From the NCBI GenBank assembly GCA_964369025.1, contig CAYJEC010000001.1, positions 1 to 41,778 on the forward strand: DNA of 41,778 nucleotides. The letters run 5' to 3'. Positions 1-41,778 of this stretch are shown piece by piece. The stretch is from an uncultured Ideonella sp. (GTDB lineage: Bacteria > Pseudomonadota > Gammaproteobacteria > Burkholderiales > Burkholderiaceae_C). Made by a program: the position numbers and the translations under genes. The notes under the pieces were generated by a model, which was given only the letters and a program-made list of their open reading frames with translations, did no database searches and was not told where the DNA came from. Each line of letters opens with the position of its first letter. The stretch's first letter is position 1.

Positions 1-2546
1 CCTCCTCCTGGAGATTCAAACCTTACTGTATTGGTAGTGCTATCGTAAGTCCAAACATAACCATCTGTAGGACTTCCTACTATTACTTTGATATTATCAA
101 TATACTGAACGTTACTCTCGTCTATTTCTAATCCTGAACAGTTTATTAAAGTTACATTTGAATTGCCTGGATAAACTGTATTGTTATCACCTTTGATTAG
201 AATATTTGAACAGTTAGCGCCTACCTGATTCTCATTACCGGTTACCTGAACACCTACTGAACTATTAATGACGTTTCCGTTACCACCCTGCCAAATACCA
301 TTGATAACATTCTTAACTAGCATCTGGTCACCACCTCCACCACCACCATAGAAACTGTCTCCTCCTCCTCCGGTGTTATCCCCTCCGTTCCCCGTTCCGT
401 CCCCTAAAGTTGTATCGACTGAAACTACTAAGGCATCCACTAAATTAAGTTTAAGGAATTTACAAAGTGTTGTTGATTCACCGTTAGGTAAGTAGTCTGA
501 CACCTCAAGTAATCTATACCCTGCCTTATCTATCCAGTATATTTTTCTGAAGTCTAAGGTAGTAATGTCATAAGGTTTAAGTTTAATGTAACACTCCACA
601 TACTTAGAATCTCTATCACCTATTTCATTCCATTGTCTATAATGATATTTGTCATATAAAGTTCCGTTAACTGGTAAGTTTAATCCGTCCGGTGTGGTAT
701 GGAAATAAACACCCTGGTCACCAAATGTAAGGTCATTTGCTACTGTATCTAAAGGAGTATCTAAGAACCCTGCATAGGCATACTGAGTTAAGGTGGTATA
801 AGTCGATAACCCCGCATCATAGTATCTATAAGGCATACAGTCTAGTAACCCTCCAGCAAATGCTATGATAGGTTTAGGACTTCTTTCCTGACCTTCTCCA
901 TTATAAAGTGTCCGCATCAATACCATTTCCTTTTCAGAAAGGTACTGCAATGGTTCAAGGATAAAAGGTAATTCTAATTTCCTTGTCTCTTTTACAAAGT
1001 CATTATCAAATATCAGTCTTTTATATCCCCACGTTTCACCTACACTCTCATAGAATACTTTACTTATATCGTCATCATTCTTGTAGTAGTTAAAGTCTAT
1101 TTCTTTTACCGTTAATAACCCTTCAGGTTTAATTGTAAAGTCTTTTGAAGTATCTAGTTTATCTGTCCAATCAATTACATCGTCTGTAAAGTAATCGTCT
1201 CTAGGTTCTATTATATAAGTTCCGTTTACATCGGTGTCAATATACAGATTGAACATTTTAGCAAGTCCCATAATGAAATCTGTCTGCTTCATTGGTGGGA
1301 GTACATCTGCTACTGAACTTGTTGAACCGTATGGTATTTGTGCTTCAGGATAGAAAACAAACTCTAAAGGCAGTAACCCTGATAAGAAAGTTCCGGTAGT
1401 TGCAACTGCTACCCCGCCTGACTTTGCAGTACCTAAACACATCCTTATCTCATCACCTGCGAGTAGGTAAGTGCTTAATGATATTGACCCGTTCACATAG
1501 GTACTGGAATCTATTAAACTATCGCTACCTAGTATTGAATAAACTCCGGACCTCTTTAAGATTATTAGGTTGGTAATCTCTTTACCGGTACTACCGCCTC
1601 CGTCAACTTGGTAAAAGTACCTGTATTGTAAGTTCCAATATCCGTCATAGTCTACTGTAATTGTACCGTTAGCTGCCGTATACTGCCCTAAGTTATCCTG
1701 AACTACTGTATTAAATATCCATTGGTCACTATTGAATGTCGCTGATAGAGACCCTGCATTAAAAGATTCTGACTGATTTGTATTTCTTATTGCCTCTGCT
1801 TTATTGTTTGCCTGGGTAGCAGGGTCAATCACAAACTTACTCATATCTGATTCCATTATCAGAGATTTGAATAGTGATGAGGTTATAAATGCTGAACTAT
1901 ATTCTAATCCCGCATTACTCATTATTAAACTAAATATCTCATAACAGAACCACCACGGCTTAAAACTATTAAAGTCAACTGCCATGCCTCCCGTTGGCCC
2001 TCCGTTCCTCCATGTAAAGGACTTACCTCTATCCATCATAGGGTAGTACCCGCCTGAACCATCATTAGGGGTTAACCATGAGTTCTGAATGTCTGTATCG
2101 GTATAATCGAATGTTCCAAACCCTGTAATATCATTTAAGGTAAGGTTAGCAAGTCTACTCATTAGATCAGCGTTCTGACCATAGATTACTAATTCATAAA
2201 TTACTTTGTTATTCTCAAGTACTATTATCTCTGTCAGTTGGCAGTACCCTGAAATCTGAATATGTTGGTCTTGCGTATAATAACAGGTTGCTTTCTTTGC
2301 AGGGTTAAAGTCAGGGTTAAGTTGTTGAGCGTCCCTAATGTGAAAGTTTACATCGAATAAAGCTGCGAATATTCCATCATTATTCTTACTCCCTGGTATC
2401 TGTACTGTCTTTGTATAATCACTTAACCTCTTACTAGGGTCTTCGATTGAATAAATATTTTTGGTTATACTAATGTCAATGTCCTCAATTGTATCAATTG
2501 AGAATAAAGTGTCATAGTTATAGCCTATCAGTAGTTCATTCCTCAT
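1..2546 (-). CDS. Large tail protein (hub/tip-like), truncated at the left window edge; not in the ORF track
   Basis: ATG at 2546 overlaps the upstream TGA (ATGA). It begins MRNELLIGYNYDTLFSIDTIEDIDISITKNIYSIEDPSKRLSDYTKTVQIPGSKNND, resembling Bacteroidota phage tail proteins. I translated both ends in the same frame; the last part has a Gly-rich linker and GNxN repeats and runs off position 1. Confidence 0.75.
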   Translation of the reverse strand, partial: MRNELLIGYNYDTLFSIDTIEDIDISITKNIYSIEDPSKRLSDYTKTVQIPGSKNNDGIFAALFDVNFHIRDAQQLNPDFNPAKKATCYYTQDQHIQISGYCQLTEIIVLENNKVIYELVIYGQNADLMSRLANLTLNDITGFGTFDYTDTDIQNSWLTPNDGSGGYYPMMDRGKSFTWRNGGPTGGMAVDFNSFKPWWFCYEIFSLIMSNAGLEYSSAFITSSLFKSLIMESDMSKFVIDPATQANNKAEAIRNTNQSESFNAGSLSATFNSDQWIFNTVVQDNLGQYTAANGTITVDYDGYWNLQYRYFYQVDGGGSTGKEITNLIILKRSGVYSILGSDSLIDSSTYVNGSISLSTYLLAGDEIRMCLGTAKSGGVAVATTGTFLSGLLPLEFVFYPEAQIPYGSTSSVADVLPPMKQTDFIMGLAKMFNLYIDTDVNGTYIIEPRDDYFTDDVIDWTDKLDTSKDFTIKPEGLLTVKEIDFNYYKNDDDISKVFYESVGETWGYKRLIFDNDFVKETRKLELPFILEPLQYLSEKEMVLMRTLYNGEGQERSPKPIIAFAGGLLDCMPYRYYDAGLSTYTTLTQYAYAGFLDTPLDTVANDLTFGDQGVYFHTTPDGLNLPVNGTLYDKYHYRQWNEIGDRDSKYVECYIKLKPYDITTLDFRKIYWIDKAGYRLLEVSDYLPNGESTTLCKFLKLNLVDALVVSVDTTLGDGTGNGGDNTGGGGDSFYGGGGGGDQMLVKNVINGIWQGGNGNVINSSVGVQVTGNENQVGANCSNILIKGDNNTVYPGNSNVTLINCSGLEIDESNVQYIDNIKVIVGSPTDGYVWTYDSTTNTVRFESPGG

Positions 2547-3778
2547 AACCTTTGACGCTGAGTAAGGGTGCTTAAAGTAATATCTATTTCAATGTTGAAT
2601 AGTTTTTCAACTTCTGTCTTTTTAGCTTGATAAGTAGAATTGTCTACTGTTACCGCTACAAAAGTATTACCTGAGTTAATAGGTGCTATCATGTAAACCA
2701 ATGGACTTGCTATGAGTTCTTTTAACCATTCGGCAGTATCATTATCTACAAACCCCGACCTTAGTCTGTACTTCTGTTCTACCTTTGAATGGAATACACT
2801 TGTCTCTTGTTGGTAAGTGTTATAGGTAAATGTACTTGCGGTCAGTACCCCTAATAGTTTATTGTACCTTGCTTTAGTGGATTGAATACTATCGTCTCTG
2901 ATAAAATCAAAGTTGAAAGCATCAAACCGGCCTAACGAGTTCAGGAAATAAAGACGGGTATAAGTATCATCCCTTGTACAACTTCTATCTAATTCAAACT
3001 CTTTCCATTCTAATGTCTGAGTGTCTACTGAGTTAAATGATGCTACTCTGTAATGATGAACGCTATCAGTTATTAAAGGTTGTGAACCGGTTGTAAGTGA
3101 TGTATTGTTTAAATCTTCAGGCCCAACAAGTATAGACATGAACCTTGCACTATCTGTTGCGAGTGCGGTGTAAGGATTACTTTTAGTTGCAGTCTGAATT
3201 AAAGTACCAGCACTATTATAAGTTTCTATTTTAAGATTGTCCAGGTTGGTATCTATTGCGCTACCTGCATCTATTGTACCTAATTCATAACTATCCCCTA
3301 TTCTTATTTTAATCCTTGTTGGTTGGTTGGTTAGCCAGTGCCTTGATGAGTTACTTGCATACCTATCCCCTAATCTAAAGTTTACATAGTCTTGCCAGTT
3401 CATTGCTGAATTGACCGCTATGACATAACTAGATACCCCACTTGCATGAAATACTAACTGAGGGTGTTCCTCAATAACTTTTAACTGAAACTTTTTAAAT
3501 ACATTCACCCCTAACTGCCAACCGGTAGTCCCTGCGATAAGATTAGATATGTCATAGCTTAGATACTTCTCAATAGTACGGTGAGCGTCAAACAAAAGAT
3601 TTCCGTATGTAGGTTGCTTTAGATTAATGAATGATGCTATGGTGTCTCCGTTCTCGTCTAACAGTTCACTATTAAATCTGAATTGAGTGTTATGTGATGC
3701 AGTTGAACTAACAACAAAGTTCATAGGGTCAAACCCTGAAGATATAGCGTCCGGTATCTGAAGGAATGATATACTCAT
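2543..3778 (-). CDS. Virion structural/tail protein
   Basis: 411 aa with C-terminal 'LYFLNSLGRFDAFNF...SGFVD...WLKELIASPLVY', typical of distal tail-type proteins of Bacteroidota phages; context. Confidence 0.65.
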   Translation of the reverse strand: MSISFLQIPDAISSGFDPMNFVVSSTASHNTQFRFNSELLDENGDTIASFINLKQPTYGNLLFDAHRTIEKYLSYDISNLIAGTTGWQLGVNVFKKFQLKVIEEHPQLVFHASGVSSYVIAVNSAMNWQDYVNFRLGDRYASNSSRHWLTNQPTRIKIRIGDSYELGTIDAGSAIDTNLDNLKIETYNSAGTLIQTATKSNPYTALATDSARFMSILVGPEDLNNTSLTTGSQPLITDSVHHYRVASFNSVDTQTLEWKEFELDRSCTRDDTYTRLYFLNSLGRFDAFNFDFIRDDSIQSTKARYNKLLGVLTASTFTYNTYQQETSVFHSKVEQKYRLRSGFVDNDTAEWLKELIASPLVYMIAPINSGNTFVAVTVDNSTYQAKKTEVEKLFNIEIDITLSTLTQRQRL

Positions 3779-3785
3779 ACACTCC

Positions 3786-3814
3786 TAATATACAAAAACA
3801 GTAGGGTAGTGTAA
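3786..3814 (-). promoter_or_regulatory. Putative phage late promoter (copy A)
   Basis: TTACA-N15-TGTATATTA, 7 nt before the ATG at 3778; similar to the copies at 37122 and 39902. Confidence 0.55.
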
Positions 3815-3816
3815 TG

Positions 3817-3841
3817 AAAAAGCCCCGAATAAACGAGGCTT
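3817..3841 (-). terminator. Intrinsic terminator
   Basis: AAGCCTCG-tttatt-CGGGGCTT followed by T residues on the minus strand, downstream of the DUF2829 gene. Confidence 0.65.
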
Positions 3842-3876
3842 ACATCAATTTCCCAAAGTATCAAAATGGGAATAAG

Positions 3877-4176
3877 TTAATCTAATATACACCAATCCTC
3901 TGCAAGTATGTCGGTTTGACTTGCTAACCATCCGGTAACAGTTGACCCATCTGCTGCCTTCATATTTAAATTAGGCATTCGTGTAATACTTCCATCGTCT
4001 CCTTTTTCAAATAGTACCCCACTTACACCTCCAATTGACTCAGGAATGTCATTTCTGTCAATAGAACCTTTGTTCATCCACACCAACATATTTTTACCAT
4101 TCCATCCTTCTCTTGCTATTGCCTTACCGTTCTTAACGGATTCGATAGCTTGTCCAAAATTTTGATTTGTTGTCAT
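3877..4176 (-). CDS. tad2: DUF2829 / Thoeris anti-defence Tad2-like sponge protein
   Basis: Motifs FGQAIESVKNG..AREGWNGKNM and W.ASQTDILAEDW are characteristic of the DUF2829/Tad2 family. Confidence 0.75.
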   Translation of the reverse strand: MTTNQNFGQAIESVKNGKAIAREGWNGKNMLVWMNKGSIDRNDIPESIGGVSGVLFEKGDDGSITRMPNLNMKAADGSTVTGWLASQTDILAEDWCILD

Positions 4177-4193
4177 TTTATTTATGTTAAATT

Positions 4194-4769
4194 TTACTTA
4201 AAGTCTGCTAATATTCTTATCTCCACTTCAGCACCTAAAGCATTCTGTAACTTATCGGTTAGTCTTTTAAATCCGTACTCATTGAATACATCGGAATAGA
4301 AACGAGTTCCAGTAATACCTTTTCTCTTTATAAAGTAACTCATTCGCTTTGCTAACCTTAGATTAGCATCCTTATTACTTTCTCTTGGATTCCTTTTAGA
4401 CTTAGTGACCGGTATTCCTTTTCTTGCTATGTAGTCAGATAATGACTTAATCATTGCAGGGGGAGTTCCTAAGTTCTTATATTTAAACCCTTGAGGGTAA
4501 TCTTTTGAAACATAAGTTTTAGATCGGTTGTTAACTCCTTTAACTCCTAAGTCAACATATATCCAATAGTCATTAAGATTCCAGATAGCGGTAGTTCCCT
4601 GAACACTTACCTTAGTTCCTGTCCAGTCTATTGATTGAGATAAGGCAATGTCTCTATTAGAGACTAACCTTTGAGATAGTAGCTTCTTCATTTGAACTGT
4701 TGCCTCATTACCCCACTCCTGAAGTATTGATGCCGTTGTTTGAATTATCTCTTGGTTAATGTTTGCCAT
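4194..4769 (-). CDS. Neck/tail completion protein
   Basis: 'DYWIYVDLGVKG', 'PP..I..YIARKGI' and 'IKRKGITGTRFYS' motifs of phage neck/tail completion proteins; basic composition. Confidence 0.6.
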   Translation of the reverse strand: MANINQEIIQTTASILQEWGNEATVQMKKLLSQRLVSNRDIALSQSIDWTGTKVSVQGTTAIWNLNDYWIYVDLGVKGVNNRSKTYVSKDYPQGFKYKNLGTPPAMIKSLSDYIARKGIPVTKSKRNPRESNKDANLRLAKRMSYFIKRKGITGTRFYSDVFNEYGFKRLTDKLQNALGAEVEIRILADFK

Positions 4770-5478
4770 TACTTCTTCTCATTATCTACCCTATCCTGAA
4801 CATAGGCTAAGTGGTTTAGAAACTCAAATATACTCATTTTAAAATAATAATCAAATTTACTTCTGTCACCATTTGCAAATACCTTGTCTATGATTGCATA
4901 CCAACCCCACTTCTCCCCAAACCAATTACCTTCGCCTTCCGATTCGCTAACCGTTTCATTATTGAAAAGAACTTTGTACTGGTCGATAATTTTGCGTTGA
5001 CAAGTGCAAAAAAAAACCCTATCGGATATGCAGTTACTATACTTAGGTTGTCTTGGAATAACTTTGCCCGTCTGTCAAACTCATCTAACTGAACGTCTTC
5101 ACCTTTTACTTTATAGCATAAGGTCGCTAAGATTAAGTGAAGGTTGTTTATTATTTGACTACTGTCCTTTGTTAAGTTACTCATTGAGATAAACTGTTCA
5201 GTATTCCATTCTGTCACCTCCTGAGTAACATAGAATAACTCATCCCCACAATGGAAAGACTTAACCCACTCATCAGGCATCTGGAAACTATTTAACCATT
5301 CAAACTTCTTAATGACCTTTTGAAAGTCTGTAAACTTCATTCGCTTATAATCCTCTTTTGTCTTATCAGTAAACAAAGGTAGTATGTTATACCATTGGGC
5401 TATCTCATTGTCGGGATTCATTTCAATAGCTGCCTGAATCTCCTGGAACTTTAATATGGTGATGTCGTTAATTGTCAT
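4769..5478 (-). CDS. Tail assembly chaperone, -1 frameshift-extended product
   Basis: The -1 frame after the T9 run reads CTCQRKIIDQYKVLF...FGEKWGWYAIIDKVFANGDRSKFDYYFKMSIFEFLNHLAYVQDRVDNEKK* and ends at a TAA (4769-4771) overlapping the next ATG. Confidence 0.7.
4888..5478 (-). CDS. Tail assembly chaperone, short (frame 0) product
   Basis: 196 aa containing GGG TTT TTT TTT (5008-5019), with an open -1 frame beyond it. Confidence 0.6.
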   Translation of the reverse strand: MTINDITILKFQEIQAAIEMNPDNEIAQWYNILPLFTDKTKEDYKRMKFTDFQKVIKKFEWLNSFQMPDEWVKSFHCGDELFYVTQEVTEWNTEQFISMSNLTKDSSQIINNLHLILATLCYKVKGEDVQLDEFDRRAKLFQDNLSIVTAYPIGFFFALVNAKLSTSTKFFSIMKRLANRKAKVIGLGRSGVGMQS

Positions 5479-5855
5479 TGAACAAGTAAATTGATATTGT
5501 GGATTGAACCTTTGCCTTTATAAAGTGTTATCCCTCCCTTCTTAACATATACAAATAAAGTGTCATAAGGTGATACCTTGTAGGTAATATCCTTAATTAA
5601 AGTGTCATCTACTGTTATTTTCTTTGCTCCGTCCCAAACTACCTTCTTAATAAATGTATCACCTTCATATACTTTATACCCTGCAATAGGAAAGTATTGT
5701 TGAAGTCCTTGTTGGGTCTTGTGGTAAAATGAATACTGAACTAAGTATGATCGTGGAAATAGTTTTACAGGTTCAGGTTGAGGTGCTGGAGCAGGTTCAT
5801 CCTTTTCACAACTGATTAGTAAAATAGACAGTAAAAGGAATAATTTAGATTTCAT
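5475..5855 (-). CDS. Predicted lipoprotein
   Basis: Signal peptide and lipobox MKSKLFLLLSILLIS-C-EKDE, then a Pro-rich linker; TAACTTTG promoter element at 5860-5867. Confidence 0.65.
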   Translation of the reverse strand: MKSKLFLLLSILLISCEKDEPAPAPQPEPVKLFPRSYLVQYSFYHKTQQGLQQYFPIAGYKVYEGDTFIKKVVWDGAKKITVDDTLIKDITYKVSPYDTLFVYVKKGGITLYKGKGSIHNINLLVQ

Positions 5856-6000
5856 CTTTCAAAGTTAATATATTTTCAACACCATTCATAATTCTTTTAT
5901 GAGCAGACGAGCATCGGAATGAGTTTACATTCTTATACCCGAATGCCTTTGCAATTATCTTGTGAGTTAGTTTTTTATTTTTAAGGTTCGGGTAATTCAT
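5845..6000 (-). CDS. Small HTH-like protein (51 aa); not in the ORF track
   Basis: MNYPNLKNKKLTHKIIAKAFGYKNVNSFRCSSAHKRIMNGVENILTLKDEI; ATGA overlap with the upstream gene. Confidence 0.55.
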   Translation of the reverse strand: MNYPNLKNKKLTHKIIAKAFGYKNVNSFRCSSAHKRIMNGVENILTLKDEI

Positions 6001-6398
6001 TTTTTAGAATGTCCTTGATTAATCAACCTAAACTTATTTTTATTATCTGCACTATTATTGAATATCTGAAAAGTAGACTTCTTTTTCATCTGCGCCCTAT
6101 ATCTATTTGATTTCCCCATTCTTGTATTTTCATCTAAATTTCTAAAGGCTCTCTTCTTATACTCAGTAAACATATAAGCATCAATGCATGGCTTACTAAT
6201 AACTAGGTCACCTACAATACCTAATTCATCCAATATATCATCGGTGAAAGATATTTTTTCATAGTGATAATATATCTTAACAAGTGAGCGAGGCGATATA
6301 CTTAATACATTAGAGACCAATTGATTTTCTAAATATCCAAAAGGAAGTCCAGTTATAACTGACTTTCTACTTAATTTCCTTAATAATATATTTTCCAT
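5997..6398 (-). CDS. Hypothetical protein
   Basis: 133-aa ORF with TATATTTG promoter element at 6403-6410. Confidence 0.55.
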   Translation of the reverse strand: MENILLRKLSRKSVITGLPFGYLENQLVSNVLSISPRSLVKIYYHYEKISFTDDILDELGIVGDLVISKPCIDAYMFTEYKKRAFRNLDENTRMGKSNRYRAQMKKKSTFQIFNNSADNKNKFRLINQGHSKK

Positions 6399-6448
6399 AA
6401 TGCAAATATAGTGTTTATTGTAGTATATACTACTATTAATTTAATCTT

Positions 6449-7792
6449 TTATACTATTCGGTACTTACCAGTTCCCATTCTGTATTCATAGAACGCTCTC
6501 ATCAATAGAACGTCCCTCCAATCTGGTGACCGGCCTATGTGTGATTTTATCTTTTCTTTTGGTAGTATTCTTAGCTTACCGTCCGAATCTTCTTTAAATG
6601 TCTTTAGCCATTCAATGTCCTCTATCAGTTCTTCTTTATGGGTGTTCTCTAACTCACATTCAATATGGATATGGTTTGAGTTTATTATTTCTGCTAACTT
6701 ATAACCACATTGAGACTGTAAGTTAAAGTAGTTTTCATCCTGACCACTAATAGGATTTATTAAGGGTTTAGAGTTGTTAACGAATCCAGTGATTCCACAA
6801 TTATCTACCACCCCACCACCTACACCGTCCTCATCTGCGATGCAATGATACTTAGCTATTGAGTGTTTAGACCTCATGGTATTAATACATTGTTGAATCT
6901 CGGTAGTTCTACTCACATCAAAGACATGGCACTCAATAAGCACCCATCCATCCCAAACACATACAATAGCTTTATCACTCCCTAATCGTGCTATGTCGGC
7001 AGTTATATACTTTATTCCCGTTCTCTTAACGTGGTTATTATCAAACATGGCTAAAATGTTTTCATACTCACATAATACCGTAGGGTCATCGTCATATTCC
7101 CAATTACCAAACAATAGCCTTTCCTTTTGATTCTTTGACAAAACCCTCATTAGATTATCAAGATACCCTGACTGCAACATCTTGTTGTCTGTTGGTAAGG
7201 CTTGAATAAATTTAGTGCCAGGGCTTAATAGATTTGATTTACTGTCCTTGTAATATCTATAAAGGTAATTCTTTGCAGGGTTGCACGTTTGCAGTATCTT
7301 ACCATTTATTCCATACTCATCATTTTTCCATCTGCCTACTGATGCTGCAAGGTTATTCTTTGCGTCTTCCTCAAACTCTCCGGCCTCCTCTATCCACCCT
7401 CTTGTCATTTGCATTGACCCGAATCTGTAATAGTCAGGGTCTGAAGGTTGATACTTTCCGTCTATTAAGAATACCTTACTACCGTTATGAAGTGTAAAGT
7501 AGTTATCCATCCCGTTAAAGGTGTAGTACTCTTTGCCTATTCCCCAATGAGCAAATACCTCATGTATAGAAGGGATAGTATATTTACGAATGTTGTTCAG
7601 TTCTTTTCTTGCAATGAAGTAATGGGTTTCAGGATATAAGAACGCATCCCCAAAAATTAGATTAACACCGGTGTAAGACTTAGCAGAACCTTTTGACCCT
7701 CCATAAACAATGTCATTTACTGAGTTGTCTACCCAATGCTTTGCACATAATTTCTGTTTCTCATTCCCTTTAGTGTCAAAGACTAACTTCAT
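6449..7792 (-). CDS. terL: Terminase large subunit
   Basis: Walker A-like YGGSKGSAKS, Walker B GWIEEAGE, coupling motif TCNP, nuclease ADIARLGSD and GRSPDWRD. Confidence 0.92.
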   Translation of the reverse strand: MKLVFDTKGNEKQKLCAKHWVDNSVNDIVYGGSKGSAKSYTGVNLIFGDAFLYPETHYFIARKELNNIRKYTIPSIHEVFAHWGIGKEYYTFNGMDNYFTLHNGSKVFLIDGKYQPSDPDYYRFGSMQMTRGWIEEAGEFEEDAKNNLAASVGRWKNDEYGINGKILQTCNPAKNYLYRYYKDSKSNLLSPGTKFIQALPTDNKMLQSGYLDNLMRVLSKNQKERLLFGNWEYDDDPTVLCEYENILAMFDNNHVKRTGIKYITADIARLGSDKAIVCVWDGWVLIECHVFDVSRTTEIQQCINTMRSKHSIAKYHCIADEDGVGGGVVDNCGITGFVNNSKPLINPISGQDENYFNLQSQCGYKLAEIINSNHIHIECELENTHKEELIEDIEWLKTFKEDSDGKLRILPKEKIKSHIGRSPDWRDVLLMRAFYEYRMGTGKYRIV

Positions 7793-8217
7793 TTTATTTC
7801 CATTCCAGTAATCTGTTCTACTTTAAGTTCAGTTTTATTTTCACTCTTATCGACTAAGCCATTTAGCCTTTGAGTTATTGAGGGATTATAAACTCCGGCC
7901 ATGCCTCCCTCTATTTGGTCTTGACGTATAATTGTCTTTATTACGCGACAGATACCCATATATTCCTTATATAGATTGTCTTGATTAGTAAAATATTGTT
8001 CTAATGACTTAATTATACCATTGCGGTAGCACCATATCTCAAACCCTTCAAAAGACAGACACCGTTCCTTCTTTCTTTGAACCTCCATTGCCTTCGGCCC
8101 TATGAAGTCATGTTCTTTAAATGGGTTGCTCTTTGCCCACTTGACATACTGATTAAAGTAGTCTTCTAATAGTTCAGGGGTCGGTATCAGTTTAGGTTTA
8201 GGCATTCTTATACTCAT
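7789..8217 (-). CDS. terS: Terminase small subunit (P22 gp3-like)
   Basis: TPELLEDYFNQY...LSFEGF...GGMAGVYNPSITQRLNGL; directly upstream of terL. Confidence 0.85.
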   Translation of the reverse strand: MSIRMPKPKLIPTPELLEDYFNQYVKWAKSNPFKEHDFIGPKAMEVQRKKERCLSFEGFEIWCYRNGIIKSLEQYFTNQDNLYKEYMGICRVIKTIIRQDQIEGGMAGVYNPSITQRLNGLVDKSENKTELKVEQITGMEIK

Positions 8218-8479
8218 TCAACAATTCGCAAAGCTGAATAAAGGTTATGTTTTGAATAGGGCTTGATTTAATTGCTGGGTCTATTCCTTTTGAGTTAAGG
8301 AATTGTTCAGGTGATAGTGCATTTACTTTCTTAGACCAATCCAATACATCGGGGAATCCGTCTGTAATCTCTTTCTTTAGCTTTTCGTTCTCTGCCTTTA
8401 ATTGAGTTAACTCGTCTTTTGCAAATGATTCTTTTACTTCCGGTTCTTCTTGCTGTGTTACTTTCTTTGGTCGTGCCAT
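8198..8479 (-). CDS. Hypothetical protein
   Basis: 93-aa ORF starting MARPKK, with a coiled segment; overlaps terS. Confidence 0.6.
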   Translation of the reverse strand: MARPKKVTQQEEPEVKESFAKDELTQLKAENEKLKKEITDGFPDVLDWSKKVNALSPEQFLNSKGIDPAIKSSPIQNITFIQLCELLNEYKNA

Positions 8480-8499
8480 GATGTTTTATTATTAATTGT

Positions 8500-8604
8500 T
8501 TAATTACCGTTTATCCATAAATAGAAAACTCCAAAGGTTATAAATGCAGTTACTATCGTTAGGATTATGTTCTTTGTGTTTGTGTTAATGTTGTATGCTC
8601 TCAT
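8500..8604 (-). CDS. Small single-TM peptide (34 aa); not in the ORF track
   Basis: MRAYNINTNTKNIILTIVTAFITFGVFYLWINGN fills the gap between genes. Confidence 0.35.
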   Translation of the reverse strand: MRAYNINTNTKNIILTIVTAFITFGVFYLWINGN

Positions 8605-9574
8605 ATAGTTCATCCATTAAAGTTTGTTTTCTTTTTACTATGTCGTTTAGTTCCTCAATATCTACACCGTTATAAGCAGTAACTCCCCAAAGGTGCTTAA
8701 CCCCACTTGATGTTAAGGTGTATTCTTGTTGTTGGTTTTCTCGGTGTTTCATCCACACTACCTCTGTAGGTATTTGATATACTTTCTTTCCGGTTGCTAA
8801 GTGCCAATATCCAAACCATTGACCAGGTTCATAACCTAATCTATGGATAACGTCCGGTGCTGAATGATTGAATAGGATTGAATTAACCTCTGTTTCTGCA
8901 TTACGTTTGCCGTAGGTATGAAAACTCTCCTGATTGAATCCCATTGCTTGATGAAAGACTGAGTTTGCTATTGGTTTATGCCTCAATAGATTTGCCTCTG
9001 TCATTTCGGTATCTCTGTAACTATGATGATACTCCCCTTTAGGCATTGGGCTATTAGCTTTTACCATTATGTGATTAGGGTGTCCGTCTTGGATTATCAT
9101 GTTAGGGTAAAAGTCATAGTTCTCATTATACATTTTGACTAATTCTTTTGCATCTAACCAGTTTTGTAGTTTATACATCGCACCGGCTGGATGGATATAC
9201 TGACCACCTGATAACCTTAAATAGCTACCGGCCATATCATACCCCTCATTGATTAAGTTTTCGTAGTAGTCTAACCAACTGTCATCTATTGGGAATGAAT
9301 CTGATTCTAAAGTAATGAAGTACGGAGTGATAATGCTTTTAAAGTTCTCAATTAAATAATCAAAGCCTAATCCATGTGATTGCATTAGTTCAGTAGGGTA
9401 AGATACTATAATGATGTTTGGGTCATTAGGGATTAAGTCTACCCCCTCTCCGTTTGAATTGTCAACTATTAGTATATCAACTTCGTGCTTGCCTTTATGC
9501 TTTTGTATTTGATGAACACAATAAGCAGTCATTTTACCAGTTTTAAAATGCGGAATGAGGATTGAGAATTTCAT
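8585..9574 (-). CDS. Glycosyltransferase, GT-A fold (GT2-like)
   Basis: KFSILIPHF N-terminus, ILIVDNS, DxD-like LESDSFP. Confidence 0.75.
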   Translation of the reverse strand: MKFSILIPHFKTGKMTAYCVHQIQKHKGKHEVDILIVDNSNGEGVDLIPNDPNIIIVSYPTELMQSHGLGFDYLIENFKSIITPYFITLESDSFPIDDSWLDYYENLINEGYDMAGSYLRLSGGQYIHPAGAMYKLQNWLDAKELVKMYNENYDFYPNMIIQDGHPNHIMVKANSPMPKGEYHHSYRDTEMTEANLLRHKPIANSVFHQAMGFNQESFHTYGKRNAETEVNSILFNHSAPDVIHRLGYEPGQWFGYWHLATGKKVYQIPTEVVWMKHRENQQQEYTLTSSGVKHLWGVTAYNGVDIEELNDIVKRKQTLMDELYESIQH

Positions 9575-10341
9575 TGAAAGTGAATTAAATTACTGTTTTT
9601 AAACTCCCCGAACTCTTGACAATTAGAAAGGTACTTACTTAAATCACATTCTTTCATAGCATTATATCTTTCTCCTTTCGCCTCTAACCTACTTTTTAAA
9701 TGTTCGTAGTTATCTTTTGCCCATTTTACCCAACCTTCATTAGTTGCTCCACGATCTGACGGGTTATCTACTAATTTTAAATACTGATTGAAGTAAACAA
9801 GTTCCTTAATGTCATTATAAACATTAGACTTAAACTCATCTGTAGAATCTTTTTCAGTATCTGCCATTTGAAATAAGACTGAAGGGCAAAGGTTCCTATC
9901 CCCTATCACCTCCTCATGTATGCGTCCTGACCACTGTAACCGGCCTTTATGATATAGCCTAGTCCATTGGTGAGGGTCGGTAGCATGGTTAAAGTTAAAG
10001 CAGTTATAGTTCCCTTTTAAAAGTTCTATCTTCATGTTTGCCTCTACCACTTCTGAAACATTCATATACAAAATTAAATCATTTTTGGCAAAACTAGCAA
10101 TATTATTTAAAGTATGTCCAAATCCATGTTCAAAAATGAAGTTGAAAGGTAAGGGGATAGTGCGGTAAGGTGTGCCGGTGTTTGCATAGATTGAGTTTAT
10201 CTCTTTGCTATCCTCTTGGAACACGCATAGGTCACCTACTACCACATCATTGACAAGTCCTTCAAAGGAACTGAGGACATTGTCTACCGTTCTTTTTAAG
10301 GCTATCGGGTTGCCTTGTGTCATTGTTATGAGGGTTATCAT
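9571..10341 (-). CDS. Glycosyltransferase-like protein (GT2-related)
   Basis: ITLITMT, VVVGDL and the 'WSGRIHEEV' motif of GT2 family members; the canonical DxD is degenerate. Confidence 0.6.
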   Translation of the reverse strand: MITLITMTQGNPIALKRTVDNVLSSFEGLVNDVVVGDLCVFQEDSKEINSIYANTGTPYRTIPLPFNFIFEHGFGHTLNNIASFAKNDLILYMNVSEVVEANMKIELLKGNYNCFNFNHATDPHQWTRLYHKGRLQWSGRIHEEVIGDRNLCPSVLFQMADTEKDSTDEFKSNVYNDIKELVYFNQYLKLVDNPSDRGATNEGWVKWAKDNYEHLKSRLEAKGERYNAMKECDLSKYLSNCQEFGEFKNSNLIHFQ

Positions 10342-10925
10342 GGCTTTTTATATACTTGTACGTTTCTGTTAAAGTGTCCGTCTACTACAAATCCTTTTGA
10401 TTCCATCATTTGCTTTAACCCTTCGTGTGACCACACACAATGGTGACCAGCCAACGGATTAATATAATCGTCTGCTAAGGTTAACCAATCAGTAAAAGAA
10501 GTCTCTATCATTATCTTTGCACCTGAGTTCATAGAGTTAAAGATTAAATCCATTTCCTCAAAAGGTTCATGCAGGTGTTCTATTACCTCTACCATTGTTA
10601 CCATGTCATAACCTGAAAGTAACTCTGAATACATATGGTTGAACTTGTCGTACCCATAGGCACTTATCCCGTTCTCTCTAAGGAACTGAACTAACATTCC
10701 ATTCCCACAACCAAAGTCTAAAAGATTCCCGCCTTCAGGTAGTAACTGTTTTATCCTTTCTAATCTAATAGGGTTTTCAAGGGTGTTTCTTCCCTCCTCA
10801 TGGCCTCCCCCTATCATATTGGATTGGTCAATAGGTTCACAAAATATGACCCCGTTATCGTCTTGCCAGTACTCTGACATCTTTTTTAATCCTAATGATT
10901 TGTGTTTGTTTAATTTGAATGACAT
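10338..10925 (-). CDS. Class I SAM-dependent methyltransferase
   Basis: LLDFGCGNG (motif I), EVIEHL, HHCVWS. Confidence 0.85.
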   Translation of the reverse strand: MSFKLNKHKSLGLKKMSEYWQDDNGVIFCEPIDQSNMIGGGHEEGRNTLENPIRLERIKQLLPEGGNLLDFGCGNGMLVQFLRENGISAYGYDKFNHMYSELLSGYDMVTMVEVIEHLHEPFEEMDLIFNSMNSGAKIMIETSFTDWLTLADDYINPLAGHHCVWSHEGLKQMMESKGFVVDGHFNRNVQVYKKP

Positions 10926-10952
10926 ATTTATTTTGTTTGTTGTTGCGGTTTT

Positions 10953-11783
10953 TCAGCATCCCGAATGTGAATCGGTAGCCCTTGTTTGGGTTGCACTATT
11001 ATTCTTACTTTCGCCATTCAATGACAAATATAAGCATTTTTTGAATTGTGTATCATTATGGGTTACATAATATTCTCCCCCCTGGGGGATAACATTCGGA
11101 GCGTGTACGAATTGTTCTAATATCCTTTTTACTTTTAACTGTTCTGCAATAGCAAAGGCCATTGACTGACCTCCTATGAATAGCCTACACCCTGCAATGT
11201 ACTGAGCCATTTCATAAAAGTCTTTTACCTTTAAATGTTTAATGTTTGGATTGTGGATTGTAAGCTGAGTAAACTCCTTTTCAGTTCCGACAAAGTGAAC
11301 ATTAGGCAAGTCCATTAAAACTGAATAGTCTACCATTAAGTTATTATACCGGCTGGTTCTGTTTACTATTATCATATCATTTTTGATCGGTTCAACTGTA
11401 ATTGACTTTTCAAATAGGTTAGGCCTTAATTCAGGATAACTATTCCCATACCACAAAGCAATATTACCACTCGATAGATTACGGTAGTCCTTTCTGAACT
11501 TGTCAAGGTCATAATCTATTATAGGAGTGGATTCATTGTTTACCGCTATGACATTTTTAATGTAGGGTTGGTTATCTAAAAGAGGATATAGCATATCATA
11601 CATAGCTTGATTCATCATTACATTGCCTAAAGGGTGTTGTTCTGAAGTGAAGTTGCTAGATACATTAAGCCTAATAAATAAAGTCGCTACTGAGTTTCTG
11701 TCAGCGCAAATCTGTTTAATTGAGGGTAACGCATAGATAGCGTCGCCTGCGTTTCCACTGTGAGCGAAAGTTATTGTTTCCAT
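10953..11783 (-). CDS. GT-B glycosyltransferase (GT9/heptosyltransferase-like)
   Basis: HSGNAGDAIYALP and IAGCRLFIGGQSMAFAIAE motifs. Confidence 0.7.
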   Translation of the reverse strand: METITFAHSGNAGDAIYALPSIKQICADRNSVATLFIRLNVSSNFTSEQHPLGNVMMNQAMYDMLYPLLDNQPYIKNVIAVNNESTPIIDYDLDKFRKDYRNLSSGNIALWYGNSYPELRPNLFEKSITVEPIKNDMIIVNRTSRYNNLMVDYSVLMDLPNVHFVGTEKEFTQLTIHNPNIKHLKVKDFYEMAQYIAGCRLFIGGQSMAFAIAEQLKVKRILEQFVHAPNVIPQGGEYYVTHNDTQFKKCLYLSLNGESKNNSATQTRATDSHSGC

Positions 11784-11980
11784 ATTTGATACATTGTTTT
11801 GTAATAGGTTATATTATCCCCTCCGCAGGTCTTACAGTACTTTACTATCTCGTTGTTCTGTCTTCTTACCTCGTCTATCCTTGCTCTATGTTTAACGTGC
11901 AAAGTAGTAGTAGTAAGGTAGTGTTCATACTCCTCCATAGCAGGGGTTAAAAACTCTTTTTGTTCAGGGGTTAAGACCAT
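11771..11980 (-). CDS. Small CxxC protein
   Basis: 69 aa, YCKTCGG. Confidence 0.6.
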   Translation of the reverse strand: MVLTPEQKEFLTPAMEEYEHYLTTTTLHVKHRARIDEVRRQNNEIVKYCKTCGGDNITYYKTMYQIWKQ

Positions 11981-12186
11981 AAATATTTACTTACTAATCT
12001 AGCACAAAGATAAGGCAATAAAGCATATAGATAGTTATGGAGTATTAGGGCGGTGCTTATCCCTAGCCAAAGAGATAAGCAGACCCCGCAACTAAAAGGC
12101 CTCATTGGTTTCTCAAATATCTCCATATATCCGTGTTCAATGGCATAGGACAGACCTACTATCCATAAGACTAAGTATAGATTCAT
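11971..12186 (-). CDS. Small membrane protein with CxxC (DUF1360-like)
   Basis: RPFSCGVCLSLW between hydrophobic segments. Confidence 0.6.
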   Translation of the reverse strand: MNLYLVLWIVGLSYAIEHGYMEIFEKPMRPFSCGVCLSLWLGISTALILHNYLYALLPYLCARLVSKYLWS

Positions 12187-12377
12187 AACTTTTTAATTTC
12201 GCCCTTTAATTTTTCTATTCTACTTGCACACAATTCAATAATTTCTTTTTCATCTTCTTTATCGCCTAGTTTTACATCTTGATAAGGTGAACAATTAGTG
12301 AAAGCACTTATTAAATTATTATATCTACTTATTCGGTAGTGAAGTGATTGTGCTTTATTATATATTTCGTCTTCCAT
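12183..12377 (-). CDS. Hypothetical protein
   Basis: 64-aa ORF tightly packed between neighbours. Confidence 0.5.
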   Translation of the reverse strand: MEDEIYNKAQSLHYRISRYNNLISAFTNCSPYQDVKLGDKEDEKEIIELCASRIEKLKGEIKKL

Positions 12378-12378
12378 A

Positions 12379-13443
12379 TTATTTATTGATTAAATTTATT
12401 ATTGATTCGTACCTTAATTGATTTACTTTCTTTATGTCATAATATTCCCGAACATATCCGTTTAATGCTTTGCCCATCATTTGACCCTTTTTAGGATTCT
12501 TAATTAAATCTTTGATTCTATTTGTCCAGCCATCACTTGTATAGACTAAGCCATGACTTATAAACTCTTTGTAGGGTTCTACATTTGAACAGATAATAGG
12601 CAAACTGAATGCACCTGCCTCGAGGACTTTTAAGTTTGATTTGCACCTAGTGAATAAATCATCATACAAAGGGGCTAACATTAAATCACAATGGTTATAC
12701 CCATAAGCATAGTTATAAATATCTAACTCCTCAACTTTCAGAAAATGATTCTCCGGTAGTTTGCCTCCACTTGTAAAGATAGTAGTGATGTAATCCCAAT
12801 ACTTCTTAGATTCACCTTTCTTTGAATAACCCTCTACTAAAAGATTATAGTTCTTTTGACCTAGTAATTTGAATAAAGGGTTGTAAAGTAGTTCTACGTC
12901 TTTGTGGTGGTTTGCCCCTGCTATATACCCTATCGTATAACGGTCTTTCTTTTGCTTGTCAGGAGTGAACTGAGGTTGGTTAAAGTCAATAGCATTAGAT
13001 ACATATTGAAATTTATGTCCTATTATATCTCCATAGTCTTTCTCTAATTTACATTGTAAAAACTCACTTGCGCACCATACCAAATCAGCAAGCTGGATTG
13101 TTTCTTTTATCCTATCCTCTATTATTGGGGTATCAAAACCATCATTACCCATATGCCAGTCAGGCAATTCAATCCAATCGTCTAAGTCTAAAATGATTTT
13201 AACCCCTGCATCTTTTGCCCTTTTTAAGTAGTTTTCAGGTTGTTTGCTTAACCGGTTTAAAACAATAATGTCGTAAATAGTGGGCGGGTGTTCATAAGTA
13301 AATCCATTCTGAACTGTTATCTGTAAATCTTTATGGTCAGTACCTAAGTTTGAAAAAGGTATCTCTAAGCGGTGATAGTCCACCCCTGAAGTATTCTTAG
13401 AATCGAATAAAACACAGACTTTAATCATGATTCTTGCGCCCAT
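12379..13443 (-). CDS. Glycosyltransferase family 4 (GT-B)
   Basis: SGVDYHRLEIPF, DLDDW, KSNLKVLEAGAFSLPIICSNVEPY. Confidence 0.85.
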   Translation of the reverse strand: MGARIMIKVCVLFDSKNTSGVDYHRLEIPFSNLGTDHKDLQITVQNGFTYEHPPTIYDIIVLNRLSKQPENYLKRAKDAGVKIILDLDDWIELPDWHMGNDGFDTPIIEDRIKETIQLADLVWCASEFLQCKLEKDYGDIIGHKFQYVSNAIDFNQPQFTPDKQKKDRYTIGYIAGANHHKDVELLYNPLFKLLGQKNYNLLVEGYSKKGESKKYWDYITTIFTSGGKLPENHFLKVEELDIYNYAYGYNHCDLMLAPLYDDLFTRCKSNLKVLEAGAFSLPIICSNVEPYKEFISHGLVYTSDGWTNRIKDLIKNPKKGQMMGKALNGYVREYYDIKKVNQLRYESIINLINK

Positions 13444-13955
13444 TGGTTAAGATACGTTTTATATTCTTTGAGTGCATAACGAACGGAGAAGTAAGGTATG
13501 CCAACTGCCCTCGATAGTTCCTTTGTGTTTTTATATTTAGTTCTTTCAATAGCCAATTTTGCATGGTAAAAGTGTGGGTTCTTTTGATTAAGTGAATCCT
13601 GAAGGACTTTGTTTGAGATTGTTTCTCCTATTACTATATCGTCTGTATCTTGACTTATCACATTTAGTTCTAAATGATTCTCAATACTGACATAAACAAT
13701 TCCGTTGTTGAACTTTTTATTAAATGATCGGTTACGGTTGTAATGATGAGGGTCTGTTTGAAACCTCATTATCTGAAGTGACCAGGGGAGCAAATATCCT
13801 TTTTCTATTATGTTCATTAATTTATCTTTTGGGTATTCTAAAAGTATCAATATCACTTCACTTCTAAGGTCTTCTGAATTTTCTTTGCCGTATTTAATGC
13901 ACATAGAACGGTATAATTTATTCTCATATAATTCAGATATTGCCTTGTCTATCAT
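13425..13955 (-). CDS. Sigma-70/ECF-like transcription factor (probable late activator)
   Basis: Region-2-like 'SEDLRSEVILILLE' and C-terminal HTH 'TKELSRAVGIPYFSVRYALK'; located after ninG, ahead of the late genes. Confidence 0.6.
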   Translation of the reverse strand: MIDKAISELYENKLYRSMCIKYGKENSEDLRSEVILILLEYPKDKLMNIIEKGYLLPWSLQIMRFQTDPHHYNRNRSFNKKFNNGIVYVSIENHLELNVISQDTDDIVIGETISNKVLQDSLNQKNPHFYHAKLAIERTKYKNTKELSRAVGIPYFSVRYALKEYKTYLNQWAQES

Positions 13956-14013
13956 TTCCTAATACTTTGAGGGTAGTGGTCTTTACCTTTTGTTATTAAT
14001 CTTTCTCGCCTCA

Positions 14014-14226
14014 TTATTTAATCTTTGGTTGGCTCAACAATGAATTATAAAAATATTTCCAATAATCATTCCCTTGAATAGAACATTCCCATATAAATGC
14101 AGACCGTAATGCATCAAATTTGTTTAGTACTAAATTATTATGAAGCGCAGGATTGGTGTTCTCAATTGACTGAGTCCTGTATGGCTCTGGCAATTTTTCT
14201 AAATGTGATATTATTGTTCCTTTCAT
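14014..14226 (-). CDS. Hypothetical protein
   Basis: 70 aa, LPEPYRTQ...AFIWE..QG.DYW. Confidence 0.6.
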   Translation of the reverse strand: MKGTIISHLEKLPEPYRTQSIENTNPALHNNLVLNKFDALRSAFIWECSIQGNDYWKYFYNSLLSQPKIK

Positions 14227-14759
14227 TTCAATTGATTTAATTTTTGCTTATAGGTTGACTTTAGTTCGATAATGTCGGGAATTGACAGTTGCAAAGGTTG
14301 TCTTCTCTGACTTCCTAAATATGTATATCTTGACTCTCCGATTCGTTTTAATAAACCTATAGAGTATTCTTGAATATTGCCGTGGTTATGCTGATTGCAA
14401 TTGATACATTGACTATGACAGTTATCCTCATTGAATCTGAGATTAGGGTAAGCACCCACACTATAAAAATGTCCAGCATCTACTTTTCCAGTGATCGGTT
14501 TTAGGCATGAAATACACGGCTGACCCTTATCCCTTTCCCGAATGAATGAATTAAATATTACTTGCAATTCCTTTAAATGAACTGATTTTGTTTTTATCCC
14601 TTCTAACTTTGCCTTGTTTACTTTCCGGATAGACTTGTTATTTTGCTCTGAGGCATACTTTGAGGCACAATAGAACCCGCAAACACGTTGCAAAGAATTA
14701 GAGGGCTTAAACTCAACCTTACACACTCTACACGTTTTTTGTTTAATAGCAACAGTCAT
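14223..14759 (-). CDS. ninG: NinG/Rap recombination endonuclease
   Basis: CRVCK..F.P..SLQ.VC...C, FIRERD...CISC, DAGHF, LRFNEDNCHSQC..CN. Confidence 0.9.
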   Translation of the reverse strand: MTVAIKQKTCRVCKVEFKPSNSLQRVCGFYCASKYASEQNNKSIRKVNKAKLEGIKTKSVHLKELQVIFNSFIRERDKGQPCISCLKPITGKVDAGHFYSVGAYPNLRFNEDNCHSQCINCNQHNHGNIQEYSIGLLKRIGESRYTYLGSQRRQPLQLSIPDIIELKSTYKQKLNQLK

Positions 14760-14971
14760 ATCTTATTCTGTGAATGTTCATCATCTACGGGGAAACGGTC
14801 TGACCTTGATTCTCTAATTACCTTCATTACTTCATCTTGGTTAAATACAAGTTCTCCGTTTAACATTGTAAATACTTTAGTCTTTTTTGATTTCTTGATG
14901 AAAGACACCTCCCCCTCACTTGCTTTCTGAACATTTAAGTTCTTATCTGTTACTTGGATTGGTTTAGGCAT
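14756..14971 (-). CDS. Hypothetical protein
   Basis: 71-aa ORF with ATGA coupling to ninG. Confidence 0.55.
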   Translation of the reverse strand: MPKPIQVTDKNLNVQKASEGEVSFIKKSKKTKVFTMLNGELVFNQDEVMKVIRESRSDRFPVDDEHSQNKI

Positions 14972-15115
14972 GGCTAATATTGATAAAAGTTAGGTACTAT
15001 TAATCGGTTACAAAATGCTCTTTTAGACTTCTCATATGAGTGTTTGCAGATAAGATACCCGAATATCCTAAATGATTCTTGTTGCCTCAGTTTCTTTAAT
15101 ATTCTTTCGGTCATA

Positions 15116-15331
15116 TCAATTATCTGAAAATCTTACTTTCCTTCCTTCGTGACTTTCCCATTCGCCTAAATCGTATATAGTGACTTCTAAGTTAGTTTGA
15201 GATTGGGCAAATGACAGCATATCTACTGAGGTATAACAGTTGGCATCACGTTTGAAAACAACTCTAAGCACCCATAACAGAAAGGCAACTGCCAGGGATA
15301 GAATTACTATGATTATTATTGCTATGGTCAT
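15116..15331 (-). CDS. Small membrane-anchored protein
   Basis: N-terminal TM helix; TAAATTTG promoter element at 15342-15349. Confidence 0.55.
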   Translation of the reverse strand: MTIAIIIIVILSLAVAFLLWVLRVVFKRDANCYTSVDMLSFAQSQTNLEVTIYDLGEWESHEGRKVRFSDN

Positions 15332-15387
15332 AACTGTTTGACAAATTTACACTTTTTTTGATTTATTTTTACTTTTGGGGTGTTTTT

Positions 15388-15594
15388 TTAGTTTCGGTCT
15401 CTGTCTGAAATAAACCTAACATCCCCTTGTAAATACTTTATAGCATCCCATAAGTTATCTAAGGCTATCGTTCCTAATGGTAGCAAATTACCTTTCCCAT
15501 CTTTGACCCCTGATAAGTAAATTGCGATTGATACAAGAGATTGTGTGTCTATTTGTTTCCGTTCTTGTTGCGGTTGTTTATCTTTATTTTCCAT
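15388..15594 (-). CDS. Hypothetical protein
   Basis: 68-aa ORF in the early-gene array. Confidence 0.55.
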   Translation of the reverse strand: MENKDKQPQQERKQIDTQSLVSIAIYLSGVKDGKGNLLPLGTIALDNLWDAIKYLQGDVRFISDRDRN

Positions 15595-15624
15595 ATTCTT
15601 TTCCTTTAATTGGTTTAAACTTTA

Positions 15625-15858
15625 TTACTTTGGTTGTTCATAGGTATCGGTGAAGTAGGTTTCAAATGTCTCATGCTTAAATCCGATCATTGGGTGAGTT
15701 AGCCTTGATTCATTGAAAGTGCTAAAATGTTGCTGATATTCGAGTTCAAGGAGTTGCTCAACCCTATGCCTTATTGACCTTAAATCATTATCAATTTCAC
15801 CCTCTCTTGCTAATTCAATTATTTCAAGGACTTTTTGTACGGCTGTTTTCTCTTTCAT
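15625..15858 (-). CDS. Hypothetical protein
   Basis: 77 aa starting MKEKTAVQ. Confidence 0.6.
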   Translation of the reverse strand: MKEKTAVQKVLEIIELAREGEIDNDLRSIRHRVEQLLELEYQQHFSTFNESRLTHPMIGFKHETFETYFTDTYEQPK

Positions 15859-15980
15859 GGTGCGTATTTTTTAAGATATTGTTTACCTACATTGAGTGTA
15901 TTTACTCCATATCGAACAATTGCAGCAGCCATTATAACATTAGGTTGCTTTAGTAGTTTTTTAAATAGCTTCTCTTTCAT
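15855..15980 (-). CDS. Small hypothetical protein (41 aa); not in the ORF track
   Basis: MKEKLFKKLLKQPNVIMAAAIVRYGVNTLNVGKQYLKKYAP; ATGA overlap with the next gene. Confidence 0.45.
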   Translation of the reverse strand: MKEKLFKKLLKQPNVIMAAAIVRYGVNTLNVGKQYLKKYAP

Positions 15981-15989
15981 GGTGTGGGG

Positions 15990-16241
15990 TTATTTAACTT
16001 TTTTAAGTGTTTCTTCTGCTACAAGTGCCGAACATTCAGAATCCCATCCTATAGACGTTCTCTTACTAATAATCAATTTCATGCTATCGGTGAGTAAATT
16101 CTTTTCATCCTCCAACTCCTTAATCCTTTTTTGAATGTCGGAGGTATAAATATCCATACATTGAATGACTTGTTCGGTATCCATCAGTTCTCCATTTGGC
16201 TCAACTGAATTGATTATTTGCAGTTTTTTCTCGTTGCTCAT
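15990..16241 (-). CDS. Hypothetical protein
   Basis: 83 aa with a coiled-coil segment. Confidence 0.55.
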   Translation of the reverse strand: MSNEKKLQIINSVEPNGELMDTEQVIQCMDIYTSDIQKRIKELEDEKNLLTDSMKLIISKRTSIGWDSECSALVAEETLKKVK

Positions 16242-16264
16242 ATTATTGTTGGTTATTGTTTGAT

Positions 16265-16510
16265 TTACTGTTGTTCTATTGCTTTAATAACTCCCTTGTA
16301 GAAGGTGATGCGCTCATCTAACGAGCCTACAAAATTTACATCTCCATCATTATTCAATTCCAGTTCATAAATGATTGATTGACATTCTAAGATTGCACAT
16401 TGCTTGGCTCTTTTTATAAAGAACTCAAGTACATATTCCGATGAATTGTTGCACAATAAAACTAAATACTTGTCAACTATATACTTTGCTTTTTCTTCTT
16501 CTTTGGTCAT
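16265..16510 (-). CDS. Hypothetical protein
   Basis: 81 aa, EKAK.IVDKY...AKQCAI pattern. Confidence 0.6.
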   Translation of the reverse strand: MTKEEEKAKYIVDKYLVLLCNNSSEYVLEFFIKRAKQCAILECQSIIYELELNNDGDVNFVGSLDERITFYKGVIKAIEQQ

Positions 16511-16761
16511 GGCTTTAAAAGTTTAGGCTGAGTAATTGTAAACACTTTAACCTCTGAAATAAGGGCGTTACTTAAATTCAAAGTCTCTACGTATCGGACA
16601 GTTGAGGAGTCTATAACTATGAATTTAAAGCTAGATTCACTTTTGTAAATTTTGGAATTAGGAAATGCATCACGAACATTTTGTAAGCATTTGTCACTAT
16701 CCATTGCACCACCGCAACTGCTCAACACTATCAAGCAGATTGCTATTATTAATTTTTTCAT
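16507..16761 (-). CDS. Predicted lipoprotein
   Basis: Lipobox MKKLIIAICLIVLSS-C-GG. Confidence 0.65.
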   Translation of the reverse strand: MKKLIIAICLIVLSSCGGAMDSDKCLQNVRDAFPNSKIYKSESSFKFIVIDSSTVRYVETLNLSNALISEVKVFTITQPKLLKP

Positions 16762-16781
16762 TTTTAAATTGTTGTTTCTTT

Positions 16782-16937
16782 TTATTGATTTACTTCAAAT
16801 TGTTTCAAATATTCCTTTACTATCTCTTTTACTTTTGGCTCTTGACTTATTGGGCCTCGGATGGAATAGACCTTTGTTTCTTCATTGTACATTCTCTTTC
16901 GGCCGGAGCGTGGGGTCTTAGTCTTTTTTTGGGTCAT
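16782..16937 (-). CDS. Small DNA-binding (RHH-like) protein (51 aa); not in the ORF track
   Basis: MTQKKTKTPRSGRKRMYNEETKVYSIRGPISQEPKVKEIVKEYLKQFEVNQ; ATGA overlap with YopX copy 1. Confidence 0.55.
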   Translation of the reverse strand: MTQKKTKTPRSGRKRMYNEETKVYSIRGPISQEPKVKEIVKEYLKQFEVNQ

Positions 16938-17311
16938 TTTAAAAGGTCGCTATTTTCATGGATGTTGCCGATGATTTCAAGTTTATCCAAATAAGTACTT
17001 TCCCCGTCTCCTGACTGAGCGCAACTCATTATATCTCTGTAATACTTGCCGTTTAAAAAGTAAAAACAAGCCCCTTGATTATTCCATTTAGTTTCTGCAA
17101 TAAAAGTTCCTTCGTTTCTGTCAATGGACACTATATCACCTTCATAAATCTCTTTTCCGTTCTTATCCTTGAGGCCGGTGAATTGCATTACTTTATCAGT
17201 AGTTTCAGGTATTACATTTGATAGCCAACAAGCATTACCCCTCCTATTAACCCAATCAGGTGAAATCATTTGTTCCCCATCCCACGCTCTAAATTTAATT
17301 ACTCTGTTCAT
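16934..17311 (-). CDS. YopX family protein (copy 1)
   Basis: MNRVIKFRAWD...MQFTGLKDKNGKEIYEGDIV...EIIGNIHEN; TATCTTTG promoter element at 17332-17339. Confidence 0.9.
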   Translation of the reverse strand: MNRVIKFRAWDGEQMISPDWVNRRGNACWLSNVIPETTDKVMQFTGLKDKNGKEIYEGDIVSIDRNEGTFIAETKWNNQGACFYFLNGKYYRDIMSCAQSGDGESTYLDKLEIIGNIHENSDLLK

Positions 17312-17391
17312 ATTCTTTTAAATTGGTTCAGCAAAGATATTACTTTATTTTACTTTTGTATACTTTTGACTATTTATTTTTACCTTTTTTG

Positions 17392-17916
17392 TTAAGGTGT
17401 TGATTTACTTTTTATTAAAGTTTCTTCTATAAACCTTTCATGCTTTTCGTACTCTTGCCTGAACACCTTTTGAGTAGCAATTAAGTCCTGAACCATATTC
17501 AATGAATGAATCACAGTAGTGTGATCGTAGTTACCAATTGTGAACCCTAAGTTTTTAAGCGATTCACTACTATATTTGCGCATGAGTGTATAGTAGATAC
17601 CCCTCGCCTCGATTAAAGCCCTCTTACGGCATCTAGTACACAAATCAATACCATATACCCCCTCTATGTAATTCTTTAAAGACTGGGCAAAAGTTTCTGT
17701 ATCCTTGTTATCTTCAAAGTATTCTGTCTTAATCTGCTTTGTCAAGGCAATTATTTTCATATTCAATCTCTGTTCATTACTCTTTTTAAGGTGAACAATG
17801 TTGTCATACTTCTTTTTTAGGTCGTTATACTTCTTTGTAAGGATAGTTAAACGGTCTTCATAAGGCCTTACTTGGTTATACCCTGCTTTATTTATTCTTT
17901 CGTTTGCGGTTGTCAT
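17392..17916 (-). CDS. Protein with DnaA C-terminal (domain IV)-like HTH
   Basis: RKRALIEARGIYYTLMRKYS.ESL..LG..IG.YDHTTVIHS. Confidence 0.8.
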   Translation of the reverse strand: MTTANERINKAGYNQVRPYEDRLTILTKKYNDLKKKYDNIVHLKKSNEQRLNMKIIALTKQIKTEYFEDNKDTETFAQSLKNYIEGVYGIDLCTRCRKRALIEARGIYYTLMRKYSSESLKNLGFTIGNYDHTTVIHSLNMVQDLIATQKVFRQEYEKHERFIEETLIKSKSTP

Positions 17917-17920
17917 TTTA

Positions 17921-18163
17921 TCAATTGTTTAATGTATTTTCAGCTAATTCACATAACCATTTTTCAAGGTTTTTATATTCTTCTGTCCCTTGCTCATACT
18001 CACATTGCAGACCTCCGAAGTATCGGTATTGGCCTTTGAACTCCTCTTTTACAACTGTATCAGCGATAGTATAAGAAAAGTTAAAGTATCTGTTTTGTAT
18101 GAAAACTGTATTACTACCTAGTTTATCAATACGATATTTGTTTAGTATTTCTGCCTTTTTCAT
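17921..18163 (-). CDS. Hypothetical protein
   Basis: 80-aa ORF. Confidence 0.55.
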   Translation of the reverse strand: MKKAEILNKYRIDKLGSNTVFIQNRYFNFSYTIADTVVKEEFKGQYRYFGGLQCEYEQGTEEYKNLEKWLCELAENTLNN

Positions 18164-18208
18164 TTTATTTTATCATTTATGTATTTCTCTAATTCGTTTC
18201 GGGTGGAT

Positions 18209-20002
18209 TCATACTGTCCAATCCTCTACATTTTGTTGCTCAAATAAGGCAAGGCCTAAATAATCTCTTTCGTTAAATAGATACCTTCTGGACTTAGGCG
18301 ATAACTTAAATTCTAATTCGCCAGGAACTCCGACAATCTTTTGCCTTCTTACTTTCTTTACTGACAAAGTGCAAACCGGATTAGTCGGGTCTTCGCCTCT
18401 GTATGGTCTATGGTAAAACATAATGTTATCCATTTTATTATTCCACATAGGACCGCCGGCCAGATCGAAAACGTCAGGACATTTATAATTCCCTTTGTCA
18501 TCCTTTTGCATTGCCTTCGGGTGCGCTACTATCACAAACATTTGATTATTGGTCATTACAAATCTTGAGAATGATGAAATTGTAATATCCAAATATCTAT
18601 CATCTCTACCGCCTGAACTTGCATAATCATTCGACATTTGATTGAAAGGGTCAACAATGCACCCCTGCACCCCTTCTTTGATAATAAGCTCTAAGAATCG
18701 TTCCTGAATGTATTCCGGTGTAGGTGATACGTCCTTCGGGTAAACAAAAAAGAAGTGTTTGCTGATATGGTCGTATATCCTTGCATAATCTTCCCGACTT
18801 GGGCGGTGTGGATTCTCAGGTACGCAATTTTGACCAAACCACATTTCAACAAGGTCATGATAAAACTCATGCGCAGGGCAGTCTTCTGGTACAAACAAAG
18901 CATACTTAGTGCCTCGTTTTATTGTCTGCAATAGCATCAAATATTTTAACAGAGTAGATTTTCCATAGTTTCCTATTCCTGAAAGTAATGTTATCTCTCC
19001 TACTTTCCATTTAAAATGTTGGTCCAATTCAGGGATATAAGTAGATAGCGCGCTCTCGTAACCGTTATCATAAATTGAAAGTGCATCACTTTTTACATCC
19101 TCTCCGAATATTACGTCTTTAGGTTTTACTTCCAAATCGTAAATTGATTCATCAATTACAAATTCCTTTCGGGTGGTCCGGTCAACTAATATCTCTTTCT
19201 CGAAATTAACCGTTCCGAATTGCGCTTGGTTTGCCCTGTATGCGCTTTTAATTGTCCGTAGTGCCTCTGAGGCGGTGAAGGTATTATCATTACCTAAAAT
19301 GCTACCGTTTATCTCTATTTCGCATTCGTATTCCTCTAAACCAAATCGACAACAAGCTGAGGCAAGTTTGAAAATAAATAGATTTCTTTCTCCGGTCCTG
19401 AAGGCATCCCCTTTGTTTGCTAACCATTTTAAAATCTTTCCGAATGTGTCGCTATCATCCCTGACTATCTCTTTCGCCTTCTCAATTACTTTAAACTTGG
19501 TGAATGGTTTTGCCTTCGCATTGATTAGGATATTCGGGTCTGAACTTTCATAACAAACTCTTGAAACGTTTATACCTGACTTATCCGTTTCAGGGAATAA
19601 CTCTTGAAGGGATTGAAAATGCTCACGGTGTTTGGTCGGGTCGGCAATTTTTACAAGTGCCTTAACACCGTTACCGGAAGGACTTATCCAACTTGCATAG
19701 ATAAAATCATTTTGCATCATGTGAGTTTTAAATTCCTCAACATGGTCAATGTCATCAAAATCCAATACGATAAATCCTGAATGTTCGATTATATCAGCAT
19801 CTTTTCGGTCCGCATTGAACTTACCTGAGAAGCAAACAGAGGGTAGGTGCGCCTTCATTTTTTGACGTTTCTCTTTGTCGATAGTTCCACGCAATTCAAA
19901 TACCGGAACTAAACTTTTACCAGACTTTACCCTTTCAAGTGCTTGGTCAACCGAAATATAGTGCGGTTTCTTGGAATATATATTTTCAAAAATTGTTACC
20001 AT
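18209..20002 (-). CDS. Primase-helicase fusion (BT4734/VirE-N primase + PriCT-1 + DnaB-like SF4 helicase)
   Basis: LPSVCFSGKF...HSGFIVLDFD...SPSGNGVK; GERNLFIFKLA; Walker A GIGNYGKS, Walker B IVDPFN, VVAHP. Confidence 0.85.
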   Translation of the reverse strand: MVTIFENIYSKKPHYISVDQALERVKSGKSLVPVFELRGTIDKEKRQKMKAHLPSVCFSGKFNADRKDADIIEHSGFIVLDFDDIDHVEEFKTHMMQNDFIYASWISPSGNGVKALVKIADPTKHREHFQSLQELFPETDKSGINVSRVCYESSDPNILINAKAKPFTKFKVIEKAKEIVRDDSDTFGKILKWLANKGDAFRTGERNLFIFKLASACCRFGLEEYECEIEINGSILGNDNTFTASEALRTIKSAYRANQAQFGTVNFEKEILVDRTTRKEFVIDESIYDLEVKPKDVIFGEDVKSDALSIYDNGYESALSTYIPELDQHFKWKVGEITLLSGIGNYGKSTLLKYLMLLQTIKRGTKYALFVPEDCPAHEFYHDLVEMWFGQNCVPENPHRPSREDYARIYDHISKHFFFVYPKDVSPTPEYIQERFLELIIKEGVQGCIVDPFNQMSNDYASSGGRDDRYLDITISSFSRFVMTNNQMFVIVAHPKAMQKDDKGNYKCPDVFDLAGGPMWNNKMDNIMFYHRPYRGEDPTNPVCTLSVKKVRRQKIVGVPGELEFKLSPKSRRYLFNERDYLGLALFEQQNVEDWTV

Positions 20003-20733
20003 TAATTCCAGGGGTTAGTTACTATTGCTATTGGTTTAGGTTCTGTTGGTGGTGGTCCGGTCCTTGCGGTTGAACCTACAGACTGATTCAGGTATGATTC
20101 AAACTTAGTACCGAATAATGTGTCAGGCCTTAAAAAGGCTTTCATCTTACTATCACCGGACCACTCTTTTACTTTCGTGTCAATTACCTTTTTGAAGTCA
20201 TCGACTGAATATCCTTCTTTGATTCTTGCATTGATATGGGCCTTAGTATTTTTTGTTGTATCCTTAAATTCAGAAGTACAAGCAACATTGAGATAATTTA
20301 TTATCTCTGTTATAGGTTGTAAGTTACTAGTTATACGTTTTATATTATTACCCCGTTGAGGTACAGTTGTATCCCCCGTTGAGGTATCGTTGAGGTACAG
20401 TTGCGGTTCGGATTGAGGTACAGTTGAGGTGTCTTTTAATACCTCAAGTCTAACTAAAGGAGCTTTCCAATTGTTTACTCCTTTTTTATATTCTATCAAC
20501 CCCCAATCCATTAAATCAGATAGGCAGTTGTAATATGTTTTTTTGCTCGAAATACATGAACCTGTCATAGACAAATCAAAAGGCATTTTAAACCATTCAA
20601 TCCAATTATTCCTATTATTTTGATTTACCATAAAGATATACAAACTAATATGATGTGCCTTTATATTTTTATCTTGATTATCAAAAACCCATGAATAAAA
20701 ACCCTTTATTTGCTCGAATCCGTTAATCCTCAT
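20002..20733 (-). CDS. Replication initiator (N-terminal wHTH, conserved phage C-terminal domain)
   Basis: IINYLN...I.ARIKEGYSVDDFKKVID.K..EW....M..FLRPDTLFGTKFESYLNQ; internal DNA repeats. Confidence 0.8.
   Translation of the reverse strand: MRINGFEQIKGFYSWVFDNQDKNIKAHHISLYIFMVNQNNRNNWIEWFKMPFDLSMTGSCISSKKTYYNCLSDLMDWGLIEYKKGVNNWKAPLVRLEVLKDTSTVPQSEPQLYLNDTSTGDTTVPQRGNNIKRITSNLQPITEIINYLNVACTSEFKDTTKNTKAHINARIKEGYSVDDFKKVIDTKVKEWSGDSKMKAFLRPDTLFGTKFESYLNQSVGSTARTGPPPTEPKPIAIVTNPWN
20356..20447. repeat. Iterons / putative origin of replication
   Basis: TTGAGGT at 20356, 20379, 20390, 20413 and 20424, with an inverted copy at 20440-20447, next to an AT-rich tract. Confidence 0.7.
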
Positions 20734-20736
20734 ATC

Positions 20737-21018
20737 CTATCCTTTTAGTTTTTTAAGTTCATCAATCCTATCAATAACCGCCTGAGCGGTCTTATCGTTC
20801 ATTATTAATTCATTGTAGGCCCATTCTAACCAGTTTAGATCGGTTATCTTTGAAATAGGTATATCCTTATACTTTCCGAAATAAAAGGCCGGTTCAGCAT
20901 AAGAAACGAACTTAATATATTTGTTTGTGATATTGCAAATGGCCTTCATGTGAGGTCCTGAGTTCTCTAATCGAAAGTCCGACTTATTACAACACTTGCA
21001 AATAATAATGTCTGTCAT
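20737..21018 (-). CDS. Hypothetical protein with DUF3820-like FGKYK domain and Zn-binding-like N-terminus
   Basis: CKCC...HMKAIC; FYFGKYKDIPISKI.D..WLEW. Confidence 0.6.
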   Translation of the reverse strand: MTDIIICKCCNKSDFRLENSGPHMKAICNITNKYIKFVSYAEPAFYFGKYKDIPISKITDLNWLEWAYNELIMNDKTAQAVIDRIDELKKLKG

Positions 21019-21033
21019 AATGTTAAAATATAA

Positions 21034-21142
21034 AAGCCGGCAATTGAAAAGTGGGCTGAAGGGGATATGTTAACCCCAACACTTGACAACAACCGGCTTG
21101 AATTTTAGAATTAATTTTTAACATACATATTTTAATTTCAGC
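21034..21142 (-). ncRNA. Structured leader / C4-antisense-like RNA
   Basis: Nested stems AAGCCGG/CCGGCTT, AAGTG/CACTT and GGGG/CCCC, with single-stranded parts complementary to sequences at 21118-21125 and 21137-21142. Confidence 0.5.
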
Positions 21143-21189
21143 ATTACAATATTCGGGATTATTTTTGACTTTACAAAAGATTATTTTTA

Positions 21190-22104
21190 CTATTTTTCAA
21201 AAGAGGCTGTATAATCCTCGATTGATTTAAATATCTGATAAGCGACTTGAGGGACTATTGCGTTACCGTATGCCTTTATACTTTCTTTTGCCCACTCTGA
21301 AAAGGTGATGTTATCCAACCCCCCGGGAATCCCATCATTTGCTCTACGAATAGGGGATTCAGTGGGCCATCCACCATCATTGAAAGCTCTATACTCTTTC
21401 CTATCTCCAGCCGTCTTTTTACTGAATTGTCCTTCGGGCCTCCCCTGTCCCTGTTGTCTGATGCAGTTGGTGTTGGTAGCATTTTTGTTGCTATCCTTCT
21501 CATTATTCGCCCTCCTTTGTCTAATCTCTTTAGGCTTTCCCAATTCGTATTGTAATCGTGAATCTCTCCGGCTGTTGGAGTAGGCAACAAACCAGACTCT
21601 ATCTCTCCTATGTGGAGCGTTGACGGCACAAGCTGGAAGTACATACGGGAATACTTCGTACCCCTCAGCTTCCAAATCAGCCTGCACTTCATCGAATACC
21701 AACCCTCCTGACCAATTAATAAGGCCGAAAACGTTTTCACCCACGACCCAACTTGGTCGAATTTCTCTAATTGCTCTAAGCATTTCAGGCCATAAGTGGC
21801 GGTCATCTTCTTTTCCCTTTCGTTTACCGGCAAGGCTGTAGGGTTGGCAAGGTCACGGGAACCCACCGACGAGAACAATGTCATTTGTCCTCCAGTGGGT
21901 TCCTTTTCGTTTTGTAAGTTCTGCATTTATTATGTCGTATGTGAGTGTTTTTATATCATCGTGGTGATAAGCATCAGGCCAGTAGTGTTTCAATATCTTT
22001 TGTCCGAAAGGATTTATTTCGCATGAGACAATATTCTCCCATCCCATCCATTCAGAGGCAAGTTCAAAACCACCAATACCACTAAAAAGGCTAACTAACT
22101 GCAC
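21190..22104 (-). CDS. dcm: C5-cytosine DNA methyltransferase, large subunit, interrupted by an in-frame TGA at 21853-21855
   Basis: GTG start at 22104: motif I SLFSGIGG, motif IV GGFP*PCQPYS, motif VI GENV, motif VIII HRRDRVW, motif X YGNAIVP, all in one frame. Confidence 0.85.
21276..21926 (-). CDS. Alternative-frame methyltransferase small subunit (TRD + motif IX)
   Basis: Nested ORF with two LPTPTA repeats and motif IX-like LNPLFVEQMMGFPGGW, which the main frame lacks; the true start is uncertain. Confidence 0.7.
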   Translation of the reverse strand: MQNLQNEKEPTGGQMTLFSSVGSRDLANPTALPVNEREKKMTATYGLKCLEQLEKFDQVGSWVKTFSALLIGQEGWYSMKCRLIWKLRGTKYSRMYFQLVPSTLHIGEIESGLLPTPTAGEIHDYNTNWESLKRLDKGGRIMRRIATKMLPTPTASDNRDRGGPKDNSVKRRLEIGKSIELSMMVDGPLNPLFVEQMMGFPGGWITSPFQSGQKKV

Positions 22105-22519
22105 GTTTCCTCCCTCTTGTAAATTGGTTATTATGGGGAGAATAAAGTCTTGTATGTTCAGATTTTGGCAAACATTCAAGATTTGAAATGTTGTTATTTG
22201 CCTTGTCCTCGTCTATATGGTGAATATCATATCCGGTTGGTATCTTACCTTTTTCTTTCTCCCAAACGTATCGGTGCATCAATCCTCTGCATCCAATAGT
22301 TAATGAATAATACCCAGTGTTTCTAAGTGTAAACTTTTTACCATCGTAAATCTGATAAGGTCTAAAATTAACCCCTCTTAAAGTGAACCCTCTCCCCTCA
22401 AAAGCTTTATATACACATTGCCTTGTTACACCTAATTCTTTGCCGACTTGATCTAATGACAGCCCTGATAGATATAAATCATAGGCTAAATCAAATTTTG
22501 TATCTTTTTTCCGTCCCAT
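22091..22519 (-). CDS. HNH endonuclease with N-terminal HTH
   Basis: GLSLDQVGKELGVTRQCV; MHRYVWE...IHHIDEDKANNNISNLECL...H. Likely start is the ATG at 22519, downstream of TACATTTG (22528-22535). Confidence 0.88.
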   Translation of the reverse strand: MGRKKDTKFDLAYDLYLSGLSLDQVGKELGVTRQCVYKAFEGRGFTLRGVNFRPYQIYDGKKFTLRNTGYYSLTIGCRGLMHRYVWEKEKGKIPTGYDIHHIDEDKANNNISNLECLPKSEHTRLYSPHNNQFTRGRKRAVS

Positions 22520-22602
22520 TATGTTTACAAATGTATATACTATTTTTGACAATTAAACACTTTTGTTTACTTATTTTGATTATTTTTCAATTATCTACCT
22601 GT

Positions 22603-22863
22603 TTAATTGGTAATCAATTTGTCATAAAGTTTTACCGCCTTGTTTCTTTCTGATTGAGGCAGTTTGTGAACGGCATAGTAGTAAGGGTTGCCATACTTGT
22701 TTTTATCTTTTACAAGGGTTGTTTGGATGCTTAAACCGTACTTAGTTTTAAGTTCTGATAAACGGGTTCTGAATCCTGGCCATTGAATTGTTAAGGATGA
22801 AACGCTCTCCCTTCTTATTAGCTTGAAAAGAACTTCGCTGATGTTTGATGTTGGCTTTTTCAT
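22603..22863 (-). CDS. Small wHTH-like protein
   Basis: GFRTRLSELK.KYGLSI pattern. Confidence 0.55.
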   Translation of the reverse strand: MKKPTSNISEVLFKLIRRESVSSLTIQWPGFRTRLSELKTKYGLSIQTTLVKDKNKYGNPYYYAVHKLPQSERNKAVKLYDKLITN

Positions 22864-22904
22864 TGTGTTATTTGGGTTGTATTGTAGTAGGTTGTTTGCA
22901 TGGG

Positions 22905-23105
22905 TTATTTAGCATTTACTAAATTATTTTGTTCTTCCAATTCATCAGCGATATTCCGTAGGTCTTGGATTAAATCTACATCGACTAACCCTTTTGTATT
23001 TGTAACGTCTACAACAATAGTAGCACTAGCAGTTTCAACTTTAAGTTCTATTATTGTTGATGCTGAATTTCTTGACCTTCCGTAATGTTTTATTTCAATG
23101 TTCAT
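22905..23105 (-). CDS. Hypothetical protein
   Basis: 66-aa ORF. Confidence 0.55.
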   Translation of the reverse strand: MNIEIKHYGRSRNSASTIIELKVETASATIVVDVTNTKGLVDVDLIQDLRNIADELEEQNNLVNAK

Positions 23106-23159
23106 GGTGTATTTATTTAAATTGTTTGTCCGTTTATTGTTTATGTGGTAGGAAGGGGG

Positions 23160-23531
23160 TTATTTTAAAAGTTCGCTATTTTCATGAATGTTCCCGATGA
23201 TTTCATCATATTCATCCATGTATAACGGGTATAATCTTTCAGGGTTATTTATAGAATATGTGTAAAATCCATTCTTATGCCACACAATTACTTCATGGAA
23301 ACACCCTTGTCTACCAATAATATCACCTTCGTATGTATCATTGCCTTTTCCGTTCTTATCCTTGAAGCCGGTGAATTGGCCCTCAGTACCTTTTAGGCAT
23401 GAGGTGTAAAGAAAATCTGTATTCTCAACTTGTATTCGGGGTATTTCATTAATGTAAACAAGGCATCCATATACCCAACTGCAATTAGACATATCGTCTT
23501 TTAATGCTCTAAATTTTATCTCTCTGTTCAT
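23160..23531 (-). CDS. YopX family protein (copy 2)
   Basis: MNREIKFRA...WVYG.L...GQFTGFKDKNG...YEGDII...EIIGNIHEN. Confidence 0.9.
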   Translation of the reverse strand: MNREIKFRALKDDMSNCSWVYGCLVYINEIPRIQVENTDFLYTSCLKGTEGQFTGFKDKNGKGNDTYEGDIIGRQGCFHEVIVWHKNGFYTYSINNPERLYPLYMDEYDEIIGNIHENSELLK

Positions 23532-23554
23532 ATTTGATTTTTAATTATTTTGGC

Positions 23555-23821
23555 TTAATTGTTTAAAGTTATTTTCTGTTTATCCCCTAAGTAGAAAAAA
23601 GAGTTTGTTGTCGAAAGGTGAAGTGATTGCCTCCACGCTTCATAAGAGGTTATTTGCTGACTTGGATAAACTGTTGTTGACGGTTTTATATCCCTTGCCA
23701 TTGATAAGGTCATACGGTCTTTTAAAAGGACTGATTGAATTAATCCGTTAAAGAATGTTTTTATTTTGGCGGTTGGTTTATAGTCTTGAATGTTCATGGT
23801 TAATCTTCTAAAATGGTGCAA
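23555..23821 (-). CDS. Hypothetical protein (start probably MNIQDY)
   Basis: ORF in the early-gene array. Confidence 0.5.
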   Translation of the reverse strand: MHHFRRLTMNIQDYKPTAKIKTFFNGLIQSVLLKDRMTLSMARDIKPSTTVYPSQQITSYEAWRQSLHLSTTNSFFYLGDKQKITLNN

Positions 23822-24003
23822 GCAGTTCTTATCACATCAGATATGTATAGTTTTTCATCCTCAGTTTTGCAATCCTTTTGGATTATCATTAATTGAGTGT
23901 GCATGTAGTTTGCCGACTTCGCTAATTTCTTAACATCATTATCTATCTGCATATCATTATTAAGGGCGTTGTTGCCTAGTATTTTTTTTAGTTGTTCTTT
24001 CAT
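23800..24003 (-). CDS. Hypothetical protein
   Basis: 67-aa ORF. Confidence 0.55.
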   Translation of the reverse strand: MKEQLKKILGNNALNNDMQIDNDVKKLAKSANYMHTQLMIIQKDCKTEDEKLYISDVIRTACTILED

Positions 24004-24015
24004 GGTTAAAGGGTG

Positions 24016-24270
24016 TTAATCATTGCTTAGAGTTATTGTGCCTTTGACTTCATAAAACTCATCATTTGCTAACGGGTTAAATCCTATTAATCCATCTAAT
24101 TCTAGATATGATTTTACGCCTGATACATACTTAAACATAGGACTTTCATCTTCGTCAAGTTCTACAAATTCAAGTATTGTTGAGCCTTCTTCATTTGGAA
24201 TATCAGAATACAGTTTGCCTACTTTAAGGTCATTTCTATAAATCGGCTCTTTGTTAATTATACTTTTCAT
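24016..24270 (-). CDS. Hypothetical protein
   Basis: 84-aa acidic ORF. Confidence 0.55.
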   Translation of the reverse strand: MKSIINKEPIYRNDLKVGKLYSDIPNEEGSTILEFVELDEDESPMFKYVSGVKSYLELDGLIGFNPLANDEFYEVKGTITLSND

Positions 24271-24282
24271 TTTATTGGTTGG

Positions 24283-24561
24283 TTAATTGATTCTTTCAAA
24301 AACGTGAACGACATAATTATGGTCAGCAGACATAGAAGTCCCGATAAACTTTCTTTCAGTACCCATGTCATACCAAATTTCTTGACCTATTTGGAATACT
24401 TCAAAGGTTCTTTCTTCTTTCGCCTCGTCTGTATCTACTAAAGCCCAAAGTTTAAGTTCATCATTTTGGAATGATACTGAAAGGACTTCTGAATTATGTG
24501 GCATAGTTATAGTCCACAACCCGTGACTAGGTAGCCCATATTTATAAATTACTCTTTTCAT
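24283..24561 (-). CDS. Conserved phage hypothetical protein
   Basis: IYKY.L...MP...VLSV..Q...LWALVD...FIGT...VVHVFE, a pattern common in phages. Confidence 0.7.
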   Translation of the reverse strand: MKRVIYKYGLPSHGLWTITMPHNSEVLSVSFQNDELKLWALVDTDEAKEERTFEVFQIGQEIWYDMGTERKFIGTSMSADHNYVVHVFERIN

Positions 24562-24664
24562 TTTTAATCGTGTTTATTTTAAAATTATTGTTGTTTTTTA
24601 CCCTTCCAAATACTTCTTAGACCTAAGAGAAAGAGTATTATTAAGGTTGTTGCTATGTATTCCA

Positions 24665-25060
24665 TTATCTGAAGTTTTGCATTTCTGCTTTAAGTTTTGA
24701 TAAAATAGTTCTTGAAAAATCTAATTGATGGGTGCAAGTCCTATTGATCCGGTCAGACCAATCAACTAAATACTGATAATCCTTACAAAGTGAATCCAGG
24801 TACTTGTTAATTGTTGATGCACTAACTTTAGTATTCTGCTTTATTGCATCTATAAATCCACTTTCAAAGACTGCATTATAGTGATACTTTGCATCTGCCA
24901 CCATCTTGCCTGACAAGGCCATATACCCCTCTATTTTCTGAGAACGTTCAACTATTGCAGTCCCGTTATCAGCGTCATAAGGTTGCTCAAAGAATGCTTG
25001 AATCTCTATCAAGTTATCTTGAATCAATTCGAGGGGCATGATGTTACTTGCTTTGTACAT
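24665..25060 (-). CDS. Hypothetical helical protein (recombination region)
   Basis: 131 aa next to the SSB-like gene. Confidence 0.6.
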   Translation of the reverse strand: MYKASNIMPLELIQDNLIEIQAFFEQPYDADNGTAIVERSQKIEGYMALSGKMVADAKYHYNAVFESGFIDAIKQNTKVSASTINKYLDSLCKDYQYLVDWSDRINRTCTHQLDFSRTILSKLKAEMQNFR

Positions 25061-25183
25061 TACTTTTCAGCTTATTTTTAATTTGTTGGTCGACATAGAA
25101 AGCAGGGAGTTGCTCTTGTTTGGTTTCAGCAATCAATTGCTTCTCCCTTATTTCCATGAATATTTTTTTAGATTGCCCCATGA

Positions 25184-25813
25184 TTAAAACGGTAAGTCGT
25201 CAGATTCATCCTGAGTTAATCCCATATTGTTGATATGGCTTTCATGTGGTGCAATCATTTTCTTATATTCTTCGCTTGATTTCACCTTGTCTTTAATGAA
25301 GTCCGGCAATGAATTGAATAGCGCATCACTGAAGTTGTCAAATTCAAGCAACATAGTTTGATTTATTTGGTCAGGGCAAACAACTCCTTTTGCCAACGGG
25401 GTCACACTGGATATGTTTTCATAGAACTTTGTTCCGTCCTTTGAAGGTTTGTGAATGATGTTAATCATGCAGGGAACACCGATTAATTTAGTAATGTCAA
25501 ACTTTTCGGCTTGTGCTTCTGTGAAATCCATTCCCCTCCATGAGGCCAACATTTTGCGGAGGTTTGCCTTTTCATTCATTGAAAGGGTATATTCCTGACT
25601 GATAACCAAAGGTTGCTCCCCGTTTTCTTCTTTGAACACCTTTAATTCCAAAGGGAGTTCCCACCCGATACGGACTTTATTAAGACGCTTTGTTTCACCT
25701 TTGATAACTTCCTCTACTGTTCCGATTTGTAACATCTGATAGCATCTTGCTATGTAGTTACCCGCAGGGATTAATTCCCTCGGTTGCGATTTGTTTTCTG
25801 CATTAATTGCCAT
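25184..25813 (-). CDS. Single-stranded DNA-binding-like protein
   Basis: IPAGNYIARCY, YTLSMNEKANLRK.L.SWRG, acidic DDLPF tail. Confidence 0.7.
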   Translation of the reverse strand: MAINAENKSQPRELIPAGNYIARCYQMLQIGTVEEVIKGETKRLNKVRIGWELPLELKVFKEENGEQPLVISQEYTLSMNEKANLRKMLASWRGMDFTEAQAEKFDITKLIGVPCMINIIHKPSKDGTKFYENISSVTPLAKGVVCPDQINQTMLLEFDNFSDALFNSLPDFIKDKVKSSEEYKKMIAPHESHINNMGLTQDESDDLPF

Positions 25814-25819
25814 ATTATT

Positions 25820-26170
25820 TTAAAATGAGTTTAATCCACTATTAAGGTCGTGCATATCATCACAACCCTTTGTTCTGCTTTCAAATTCTTTCAAACACTC
25901 TATATAGGTTCGGTCATTGTCGATAATGACATTATCACCTAGCCTTTCTTTGAAGTCAATTTCCAGACTTCTGTACTTTGCCAACCTTACTGATTCAGAT
26001 AAGCAGTAGTCTGTAAGGTGTGCCTTCATTGCATCGGTAAGGTCTTTGATTGGCTGAGTAGCACCATGTAAGTGCAGTTGAATGTCTATAAACTCTATTT
26101 GACCATTAGTCTCAATGAATTTAATATCCATTCCGTTTACTTCACTACCGTATGTTAAAGATTGTATCAT
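25820..26170 (-). CDS. Hypothetical protein (likely start MIQSLTYG)
   Basis: ATG overlapping the stop of the upstream ORF. Confidence 0.5.
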   Translation of the reverse strand: MIQSLTYGSEVNGMDIKFIETNGQIEFIDIQLHLHGATQPIKDLTDAMKAHLTDYCLSESVRLAKYRSLEIDFKERLGDNVIIDNDRTYIECLKEFESRTKGCDDMHDLNSGLNSF

Positions 26171-26358
26171 ATTAAAGGTAAAAAGATTGATTGAAAAATT
26201 GGATGAAGATTTGCGGTGCGCAGTTCTTTTGCCTTCGCATCCTGCCACTCTTTTTTAGTTATCATTTCAGCAGAAAAGTTATCAGTAAACCATTCTACAA
26301 ATTGAGTTTGAGTAACTACTAATGCTTTCCCTTTTCTTATGCAATAGACGTTTTTCAT
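26167..26358 (-). CDS. Hypothetical protein
   Basis: 63-aa ORF coupled to its neighbours. Confidence 0.55.
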   Translation of the reverse strand: MKNVYCIRKGKALVVTQTQFVEWFTDNFSAEMITKKEWQDAKAKELRTANLHPIFQSIFLPLI

Positions 26359-26498
26359 ATGAATAAATGCTCGTCAGAGTTGTTTTCAAGTTTCCGTCTA
26401 ATCAATTCGCTAACTGTAATTTTATACTTTTTAGCTTTTCTTAGTACCTTCTTTTTGAAAGTACTATCAGTCCTAAATTTTATTATTTCGTCTTTCAT
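26355..26498 (-). CDS. Small ribbon-helix-helix regulator (47 aa); not in the ORF track
   Basis: MKDEIIKFRTDSTFKKKVLRKAKKYKITVSELIRRKLE; first gene after the promoter at 26503-26533. Confidence 0.65.
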   Translation of the reverse strand: MKDEIIKFRTDSTFKKKVLRKAKKYKITVSELIRRKLENNSDEHLFI

Positions 26499-26502
26499 GG
26501 TA

Positions 26503-26533
26503 CAAACTTAGTGTACCCAAATGAGACCACAAA
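26503..26533 (-). promoter_or_regulatory. Bacteroidota-type primary-sigma promoter (early operon)
   Basis: TTTG-N19-TAAGTTTG matches the -33/-7 consensus. Confidence 0.65.
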
Positions 26534-26583
26534 ATATATTTTCACAAATTAAGGTAAGTTGCTGATTGTTAAAGGCAAAGAAA

Positions 26584-27039
26584 CTATATTGTAAGCCCTT
26601 TGCTTTTAATAATCCCGTGAATCCAATTTAAGTTTGGAGTGTTCTCAACAAACCTTTGGAAATAATGAACTATGACTTGAATAGTTAAAGGATAAAATTT
26701 TTGTTTTGAATTATGGAAATGTTTATTAATATAGTCAGCAGTCATGTGACTAAATGTTGGCACACCTTCGCAATCGCAATGTATATCATATTCATATCCG
26801 TAAACCTTTCCTTCAATCCTCATTCCTATATTAATCCACTCCTCGTGCCAAAATAAAGGCTCAAACTTACTATTCACAACTTGCCCTGCGAATGAATCAT
26901 TAAGGTCTGTTGGTACATATATGGTTTGGTTATTGTGATAGCTTAAACGCCTTATTTTAGTCCATGTCATATATGAAGTTACACAATAGAAATTGCCTTT
27001 TTTAATCCAAAGGTTAAAAGTTGTCATTTCTTTTTTCAT
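26584..27039 (-). CDS. Hypothetical protein
   Basis: 151-aa ORF. Confidence 0.55.
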   Translation of the reverse strand: MKKEMTTFNLWIKKGNFYCVTSYMTWTKIRRLSYHNNQTIYVPTDLNDSFAGQVVNSKFEPLFWHEEWINIGMRIEGKVYGYEYDIHCDCEGVPTFSHMTADYINKHFHNSKQKFYPLTIQVIVHYFQRFVENTPNLNWIHGIIKSKGLTI

Positions 27040-27370
27040 ATTATATATATATTATTATTAATCATGTATATGACTTCGGTGAAACGGTAGGATAGAATGT
27101 AGAGTGCCTATCCTGAGAAGTCCAAAAAAAGACTAATCAGTTAGCACCCCACTTAACAGTTTACATGACTTACGGAGCCAACGTATAGTGTCAAATGTCC
27201 CTATCTCGATAAAAAGAATCGGTGTAAGCGACTTATCGGTTAATATCAACCTATCCCCATCTCGCTCAGTTGTAGTGCCAATGGTTGCCCTATGGAATCC
27301 CCTAGTAGGCAAGTTATTCATCTTCCGCTAGTGCAAAGCCCTCGGTTAGATATAGGGGCGGTGTTAAATG

Positions 27371-27408
27371 AAAAAAGCCCCGAAACGCGGCAACGTCTCA
27401 AAGGCTTT
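27371..27408 (-). terminator. Terminator/attenuator hairpin
   Basis: AAAGCCTTTGAGACG-ttgccg-CGTTTCGGGGCTTT followed by TTT. Confidence 0.65.
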
Positions 27409-27481
27409 AGTAAGGTTTCCCTCATTTATCTTTTGGTGTGTTGCCGCACATTAAAATTTAACTTTGTATAAAGAACTAAGG

Positions 27482-27512
27482 CAAAAATAATACTTAATTC
27501 GATATTTACAAA
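27482..27512 (-). promoter_or_regulatory. Bacteroidota-type primary-sigma promoter
   Basis: TTTG-N19-TATTTTTG. Confidence 0.55.
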
Positions 27513-27896
27513 TTATTTTTTAAAGACTAACCCTAAAGTCAGTAAAATTATAAGACCACATACCCACCACGGGGTAAATTTAACCGGAATCTCTACTTTG
27601 GTATTGTGATTTACTGACACCGTTTTTATAACAGTATCTTTTTTAGTAATGGTTTGACTTACTATTTTATCTTTCCACTTGATAATTGTCATTGATTTAA
27701 CCCCTCCCGTGTCAATTAAGAGTGTATCTACTTCATTGTGGAACTGTACTACTGTATCAACCCTAAACCCTCTTAAAGTATCGTATTTAATAATAGTGTC
27801 ATTTTCAAACTTAATGCACCCCTTTTTAGTAGCTTGTTTGACATGGTAAGCGCATGAACATGAACTCAGAAATAGAATGATAAGAATGTATTTCAT
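27513..27896 (-). CDS. Lipoprotein with C-terminal TM helix; unimolecular-spanin-like
   Basis: LFLSS-C lipobox, beta-rich DT repeats, C-terminal PWWVCGLIILLTLGLVFKK; last gene of the lysis cassette. Confidence 0.6.
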   Translation of the reverse strand: MKYILIILFLSSCSCAYHVKQATKKGCIKFENDTIIKYDTLRGFRVDTVVQFHNEVDTLLIDTGGVKSMTIIKWKDKIVSQTITKKDTVIKTVSVNHNTKVEIPVKFTPWWVCGLIILLTLGLVFKK

Positions 27897-28120
27897 AACG
27901 GATCGGGTTCAAGGTCTTTCAAAGGTTCTTTATCCCTATCGTTCCATAACTGAACAATAAATGCACCAACACCAAACCAAAAGAATATACGGTTTTGAGT
28001 TATTGCAGGGATATTATAGAGAGCAAACATAGTCCCCAGCACCCCACTACCTAAGTAAGTGTATATTCGCCTTATCTTTCTTTTAGTAGCTTTTGATATT
28101 CTGAATTTTGCTTTTGCCAT
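27893..28120 (-). CDS. Small 2-TM membrane protein (holin candidate)
   Basis: Basic N-terminus, two hydrophobic helices, lysis context. Confidence 0.5.
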   Translation of the reverse strand: MAKAKFRISKATKRKIRRIYTYLGSGVLGTMFALYNIPAITQNRIFFWFGVGAFIVQLWNDRDKEPLKDLEPDPL

Positions 28121-28353
28121 TATTTTTTTCTTTTAGTCCAAACTTTCTTTAATCGATGAATAATATAAGCACTTGTTACTGCGGTAAAAATACTGATAAC
28201 ACTGTGCAGTAACTCGCTTTTAAATGATAGGGTTTGCATGGTAATGCAACCTATTGAAATTCCTCCTATCTCCTCAAGATTCATGACTGTCCAAACATGG
28301 ATGTCAAAAAACACTTCTTTCAGCATATCCTTAAGATAGTTTAGCATATACAT
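28120..28353 (-). CDS. Small membrane protein (holin candidate)
   Basis: Hydrophobic helices and a basic C-terminus. Confidence 0.5.
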   Translation of the reverse strand: MYMLNYLKDMLKEVFFDIHVWTVMNLEEIGGISIGCITMQTLSFKSELLHSVISIFTAVTSAYIIHRLKKVWTKRKK

Positions 28354-28669
28354 ATTTTAAAGCTGAATAAATTATCCCTATCAAAAGTCCCCAATACTCC
28401 CACATAGTAAATGAATGCGGGTCCGCCCAACATAACTTATAAATTGCATACAGATTGGCGCCTATACAGAAATCTAAAAACAATGCTTGCCATGAGTTGC
28501 GCTCTGATACTTTTCTTTCCCAATAAACAAGGGCAAAAAGTTCAAACACTAAAGCCCCGAAAAGAAAGATAATAGCGAATTGATTATCTTCACTCACTAT
28601 CAACTTTGACATATTGGTCAATAGCCTGAGAACGCAAACTGCAATTATAAGATTAATTGGTTTTCTCAT
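28331..28669 (-). CDS. Multi-TM membrane protein
   Basis: About four hydrophobic segments in 112 aa. Confidence 0.6.
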   Translation of the reverse strand: MRKPINLIIAVCVLRLLTNMSKLIVSEDNQFAIIFLFGALVFELFALVYWERKVSERNSWQALFLDFCIGANLYAIYKLCWADPHSFTMWEYWGLLIGIIYSALKYVYAKLS

Positions 28670-28899
28670 CGTGGTATTTTAACCGGCATTGGACCTCCCC
28701 ACGCTGGTATTAAAACGGGGTCTAATTGGTCATAGTCCTCAATGATAATTTCAAACTGATGAACATAATCTGATGCCAGGGCTTTAACGTCCGTTGAAGG
28801 CGGTAAGTTGTCATCTGAAATCTCTCTTTTAGCAAATCCAATTGAATTTACAAGTATCTCATTTTTTGAGACTGAACTTAGTGTATCGAATACTCTCAT
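28666..28899 (-). CDS. Hypothetical protein (likely start MRVFDTLSS)
   Basis: ATG at 28899 follows an A-rich run, in frame with the track ORF. Confidence 0.5.
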   Translation of the reverse strand: MRVFDTLSSVSKNEILVNSIGFAKREISDDNLPPSTDVKALASDYVHQFEIIIEDYDQLDPVLIPAWGGPMPVKIPR

Positions 28900-29065
28900 T
28901 TTCTTTTTTTTAAATAGGTTAAATATATTGAACTTCTGAATTAATCTTAGTATAATTAGCTTTATGCAAGCAGTTATAATGGTGTATGTTAGCGACATTC
29001 ATACTACTTTTTCTTTAGTCTTAAGCACATTAAAATAATATCAATCGTTATCTGAATACGTCTCA

Positions 29066-29482
29066 TCATATATCTGCTAATTGAAAGTGCATACCGTCTT
29101 TTCTTGTCCATTTACCTCCCCACTCAAAACCCGCATCTGTAAAGCATTTTACAAATCCTTCGCTCAGTTTCGGTGTTACTCCTAATCCATTCTCAAAAGC
29201 ATTTACATCAATAGCAATACCCCAACTATGCAAACTTAATGAATTTAATCCTCTTTTTTTACGGATATTGAAACACCCGTCAAAAGTCTTTAACTCATTT
29301 ACAAATCCCCTTGATATTAGATTAGAAAAGGCTTGTTTTAAAGGCTCTACTATGTCTTTATTACAGTATAATCTTTTAGGGATTACACCTATTTCAAGTT
29401 CTGTAGGAACGTCCCAAACCGTCATATTTTTATGCAGTTCAGGTTGTCCGTATTTCGCTATGCAGTCTTTTGAAGTTACCAT
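29066..29482 (-). CDS. Endolysin, M15-family Zn peptidase
   Basis: FNIR..RG..SLSLHSWGIAIDVN...FEWGGKW...DGMHFQ. Confidence 0.9.
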   Translation of the reverse strand: MVTSKDCIAKYGQPELHKNMTVWDVPTELEIGVIPKRLYCNKDIVEPLKQAFSNLISRGFVNELKTFDGCFNIRKKRGLNSLSLHSWGIAIDVNAFENGLGVTPKLSEGFVKCFTDAGFEWGGKWTRKDGMHFQLADI

Positions 29483-29484
29483 AA

Positions 29485-32400
29485 TTAATATCTGTAAAGT
29501 GCTATTAACATTTGTTTATCAAAGTTAGGGGCAGTTGCGCTCGATGCAGTCAGGGTTATACCGGTCTGAATAGAAGTATAAGCCTTGTCGCTCAGTTCTG
29601 ATATTGTTTGAGTGTCTATTTCCCTTGATGTATATCCTGAAGGTGCAGTCCAAACCTGACCACCTGCATAATCACCTACATAGCACAAAGCGTATTCATA
29701 ATCCTGAACTGTTGTGAAGGATGCACTTGTTACGTTGTTACTTCCTGAACTTGTACCGGTTACTTGTTGTTCAAATGCGGTTATAGTTCCTGAATACTGA
29801 ACATAAGACAATTCTAAACTCGCATCAAAGGCACTTGCACCAAATGTAATCACGTTGTTAGCGTTACCTACACAATTAATACAACTGTAAATAGACTGTT
29901 TGAACTGTGAACTATAATAAGCATCTAGTGTATAGGTATTACCGGCAGTATCTGTCAAACTGCTTACACTTGTTGCGCTATAAGTCCTTATCGCTATAAA
30001 TACATGGTTTCCTGTTACTAAATTAAATGCCGGTGTTACTAATCCCAATTCAGGGGCTGATGCTGCAACACTATCAGAATTTACAAAGGTAAGATTTGAT
30101 GCCGGAACGCTATTAGTAACCGATTGGTCTGTATAACTTGCTAATTCTACACCGCCTCCAAAATCACCGCTTAAAGTGTCTCCAGTTCCTGAGTTATAAG
30201 ACCTTAACAAAGTGTCTCCGTTTGCCATAGCTGCTACTGTGAAATCCCAAACATTAGGGGCGAAAGATGCAACTGAACTAATAGCTAAATTACTGCCGTT
30301 CTTTTTAAATGAGTGACCTAAATTGGTCATGTCTACTGCCATATCAAAAGTCAATCTTATTGTGGTAGCGTTTATAGCTTCTGCCTCTGTTACAGTTGGT
30401 GCTGCTGATGCGGTTGTGTAATCAACATACTGTAAAGGTTGTACTGCAATAGCCCTGAACCCTTCGCCTGAAGATTCTGATACTGCTATTACTCTTACCG
30501 TAGTAGGTGCGTCTGCATTGGCAGTAGGGTCAAAATAATCTACATAAACCTTATCATATCCTTCATAGGTCATTTCACAACCTAACGCATTAGTAATAAT
30601 TTCAAAGGATTTCCAGTCTGCTAAGTAATTATTAAAGATTGTACCTGCTGAACTATTTAAAACTACGGTATCATTTAATCTTAACTTGTAATTGCTAACA
30701 AATAAATTCATCCCCACTTGTGCAATTATTTTGTCTGTATCATCTAGCACCTGAACCATTACATTAGATTCATCTGTAGGCTCTGTACCGTTATAATCCA
30801 TAAAGGTTACATCACCATAGACTTTCCATCTTTTCATTGCTGGATTAGCGGTGAAATCATCACAATCTACATACTGACTAGTCCCCTCTGTTCCACTTGC
30901 TACCAACCTTACATATAAATCAGGTGTAGGGTCTATGGGCTGCATGATATTTGTCTGAACTTTAAAGGTAGAGGATTCTGCTGCCGACCTTACTATATTT
31001 GCAGTATTAGCGTGAATAGATCGCGGGGTCAATTGTTCAAGTAAGTTAGTTCCTTCAAGTGGTACTGATACCGGAGGAACAATATCTACTGTCTGAATAG
31101 CTATTGAACTTACACCTGTGATAATATCTAATTGACTTGCACCGTGATACCCCTCATCCCTTCTCGTTACAATCAAAGTATCTGCATTGTAATAAAAGAA
31201 TCTGAATGCACCACTATTACCTGACGCTCTTACCCCATAAGGCCCGATAGCATCTGACCTCCATCTATCCGTTCCAAACTGTCTTATAGGTATGCCGGTT
31301 TTGTGGTAAAAATTCATGTAGTTTACCTGCTTTCCTTTAAATCCTTCACAGTTAAAGCAAAGTAGTAAAATATCCCCGTCTGCCTGTACGTCCTGGAATG
31401 TATCTTGAACATCATTGCCGGCCTCCATATAATGAAGGACAGGGAATTGACCTCTATGACCTAAGTAACCTGCTGCACCCTCATCAGGTTGAGATGTAAG
31501 TCTTAATATATCCCAAAGTTTATCCCCTGTGGTCATATCATAAGCCCCTAAGTGTCTGAATGCCGTGGTAGTGGTTTCTTTGTTTTTTACAATAGCTATA
31601 TTATCGTCAAATTTACAGTTAAATGCTGCGTTACCGGCCTCTATAATCTCATCATCTGAGGCAATAGGTTGTAAGGTACATACTGTTACCCATCCACTAT
31701 AAACAGGGTTGTTTGACCCATCAAATGAAGTAATAGTCTTTTTTCTTAATATAGGGGTCTGTCCAGCTAGATAGGATGCTGAATAAATTTGCCAAATAGT
31801 GAAGTCTTCGTCTAGGAAATTACCAAAAAACAAACCTGATTCATTAATATAAACACCGGTGTATCTTATGCCTGAATTAGTCAACTCGACAATCTCTGTA
31901 CTTACGTTAGGAGGATAGGTTGAGTTATCATCTAAGGTTGCGTAAGTTCTACCGTTTGACAATGTGCTAACCCATCCAAAATCAGAGTAACCCTGAGTAT
32001 AATGGTCAACATCTATCTGAGCCATAAAGTTTCTTACATAAGTCCACGTTCCACTTGTTGTGATGTCGAACTCATGACCCATTATATAGAGTTTTAAAGG
32101 ATTAGTATGATTTAAACTTACCCCATAAACTGCCGGAAACTGTTGTATAGTATCTACATAAGTCTTAGTATATGAAGGATAAGCAATGTTATAAATCTGA
32201 ACCCTATTACAACCTATATCCCCAATCAATAAATCACCATTTGAATTGTCGTAACTTAAATGCGGTGTTTCAAGCCCTTTAGTAAGTCCGGTTGTATAAT
32301 CTGAAAAACTAAACCTATCGTTTGCTACTACTGCCGTACTCTGATACCCTCCGGTCTGTCCTAATGTCCAAAGTAATTTACTACCGGCTGGATATTGTGG

Positions 32401-33486
32401 TGCAATGTTAAATCCTTGAACGTATTGGTTAGAACCTCCCGAAATAACTGCTAATACATTATTTGTCTGGTCAATTGCTATTGTTAATTTATCAGTAGGG
32501 AAGTCAGAGATAGTAAGAAGTCCTAATGTAATGTCTCCGTCTACTGGGTTTACCTCTCCTAACAACATCCCTTTCGTTCCGAAGTTATCACCTAGCATCC
32601 AAACACTATCCCATAACTCATGGTATGCAAGTTCACACGGTGCGGTAAATGCGGTAATATTTGATGTTAAAGCCCCTGAAGGGGTTGCACCGCTTATGTC
32701 AAAAGCATAAATTTCATCTAATGCTTCACACGCTAACCATAAATAATCATTTGAACACGCTAATCCTGAAGGTGTATTCGCTGAATTAGTACTTATTCCT
32801 ATTGCATTAGGGTAGGTTATACCTGCTACTGCCGATTTAGAAGTTCCTGATGTTAATGCTAGTTGCGTTCCGTCTGATGTCTTTATTCCATATACCCAAG
32901 AATGACCATTACCAACGTCTACCCCTGCATAGAATACATAATCACCGTTAGGTGTTGCACAAACATACTCAGTTGATAAATTAGTATAGTTGCTTGACGG
33001 TGTAAAGTTCAAATAGTTTGCAGACTGAATATCTACCGCCCTGTCTACATACATTCCTATATTATTATTCCCTTCGTTAAAGGAATAACCCATATAGATT
33101 CTTGTTCCGGTTACTACGGTTCTTACTACCCTGGAATAACCTGCAAATGTAGTAGCACCATAATTTAAAGTAGCAGTATTCCCAACAGTATACCAATTGT
33201 CTGTTAAATTACTTGTAAGTATCTTAGCCTCAAAGTCAGACCCTGCAACTGGATTGCCTCTATCGTCTAGTCCGTCCCATTCAATTTCATAAGTACCTGC
33301 TAATTTATATTCATAGACATACAATGTCCTTAGTAATGTTTTAACATCACCTGTATCTGATTTTACAACTATTGCAATACCTCCGACAAATGCCGGTGAT
33401 GACAAAGTGTAATATCCAACAACTGCCGGAGCGGGTTGCCCTGCCTTTCGTGGTCTTAATGAAATTGCGGTACTTATTCCTAGCAT
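29485..33486 (-). CDS. Large multidomain virion/receptor-binding protein (FlgD Ig-like + beta-propeller-like + Ig-like + C-terminal beta domain)
   Basis: AGTYEIEWDGLDDRGNPV (FlgD-Ig-like), IGDIGCNRVQI (NHL-like), APTVTEAEAINATTIRLTFDMAV (Ig-like); S/T/G-rich. Confidence 0.6.
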   Translation of the reverse strand: MLGISTAISLRPRKAGQPAPAVVGYYTLSSPAFVGGIAIVVKSDTGDVKTLLRTLYVYEYKLAGTYEIEWDGLDDRGNPVAGSDFEAKILTSNLTDNWYTVGNTATLNYGATTFAGYSRVVRTVVTGTRIYMGYSFNEGNNNIGMYVDRAVDIQSANYLNFTPSSNYTNLSTEYVCATPNGDYVFYAGVDVGNGHSWVYGIKTSDGTQLALTSGTSKSAVAGITYPNAIGISTNSANTPSGLACSNDYLWLACEALDEIYAFDISGATPSGALTSNITAFTAPCELAYHELWDSVWMLGDNFGTKGMLLGEVNPVDGDITLGLLTISDFPTDKLTIAIDQTNNVLAVISGGSNQYVQGFNIAPQYPAGSKLLWTLGQTGGYQSTAVVANDRFSFSDYTTGLTKGLETPHLSYDNSNGDLLIGDIGCNRVQIYNIAYPSYTKTYVDTIQQFPAVYGVSLNHTNPLKLYIMGHEFDITTSGTWTYVRNFMAQIDVDHYTQGYSDFGWVSTLSNGRTYATLDDNSTYPPNVSTEIVELTNSGIRYTGVYINESGLFFGNFLDEDFTIWQIYSASYLAGQTPILRKKTITSFDGSNNPVYSGWVTVCTLQPIASDDEIIEAGNAAFNCKFDDNIAIVKNKETTTTAFRHLGAYDMTTGDKLWDILRLTSQPDEGAAGYLGHRGQFPVLHYMEAGNDVQDTFQDVQADGDILLLCFNCEGFKGKQVNYMNFYHKTGIPIRQFGTDRWRSDAIGPYGVRASGNSGAFRFFYYNADTLIVTRRDEGYHGASQLDIITGVSSIAIQTVDIVPPVSVPLEGTNLLEQLTPRSIHANTANIVRSAAESSTFKVQTNIMQPIDPTPDLYVRLVASGTEGTSQYVDCDDFTANPAMKRWKVYGDVTFMDYNGTEPTDESNVMVQVLDDTDKIIAQVGMNLFVSNYKLRLNDTVVLNSSAGTIFNNYLADWKSFEIITNALGCEMTYEGYDKVYVDYFDPTANADAPTTVRVIAVSESSGEGFRAIAVQPLQYVDYTTASAAPTVTEAEAINATTIRLTFDMAVDMTNLGHSFKKNGSNLAISSVASFAPNVWDFTVAAMANGDTLLRSYNSGTGDTLSGDFGGGVELASYTDQSVTNSVPASNLTFVNSDSVAASAPELGLVTPAFNLVTGNHVFIAIRTYSATSVSSLTDTAGNTYTLDAYYSSQFKQSIYSCINCVGNANNVITFGASAFDASLELSYVQYSGTITAFEQQVTGTSSGSNNVTSASFTTVQDYEYALCYVGDYAGGQVWTAPSGYTSREIDTQTISELSDKAYTSIQTGITLTASSATAPNFDKQMLIALYRY

Positions 33487-33487
33487 A

Positions 33488-33769
33488 TTAATGTATCAAT
33501 ACTGAACCTGATGTAAGTTTAATCTGAGAAAACTCTTTCCCTGCTTCTGAAAGGATGATAAGCCCTGATGCAATTGAATTACCGGCTAAATTCATGTACC
33601 CTGCTAATGCTACATTAGTTGCAAAATCAACATCTTCAGCATAGTATAACTCTGCTATTACGGTATCACCGTTCATCTGAATAGAGTTAAAAGCCCTTGT
33701 AATAGTGTCAGTAGTGTCAATTAGCTTCGCGCCTTTTGCTCCTGAGATTGTTTCTAGTCCTGTTGCCAT
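33488..33769 (-). CDS. Small structural protein (likely start MATGLE)
   Basis: C-terminal FSQIKLTSGSV motif; directly precedes the large virion protein. Confidence 0.55.
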   Translation of the reverse strand: MATGLETISGAKGAKLIDTTDTITRAFNSIQMNGDTVIAELYYAEDVDFATNVALAGYMNLAGNSIASGLIILSEAGKEFSQIKLTSGSVLIH

Positions 33770-33780
33770 GTTATTTTTTA

Positions 33781-34218
33781 TTAATTTATTTTTGGTATTG
33801 CGCACTCGTCATAGTTGAAATCTACTTTAAAGATTATGTCAAACATATGACCGTCTACGTTGTCTTTCATTTCCTCTCTTACCGGTTCAATAGCGTATGT
33901 AGGGACTAATTCCCATTCTACGTCTTGTTGCTGGTCGGCTGCTGCTATTAAGTCTAAACACATTTGAAAAGTATCTGATTCAACCTCTACTGCATTTGTT
34001 CTACCGTCTGAAATTCTATCAGCTATCAGAACTCTATAAGTGTAAAGTATCTCACGATCATTTATAGGAGTAATAATAGGACATACCCATAATAGAGGGT
34101 ATTCTACTGCCTCGCTTTGTGATATTTCCCAAAAGTCACCATACCCAAAATACTTTAACTGAGTATGGTTCGCTCGAAAATCTAAAAACCATTTATATAT
34201 CTTGTTTTTTGTTATCAC
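33781..34218 (-). CDS. Tail terminator/completion protein
   Basis: FGYGDFWE...YPLLWV...V.IAD...SDT.Q.C.D, acidic. Confidence 0.6.
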   Translation of the reverse strand: MITKNKIYKWFLDFRANHTQLKYFGYGDFWEISQSEAVEYPLLWVCPIITPINDREILYTYRVLIADRISDGRTNAVEVESDTFQMCLDLIAAADQQQDVEWELVPTYAIEPVREEMKDNVDGHMFDIIFKVDFNYDECAIPKIN

Positions 34219-34334
34219 TTATCTTTCTTTTCTTGCTTTGCTAAATACGCTAATAGCTTTTGTTTATTCTTTTCACTTGTTGACCTAATCGCAATTTTTG
34301 CAGTAGGGCCAGTTAACTCGTCTTTCTGTTTCAT
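34215..34334 (-). CDS. Small overlapping basic peptide (39 aa); not in the ORF track
   Basis: MKQKDELTGPTAKIAIRSTSEKNKQKLLAYLAKQEKKDK; its stop overlaps the next start (GTGA). Confidence 0.4.
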   Translation of the reverse strand: MKQKDELTGPTAKIAIRSTSEKNKQKLLAYLAKQEKKDK

Positions 34335-34857
34335 ATCTTCGTTTGTTTCCGGTGAATATTCCTGATTGATACTTAGCCCTTCTACTCTGAATATCGCTCA
34401 TGTCGTTATTTCTAAAGTATAAAGGGTAGCTTGATTGTTCCTGAAATAGATAATCGCTTAATCTCTTAGCATAAAAGTCTGCCCTACCTTGCCATGTTGC
34501 CCTAACCATCTCTAAAGTGTCTTTATCTACCGGTTGTTGATTGTCTGAATTACTTGAAACAACCCCTTTATTAGACATTTTAAAGGTATAAGCGATACAA
34601 CCGGAGGCTATATTGGCATTAATTAGGAACTTCTCAATGATATTATCAAGTAAATAAGCATTTAAAACTGTTACTGAATTGCCGGTTATTTGCCCTGCAA
34701 TCTCATTATACAGGTCAGTTCCTAGTAATTGTTGTAATTCTATGTCCTGAACCATCAAAGTAGTTCCGTTTATCAGCTTATCGTCTACGTTATCTTCGAT
34801 AAAACCATACTTTTTTATGGTCGCTGCGCTTACAAATAGGGGTGTAGGTGTACTCAT
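34285..34857 (-). CDS. Head-tail adaptor/connector
   Basis: LFVS...K...I..NVD....QD...LLGT.LY; follows the portal. Confidence 0.6.
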   Translation of the reverse strand: MSTPTPLFVSAATIKKYGFIEDNVDDKLINGTTLMVQDIELQQLLGTDLYNEIAGQITGNSVTVLNAYLLDNIIEKFLINANIASGCIAYTFKMSNKGVVSSNSDNQQPVDKDTLEMVRATWQGRADFYAKRLSDYLFQEQSSYPLYFRNNDMSDIQSRRAKYQSGIFTGNKRRYETERRVNWPYCKNCD

Positions 34858-36755
34858 TGTTGTTTTCTCCTTACTATTATCTGATTCCAGCTATGCCTAC
34901 ATGAAGGTAAATTAATATCTATTACGGGGTCGTGATACCAACCGCCTTTATACCTCCATACGCTCTCATTAAAGCCTTCTGTATGTGCTTCATTCTGCAT
35001 ATTCTCTATCTCTGCTCTTGTATAAAGTTTGTTAGCATTCATTAGCTGTTTACAAAAGTCTCTAGTATGTGAATCGTTTGGCCCAACATACTGCCACTTA
35101 GTATAAAGTTCAATTGCTTTAGGTTCGTTAATGTCTTGAACATCTACTACTACCTCTCCTCCTCTTTCAATGTATTTTACTGAAAGGATATTTTTTGCAT
35201 TTAAATTGTCAAGTACTTTGTATAGTTCGTTTTCTGTAATTCCTAAAATAGAAACAAGTTTGTTTAGTGGAATCTTTTTATTTTTCTTGAGTTCAGAAAC
35301 TATCTTATCTTCTAAGGACTGATCTACAAACTCATCATACTTATCTCCTAATTTAACAACTTCAAAAAGATTAGCATCTTCACCTATTGACATAAACTTA
35401 TTTAGAATGTAGTCATCCTGAAACTTCATGAACATTTTAGATTGTTGGATAGGCATAGGAGGAACTACAGTTTGAGGGAGTAATTTAGGTTGTGAAAGTC
35501 CTAGTTTATCGTAAACCAAATCTTTTAAAGACTGAGGGTCTAGTACTCTACTTATCAAATCACTTGTTATCTCCATTCCGATAGGGTCAAGGACTACCAA
35601 TTCTAAAGGATTACCCATAAACCCATAAAGAGTTAAAAGATAATTCATATCCTCCTCCTCCTCTTGTTGTTTAGGTAGTACATAGGTATTACAAAAGTGT
35701 TCCCATGCTAAGTCAAATTCTGAACGACCTCCACCTAATTCCCCTGGTGTTTTAATCCCAAATAATAACCCATTACTTACCCTATGGCCTTGTAATGTTT
35801 TATTGATTACATCTTTTGAAAGTTGCTCATACTGTTTATCAAGTTCATTAGAACGTAAAGGAGAAACTACCGGAGGGTTAGTTCCTGGGTTCTGAAAGTT
35901 CATTATTACCTCACCCGCATTATCAGTACCGGTAAACTTTTCTTTAAAGTCTCTGTCTAATTGTCTTTGCTCCTCCTCATTTTCTGCAATAGCCCCATTA
36001 AAAAATGTTACCATTGTACCTGCTGCAAATCCACTCTTAACGTTATTAAGGTGAAAGAATCCGCACTCTATGTCTGTCTCAATAGAAGTCTTTGCCGGTT
36101 CGTATTCAGGCAATGGGTAAATATCTGTTGCGGGGTTATCTTCTTTAATGAATAGAATCTGTTTACCCGTTTTTACTTTTAGATCGAAAGCATCATACTC
36201 GATAGTTCCTTCAGGTAATTTAGTACTTCCTACGTTTCTCCATCTGCTTTTAACAGACATCTCCCGTGTCCAGTTCTTACTAACATAGAATTTAGATAAG
36301 TCCTCATTTACTCTTACCGTGTTATAAGGTTGTAAGCTGATTGAAATAGGCTTTTTACTTACTCCCGCACCCCAATCGATAAGGTAATAAGCCCCTCCGT
36401 ATAAGGTTTTTTCAAAGATTTTCTTCTTTGTGAGTTCATCTACGGTCTGATAACCGTTAATATTAGCCATTAAAGCCTCTAATCTTACCCTATCACCTGT
36501 CCAATCTTCTTTAATTTTAAACCCTTTCCCATAGATATACTTAGATTTACCTTGTACAATTGCACTATGTATGCCTGAATTGTTGTATAAATAGGCTAAA
36601 TAATCAGGGTAATCGTTCCTTCTACCGCATGGAATAAAGGGAGTATTAGGCAAAGCCCTGAACACCGGTGTCTCGTTTGAATACAACGGGTATTTAGACA
36701 TATTATATGCCTTCGGTTTAACTTTCGTAGACTGCCCTTGCGGTTGTTGTTCCAT
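34854..36755 (-). CDS. Portal protein with C-terminal MuF-like extension
   Basis: NDYPDYL..LYNNS.IH.AIV, YPLPEY, NNVKSGF, FTGTDNAG; C-terminal RDFC...YKGG...CRHSW. Confidence 0.85.
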   Translation of the reverse strand: MEQQPQGQSTKVKPKAYNMSKYPLYSNETPVFRALPNTPFIPCGRRNDYPDYLAYLYNNSGIHSAIVQGKSKYIYGKGFKIKEDWTGDRVRLEALMANINGYQTVDELTKKKIFEKTLYGGAYYLIDWGAGVSKKPISISLQPYNTVRVNEDLSKFYVSKNWTREMSVKSRWRNVGSTKLPEGTIEYDAFDLKVKTGKQILFIKEDNPATDIYPLPEYEPAKTSIETDIECGFFHLNNVKSGFAAGTMVTFFNGAIAENEEEQRQLDRDFKEKFTGTDNAGEVIMNFQNPGTNPPVVSPLRSNELDKQYEQLSKDVINKTLQGHRVSNGLLFGIKTPGELGGGRSEFDLAWEHFCNTYVLPKQQEEEEDMNYLLTLYGFMGNPLELVVLDPIGMEITSDLISRVLDPQSLKDLVYDKLGLSQPKLLPQTVVPPMPIQQSKMFMKFQDDYILNKFMSIGEDANLFEVVKLGDKYDEFVDQSLEDKIVSELKKNKKIPLNKLVSILGITENELYKVLDNLNAKNILSVKYIERGGEVVVDVQDINEPKAIELYTKWQYVGPNDSHTRDFCKQLMNANKLYTRAEIENMQNEAHTEGFNESVWRYKGGWYHDPVIDINLPSCRHSWNQIIVRRKQQ

Positions 36756-37116
36756 TGTATTCTGTTGGTGTATCTAAAACTTTGTCGTATGTCATCATTC
36801 CTATCTCTACCGTTTCATCTGCTAATGCAGGGTCTAGGTTAGTTGTTGATGTTTGAGCGTAAACCCTGTAAGTGTATTCGTCCCCTATTGTCAATTGAAT
36901 CTCCCCACTCAAAGGGACTGCTACCCCTGTCTTAACGATTATCACAAACCTATTGTACCTTTCTGTATAAGCACTTATATCCTGTGAAATACAATAGACT
37001 GAACCTTTACTTTGATTGCCGGTAAACTGAAACAAATAGGTAGGATTAGCAATAGTAGTTTTTTCCGTTAAGGTTAAATCTACTTTACTGTTAGTCCCTA
37101 ATGTTAATCGTATCAC
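36718..37116 (-). CDS. Structural protein (likely GTG start, VIRLTLG)
   Basis: LTLTEK...YLFQF...RYN.F...Y.VYAQTS.TNLDP; GTG at 37116 lies just after the late promoter motif. Confidence 0.6.
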   Translation of the reverse strand: MIRLTLGTNSKVDLTLTEKTTIANPTYLFQFTGNQSKGSVYCISQDISAYTERYNRFVIIVKTGVAVPLSGEIQLTIGDEYTYRVYAQTSTTNLDPALADETVEIGMMTYDKVLDTPTEYNGTTTARAVYES

Positions 37117-37121
37117 ATCAT

Positions 37122-37150
37122 TAATATACAAAAAAGTCTTAAAGTGTTAA
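37122..37150 (-). promoter_or_regulatory. Putative phage late promoter (copy B)
   Basis: TTAACA-N14-TGTATATTA. Confidence 0.6.
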
Positions 37151-37179
37151 AAAAAGAAAGGAGGCCATTTAGACCTCCT
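37151..37179 (-). terminator. Intrinsic terminator after the capsid/tail-tube genes
   Basis: AGGAGGTC-taaat-GGCCTCCT followed by TTCTTTTT. Confidence 0.65.
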
Positions 37180-37204
37180 GACTAATCAATATGAACAAAC
37201 AATA

Positions 37205-37723
37205 TTATACTAAGGTATCGACAATATCCTGACTGATTCCATAAGGATATTCCAACTCCTCACCTGTGAAGGTAAGATTGAAACCGTTTAGACTGTTTGC
37301 CTCTTTGCCTGTACCTGATGTTCCGGTTGTAAGGTCTAAACCTCTACCTGAACCATACAGAGAAAGTAAACCGTTATTATCTTTTGCGATAATCATTACC
37401 GGATTTTGAGCAACTATCCTTATTTCATTTCGTTTTGCTACATCGAACTTATCAAGTTGTATCTGAACTGACTGAGAGATAAATCCAGCACCTAAGTTCT
37501 GGTCTCCTCCATTATCAGCCTTAGCCTCTGAAGTGTTCTTACGAAGTTTGTAATTGTAGAATTTTGCACCGCCTGTCATTGCCATTACGGTTACTGACCC
37601 ACTAACTACCGTAAAGGTAGTAGTGTTCAGCGATGCAAGTTCACCTATCCAAATCTCGTCTACTCCTCCCAATGACTTGCGACAGTCAAGGGCGAATCCT
37701 GTTGAAAGTACGCATACGCTCAT
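37205..37723 (-). CDS. Major tail tube protein (probable)
   Basis: C.L..G..LDC..S.GG, DNNG...LYG...GLD...TG......NGF.LTF.G.E; follows the major capsid gene. Confidence 0.65.
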   Translation of the reverse strand: MSVCVLSTGFALDCRKSLGGVDEIWIGELASLNTTTFTVVSGSVTVMAMTGGAKFYNYKLRKNTSEAKADNGGDQNLGAGFISQSVQIQLDKFDVAKRNEIRIVAQNPVMIIAKDNNGLLSLYGSGRGLDLTTGTSGTGKEANSLNGFNLTFTGEELEYPYGISQDIVDTLV

Positions 37724-37725
37724 GG

Positions 37726-38688
37726 TTATACTAATTTAAAGGATACGATTTCAGTTGGCAGTTCTACCTGAGTACCTACTTTGAAGTGAATGTCTACCAT
37801 CATATTCAAGTCAATTGGGTTCTGACGGATATTGAACATTTCATAATCATTCTCTCCATCTGTACCAATAACAAAGTTAGAAGTACGGGCAAGGATGATA
37901 CGATTAGTTCCGTTCAAACCTGGGAGCCTTCTTACTGTCTGTCCTGTACCTGGCAATGTCAATAGACCTGTTTTATAAGGGCCACCGGCAACACCATCAT
38001 AATGGAATAGGTTGGCATTTTTCAAAGCAAGTATCAAAGTATTGAAAGTATCGTTACCTACCATATACTCGATGTCCGGCTTATCTTGGATTGTGATTGG
38101 CAGTACTGCCCACATACCGTCGAAGATTCCGATAACATTTGATGCGGTGATACCCACACCTGTGGTGATTCCGGTAGGGTTACCGTCTACCGTAGATGCT
38201 ACTGCTGCATCTATGATTGCAAGGAAACCATCGTAGAATTGATAGTTACCTGTGCCTGTAGAAAGGTTAGACTGCCACAAAGCGGTCTCCATTGTTTCGG
38301 TCATCAAACCGGTTAGGTATTTAGTCCAGTCAGCTTCAAAGGTAATGTAATTGTAGTTAGCACCTGGGCGCAACGCTCTCTCTGTCCAGAATCCTTCAAG
38401 GTCTCTTTCGCAGAAAGTATTCTGAATTTTAATCTTACCTACTGTGATAGTACGTTTAGAGAAGTAAGTATTACCGGAAGGGTCAAAAGAACAACCGCTT
38501 TCTGTTTGGTAATATAATTGAGTGGTCAGGTAATGTAAATCGTCTGTTGATTTAATACCGGTTTGTTTTTTAAACATTGAACTTGTCGGGCCTTCATAGA
38601 AGGAACGCATGATTAGTTCAAGTGATTGGTCGTTTACTACGGCTGGTAATCCTGAGGTCACCCATCCGAACTTCTGATAATTTGACAT
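37726..38688 (-). CDS. Major capsid protein
   Basis: 320 aa after protease and scaffold; GIKS, GCSF..SG...F..R.I.V..IK....FC..DL pattern. Confidence 0.8.
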   Translation of the reverse strand: MSNYQKFGWVTSGLPAVVNDQSLELIMRSFYEGPTSSMFKKQTGIKSTDDLHYLTTQLYYQTESGCSFDPSGNTYFSKRTITVGKIKIQNTFCERDLEGFWTERALRPGANYNYITFEADWTKYLTGLMTETMETALWQSNLSTGTGNYQFYDGFLAIIDAAVASTVDGNPTGITTGVGITASNVIGIFDGMWAVLPITIQDKPDIEYMVGNDTFNTLILALKNANLFHYDGVAGGPYKTGLLTLPGTGQTVRRLPGLNGTNRIILARTSNFVIGTDGENDYEMFNIRQNPIDLNMMVDIHFKVGTQVELPTEIVSFKLV

Positions 38689-38698
38689 GGTTTATTTT

Positions 38699-39313
38699 TT
38701 AATTATTTTTGTTAATGTTGTTGATTGCTTTTGCAAGTTTCTCTTTTCTGTCCTCTACACTTTGCGCAAACTTTTGCTTAGTGTCGTTTTTAGCTTCCGG
38801 CTTTTCTACTTTAGTCTCAGCAATCAGTTCAAGTGATTCGATAATAGCAGAGAATGATTTTTTAGTAGATTCAATTTCCTCATTGTGCTTATTGGTTAAA
38901 GCCTCAATCTGAGCATTGAACTTAGTTTCTTGTTCTGCTAATGCTGACTGAATAGCTGATAATACAGACTGTTCTGTCATTGGTGCTTCTACAGGGTCGG
39001 GTGTACCGGTTTCAATTTCCTCGATAACACCGTTCATTGTTTTAATGGTAACACCGGTAGATAGTTGGTACTCCCCATCAGGTACTGCGGTATTTAAACC
39101 ACTTGCATCAGGCATGGTCACTGATTCACCTACTGCGATAACACCGGTGATGTTATTGCTACCATCTGCTAACGGAGTGGATTCAGGTGTTACATTTTCG
39201 GTTGGTTCTGCTGCTGCCTTTTCTTCAACTTCTAACTTTACTGCGTTAAATAGTTGAGTATACAACCCTTCGGGAAGTATTTTCTTTAGAGTTTCTAATT
39301 TAATAATTGACAT
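38699..39313 (-). CDS. Capsid scaffolding protein
   Basis: Acidic, VPDGEYQL motif, coiled coil; lies between protease and capsid genes. Confidence 0.7.
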   Translation of the reverse strand: MSIIKLETLKKILPEGLYTQLFNAVKLEVEEKAAAEPTENVTPESTPLADGSNNITGVIAVGESVTMPDASGLNTAVPDGEYQLSTGVTIKTMNGVIEEIETGTPDPVEAPMTEQSVLSAIQSALAEQETKFNAQIEALTNKHNEEIESTKKSFSAIIESLELIAETKVEKPEAKNDTKQKFAQSVEDRKEKLAKAINNINKNN

Positions 39314-39894
39314 TGTAGTAATTTATTTTTAAGTTCTTCATAGACATCTTGAGGGGCGTCCAATAGTTTTATATCGTTAAAATATCCCTCTACTGAAAAT
39401 CCTTTTAGATTGCCTGATTTTATTTCATTGTTCCATACTTCCTCATCATCCACTTTCACAAACCCAAACCATGAACCGTCCGGTAGTTTCTCAAATCCTT
39501 CAGGGGTGTTTATACCTTTGGTAGAATCTATGATGAAGTGTTGCATTAAGAATGCCCCTGACACCTTCGCATCATCGTTATGATTAATGTTAAATGATAA
39601 TGCTTGTTTTGCCCTTGCGTACTTAGTGACTATTTTCTCAATAGACTTAGAAGGAAACGATACATAGAACTCTCTACCGGTTTCATCCCTTCTGTAAATA
39701 GGTTGGTCTGCTACCATTAACGGCCCTGCTACTATTCTTTTTTCAGAATCTACTACCGCAAATTGTTCTTTAACGGCTGCAAAGGCCATCCAATTGCGCT
39801 CTATTGCAGGGTGTTCAACTAAACCAACTGCAAATACTGAGGTTTCATCCTCCGCACTTTCGTCAATATCTAGTATGTATAATGGTAAATCCAT
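39295..39894 (-). CDS. Prohead protease (XkdF-like)
   Basis: LVEHPAIE, KRIVAGP.MV....IYR, NINH, GSWF, KGFSVEGYF. Confidence 0.85.
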   Translation of the reverse strand: MDLPLYILDIDESAEDETSVFAVGLVEHPAIERNWMAFAAVKEQFAVVDSEKRIVAGPLMVADQPIYRRDETGREFYVSFPSKSIEKIVTKYARAKQALSFNINHNDDAKVSGAFLMQHFIIDSTKGINTPEGFEKLPDGSWFGFVKVDDEEVWNNEIKSGNLKGFSVEGYFNDIKLLDAPQDVYEELKNKLLQCQLLN

Positions 39895-39901
39895 TCACCA
39901 T

Positions 39902-39930
39902 TAATATACAAATACACTAAAAGTTGTTAA
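39902..39930 (-). promoter_or_regulatory. Putative phage late promoter (copy C)
   Basis: TTAACA-N14-TGTATATTA, 7 nt before the ATG at 39894. Confidence 0.6.
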
Positions 39931-39938
39931 AAAGGGTC

Positions 39939-41675
39939 TTAAATTAACTCAGCATTAGACTTTATCCTTGCTACCCTACCCTGAGTATCGGTAATATCTT
40001 TCTCCAATACATAGACCTTAGTGCCTCTTTGAGTATCTGAACCGGTTTGACCTTGTGGTATAAACCCTTTTAATGGTGGTGCTTGACCAGTTACTTGATT
40101 GCTACCGCCTGAAGAACTACCTGAAGGACTGCCACCTCCTTGCAATATTCTTTTAGCATTAGCTATGTTTGCTACTATACGAGCAAGTCCTGTAGTGAAT
40201 TGTACTGCACCTGCTACCCCTCCTGTTATTGGGTTATAGATATTGCCTTCTGAGTTCTTTACAAGTGAAGATATAGCAAGGGCGGTATCTGTTGCTATTT
40301 GAGAAAGTGCAAGTATCTTACCTAGTCTTGTGTACTTGTATTGCTCACCCATTGCGAGGGCTGCAATGTTGTTTAGTATATCAAATGAATTTGTGGCTAT
40401 TGCTTGTTTAGCATTCTGTTCATCAGCATAATCTTGTATTCTTTGTTGCCTGTCCTTTTCATCCTCTGCCTCCTGTTGCTTCTTAAAGTCCTTTTCTCTT
40501 TGCCATAACTCTAACTCTGTTTCATAAAGTGCTAAACCTTCTCTTAGTTTTAGATCGACTTTCTCTTTGATTTCTTTTTCAGCAACCTTTTTATTCTCTT
40601 CCGCTTTTTTATCTGCAAAGTCCTTATCTATTTTCTGTATTTGTAACTGATACCCCGCACTTGCATTCCTTAATTCATTTAACTTCTCTTGAACTATTGC
40701 AAGTTCTTCTTCTCCTTTTTGTCTCGTCTTTTCAGGGTCAAAGAAAATATTTGTTACCTTATCTTCAAACCCTTTTTGCAATCCAAAGTTTTTCCCGAAT
40801 GCCTTTCCTATATCGTCAATAGATTTGAGTAATAAAATTATAGGCGCTTCTATAAATCTCAATACCCCTTGAAGTATCTCCTTATTCTTTTTGTCTGATG
40901 CTATCTGGGCCTCTAATACACTTTTCTGTACTAATAATTCTTTTTCACCTTTCTTTATTGTTTCATTAGTTTGAGCAATTTTTAGCTTCAGTATTTCCTT
41001 TTCAGTTAATCCTTGAAGTCTTAATATGTTATCCTGAGTGCCTAATGTTTCGGTCTTCTTAAGACTAATGTCATAATCAGCTTTTGTAGCCTTTTCTAAT
41101 TCCCTAGTCTCATTTGTTATACCTGTAATAGATTCTTTTATATCGTCCCAATAAGATACTAATAAGGCAACACCCGAAATTATAGCACCTATTACTGTTA
41201 CCTTCATTACAGTATTTAGCTTATTCCATGCACCTGCTAATAGCGTTACTGAGGCTGCACTATCCTTATTTAAAGTGTTTGCTACCGCCTGAATACCTGT
41301 TAAGGCGGTCATTGAGGCCTGAAGTTTTACTAAGGTCTTATTTAGTTCTTCATCCTCCTCCCCTACTAATGCGGTGATACCTTGAACGGCTGCAAACCCC
41401 CCGACAATACCCTGAGTTAAACTAATGAACCCGTCTAACTTTCTACTATCACTTGCAAGGTTCTTTACTCTTTGACTTACATCACCTATCCTATCTTGTA
41501 GTTCTCCGGCCTTCTTTGCTGCCTTATCAAAAGCCTCACCGGTTAAAGTACCAGACGCAAGTTCCTCCTTTAAGTTCTTTAATTGTTGTTTTAAAGAAAC
41601 TACTTTTGTCTCAACTTGTTCAACTGAGTTCCCTCCCGTTACAACTAAATCAACTTCTATTTTTGTCTTTGCCAT
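39939..41675 (-). CDS. Tape measure protein
   Basis: Helical, Ala/Lys/Glu-rich, hydrophobic segment, C-terminal KVYVLEKDIT. Confidence 0.75.
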   Translation of the reverse strand: MAKTKIEVDLVVTGGNSVEQVETKVVSLKQQLKNLKEELASGTLTGEAFDKAAKKAGELQDRIGDVSQRVKNLASDSRKLDGFISLTQGIVGGFAAVQGITALVGEEDEELNKTLVKLQASMTALTGIQAVANTLNKDSAASVTLLAGAWNKLNTVMKVTVIGAIISGVALLVSYWDDIKESITGITNETRELEKATKADYDISLKKTETLGTQDNILRLQGLTEKEILKLKIAQTNETIKKGEKELLVQKSVLEAQIASDKKNKEILQGVLRFIEAPIILLLKSIDDIGKAFGKNFGLQKGFEDKVTNIFFDPEKTRQKGEEELAIVQEKLNELRNASAGYQLQIQKIDKDFADKKAEENKKVAEKEIKEKVDLKLREGLALYETELELWQREKDFKKQQEAEDEKDRQQRIQDYADEQNAKQAIATNSFDILNNIAALAMGEQYKYTRLGKILALSQIATDTALAISSLVKNSEGNIYNPITGGVAGAVQFTTGLARIVANIANAKRILQGGGSPSGSSSGGSNQVTGQAPPLKGFIPQGQTGSDTQRGTKVYVLEKDITDTQGRVARIKSNAELI

Positions 41676-41778
41676 TATCTTTCGACTATATTAATCGTTC
41701 CATTCATTGTGGTTGCTGTGGTTGCACTAGCTCTGTATATCCAATTCAATGCTGAACCGTTATAAATCCTTATGCCTG
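41675..41778 (-). CDS. C-terminal fragment of a gene entering from beyond the right edge
   Basis: Open frame GIRIYNGSALNWIYRASATTATTMNGTINIVER* whose TAA overlaps the tape measure ATG. Confidence 0.55.
   Translation of the reverse strand, partial: GIRIYNGSALNWIYRASATTATTMNGTINIVER

Follow-up and report, generated by a model that had tools for sequence, protein, structure and literature searches.

The closest described systems are gene 60 and the mobile element MobA of T4, in which a stop codon stands right after the 'take-off' codon, an RNA structure lies upstream and an HNH endonuclease is found alongside (10.1101/2022.08.31.505936, 10.1101/2024.12.09.627546, PMC5009743, PMC7026636; this and the following accounts go as far as the cited sections of each source). 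For the MobA cassette, an untranslated insert has been proposed as protection against nicking (Bonocora 2011, as cited in 10.1101/2022.08.31.505936, PMC5009743 and PMC7026636). Synthetic 'stop-hops' were reported by Weiss et al. in 1987, at low level, between matched codons and in constructs without stimulators (PMC5009743); the cited part of the same source, a recoding review of 2016, states that no natural in-frame stop-hop was known. Short or mobile-looking interruptions that are skipped in translation include the 10-nt bypass in the gene for the terminase of Streptomyces phage phiHau3, with proposed stimulation by a 5' stem-loop (PMC10732093), and the byps of Magnusiomyces mitochondria (PMC5009743). 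At a stop, 70S ribosomes are pushed forward by hairpins that refold upstream, an effect seen only without RF2 (PMC6321510), and the methyltransferase M.EcoHK31I is made of a catalytic chain plus a second chain nested in another frame (PMC2836561).

Here we analyse a phage C5 cytosine methyltransferase gene in which a single in-frame stop, flanked by two proline codons, interrupts motif IV; an earlier note, made from the sequence, had proposed that ribosomes hop over this stop. Our literature search, which took in few subscription papers and no bioRxiv supplements, returned no report of a phage cytosine methyltransferase with a stop or a hop in its motif IV.

RESULTS

An interrupted methyltransferase gene in a phage contig

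The window (the whole stretch of DNA analysed, 41,778 nt at 36% G+C) is a complete contig whose terminase and portal genes identify it as phage. The genome bin holding it has 67% G+C and is evidently not its host; we regard the pairing as a binning error, so that the tRNAs of the bin (which include a tRNA-SeC) and its taxonomy say nothing about the host, and a host assignment from the bin was rejected on this G+C mismatch. Gene content, in particular a BT4734-like domain, suggests instead that the phage clade may infect Bacteroidota, and the metagenome runs in which the window was found are aquatic or from wastewater, where labelled. No tRNA gene was detected within the window, and a scan of it for promoters and terminators gave matches at chance level.

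Reading along the minus strand, on which the methyltransferase and nuclease elements of the window lie, we see GGT GGG TTC CCG TGA CCT TGC CAA, as the earlier note had reported, and its two open reading frames (21853..22179 and 21190..21783) are indeed one frame interrupted by a single TGA. The 5' ORF of the methyltransferase alpha chain (21853..22104) begins at a GTG and encodes motifs I–III and GGFP in 83 aa before the TGA, while the 3' part (21190..21849), with the catalytic Cys, ENV, RxR and motif X, is open to a TAG. The elements of the junction are a take-off codon CCG (Pro; 21856..21858), the stop TGA (21853..21855; TAA or TAG in relatives), a 'landing' triplet CCT (21850..21852; YYN in relatives and likely the resident gene's own Pro codon) and the catalytic Cys codon TGC (21849-21847); that is, codon, stop and triplet, with the frame resumed 6 nt on, as a stop-hop would have it. 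Alignment with M.HhaI places a two-residue excess at GF--PCQ, bearing out the claim of six extra nucleotides in motif IV, and the protein, translated with an X at the stop, matches Pfam DNA_methylase with an E-value of 1.5e-38.

A second, nested ORF in the +1 frame (21276..21926; ATG at 21926, or at 21884 in the loop of the hairpin described below) corresponds to a beta chain of the M.EcoHK31I type and stays open across the insert, again in agreement with the earlier note. With motifs I–VIII and X on the alpha chain, the layout in sequence is that of the two-chain M.EcoHK31I type; the LNP...GFP end of the nested chain we take to be 'motif IX'. The window contig holds no second copy of the methyltransferase, and the first in-frame ATG past the stop (21783) lies beyond the catalytic Cys. 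Among relatives, four loci (L019, L072, L056 and L482) have motif X in a frame other than that of the alpha chain, at the end of the beta frame in L019, so that the split between chains varies; in another (L088, ~3000-3725, plus strand), a second C5 methyltransferase ORF lies directly upstream of the insert allele.

Contigs from other runs span the site, which disposes of an assembly error: no difference is seen there in a contig of 7,337 nt from run X1 (possibly the source run) or in one of 182 nt from run X2 (same study as X1, depth 3), with the proviso that assembled contigs, as compared here, drop rare variants. A further contig from another study (run X11, 91% identical), which spans 21692-22613, shows 80 differences, none of them a gap at the site; this comparison concerns gaps, not the letters of its stop.

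The region around the methyltransferase resembles a series of swappable modules. Relatives in several runs skip or replace 21020-21145 (122-124 nt) and 22613-22866 (252 nt; small ORF 22603-22863), and a contig of run X5 skips 21177-22559, with 35 nt on its short side. The spacer at 21033-21100 contains an inverted repeat-like stretch. A-rich words such as GTCAAAAATA are common to the spacers on either side of the module (21140-21190 and 22520-22600) and may represent a phage promoter or a module-boundary motif.

The six-base insert recurs, and its middle triplet is a stop

Pooling all scans, GGFP-stop-xCQ was found in C5 methyltransferase genes in 141 distinct contexts, forming 117 clusters at 90% identity. 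A first, exact pattern gave 29 viral loci, 13 of them methyltransferases. When the middle triplet was left free (GGNGGNTTYCCN-NNN-CCNTGYCAR), 75 viral loci were recovered, of which 50 were methyltransferases, and in all 50 the middle triplet is a stop (TGA 24, TAG 15, TAA 11); the 25 chance matches to the same pattern have 24 sense codons and one stop, and the pattern is thus not one of chance. As TGYCAR was fixed in the search patterns, conservation of the Cys carries no evidential weight. In GTDB genomes, four of 78 matches were methyltransferases, all with stops, one of them in Muriventricola aceti H5_61 (NZ_JAOQKF010000002.1), a cultured organism whose allele has the fused layout described below. 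Of 119 metagenome loci, 82 passed a methyltransferase filter (which dropped some six further short or cut methyltransferase loci); TGG, which the metagenome pattern permitted, occurs in none of the 82 compared with 7/37 of the others.

Insert alleles make up roughly 1% of their pattern class (85 insert contigs against an estimated 6,900 normal GGFPCQP stretches). Among the 120 short homologues listed from a protein collection, 103 terminate in GGFP. In the INPHARED set no cultured phage with the insert was found at the level of the matches listed. A variable-gap scan (CAG codon only, 15/64 parts, 120 loci) showed methyltransferase sites with either normal or 6-nt spacing. A 9-nt version did emerge from a scan that started from the HNH nuclease: L739 (2134-2160) has CCA TAA GGA CCG before TGC, the same hairpin and an HNH gene upstream. 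The recurrence foreseen for CCN-stop-CCN-TGY in homologues is therefore present, in 117 clusters, although the landing triplet is often not CCN.

Take-off is held to proline and landing to two pyrimidines

By cluster, the stops are TGA 48, TAA 45 and TAG 24 (n=117). Two scans in which both flanking triplets were free (96 loci, 85 of them methyltransferase contigs) show that the triplet preceding the stop is CCN in 84/85 contigs and CAT in one; the latter, L496 (~2501-2526, minus strand, landing CCA), is an allele in decay or else departs from the rule of Pro at take-off. The landing triplet begins with CC in 35, CT in 39, TC in 10 and TT in one of the 85 contigs, and is non-Pro in 50 (CTN, TCN, TTA); it is nevertheless YYN in 85/85, with a purine never found at positions 1-2. 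Of the 'matched Pro codons' described earlier, the take-off codon is thus held to Pro whereas the landing codon is not, and identity of the two does not hold up, the codons being CCG and CCT in the window itself and identical in only 29/117 clusters.

That the landing triplet need not encode Pro fits a triplet which is not decoded, and the lack of purines at its first two positions fits re-pairing with the GG of a tRNA-Pro anticodon (NGG) through G·U, as standard wobble rules would allow. As C-to-T is the commonest mutation, and is silent in the beta frame at landing position 1, the wobble argument carries less weight for TCN, though not for the 39 CTN. The landing dinucleotide changed at least 19-21 times on two trees. 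Its third base is a purine in 31/32 non-Pro clusters against 57/85 CCN clusters (p 5e-4), and NNG landing accompanies a CCG take-off in 21/57 clusters as opposed to 3/60 without it; the clusters being related, such correlations between take-off and landing may reflect shared descent.

CCC followed by a stop is a +1 shift site, and CCC take-off is rare (3/117 insert clusters, compared with 15/79 and 45/101 in controls); a +1 frameshift into the beta frame was considered and is unlikely, given this avoidance. The upstream peptides differ widely between clades. In a check for a stem in the A site, the mean pairing probability across stop and landing triplet was 0.38-0.66, similar to background. 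Tandem duplication of CCNTGY was rejected as the main origin of the insert, as no GGFPCPCQ methyltransferase was found and the empty-allele junction described below points to insertion of a cassette.

A conserved, predicted hairpin ends at the take-off codon

Immediately upstream, the RNA of the window is predicted to fold into a hairpin (21858..21903) of 19 pairs with a 2-nt bulge and a 6-nt loop, the 3' arm of which ends at the first C of the take-off codon. At -29.6 kcal/mol (z -3.55) it is more stable than any of 200 shuffles, and it takes in a GGAGG element as well as a +1-frame ATG; an ATG in that frame lies at -17 or -20, within the hairpin, in 51 insert clusters. Across 116 insert alleles the median z is -4.6, compared with +0.5 in 78 matched and 100 random controls, and 84/116 fall below -3 against 0/78 and 1/100, respectively, the signal being maximal for folding windows that end at the take-off codon.

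In the window's clade (38 ungapped sequences, 36 distinct), 97.7% of cells pair, compared with 35-64% in slid registers, as judged with a shuffle that ignores the relatedness of the sequences. Two pairs show compensatory swaps (C-G 19/G-C 17 at one; A-U 24, G-C 5, U-A 5 and C-G 1 at the other), and the swaps in the stem alter amino acids in the 5' arm, matching silent sites in the 3' arm. Other clades have other stem registers (fitted, best of 47) that share the end point: the first C of take-off is paired in 81/89, the next base in 10/89, and the hairpin of the 9-nt variant ends at the same take-off base. A strong hairpin is lacking (z above -2) in 25/116 insert alleles, with only a weak stem in about a fifth, the Firmicutes fused type included. 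Rfam holds no family that matches the region.

Codon choice over the GGF segment differs accordingly from that of controls, insert alleles favouring GGG or GGC and TTC, and controls GGA. As the codon for the second Gly, GGA appears in 6/117 insert clusters and in 68/101 and 66/79 of the controls, a depletion explained by the hairpin; an internal Shine-Dalgarno sequence in GGNGG, tried as an alternative stimulator, is unsupported because it is GGA that is depleted.

The site is the right-hand end of an HNH cassette

Upstream of the methyltransferase, and overlapping its start, is a gene for an HTH-HNH endonuclease (22091..22519; 142 aa from the ATG at 22519) that matches Pfam HNH_3 with an E-value of 5e-18 and has an N-terminal HTH resembling those of resolvases. 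A second nuclease family, seen in other insert loci, begins with a similar HTH; in Pfam it matches only HTH_7, and it has conserved CxxC/HH/CxxxH residues. Foldseek gave no significant match for either model: the window nuclease is closest to I-HmuI (weak; E 0.088, TM 0.39), and HNH nucleases rank top for the second family (E 0.26 or worse).

Using two nuclease profiles, both seeded from insert loci, we find an HNH gene no more than 900 nt upstream, or fused, in 48/86 insert clusters with enough flank, as against 0/64 random and 0/73 matched controls; Pfam, which also misses the second family, found no HNH family in 118 upstream ORFs of the 64 random controls. The remaining 38/86 are without an HNH of the two modelled families, one of them having a third HNH type. 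Four layouts make up the 48: a separate upstream gene of the first family (25) or of the second (3), a second-family nuclease that lies between motifs III and IV in the methyltransferase frame and terminates at the stop of the insert (18), and a nuclease inside the gene in another frame (2). Nucleases in another frame inside the methyltransferase gene were noted in L084, L223 and L254; in the first two the nuclease is continuous with the beta-chain frame, and that of L084 is the third HNH type (PF01844).

The converse scan, starting from the window HNH, yielded 51 full-length relatives (about 20 of which had been in the seed alignment of the profile), 47 preceding a 6-nt site and one the 9-nt site; the contigs of L479 and L513 are insert alleles. 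Of the rest, one has no methyltransferase and two lie beside methyltransferases with a different motif IV and no insert; a normal GGFPCQ was found downstream of 0/51. The two, L756 (1500-2250) and L766 (1000-1900), have AGIPCQ or GGVPCQ, and in L766 the HNH starts where the methyltransferase frame stops, after motif VIII.

An empty allele defines the putative mobile cassette as 21853..22581, comprising the HNH gene, a replacement 5' methyltransferase part and the hairpin, followed by the take-off codon and the stop. In a 664-nt contig of run X4 (depth 11), whose flanks differ from the window by 5 and 9 positions, 208 other letters stand between 21852 and 22582; an ordinary 5' segment, at 66 codons plus GGF, is as long as this, the match being one of length. 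As 21853-22581 is replaced in this relative, the cassette ends at the stop. More broadly, insert alleles have a mean identity to normal alleles of 0.55 immediately upstream of the site and 0.71 immediately downstream, the latter equal to the identity of insert alleles with each other, and among the 80 sequences most closely related to the 3' part, 79 are normal alleles. On FastTree trees of 241 tips (84 insert), the insert is scattered over that of the 3' part, with 50 changes, and to a lesser degree over that of the 5' part, with 27, compared with about 70 when shuffled. From these sequence comparisons we conclude that a mobile HNH cassette has its right-hand end at the site. With take-off codon and stop supplied by the cassette and the landing triplet likely by the recipient's Pro codon, the two would be expected to match only rarely.

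Both halves of the gene are under selection

For insert alleles of the window's clade, pN/pS is 0.19 over motifs I-III, 0.27 over IV-VIII (where beta overlaps) and 0.18 over motif X, compared with 0.14, 0.21 and 0.13 in matched normal alleles, calculated over ungapped pairs of 70-99.5% identity that are not independent. The 5' part carried by the cassette has its 0.19 at a pS of 0.71. ENV, RxR and GNA are kept in one frame in 64/73 insert alleles (controls 56/59 and 71/71), the other nine being mostly misses of the motif pattern or cases of motif X in another frame. Decay of the gene, one of the alternatives originally listed, thus fails, with both halves under purifying selection, although the values lie slightly above those of normal alleles and frequent exchange of the 3' part can mimic conservation.

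DISCUSSION

A proposed hairpin-driven hop over six bases

Sequence comparison establishes the layout of the site, its recurrence, the codon constraints, the covarying stem, the cassette boundary and selection. The reading that we favour, and judge probable, is that of a hairpin-driven, in-frame stop-hop of 6 nt that travels with a homing cassette, T4 MobA/gene 60 in miniature. The original proposal of a stop-hop has come through every comparative test that was run, while selenocysteine, TGA-specific readthrough, decay and assembly error have failed.

In the course of events that we propose, a cassette made up of the HTH-HNH gene, its own 5' methyltransferase segment, the hairpin, CCN and a stop replaces the ordinary 5' segment and joins the resident gene at the resident Pro-Cys codons, as the allele comparisons show. 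What would follow, from pausing, hairpin-driven take-off and landing to product, nicking and immunity, we infer. The ribosome would pause with peptidyl-tRNA-Pro on CCN and the stop in its A site. By then the upper part of the hairpin would have refolded behind the ribosome, and zipping of what remains of the stem would pull the mRNA back. Released from its codon, the tRNA would slide 6 nt and re-pair on YYN, G·U being allowed, with decoding restarting at TGY (Cys). Nine bases would in this way give one proline, and the product would be a normal GGFPCQ enzyme with the peptide GGFPCQPYSLAGK, free of extra residues. Other ribosomes would terminate and leave the 83-aa fragment; in the layout with an in-frame nuclease between motifs III and IV, what they release would be the nuclease itself. 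On the DNA, the six bases and the altered flank would destroy the nuclease target as the cassette spreads by homing, the hop keeping the methylase at work meanwhile. Two points count against the model. The hairpin effect reported in the cited part of PMC6321510 was seen only without RF2, so a hairpin may not outcompete termination in vivo; and because both the E-site codon and the first take-off base belong to the stem, full pairing ahead of take-off is not possible.

We think it somewhat better than an even chance that, more generally, widespread homing cassettes neutralise themselves through a minimal natural stop-hop, with wobble landing on former Pro triplets and, in the fused layout, a stop that sets the ratio of nuclease to methylase.

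Alternative explanations

Leaky readthrough would need no special movement of the ribosome, as a near-cognate tRNA could read the stop, the frame is kept and the enzyme would work with two extra residues (GGFP-x-P/L/S-CQ); the stop could then simply throttle expression. Sense versions of the triplet would be expected in that case, and they are missing from all 50 viral methyltransferases, from the GTDB matches (n=78, 4 methyltransferases) and, as TGG, from all 82 metagenome loci; moreover, Leu or Ser would replace the conserved Pro before the Cys in 50/85 contigs, TAA is as common as TGA, and a 9-nt version exists (L739). We consider readthrough improbable, and give no more credence to the suggestion that a full-length alpha chain is never made, with hairpin and stop serving to regulate the beta chain (by reinitiation at the loop ATG) or to close the nuclease ORF, while the 3' part comes from another gene or from internal starts. 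The +1-frame ATG within the hairpin in 51 insert clusters speaks for such a role, as does the stop that ends an in-frame HNH ORF in 18; but the YYN restriction, the fixed take-off Pro and selection on both halves would all go unexplained, and in the window the first in-frame ATG after the stop (21783) is past the catalytic Cys, with no second copy on the contig to stand in.

It is very unlikely, in our estimation, that the cassette kills the methylase and that homing drive keeps dead alleles common, conservation then reflecting recent capture of intact 3' parts. The methylase does seem dispensable in some relatives (the X5 contig that skips 21177-22559), homing would explain spread without function and pN/pS is slightly raised; against this, purifying selection acts also on the 5' part that the cassette brings (pN/pS 0.19 at pS 0.71), a compensatory hairpin and a constrained landing triplet would be useless in a dead gene, and 64/73 alleles keep ENV, RxR and GNA in one frame. 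Less likely still is removal of the six bases before translation, by polymerase slippage or by RNA processing at the hairpin, for which the long stem beside the site could be a substrate: such removal accounts for neither the stop nor the YYN landing triplet, a hop requires no single 6-nt excision register, and no Rfam family matches the region. We know of no bacterial machinery for such a 6-nt RNA cut. The chance that the site is accounted for by selenocysteine, by stop recoding in these phages or by an error of assembly we put at close to nil, and as an explanation for the family these are already refuted. The window stop is TGA and the bin has a tRNA-SeC (in a bin evidently not that of the host), yet all three stops occur among relatives, and contigs of other runs carry the site. 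Recoding is countered by the fact that the same stop ends other long ORFs, both in the window (TAA 17, TGA 13, TAG 6) and in loci of each stop class; stop usage was relied on here instead of coding cover, which under read-through codes rose for every stop, TAA included.

Comparison with known systems

Were the hop to be borne out, a recoding element of ~55 nt would be available in more than 100 natural variants, allowing a direct test of the open model in which refolding of mRNA behind the ribosome drives forward bypassing and revealing which mismatches a landing tRNA tolerates. More than 100 protein clusters annotated as 83-aa truncated methylases would turn out to be parts of working enzymes, and T4's pairing of nuclease and bypass would be a recurring strategy.

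Set beside the systems described in the cited sections of the sources above, the insert has something in common with each. It differs from M.EcoHK31I, whose alpha frame is not described there as interrupted, in that the alpha chain is broken at motif IV. As in the Magnusiomyces byps, a mobile-looking insert would be skipped, and some of those too have imperfect matches between take-off and landing; the byps, however, involve mitochondrial ribosomes, an unused sense codon in the A site and longer inserts. The phiHau3 bypass likewise has a short gap in a phage gene and a proposed 5' stem-loop, but its trigger is the rare sense codon UUA, it is out of frame and no nuclease cassette is described for it. 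With the synthetic stop-hops of Weiss (1987) the site shares the property that nine nucleotides around a stop would specify a single amino acid; what it adds is a conserved candidate stimulator and a natural family.

The likeness to T4 gene 60/MobA is the closest: a stop directly after take-off, an upstream RNA structure (here predicted and covarying), an adjacent HNH gene, and cassette-borne sequence that replaces part of a conserved gene. Unlike in gene 60, the gap is 6 nt (once 9) and in frame, rather than 50 nt and out of frame; the tRNA would be tRNA-Pro in place of tRNA-Gly, the landing triplet is often not a Pro codon and all three stops are found; the stem reaches the take-off codon, where the 5' stem of gene 60 lies 9 nt upstream (10.1101/2024.12.09.627546); and the host gene is a C5 methyltransferase, not a topoisomerase, accompanied by two nuclease families in several layouts. 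Judged from its sequence, then, the insert appears to work like a T4 MobA/gene 60 element, while by the strict features of gap length, frame, matched codons and host gene it is not a member.

Follow-up and report, generated by a model that had tools for sequence, protein, structure and literature searches.

A stop-codon insert in the catalytic motif of phage C5-methyltransferase genes is linked to an HNH endonuclease in a probable homing cassette

In a tailed-phage contig, a two-frame C5-methyltransferase gene (dcm) of the M.EcoHK31I-like type was found to carry a 6-nt insert, a stop codon followed by a Pro codon, between its catalytic Pro and Cys codons, and its start is overlapped by an HTH-HNH endonuclease gene. 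We read the locus as a mobile cassette, made up of the HTH-HNH gene, a replacement 5' third of the methyltransferase gene and the stop insert, seated on a resident 3' part. The whole model, which we hold to be moderately likely, comprises this cassette, HNH cutting at or near the codons for GGFPCQ, immunity of the cassette through the insert, and a ribosomal hop from CCG to CCT.

The window, which is the whole stretch of DNA analysed, is the entire 41.8-kb contig C1 of the genome bin G000 and carries terminase, portal, tape-measure-like and NinG genes. Its GC content is 36%, against 67% for the bin, and the phage contig is mis-binned there. Because of this GC mismatch, the bin organism is unlikely to be the host, and neither a search of 400 genomes of the bin's phylum, which gave no match, nor the tRNA set of the bin is informative on the host. 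TAnnTTTG is a promoter consensus in Bacteroidota, and such motifs ahead of several genes point to a host in that phylum. The 46 ORFs of the window end in TAA (24), TGA (15) or TAG (7), and no tRNA gene was found in it. A 1333-aa protein (29485-33486) had no PHROG match at E 1e-5, and a glycosyltransferase gene (phrog_7162) lies at 12379-13443.

The features of the locus are as follows.

22524..22537, minus strand: palindrome with TAnnTTTG (22535-22528), a candidate -7 element and/or operator for the HTH protein
22091..22519, minus strand: HTH-HNH endonuclease gene, type A, 142 aa (Pfam, alignment of relatives, structure model, dN/dS)
22109..22113, minus strand: GGAGG, resembling a ribosome-binding site, inside the HNH gene and 4 nt before the dcm GTG (sequence)
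21856..22104, minus strand: cassette-borne 5' part of the alpha chain, motifs I-III to GGFP, 83 aa (Pfam DNA_methylase)
21856..21858, minus strand: predicted take-off codon CCG (Pro), after TTC (Phe)
21850..21855, minus strand: 6-nt insert TGA CCT, stop plus predicted landing codon (sequence comparison)
21190..21849, minus strand: 3' part of the alpha chain, catalytic Cys to motif X, 219 aa (Pfam E 1.4e-28)
21276..21926, minus strand: beta-chain ORF in the +1 frame with motif IX, LNPLFVEQMMGFP (phrog_1008 E 1e-23)

The HNH ORF runs on the minus strand from ATG 22519 to TAG 22093-22091, and the dcm GTG at 22104 overlaps its end by 14 nt. The ORF coordinates thus bear out the original prediction, made from the sequence of the window, that an HTH-HNH gene overlaps the dcm start (stop 22091, GTG 22104), and the distance of about 240 nt that it gave between HNH and insert was measured as 236 nt from the HNH stop to the TGA at 21855-21853. 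Motif IV reads GGT GGG TTC CCG TGA CCT TGC CAA. Beyond the TGA the alpha frame stays open as far as TAG 21190, with TGC (Cys) at 21849-21847 followed by motifs VI, VIII and X, and the predicted hop product has 302 aa. Motifs I-VIII and X lie in one frame and motif IX in an overlapping frame, which is the M.EcoHK31I-type layout and goes unmentioned in the original prediction, and a long variable segment is present in both frames. The beta chain, whose frame is kept open by the 6-nt insert, would be read in the +1 frame with no recoding, and possible starts are ATG 21926, 21884 (after GGAGG) and 21806. Among the 80 best relatives of the window's 3' part, GGFPCQ was matched directly in 78, one (L072) has an insert and one (L040) was found intact after a closer look. 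An assembly error was rejected, as contigs of two runs of one study (X1, which may be the source of the window, and X2) span the site without differences. A contig from a second study (X5) spans HNH and insert with no gap there, with 80 differing letters and one gap (22574) overall.

Viral, genome and metagenome collections (37 of 64 parts of the last) were scanned with a pattern that left the middle codon free between two Pro codons. The scan gave 243 matches, same-contig repeats counted, and all 122 in dcm context had a stop as the middle codon (64 TGA, 31 TAG, 27 TAA); the 121 outside dcm context were set aside, and these include L145, a cut-off dcm with TAA that scored below the dcm-context threshold. 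When nine bases were left free between GGF and CQP in the viral collection, the stop stood in the middle in 80/80, preceded by CCN in 79/80 and followed by YYN in 80/80. A stop at the middle codon by chance is excluded by these counts (122/122 and 80/80).

Inserts of 7 and 9 nt were obtained from variable-gap scans and nuclease-anchored fetches. Pooling gave 133 distinct contexts, that is, 134 matches less the chance match L513, with 117 inserts of 6 nt, 10 of 9 nt and 6 of 7 nt; also dropped were L553, a chance match, and L641, whose contig ends 16 nt past the Pro codon. A stop codon is present in all 133 contexts, at the start of the insert in 130 and after one sense codon (CAA or CGA) in 3, and many 9-nt inserts hold two stops. 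Directly ahead of the Cys codon stands CCN in 86 of the 133 and YYN in 128, and at least one C of the two is kept in 132; the non-CCN landings are CTN, TCN, TTA, ACA, ACG and GCG. Take-off and landing codons are the same in 29 of the 134 matches, and in the 133 contexts they differ at the wobble base at most in 86 (the CCG/CCT of the window included) and at base 1 or 2 in 47. The hosts of insert-bearing genes are wide-ranging; among the named records are bins of Oscillospiraceae and an isolate, Muriventricola aceti H5_61 (L185), in which a type B cassette lies in a prophage. The stop insert is therefore a recurrent family trait of phage methyltransferase genes. Among individual alleles, L407 reads CAT TAA CCA, with His replacing the take-off Pro, and L644-L646 and L671 read CCT CGA/CAA TGA CCY, with a sense codon ahead of the stop.

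The linkage of nuclease and insert was counted with profiles built from the loci, for genes within 1.3 kb upstream and, among intact alleles, for those with at least 800 nt of flank. A nuclease or its remnant was present upstream of 63/99 insert alleles (41 type A, 22 type B), compared with 1/82 intact alleles, and was undetectable at the other 36/99. Three of the 63 are C-terminal remnants, one is a gene that has an internal stop, and two are matches to a different HNH. The sole intact allele with a nuclease (L069) has a different nuclease and an orphan gene start, and its motif I holds a 5-nt stop insert. The Fisher p of 2e-21 is overstated, because kin are non-independent and the intact set is weighted to close relatives of the window. 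Phylogenetically independent pairs on the 3'-part tree pointed in the same direction, with 4 and 7 supported pairs and a median p of 0.5, an underpowered comparison. Most of the raw association stems from one or two linked cassette families, with few independent origins.

Counted from the nuclease side, the dcm that follows is interrupted at 21 of the 23 close type A loci and is an uninterrupted AGIPCQ gene at one (L342), and one locus lacks dcm (L328); three distant partial HNH matches (L344-L346) were left out. The co-occurrence of HNH and insert on which the original prediction turned was thus found in both counts. Among the 38 best type B loci, 29 have the insert and one is cut off; four precede uninterrupted, divergent motifs (GSAPCQ, GGYPCQ, GSCPCQ and GSMPCQ in L655, L656, L663 and L669), one lacks dcm (L670), and in three (L658, L666, L668) the nuclease follows motif IV or a methylase-like gene. 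A further 37 of the 80 type B hits (L677-L713) stand outside these counts. Among the 23 close type A and 38 top type B loci, no uninterrupted GGFPCQ was found directly downstream of the nuclease.

The two parts of the gene have different histories. In FastTree trees of 102 dereplicated alleles near the window, built from few columns, the insert/intact label switches 6 times along the tree of the 5' part, against 24 times along that of the 3' part (about 34 in shuffles), and the nearest neighbor of an insert allele is also an insert allele in 50/54 cases for the 5' part and in 28/54 for the 3' part. The window follows this pattern: all eight of its nearest 5' parts belong to insert alleles, and its 3' part is 93% identical to that of the intact L006 (89 columns compared). 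Nucleotide differences between insert and intact alleles peak just 5' of the insert and are smaller 3' of it; the third base of the second Gly reaches 0.87, and synonymous and non-synonymous differences 5' of the insert are both large.

Orphan motif-I stubs lie upstream of HNH in 13/41 type A loci, compared with 0/80 intact loci. These stubs are the old gene start (MKHGSLFSGIG and longer forms) ahead of the HNH promoter, and their end points differ; the window has no such stub. In a few alleles (L118, L214) the insert follows an intact-type 5' part and no nuclease is present, the outcome expected of short conversion tracts. The fetched loci contained no sibling phage whose flanking genes were the same and whose site was empty. 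Mosaic trees and stubs indicate a patchy distribution with repeated insertion at one conserved site, and the linkage and mobility of the cassette are well supported, at a level that we regard as very likely to hold. The original prediction of a homing system agrees with the co-occurrence and with the gene mosaic; the mobile unit is larger than the HNH and insert that it named, since it carries replacement motifs I-III.

The HNH of the window matches Pfam HNH_3 (E 4e-18) at residues 81-124, with a weak N-terminal HTH, and thus combines an intact catalytic motif with a DNA-binding domain, as expected of a homing endonuclease. The catalytic-type residues H100, H101, N109, N113 and H122 are invariant across 21 relatives, the strict HNH motif is present in 18/20 type A genes, and dN/dS of the type A HNH is about 0.20. 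I-HmuI (1u3e) was the top match of the structure model (Foldseek E 0.086; VIA Z 7.7, rmsd 2.9, 76 aligned), under the tool's level for a clear match. A sequence search of PDB returned HTH matches only. No close cultivated relative of the type A nuclease was found in 50,697 phage records, where all matches were below 60%. The type B nuclease has the same HTH, followed by a Cys/His-rich nuclease-like domain with no Pfam HNH match. One phage record covers 80% of the type B query, at 32% identity, and tblastn matches of the type B nuclease carry HNH or endonuclease VII annotation.

The original prediction also gave the HNH gene its own TAnnTTTG promoter. The motif is present at 22535-22528 and recurs across the family, 3-16 nt (mostly 4 nt) before the ATG in 20/28 distinct upstream regions of relatives; on the same strand of the window, however, it occurs 34 times, and the copy at issue is part of a palindrome, which in relatives lies around the -33 element. 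A dedicated HNH promoter is therefore likely for the family, while its exact position in the window is uncertain. In type A loci and at 22524-22560 of the window, we observed a conserved palindrome, TTTRCAWWTGTMAA, around the -33 element, with TAnnTTTG 4 nt before the ATG. The type A HNH transcript is likely leaderless, and the palindrome is a possible autoregulatory operator for the HTH.

To judge whether the interrupted gene is maintained, selection was assessed on each side of the insert. One alternative, which we consider very improbable, is that the stop kills the methylase and that the 3' part is intact merely because the cassette invaded recently. A premature stop ahead of the catalytic Cys would fit this, as would the loss of the alpha-frame motif X (strict pattern) from 11/84 insert alleles, compared with 3/81 intact alleles; in several of these insert alleles the motif lies in the other frame or was cut by the fetch. 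Over 60 codons outside the HNH overlap, however, the median pairwise dN/dS of the 5' part was 0.22 for insert alleles (51) and 0.15 for intact alleles (61), so that purifying selection acts on the cassette-borne 5' part at a mean identity of about 56%; the landing triplet, too, is conserved. Motif X of alpha and motif IX of beta occur together in 70/84 insert and 69/81 intact alleles. Downstream of the insert, ENV is kept in 95/95 and RxR in 94/95, and the out-of-frame 7-nt alleles inspected (L631, L632, L649, L654, L662, L667) keep the downstream motifs of both frames.

As an intact 3' part would also be expected after a recent invasion, we turned to 29 disjoint insert pairs sharing the 3' part as well as the 60 nt ahead of the site, with 29 intact pairs for comparison. 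In a dead alpha chain, changes at the first codon position, silent in beta, should outpace the others. The 3' alpha-frame differences by codon position were 0.29/0.15/0.56 in the insert pairs and 0.29/0.13/0.58 in the intact pairs (p 0.61); pairs sharing cassette and host gene thus show the intact-type pattern, which argues against a dead methylase. Both halves of the gene are under selection, and the predicted products of the insert-bearing genes are probably active methylases.

How the Cys codon is reached is best explained by a ribosome hop over the insert, which we consider quite likely. The hop would be made by peptidyl-tRNA-Pro, given that the insert codon is only ever a stop, that the gap is 6, 7 or 9 nt and that the landing triplet is conserved and CCN-like. 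Termination at Phe-Pro-stop would be slow; the peptidyl-tRNA-Pro would release CCG, slide 6 nt (7 or 9 in relatives) and re-pair at the CCN-like triplet, and translation would restart at Cys, restoring GGFPCQ. TTC precedes the Pro codon in 123/127 insert alleles, a count partly forced by the pattern, and in 80/80 in the scan that allowed TTT. CCC stands at take-off in 4/127 insert alleles, compared with 27/101 intact alleles. These two features fit slow termination after Phe-Pro and avoidance of a +1 slip: Pro before a stop slows termination, penultimate Phe adds to this, and UUC_CCC_UGA in pheL gives a +1 slip at 15%, as reported in PMC3082878. Against the hop, landings are often mismatched for the take-off pairing, and re-pairing would then often be poor; the three alleles in which CAA or CGA precedes the stop speak against it as well. 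Folding z means in 60 insert alleles (+0.55, +0.09, -0.52) were not below those of intact alleles and gave no sign of a stimulatory RNA structure. A Shine-Dalgarno push is known from the prfB layout. Here GGNGGS lies one codon before the Pro at a suggestive spacing, and intact alleles have a better GGAGG.

A +1 frameshift into the beta frame was rejected as the main route, as it would skip the catalytic Cys and CCC is depleted at take-off. Selenocysteine, a suppressor tRNA and an alternative code were likewise rejected, as all three stops are used and the phage has no tRNA, and so was a group I intron or intein, the insert being only 6 nt and the HNH lying outside the gene.

Readthrough, by a suppressor tRNA, an alternative code or otherwise, would place two further residues into the catalytic loop. 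In its favor, the most frequent insert lengths (6 and 9 nt) preserve the frame, and UGA-C is a weak terminator context (PMC3082878); yet all three stops occur, 6-nt alleles never have a sense codon at that place, six alleles are out of frame and 9-nt alleles often have two stops. The residue before Cys would moreover be Leu, Ser, Thr or Ala in alleles with other landings, and the phage, which encodes no tRNA, ends its genes with all three stops. We regard readthrough as highly improbable.

An improbable account keeps the catalytic part and dispenses with the hop, through re-initiation with fragment complementation or through removal of the insert from the RNA. The frequent mismatches of the landing codons agree with it, as do a few type B loci, for example L654, in which motifs I-III are in a different frame from the nuclease and motif IV, so that either a split protein must be tolerated or the locus is broken. 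Most alleles (CCN, CTA, TCA) lack a usable start between stop and Cys, and the first in-frame ATG of the window lies 22 codons past the Cys, which argues against re-initiation. Six bases are too few for a self-splicing intron, and an in-frame stop would be unnecessary for an event at the RNA level. The hop thus remains our preferred route to the Cys codon.

In the homing cycle that we propose, intact alleles are likely nicked or cut by HNH within or close to the conserved codons for GGFPCQ, a site that the insert likely spoils in the copy carried by the cassette. During mixed infection, the cassette would be copied into the intact gene as the cut is repaired; the right-hand crossover would fall just past the insert, and the left-hand one would sometimes leave a stub of the old gene start behind. 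That the insert confers immunity is plausible and, if the rest of the model is granted, fairly likely.

In a rather unlikely alternative, cassette and hop are real, but the divergent 5' sequence is the source of immunity or cutting by HNH takes place at another site; the insert would then be used otherwise, to throttle methylase output or as the stop codon of an in-frame type B nuclease. The large differences directly beside the insert on its 5' side could by themselves confer immunity. Consistent with the second use, type B nucleases often lie in frame inside the 5' part of the methylase, between motifs III and IV, with their own Met, and end at the insert's stop. Some HNH relatives also precede uninterrupted, divergent motif IV alleles, and the insert persists at the 36/99 loci without a nuclease. 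Against this alternative, uninterrupted GGFPCQ is missing directly downstream of the nuclease in all 23 type A and 38 type B loci, and in the mobA element polymorphisms of the replacement region spare nicking while the gap blocks it. An insert without a nuclease also has a parallel in gene 60, whose gap likewise persists after nuclease loss. L099, L108, L109, L632 and L633 are examples of in-frame type B genes, and after a hop the nuclease would form an internal domain of the product. In L210, L230, L375, L641 and L654 the frame of the type B nuclease differs from that of motifs I-III, and the methylase would be split or broken ahead of motif IV.

The nearest known system is mobA/gene 60 of phage T4. 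The protection of gene 60 by its gap, cited in the original prediction as a proposal, has been shown by experiment: the gap blocks nicking and replacement-region polymorphisms do not (Bonocora 2011, as described in 10.1101/2022.08.31.505936). According to the same source, the mobA element ends at or just past the landing codon and the gap persists after nuclease loss. As in T4 (PMC5009743), an HNH gene overlaps an element-encoded replacement of the target, which is followed by a stop-first gap to a landing codon; both systems show repeated insertion, with the nuclease swapped or lost and the gap kept. The gene 60-type arrangement of a stop (or slow) codon directly after take-off and a gap to the landing codon is thus present here. 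The systems differ, as far as gene 60 is described in these sources, in the target (a C5-methyltransferase catalytic motif here, a topoisomerase in T4), the gap (6-9 nt against about 50), the take-off residue (Pro against Gly/Asp), the landing (here often mismatched at the first or second base, with no stem-loop found), the nuclease (142 aa with an N-terminal HTH against 269-279 aa for MobA) and the extent of the element, which here replaces the whole gene start and in T4 splits the gene in two. Membership in the mobA/gene 60 family was rejected, because the host gene is a C5-methyltransferase, whereas members of that family sit in the topoisomerase II large-subunit gene, with CTE/NTE tails and a MobA homologue. 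Of the proposed minimal, intron-free analogue of mobA/gene 60, the architecture matches; the unit is larger, including motifs I-III, and it works alike without being a member.

Synthetic stop-hops in Escherichia coli (PMC5009743) have matched or near-matched codons flanking a stop, so that nine nucleotides give one amino acid and the product is in frame and two residues shorter than by readthrough, as predicted here. As reported there, those hops are low-level and unprogrammed, whereas the arrangement here is natural and conserved, with a hop predicted from the sequence; that 2016 review knew of no natural in-frame stop-hop. The 10-nt bypasses in the terminase of the Streptomyces phage Hau3 (PMC10732093) likewise have a very short gap in a phage gene. 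That bypass was seen by mass spectrometry in E. coli with the slow codon made a stop; the natural slow codon is the rare UUA, interpreted as a developmental control, and the word homing is absent from the text of that paper. A further near bypass case is given in 10.1101/2024.12.09.627546. The ShiLan domain and the HNH elements of Pacc40, Sashimi and Tiff81 (PMC11855218) likewise lie inside or upstream of actinophage methylase genes with no intron or intein; unlike the present cassettes, they are described there as read straight through, with no stops; no mention of a stop insert in the catalytic motif was found there, and the words bypass and frameshift are absent from that text. M.EcoHK31I (PMC2836561) likewise has motifs I-VIII and X in its alpha chain and motif IX in a beta chain in another frame, but its motif IV is uninterrupted and the source gives no linked nuclease of the HNH kind. 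The element was not described in the literature on bypassing, stop hopping and homing HNH in methylases, which was covered mostly through the main texts of open-access papers.

Natural programmed bypassing is known from very few cases. If the hop is true, it would be the smallest natural bypass, and the gene 60 solution, in which a non-coding gap protects the DNA from a homing nuclease and leaves the protein unchanged, would have had a second origin, in a different gene and range of hosts. With 133 natural variants, an allelic series for the study of landing requirements is already at hand, and the system is small, so that a reporter plasmid and a 60-bp cleavage substrate suffice for its study. 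Gene callers would split such methylase genes or call them pseudogenes, although they are probably active, to judge from their sequences.

A second insertion site was also observed. A 5-nt stop-first insert interrupts motif I, FSGI/GGF (for example ATT TGACT GGA), in L037, L069, L231, L261, L633, L644 and L667, and 5 of these 7 loci also have the motif IV insert, so that two hops per gene would be required. Tentatively, and with somewhat less than even confidence, we suggest that stop-hops of 5-9 nt in catalytic motifs are immunity marks of widespread homing cassettes in phage methyltransferase genes, occurring in dozens of variants and relying on a slow Phe-Pro-stop and, in this lineage, a release-blocking TnaC-like peptide encoded by the cassette, with no RNA structure.

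The nascent peptide before the stop in the window (21856-21894), WRTNDIVLVGGFP, has the spacing of TnaC, with Trp at -12 and Asp at -8. TnaC has W12, D16 and P24 at this spacing and a Trp-dependent block of release, as reported in PMC8450073 and PMC3082878. Among type A peptides the Trp is present in 25/26 and the Asp in 22/26, and among type B peptides in 1/28 and 0/28. A loop longer by 12 residues is specific to the cassette-borne 5' part, and the bases that encode the type A Trp and Asp double as GGAG-ATG, a possible beta start.
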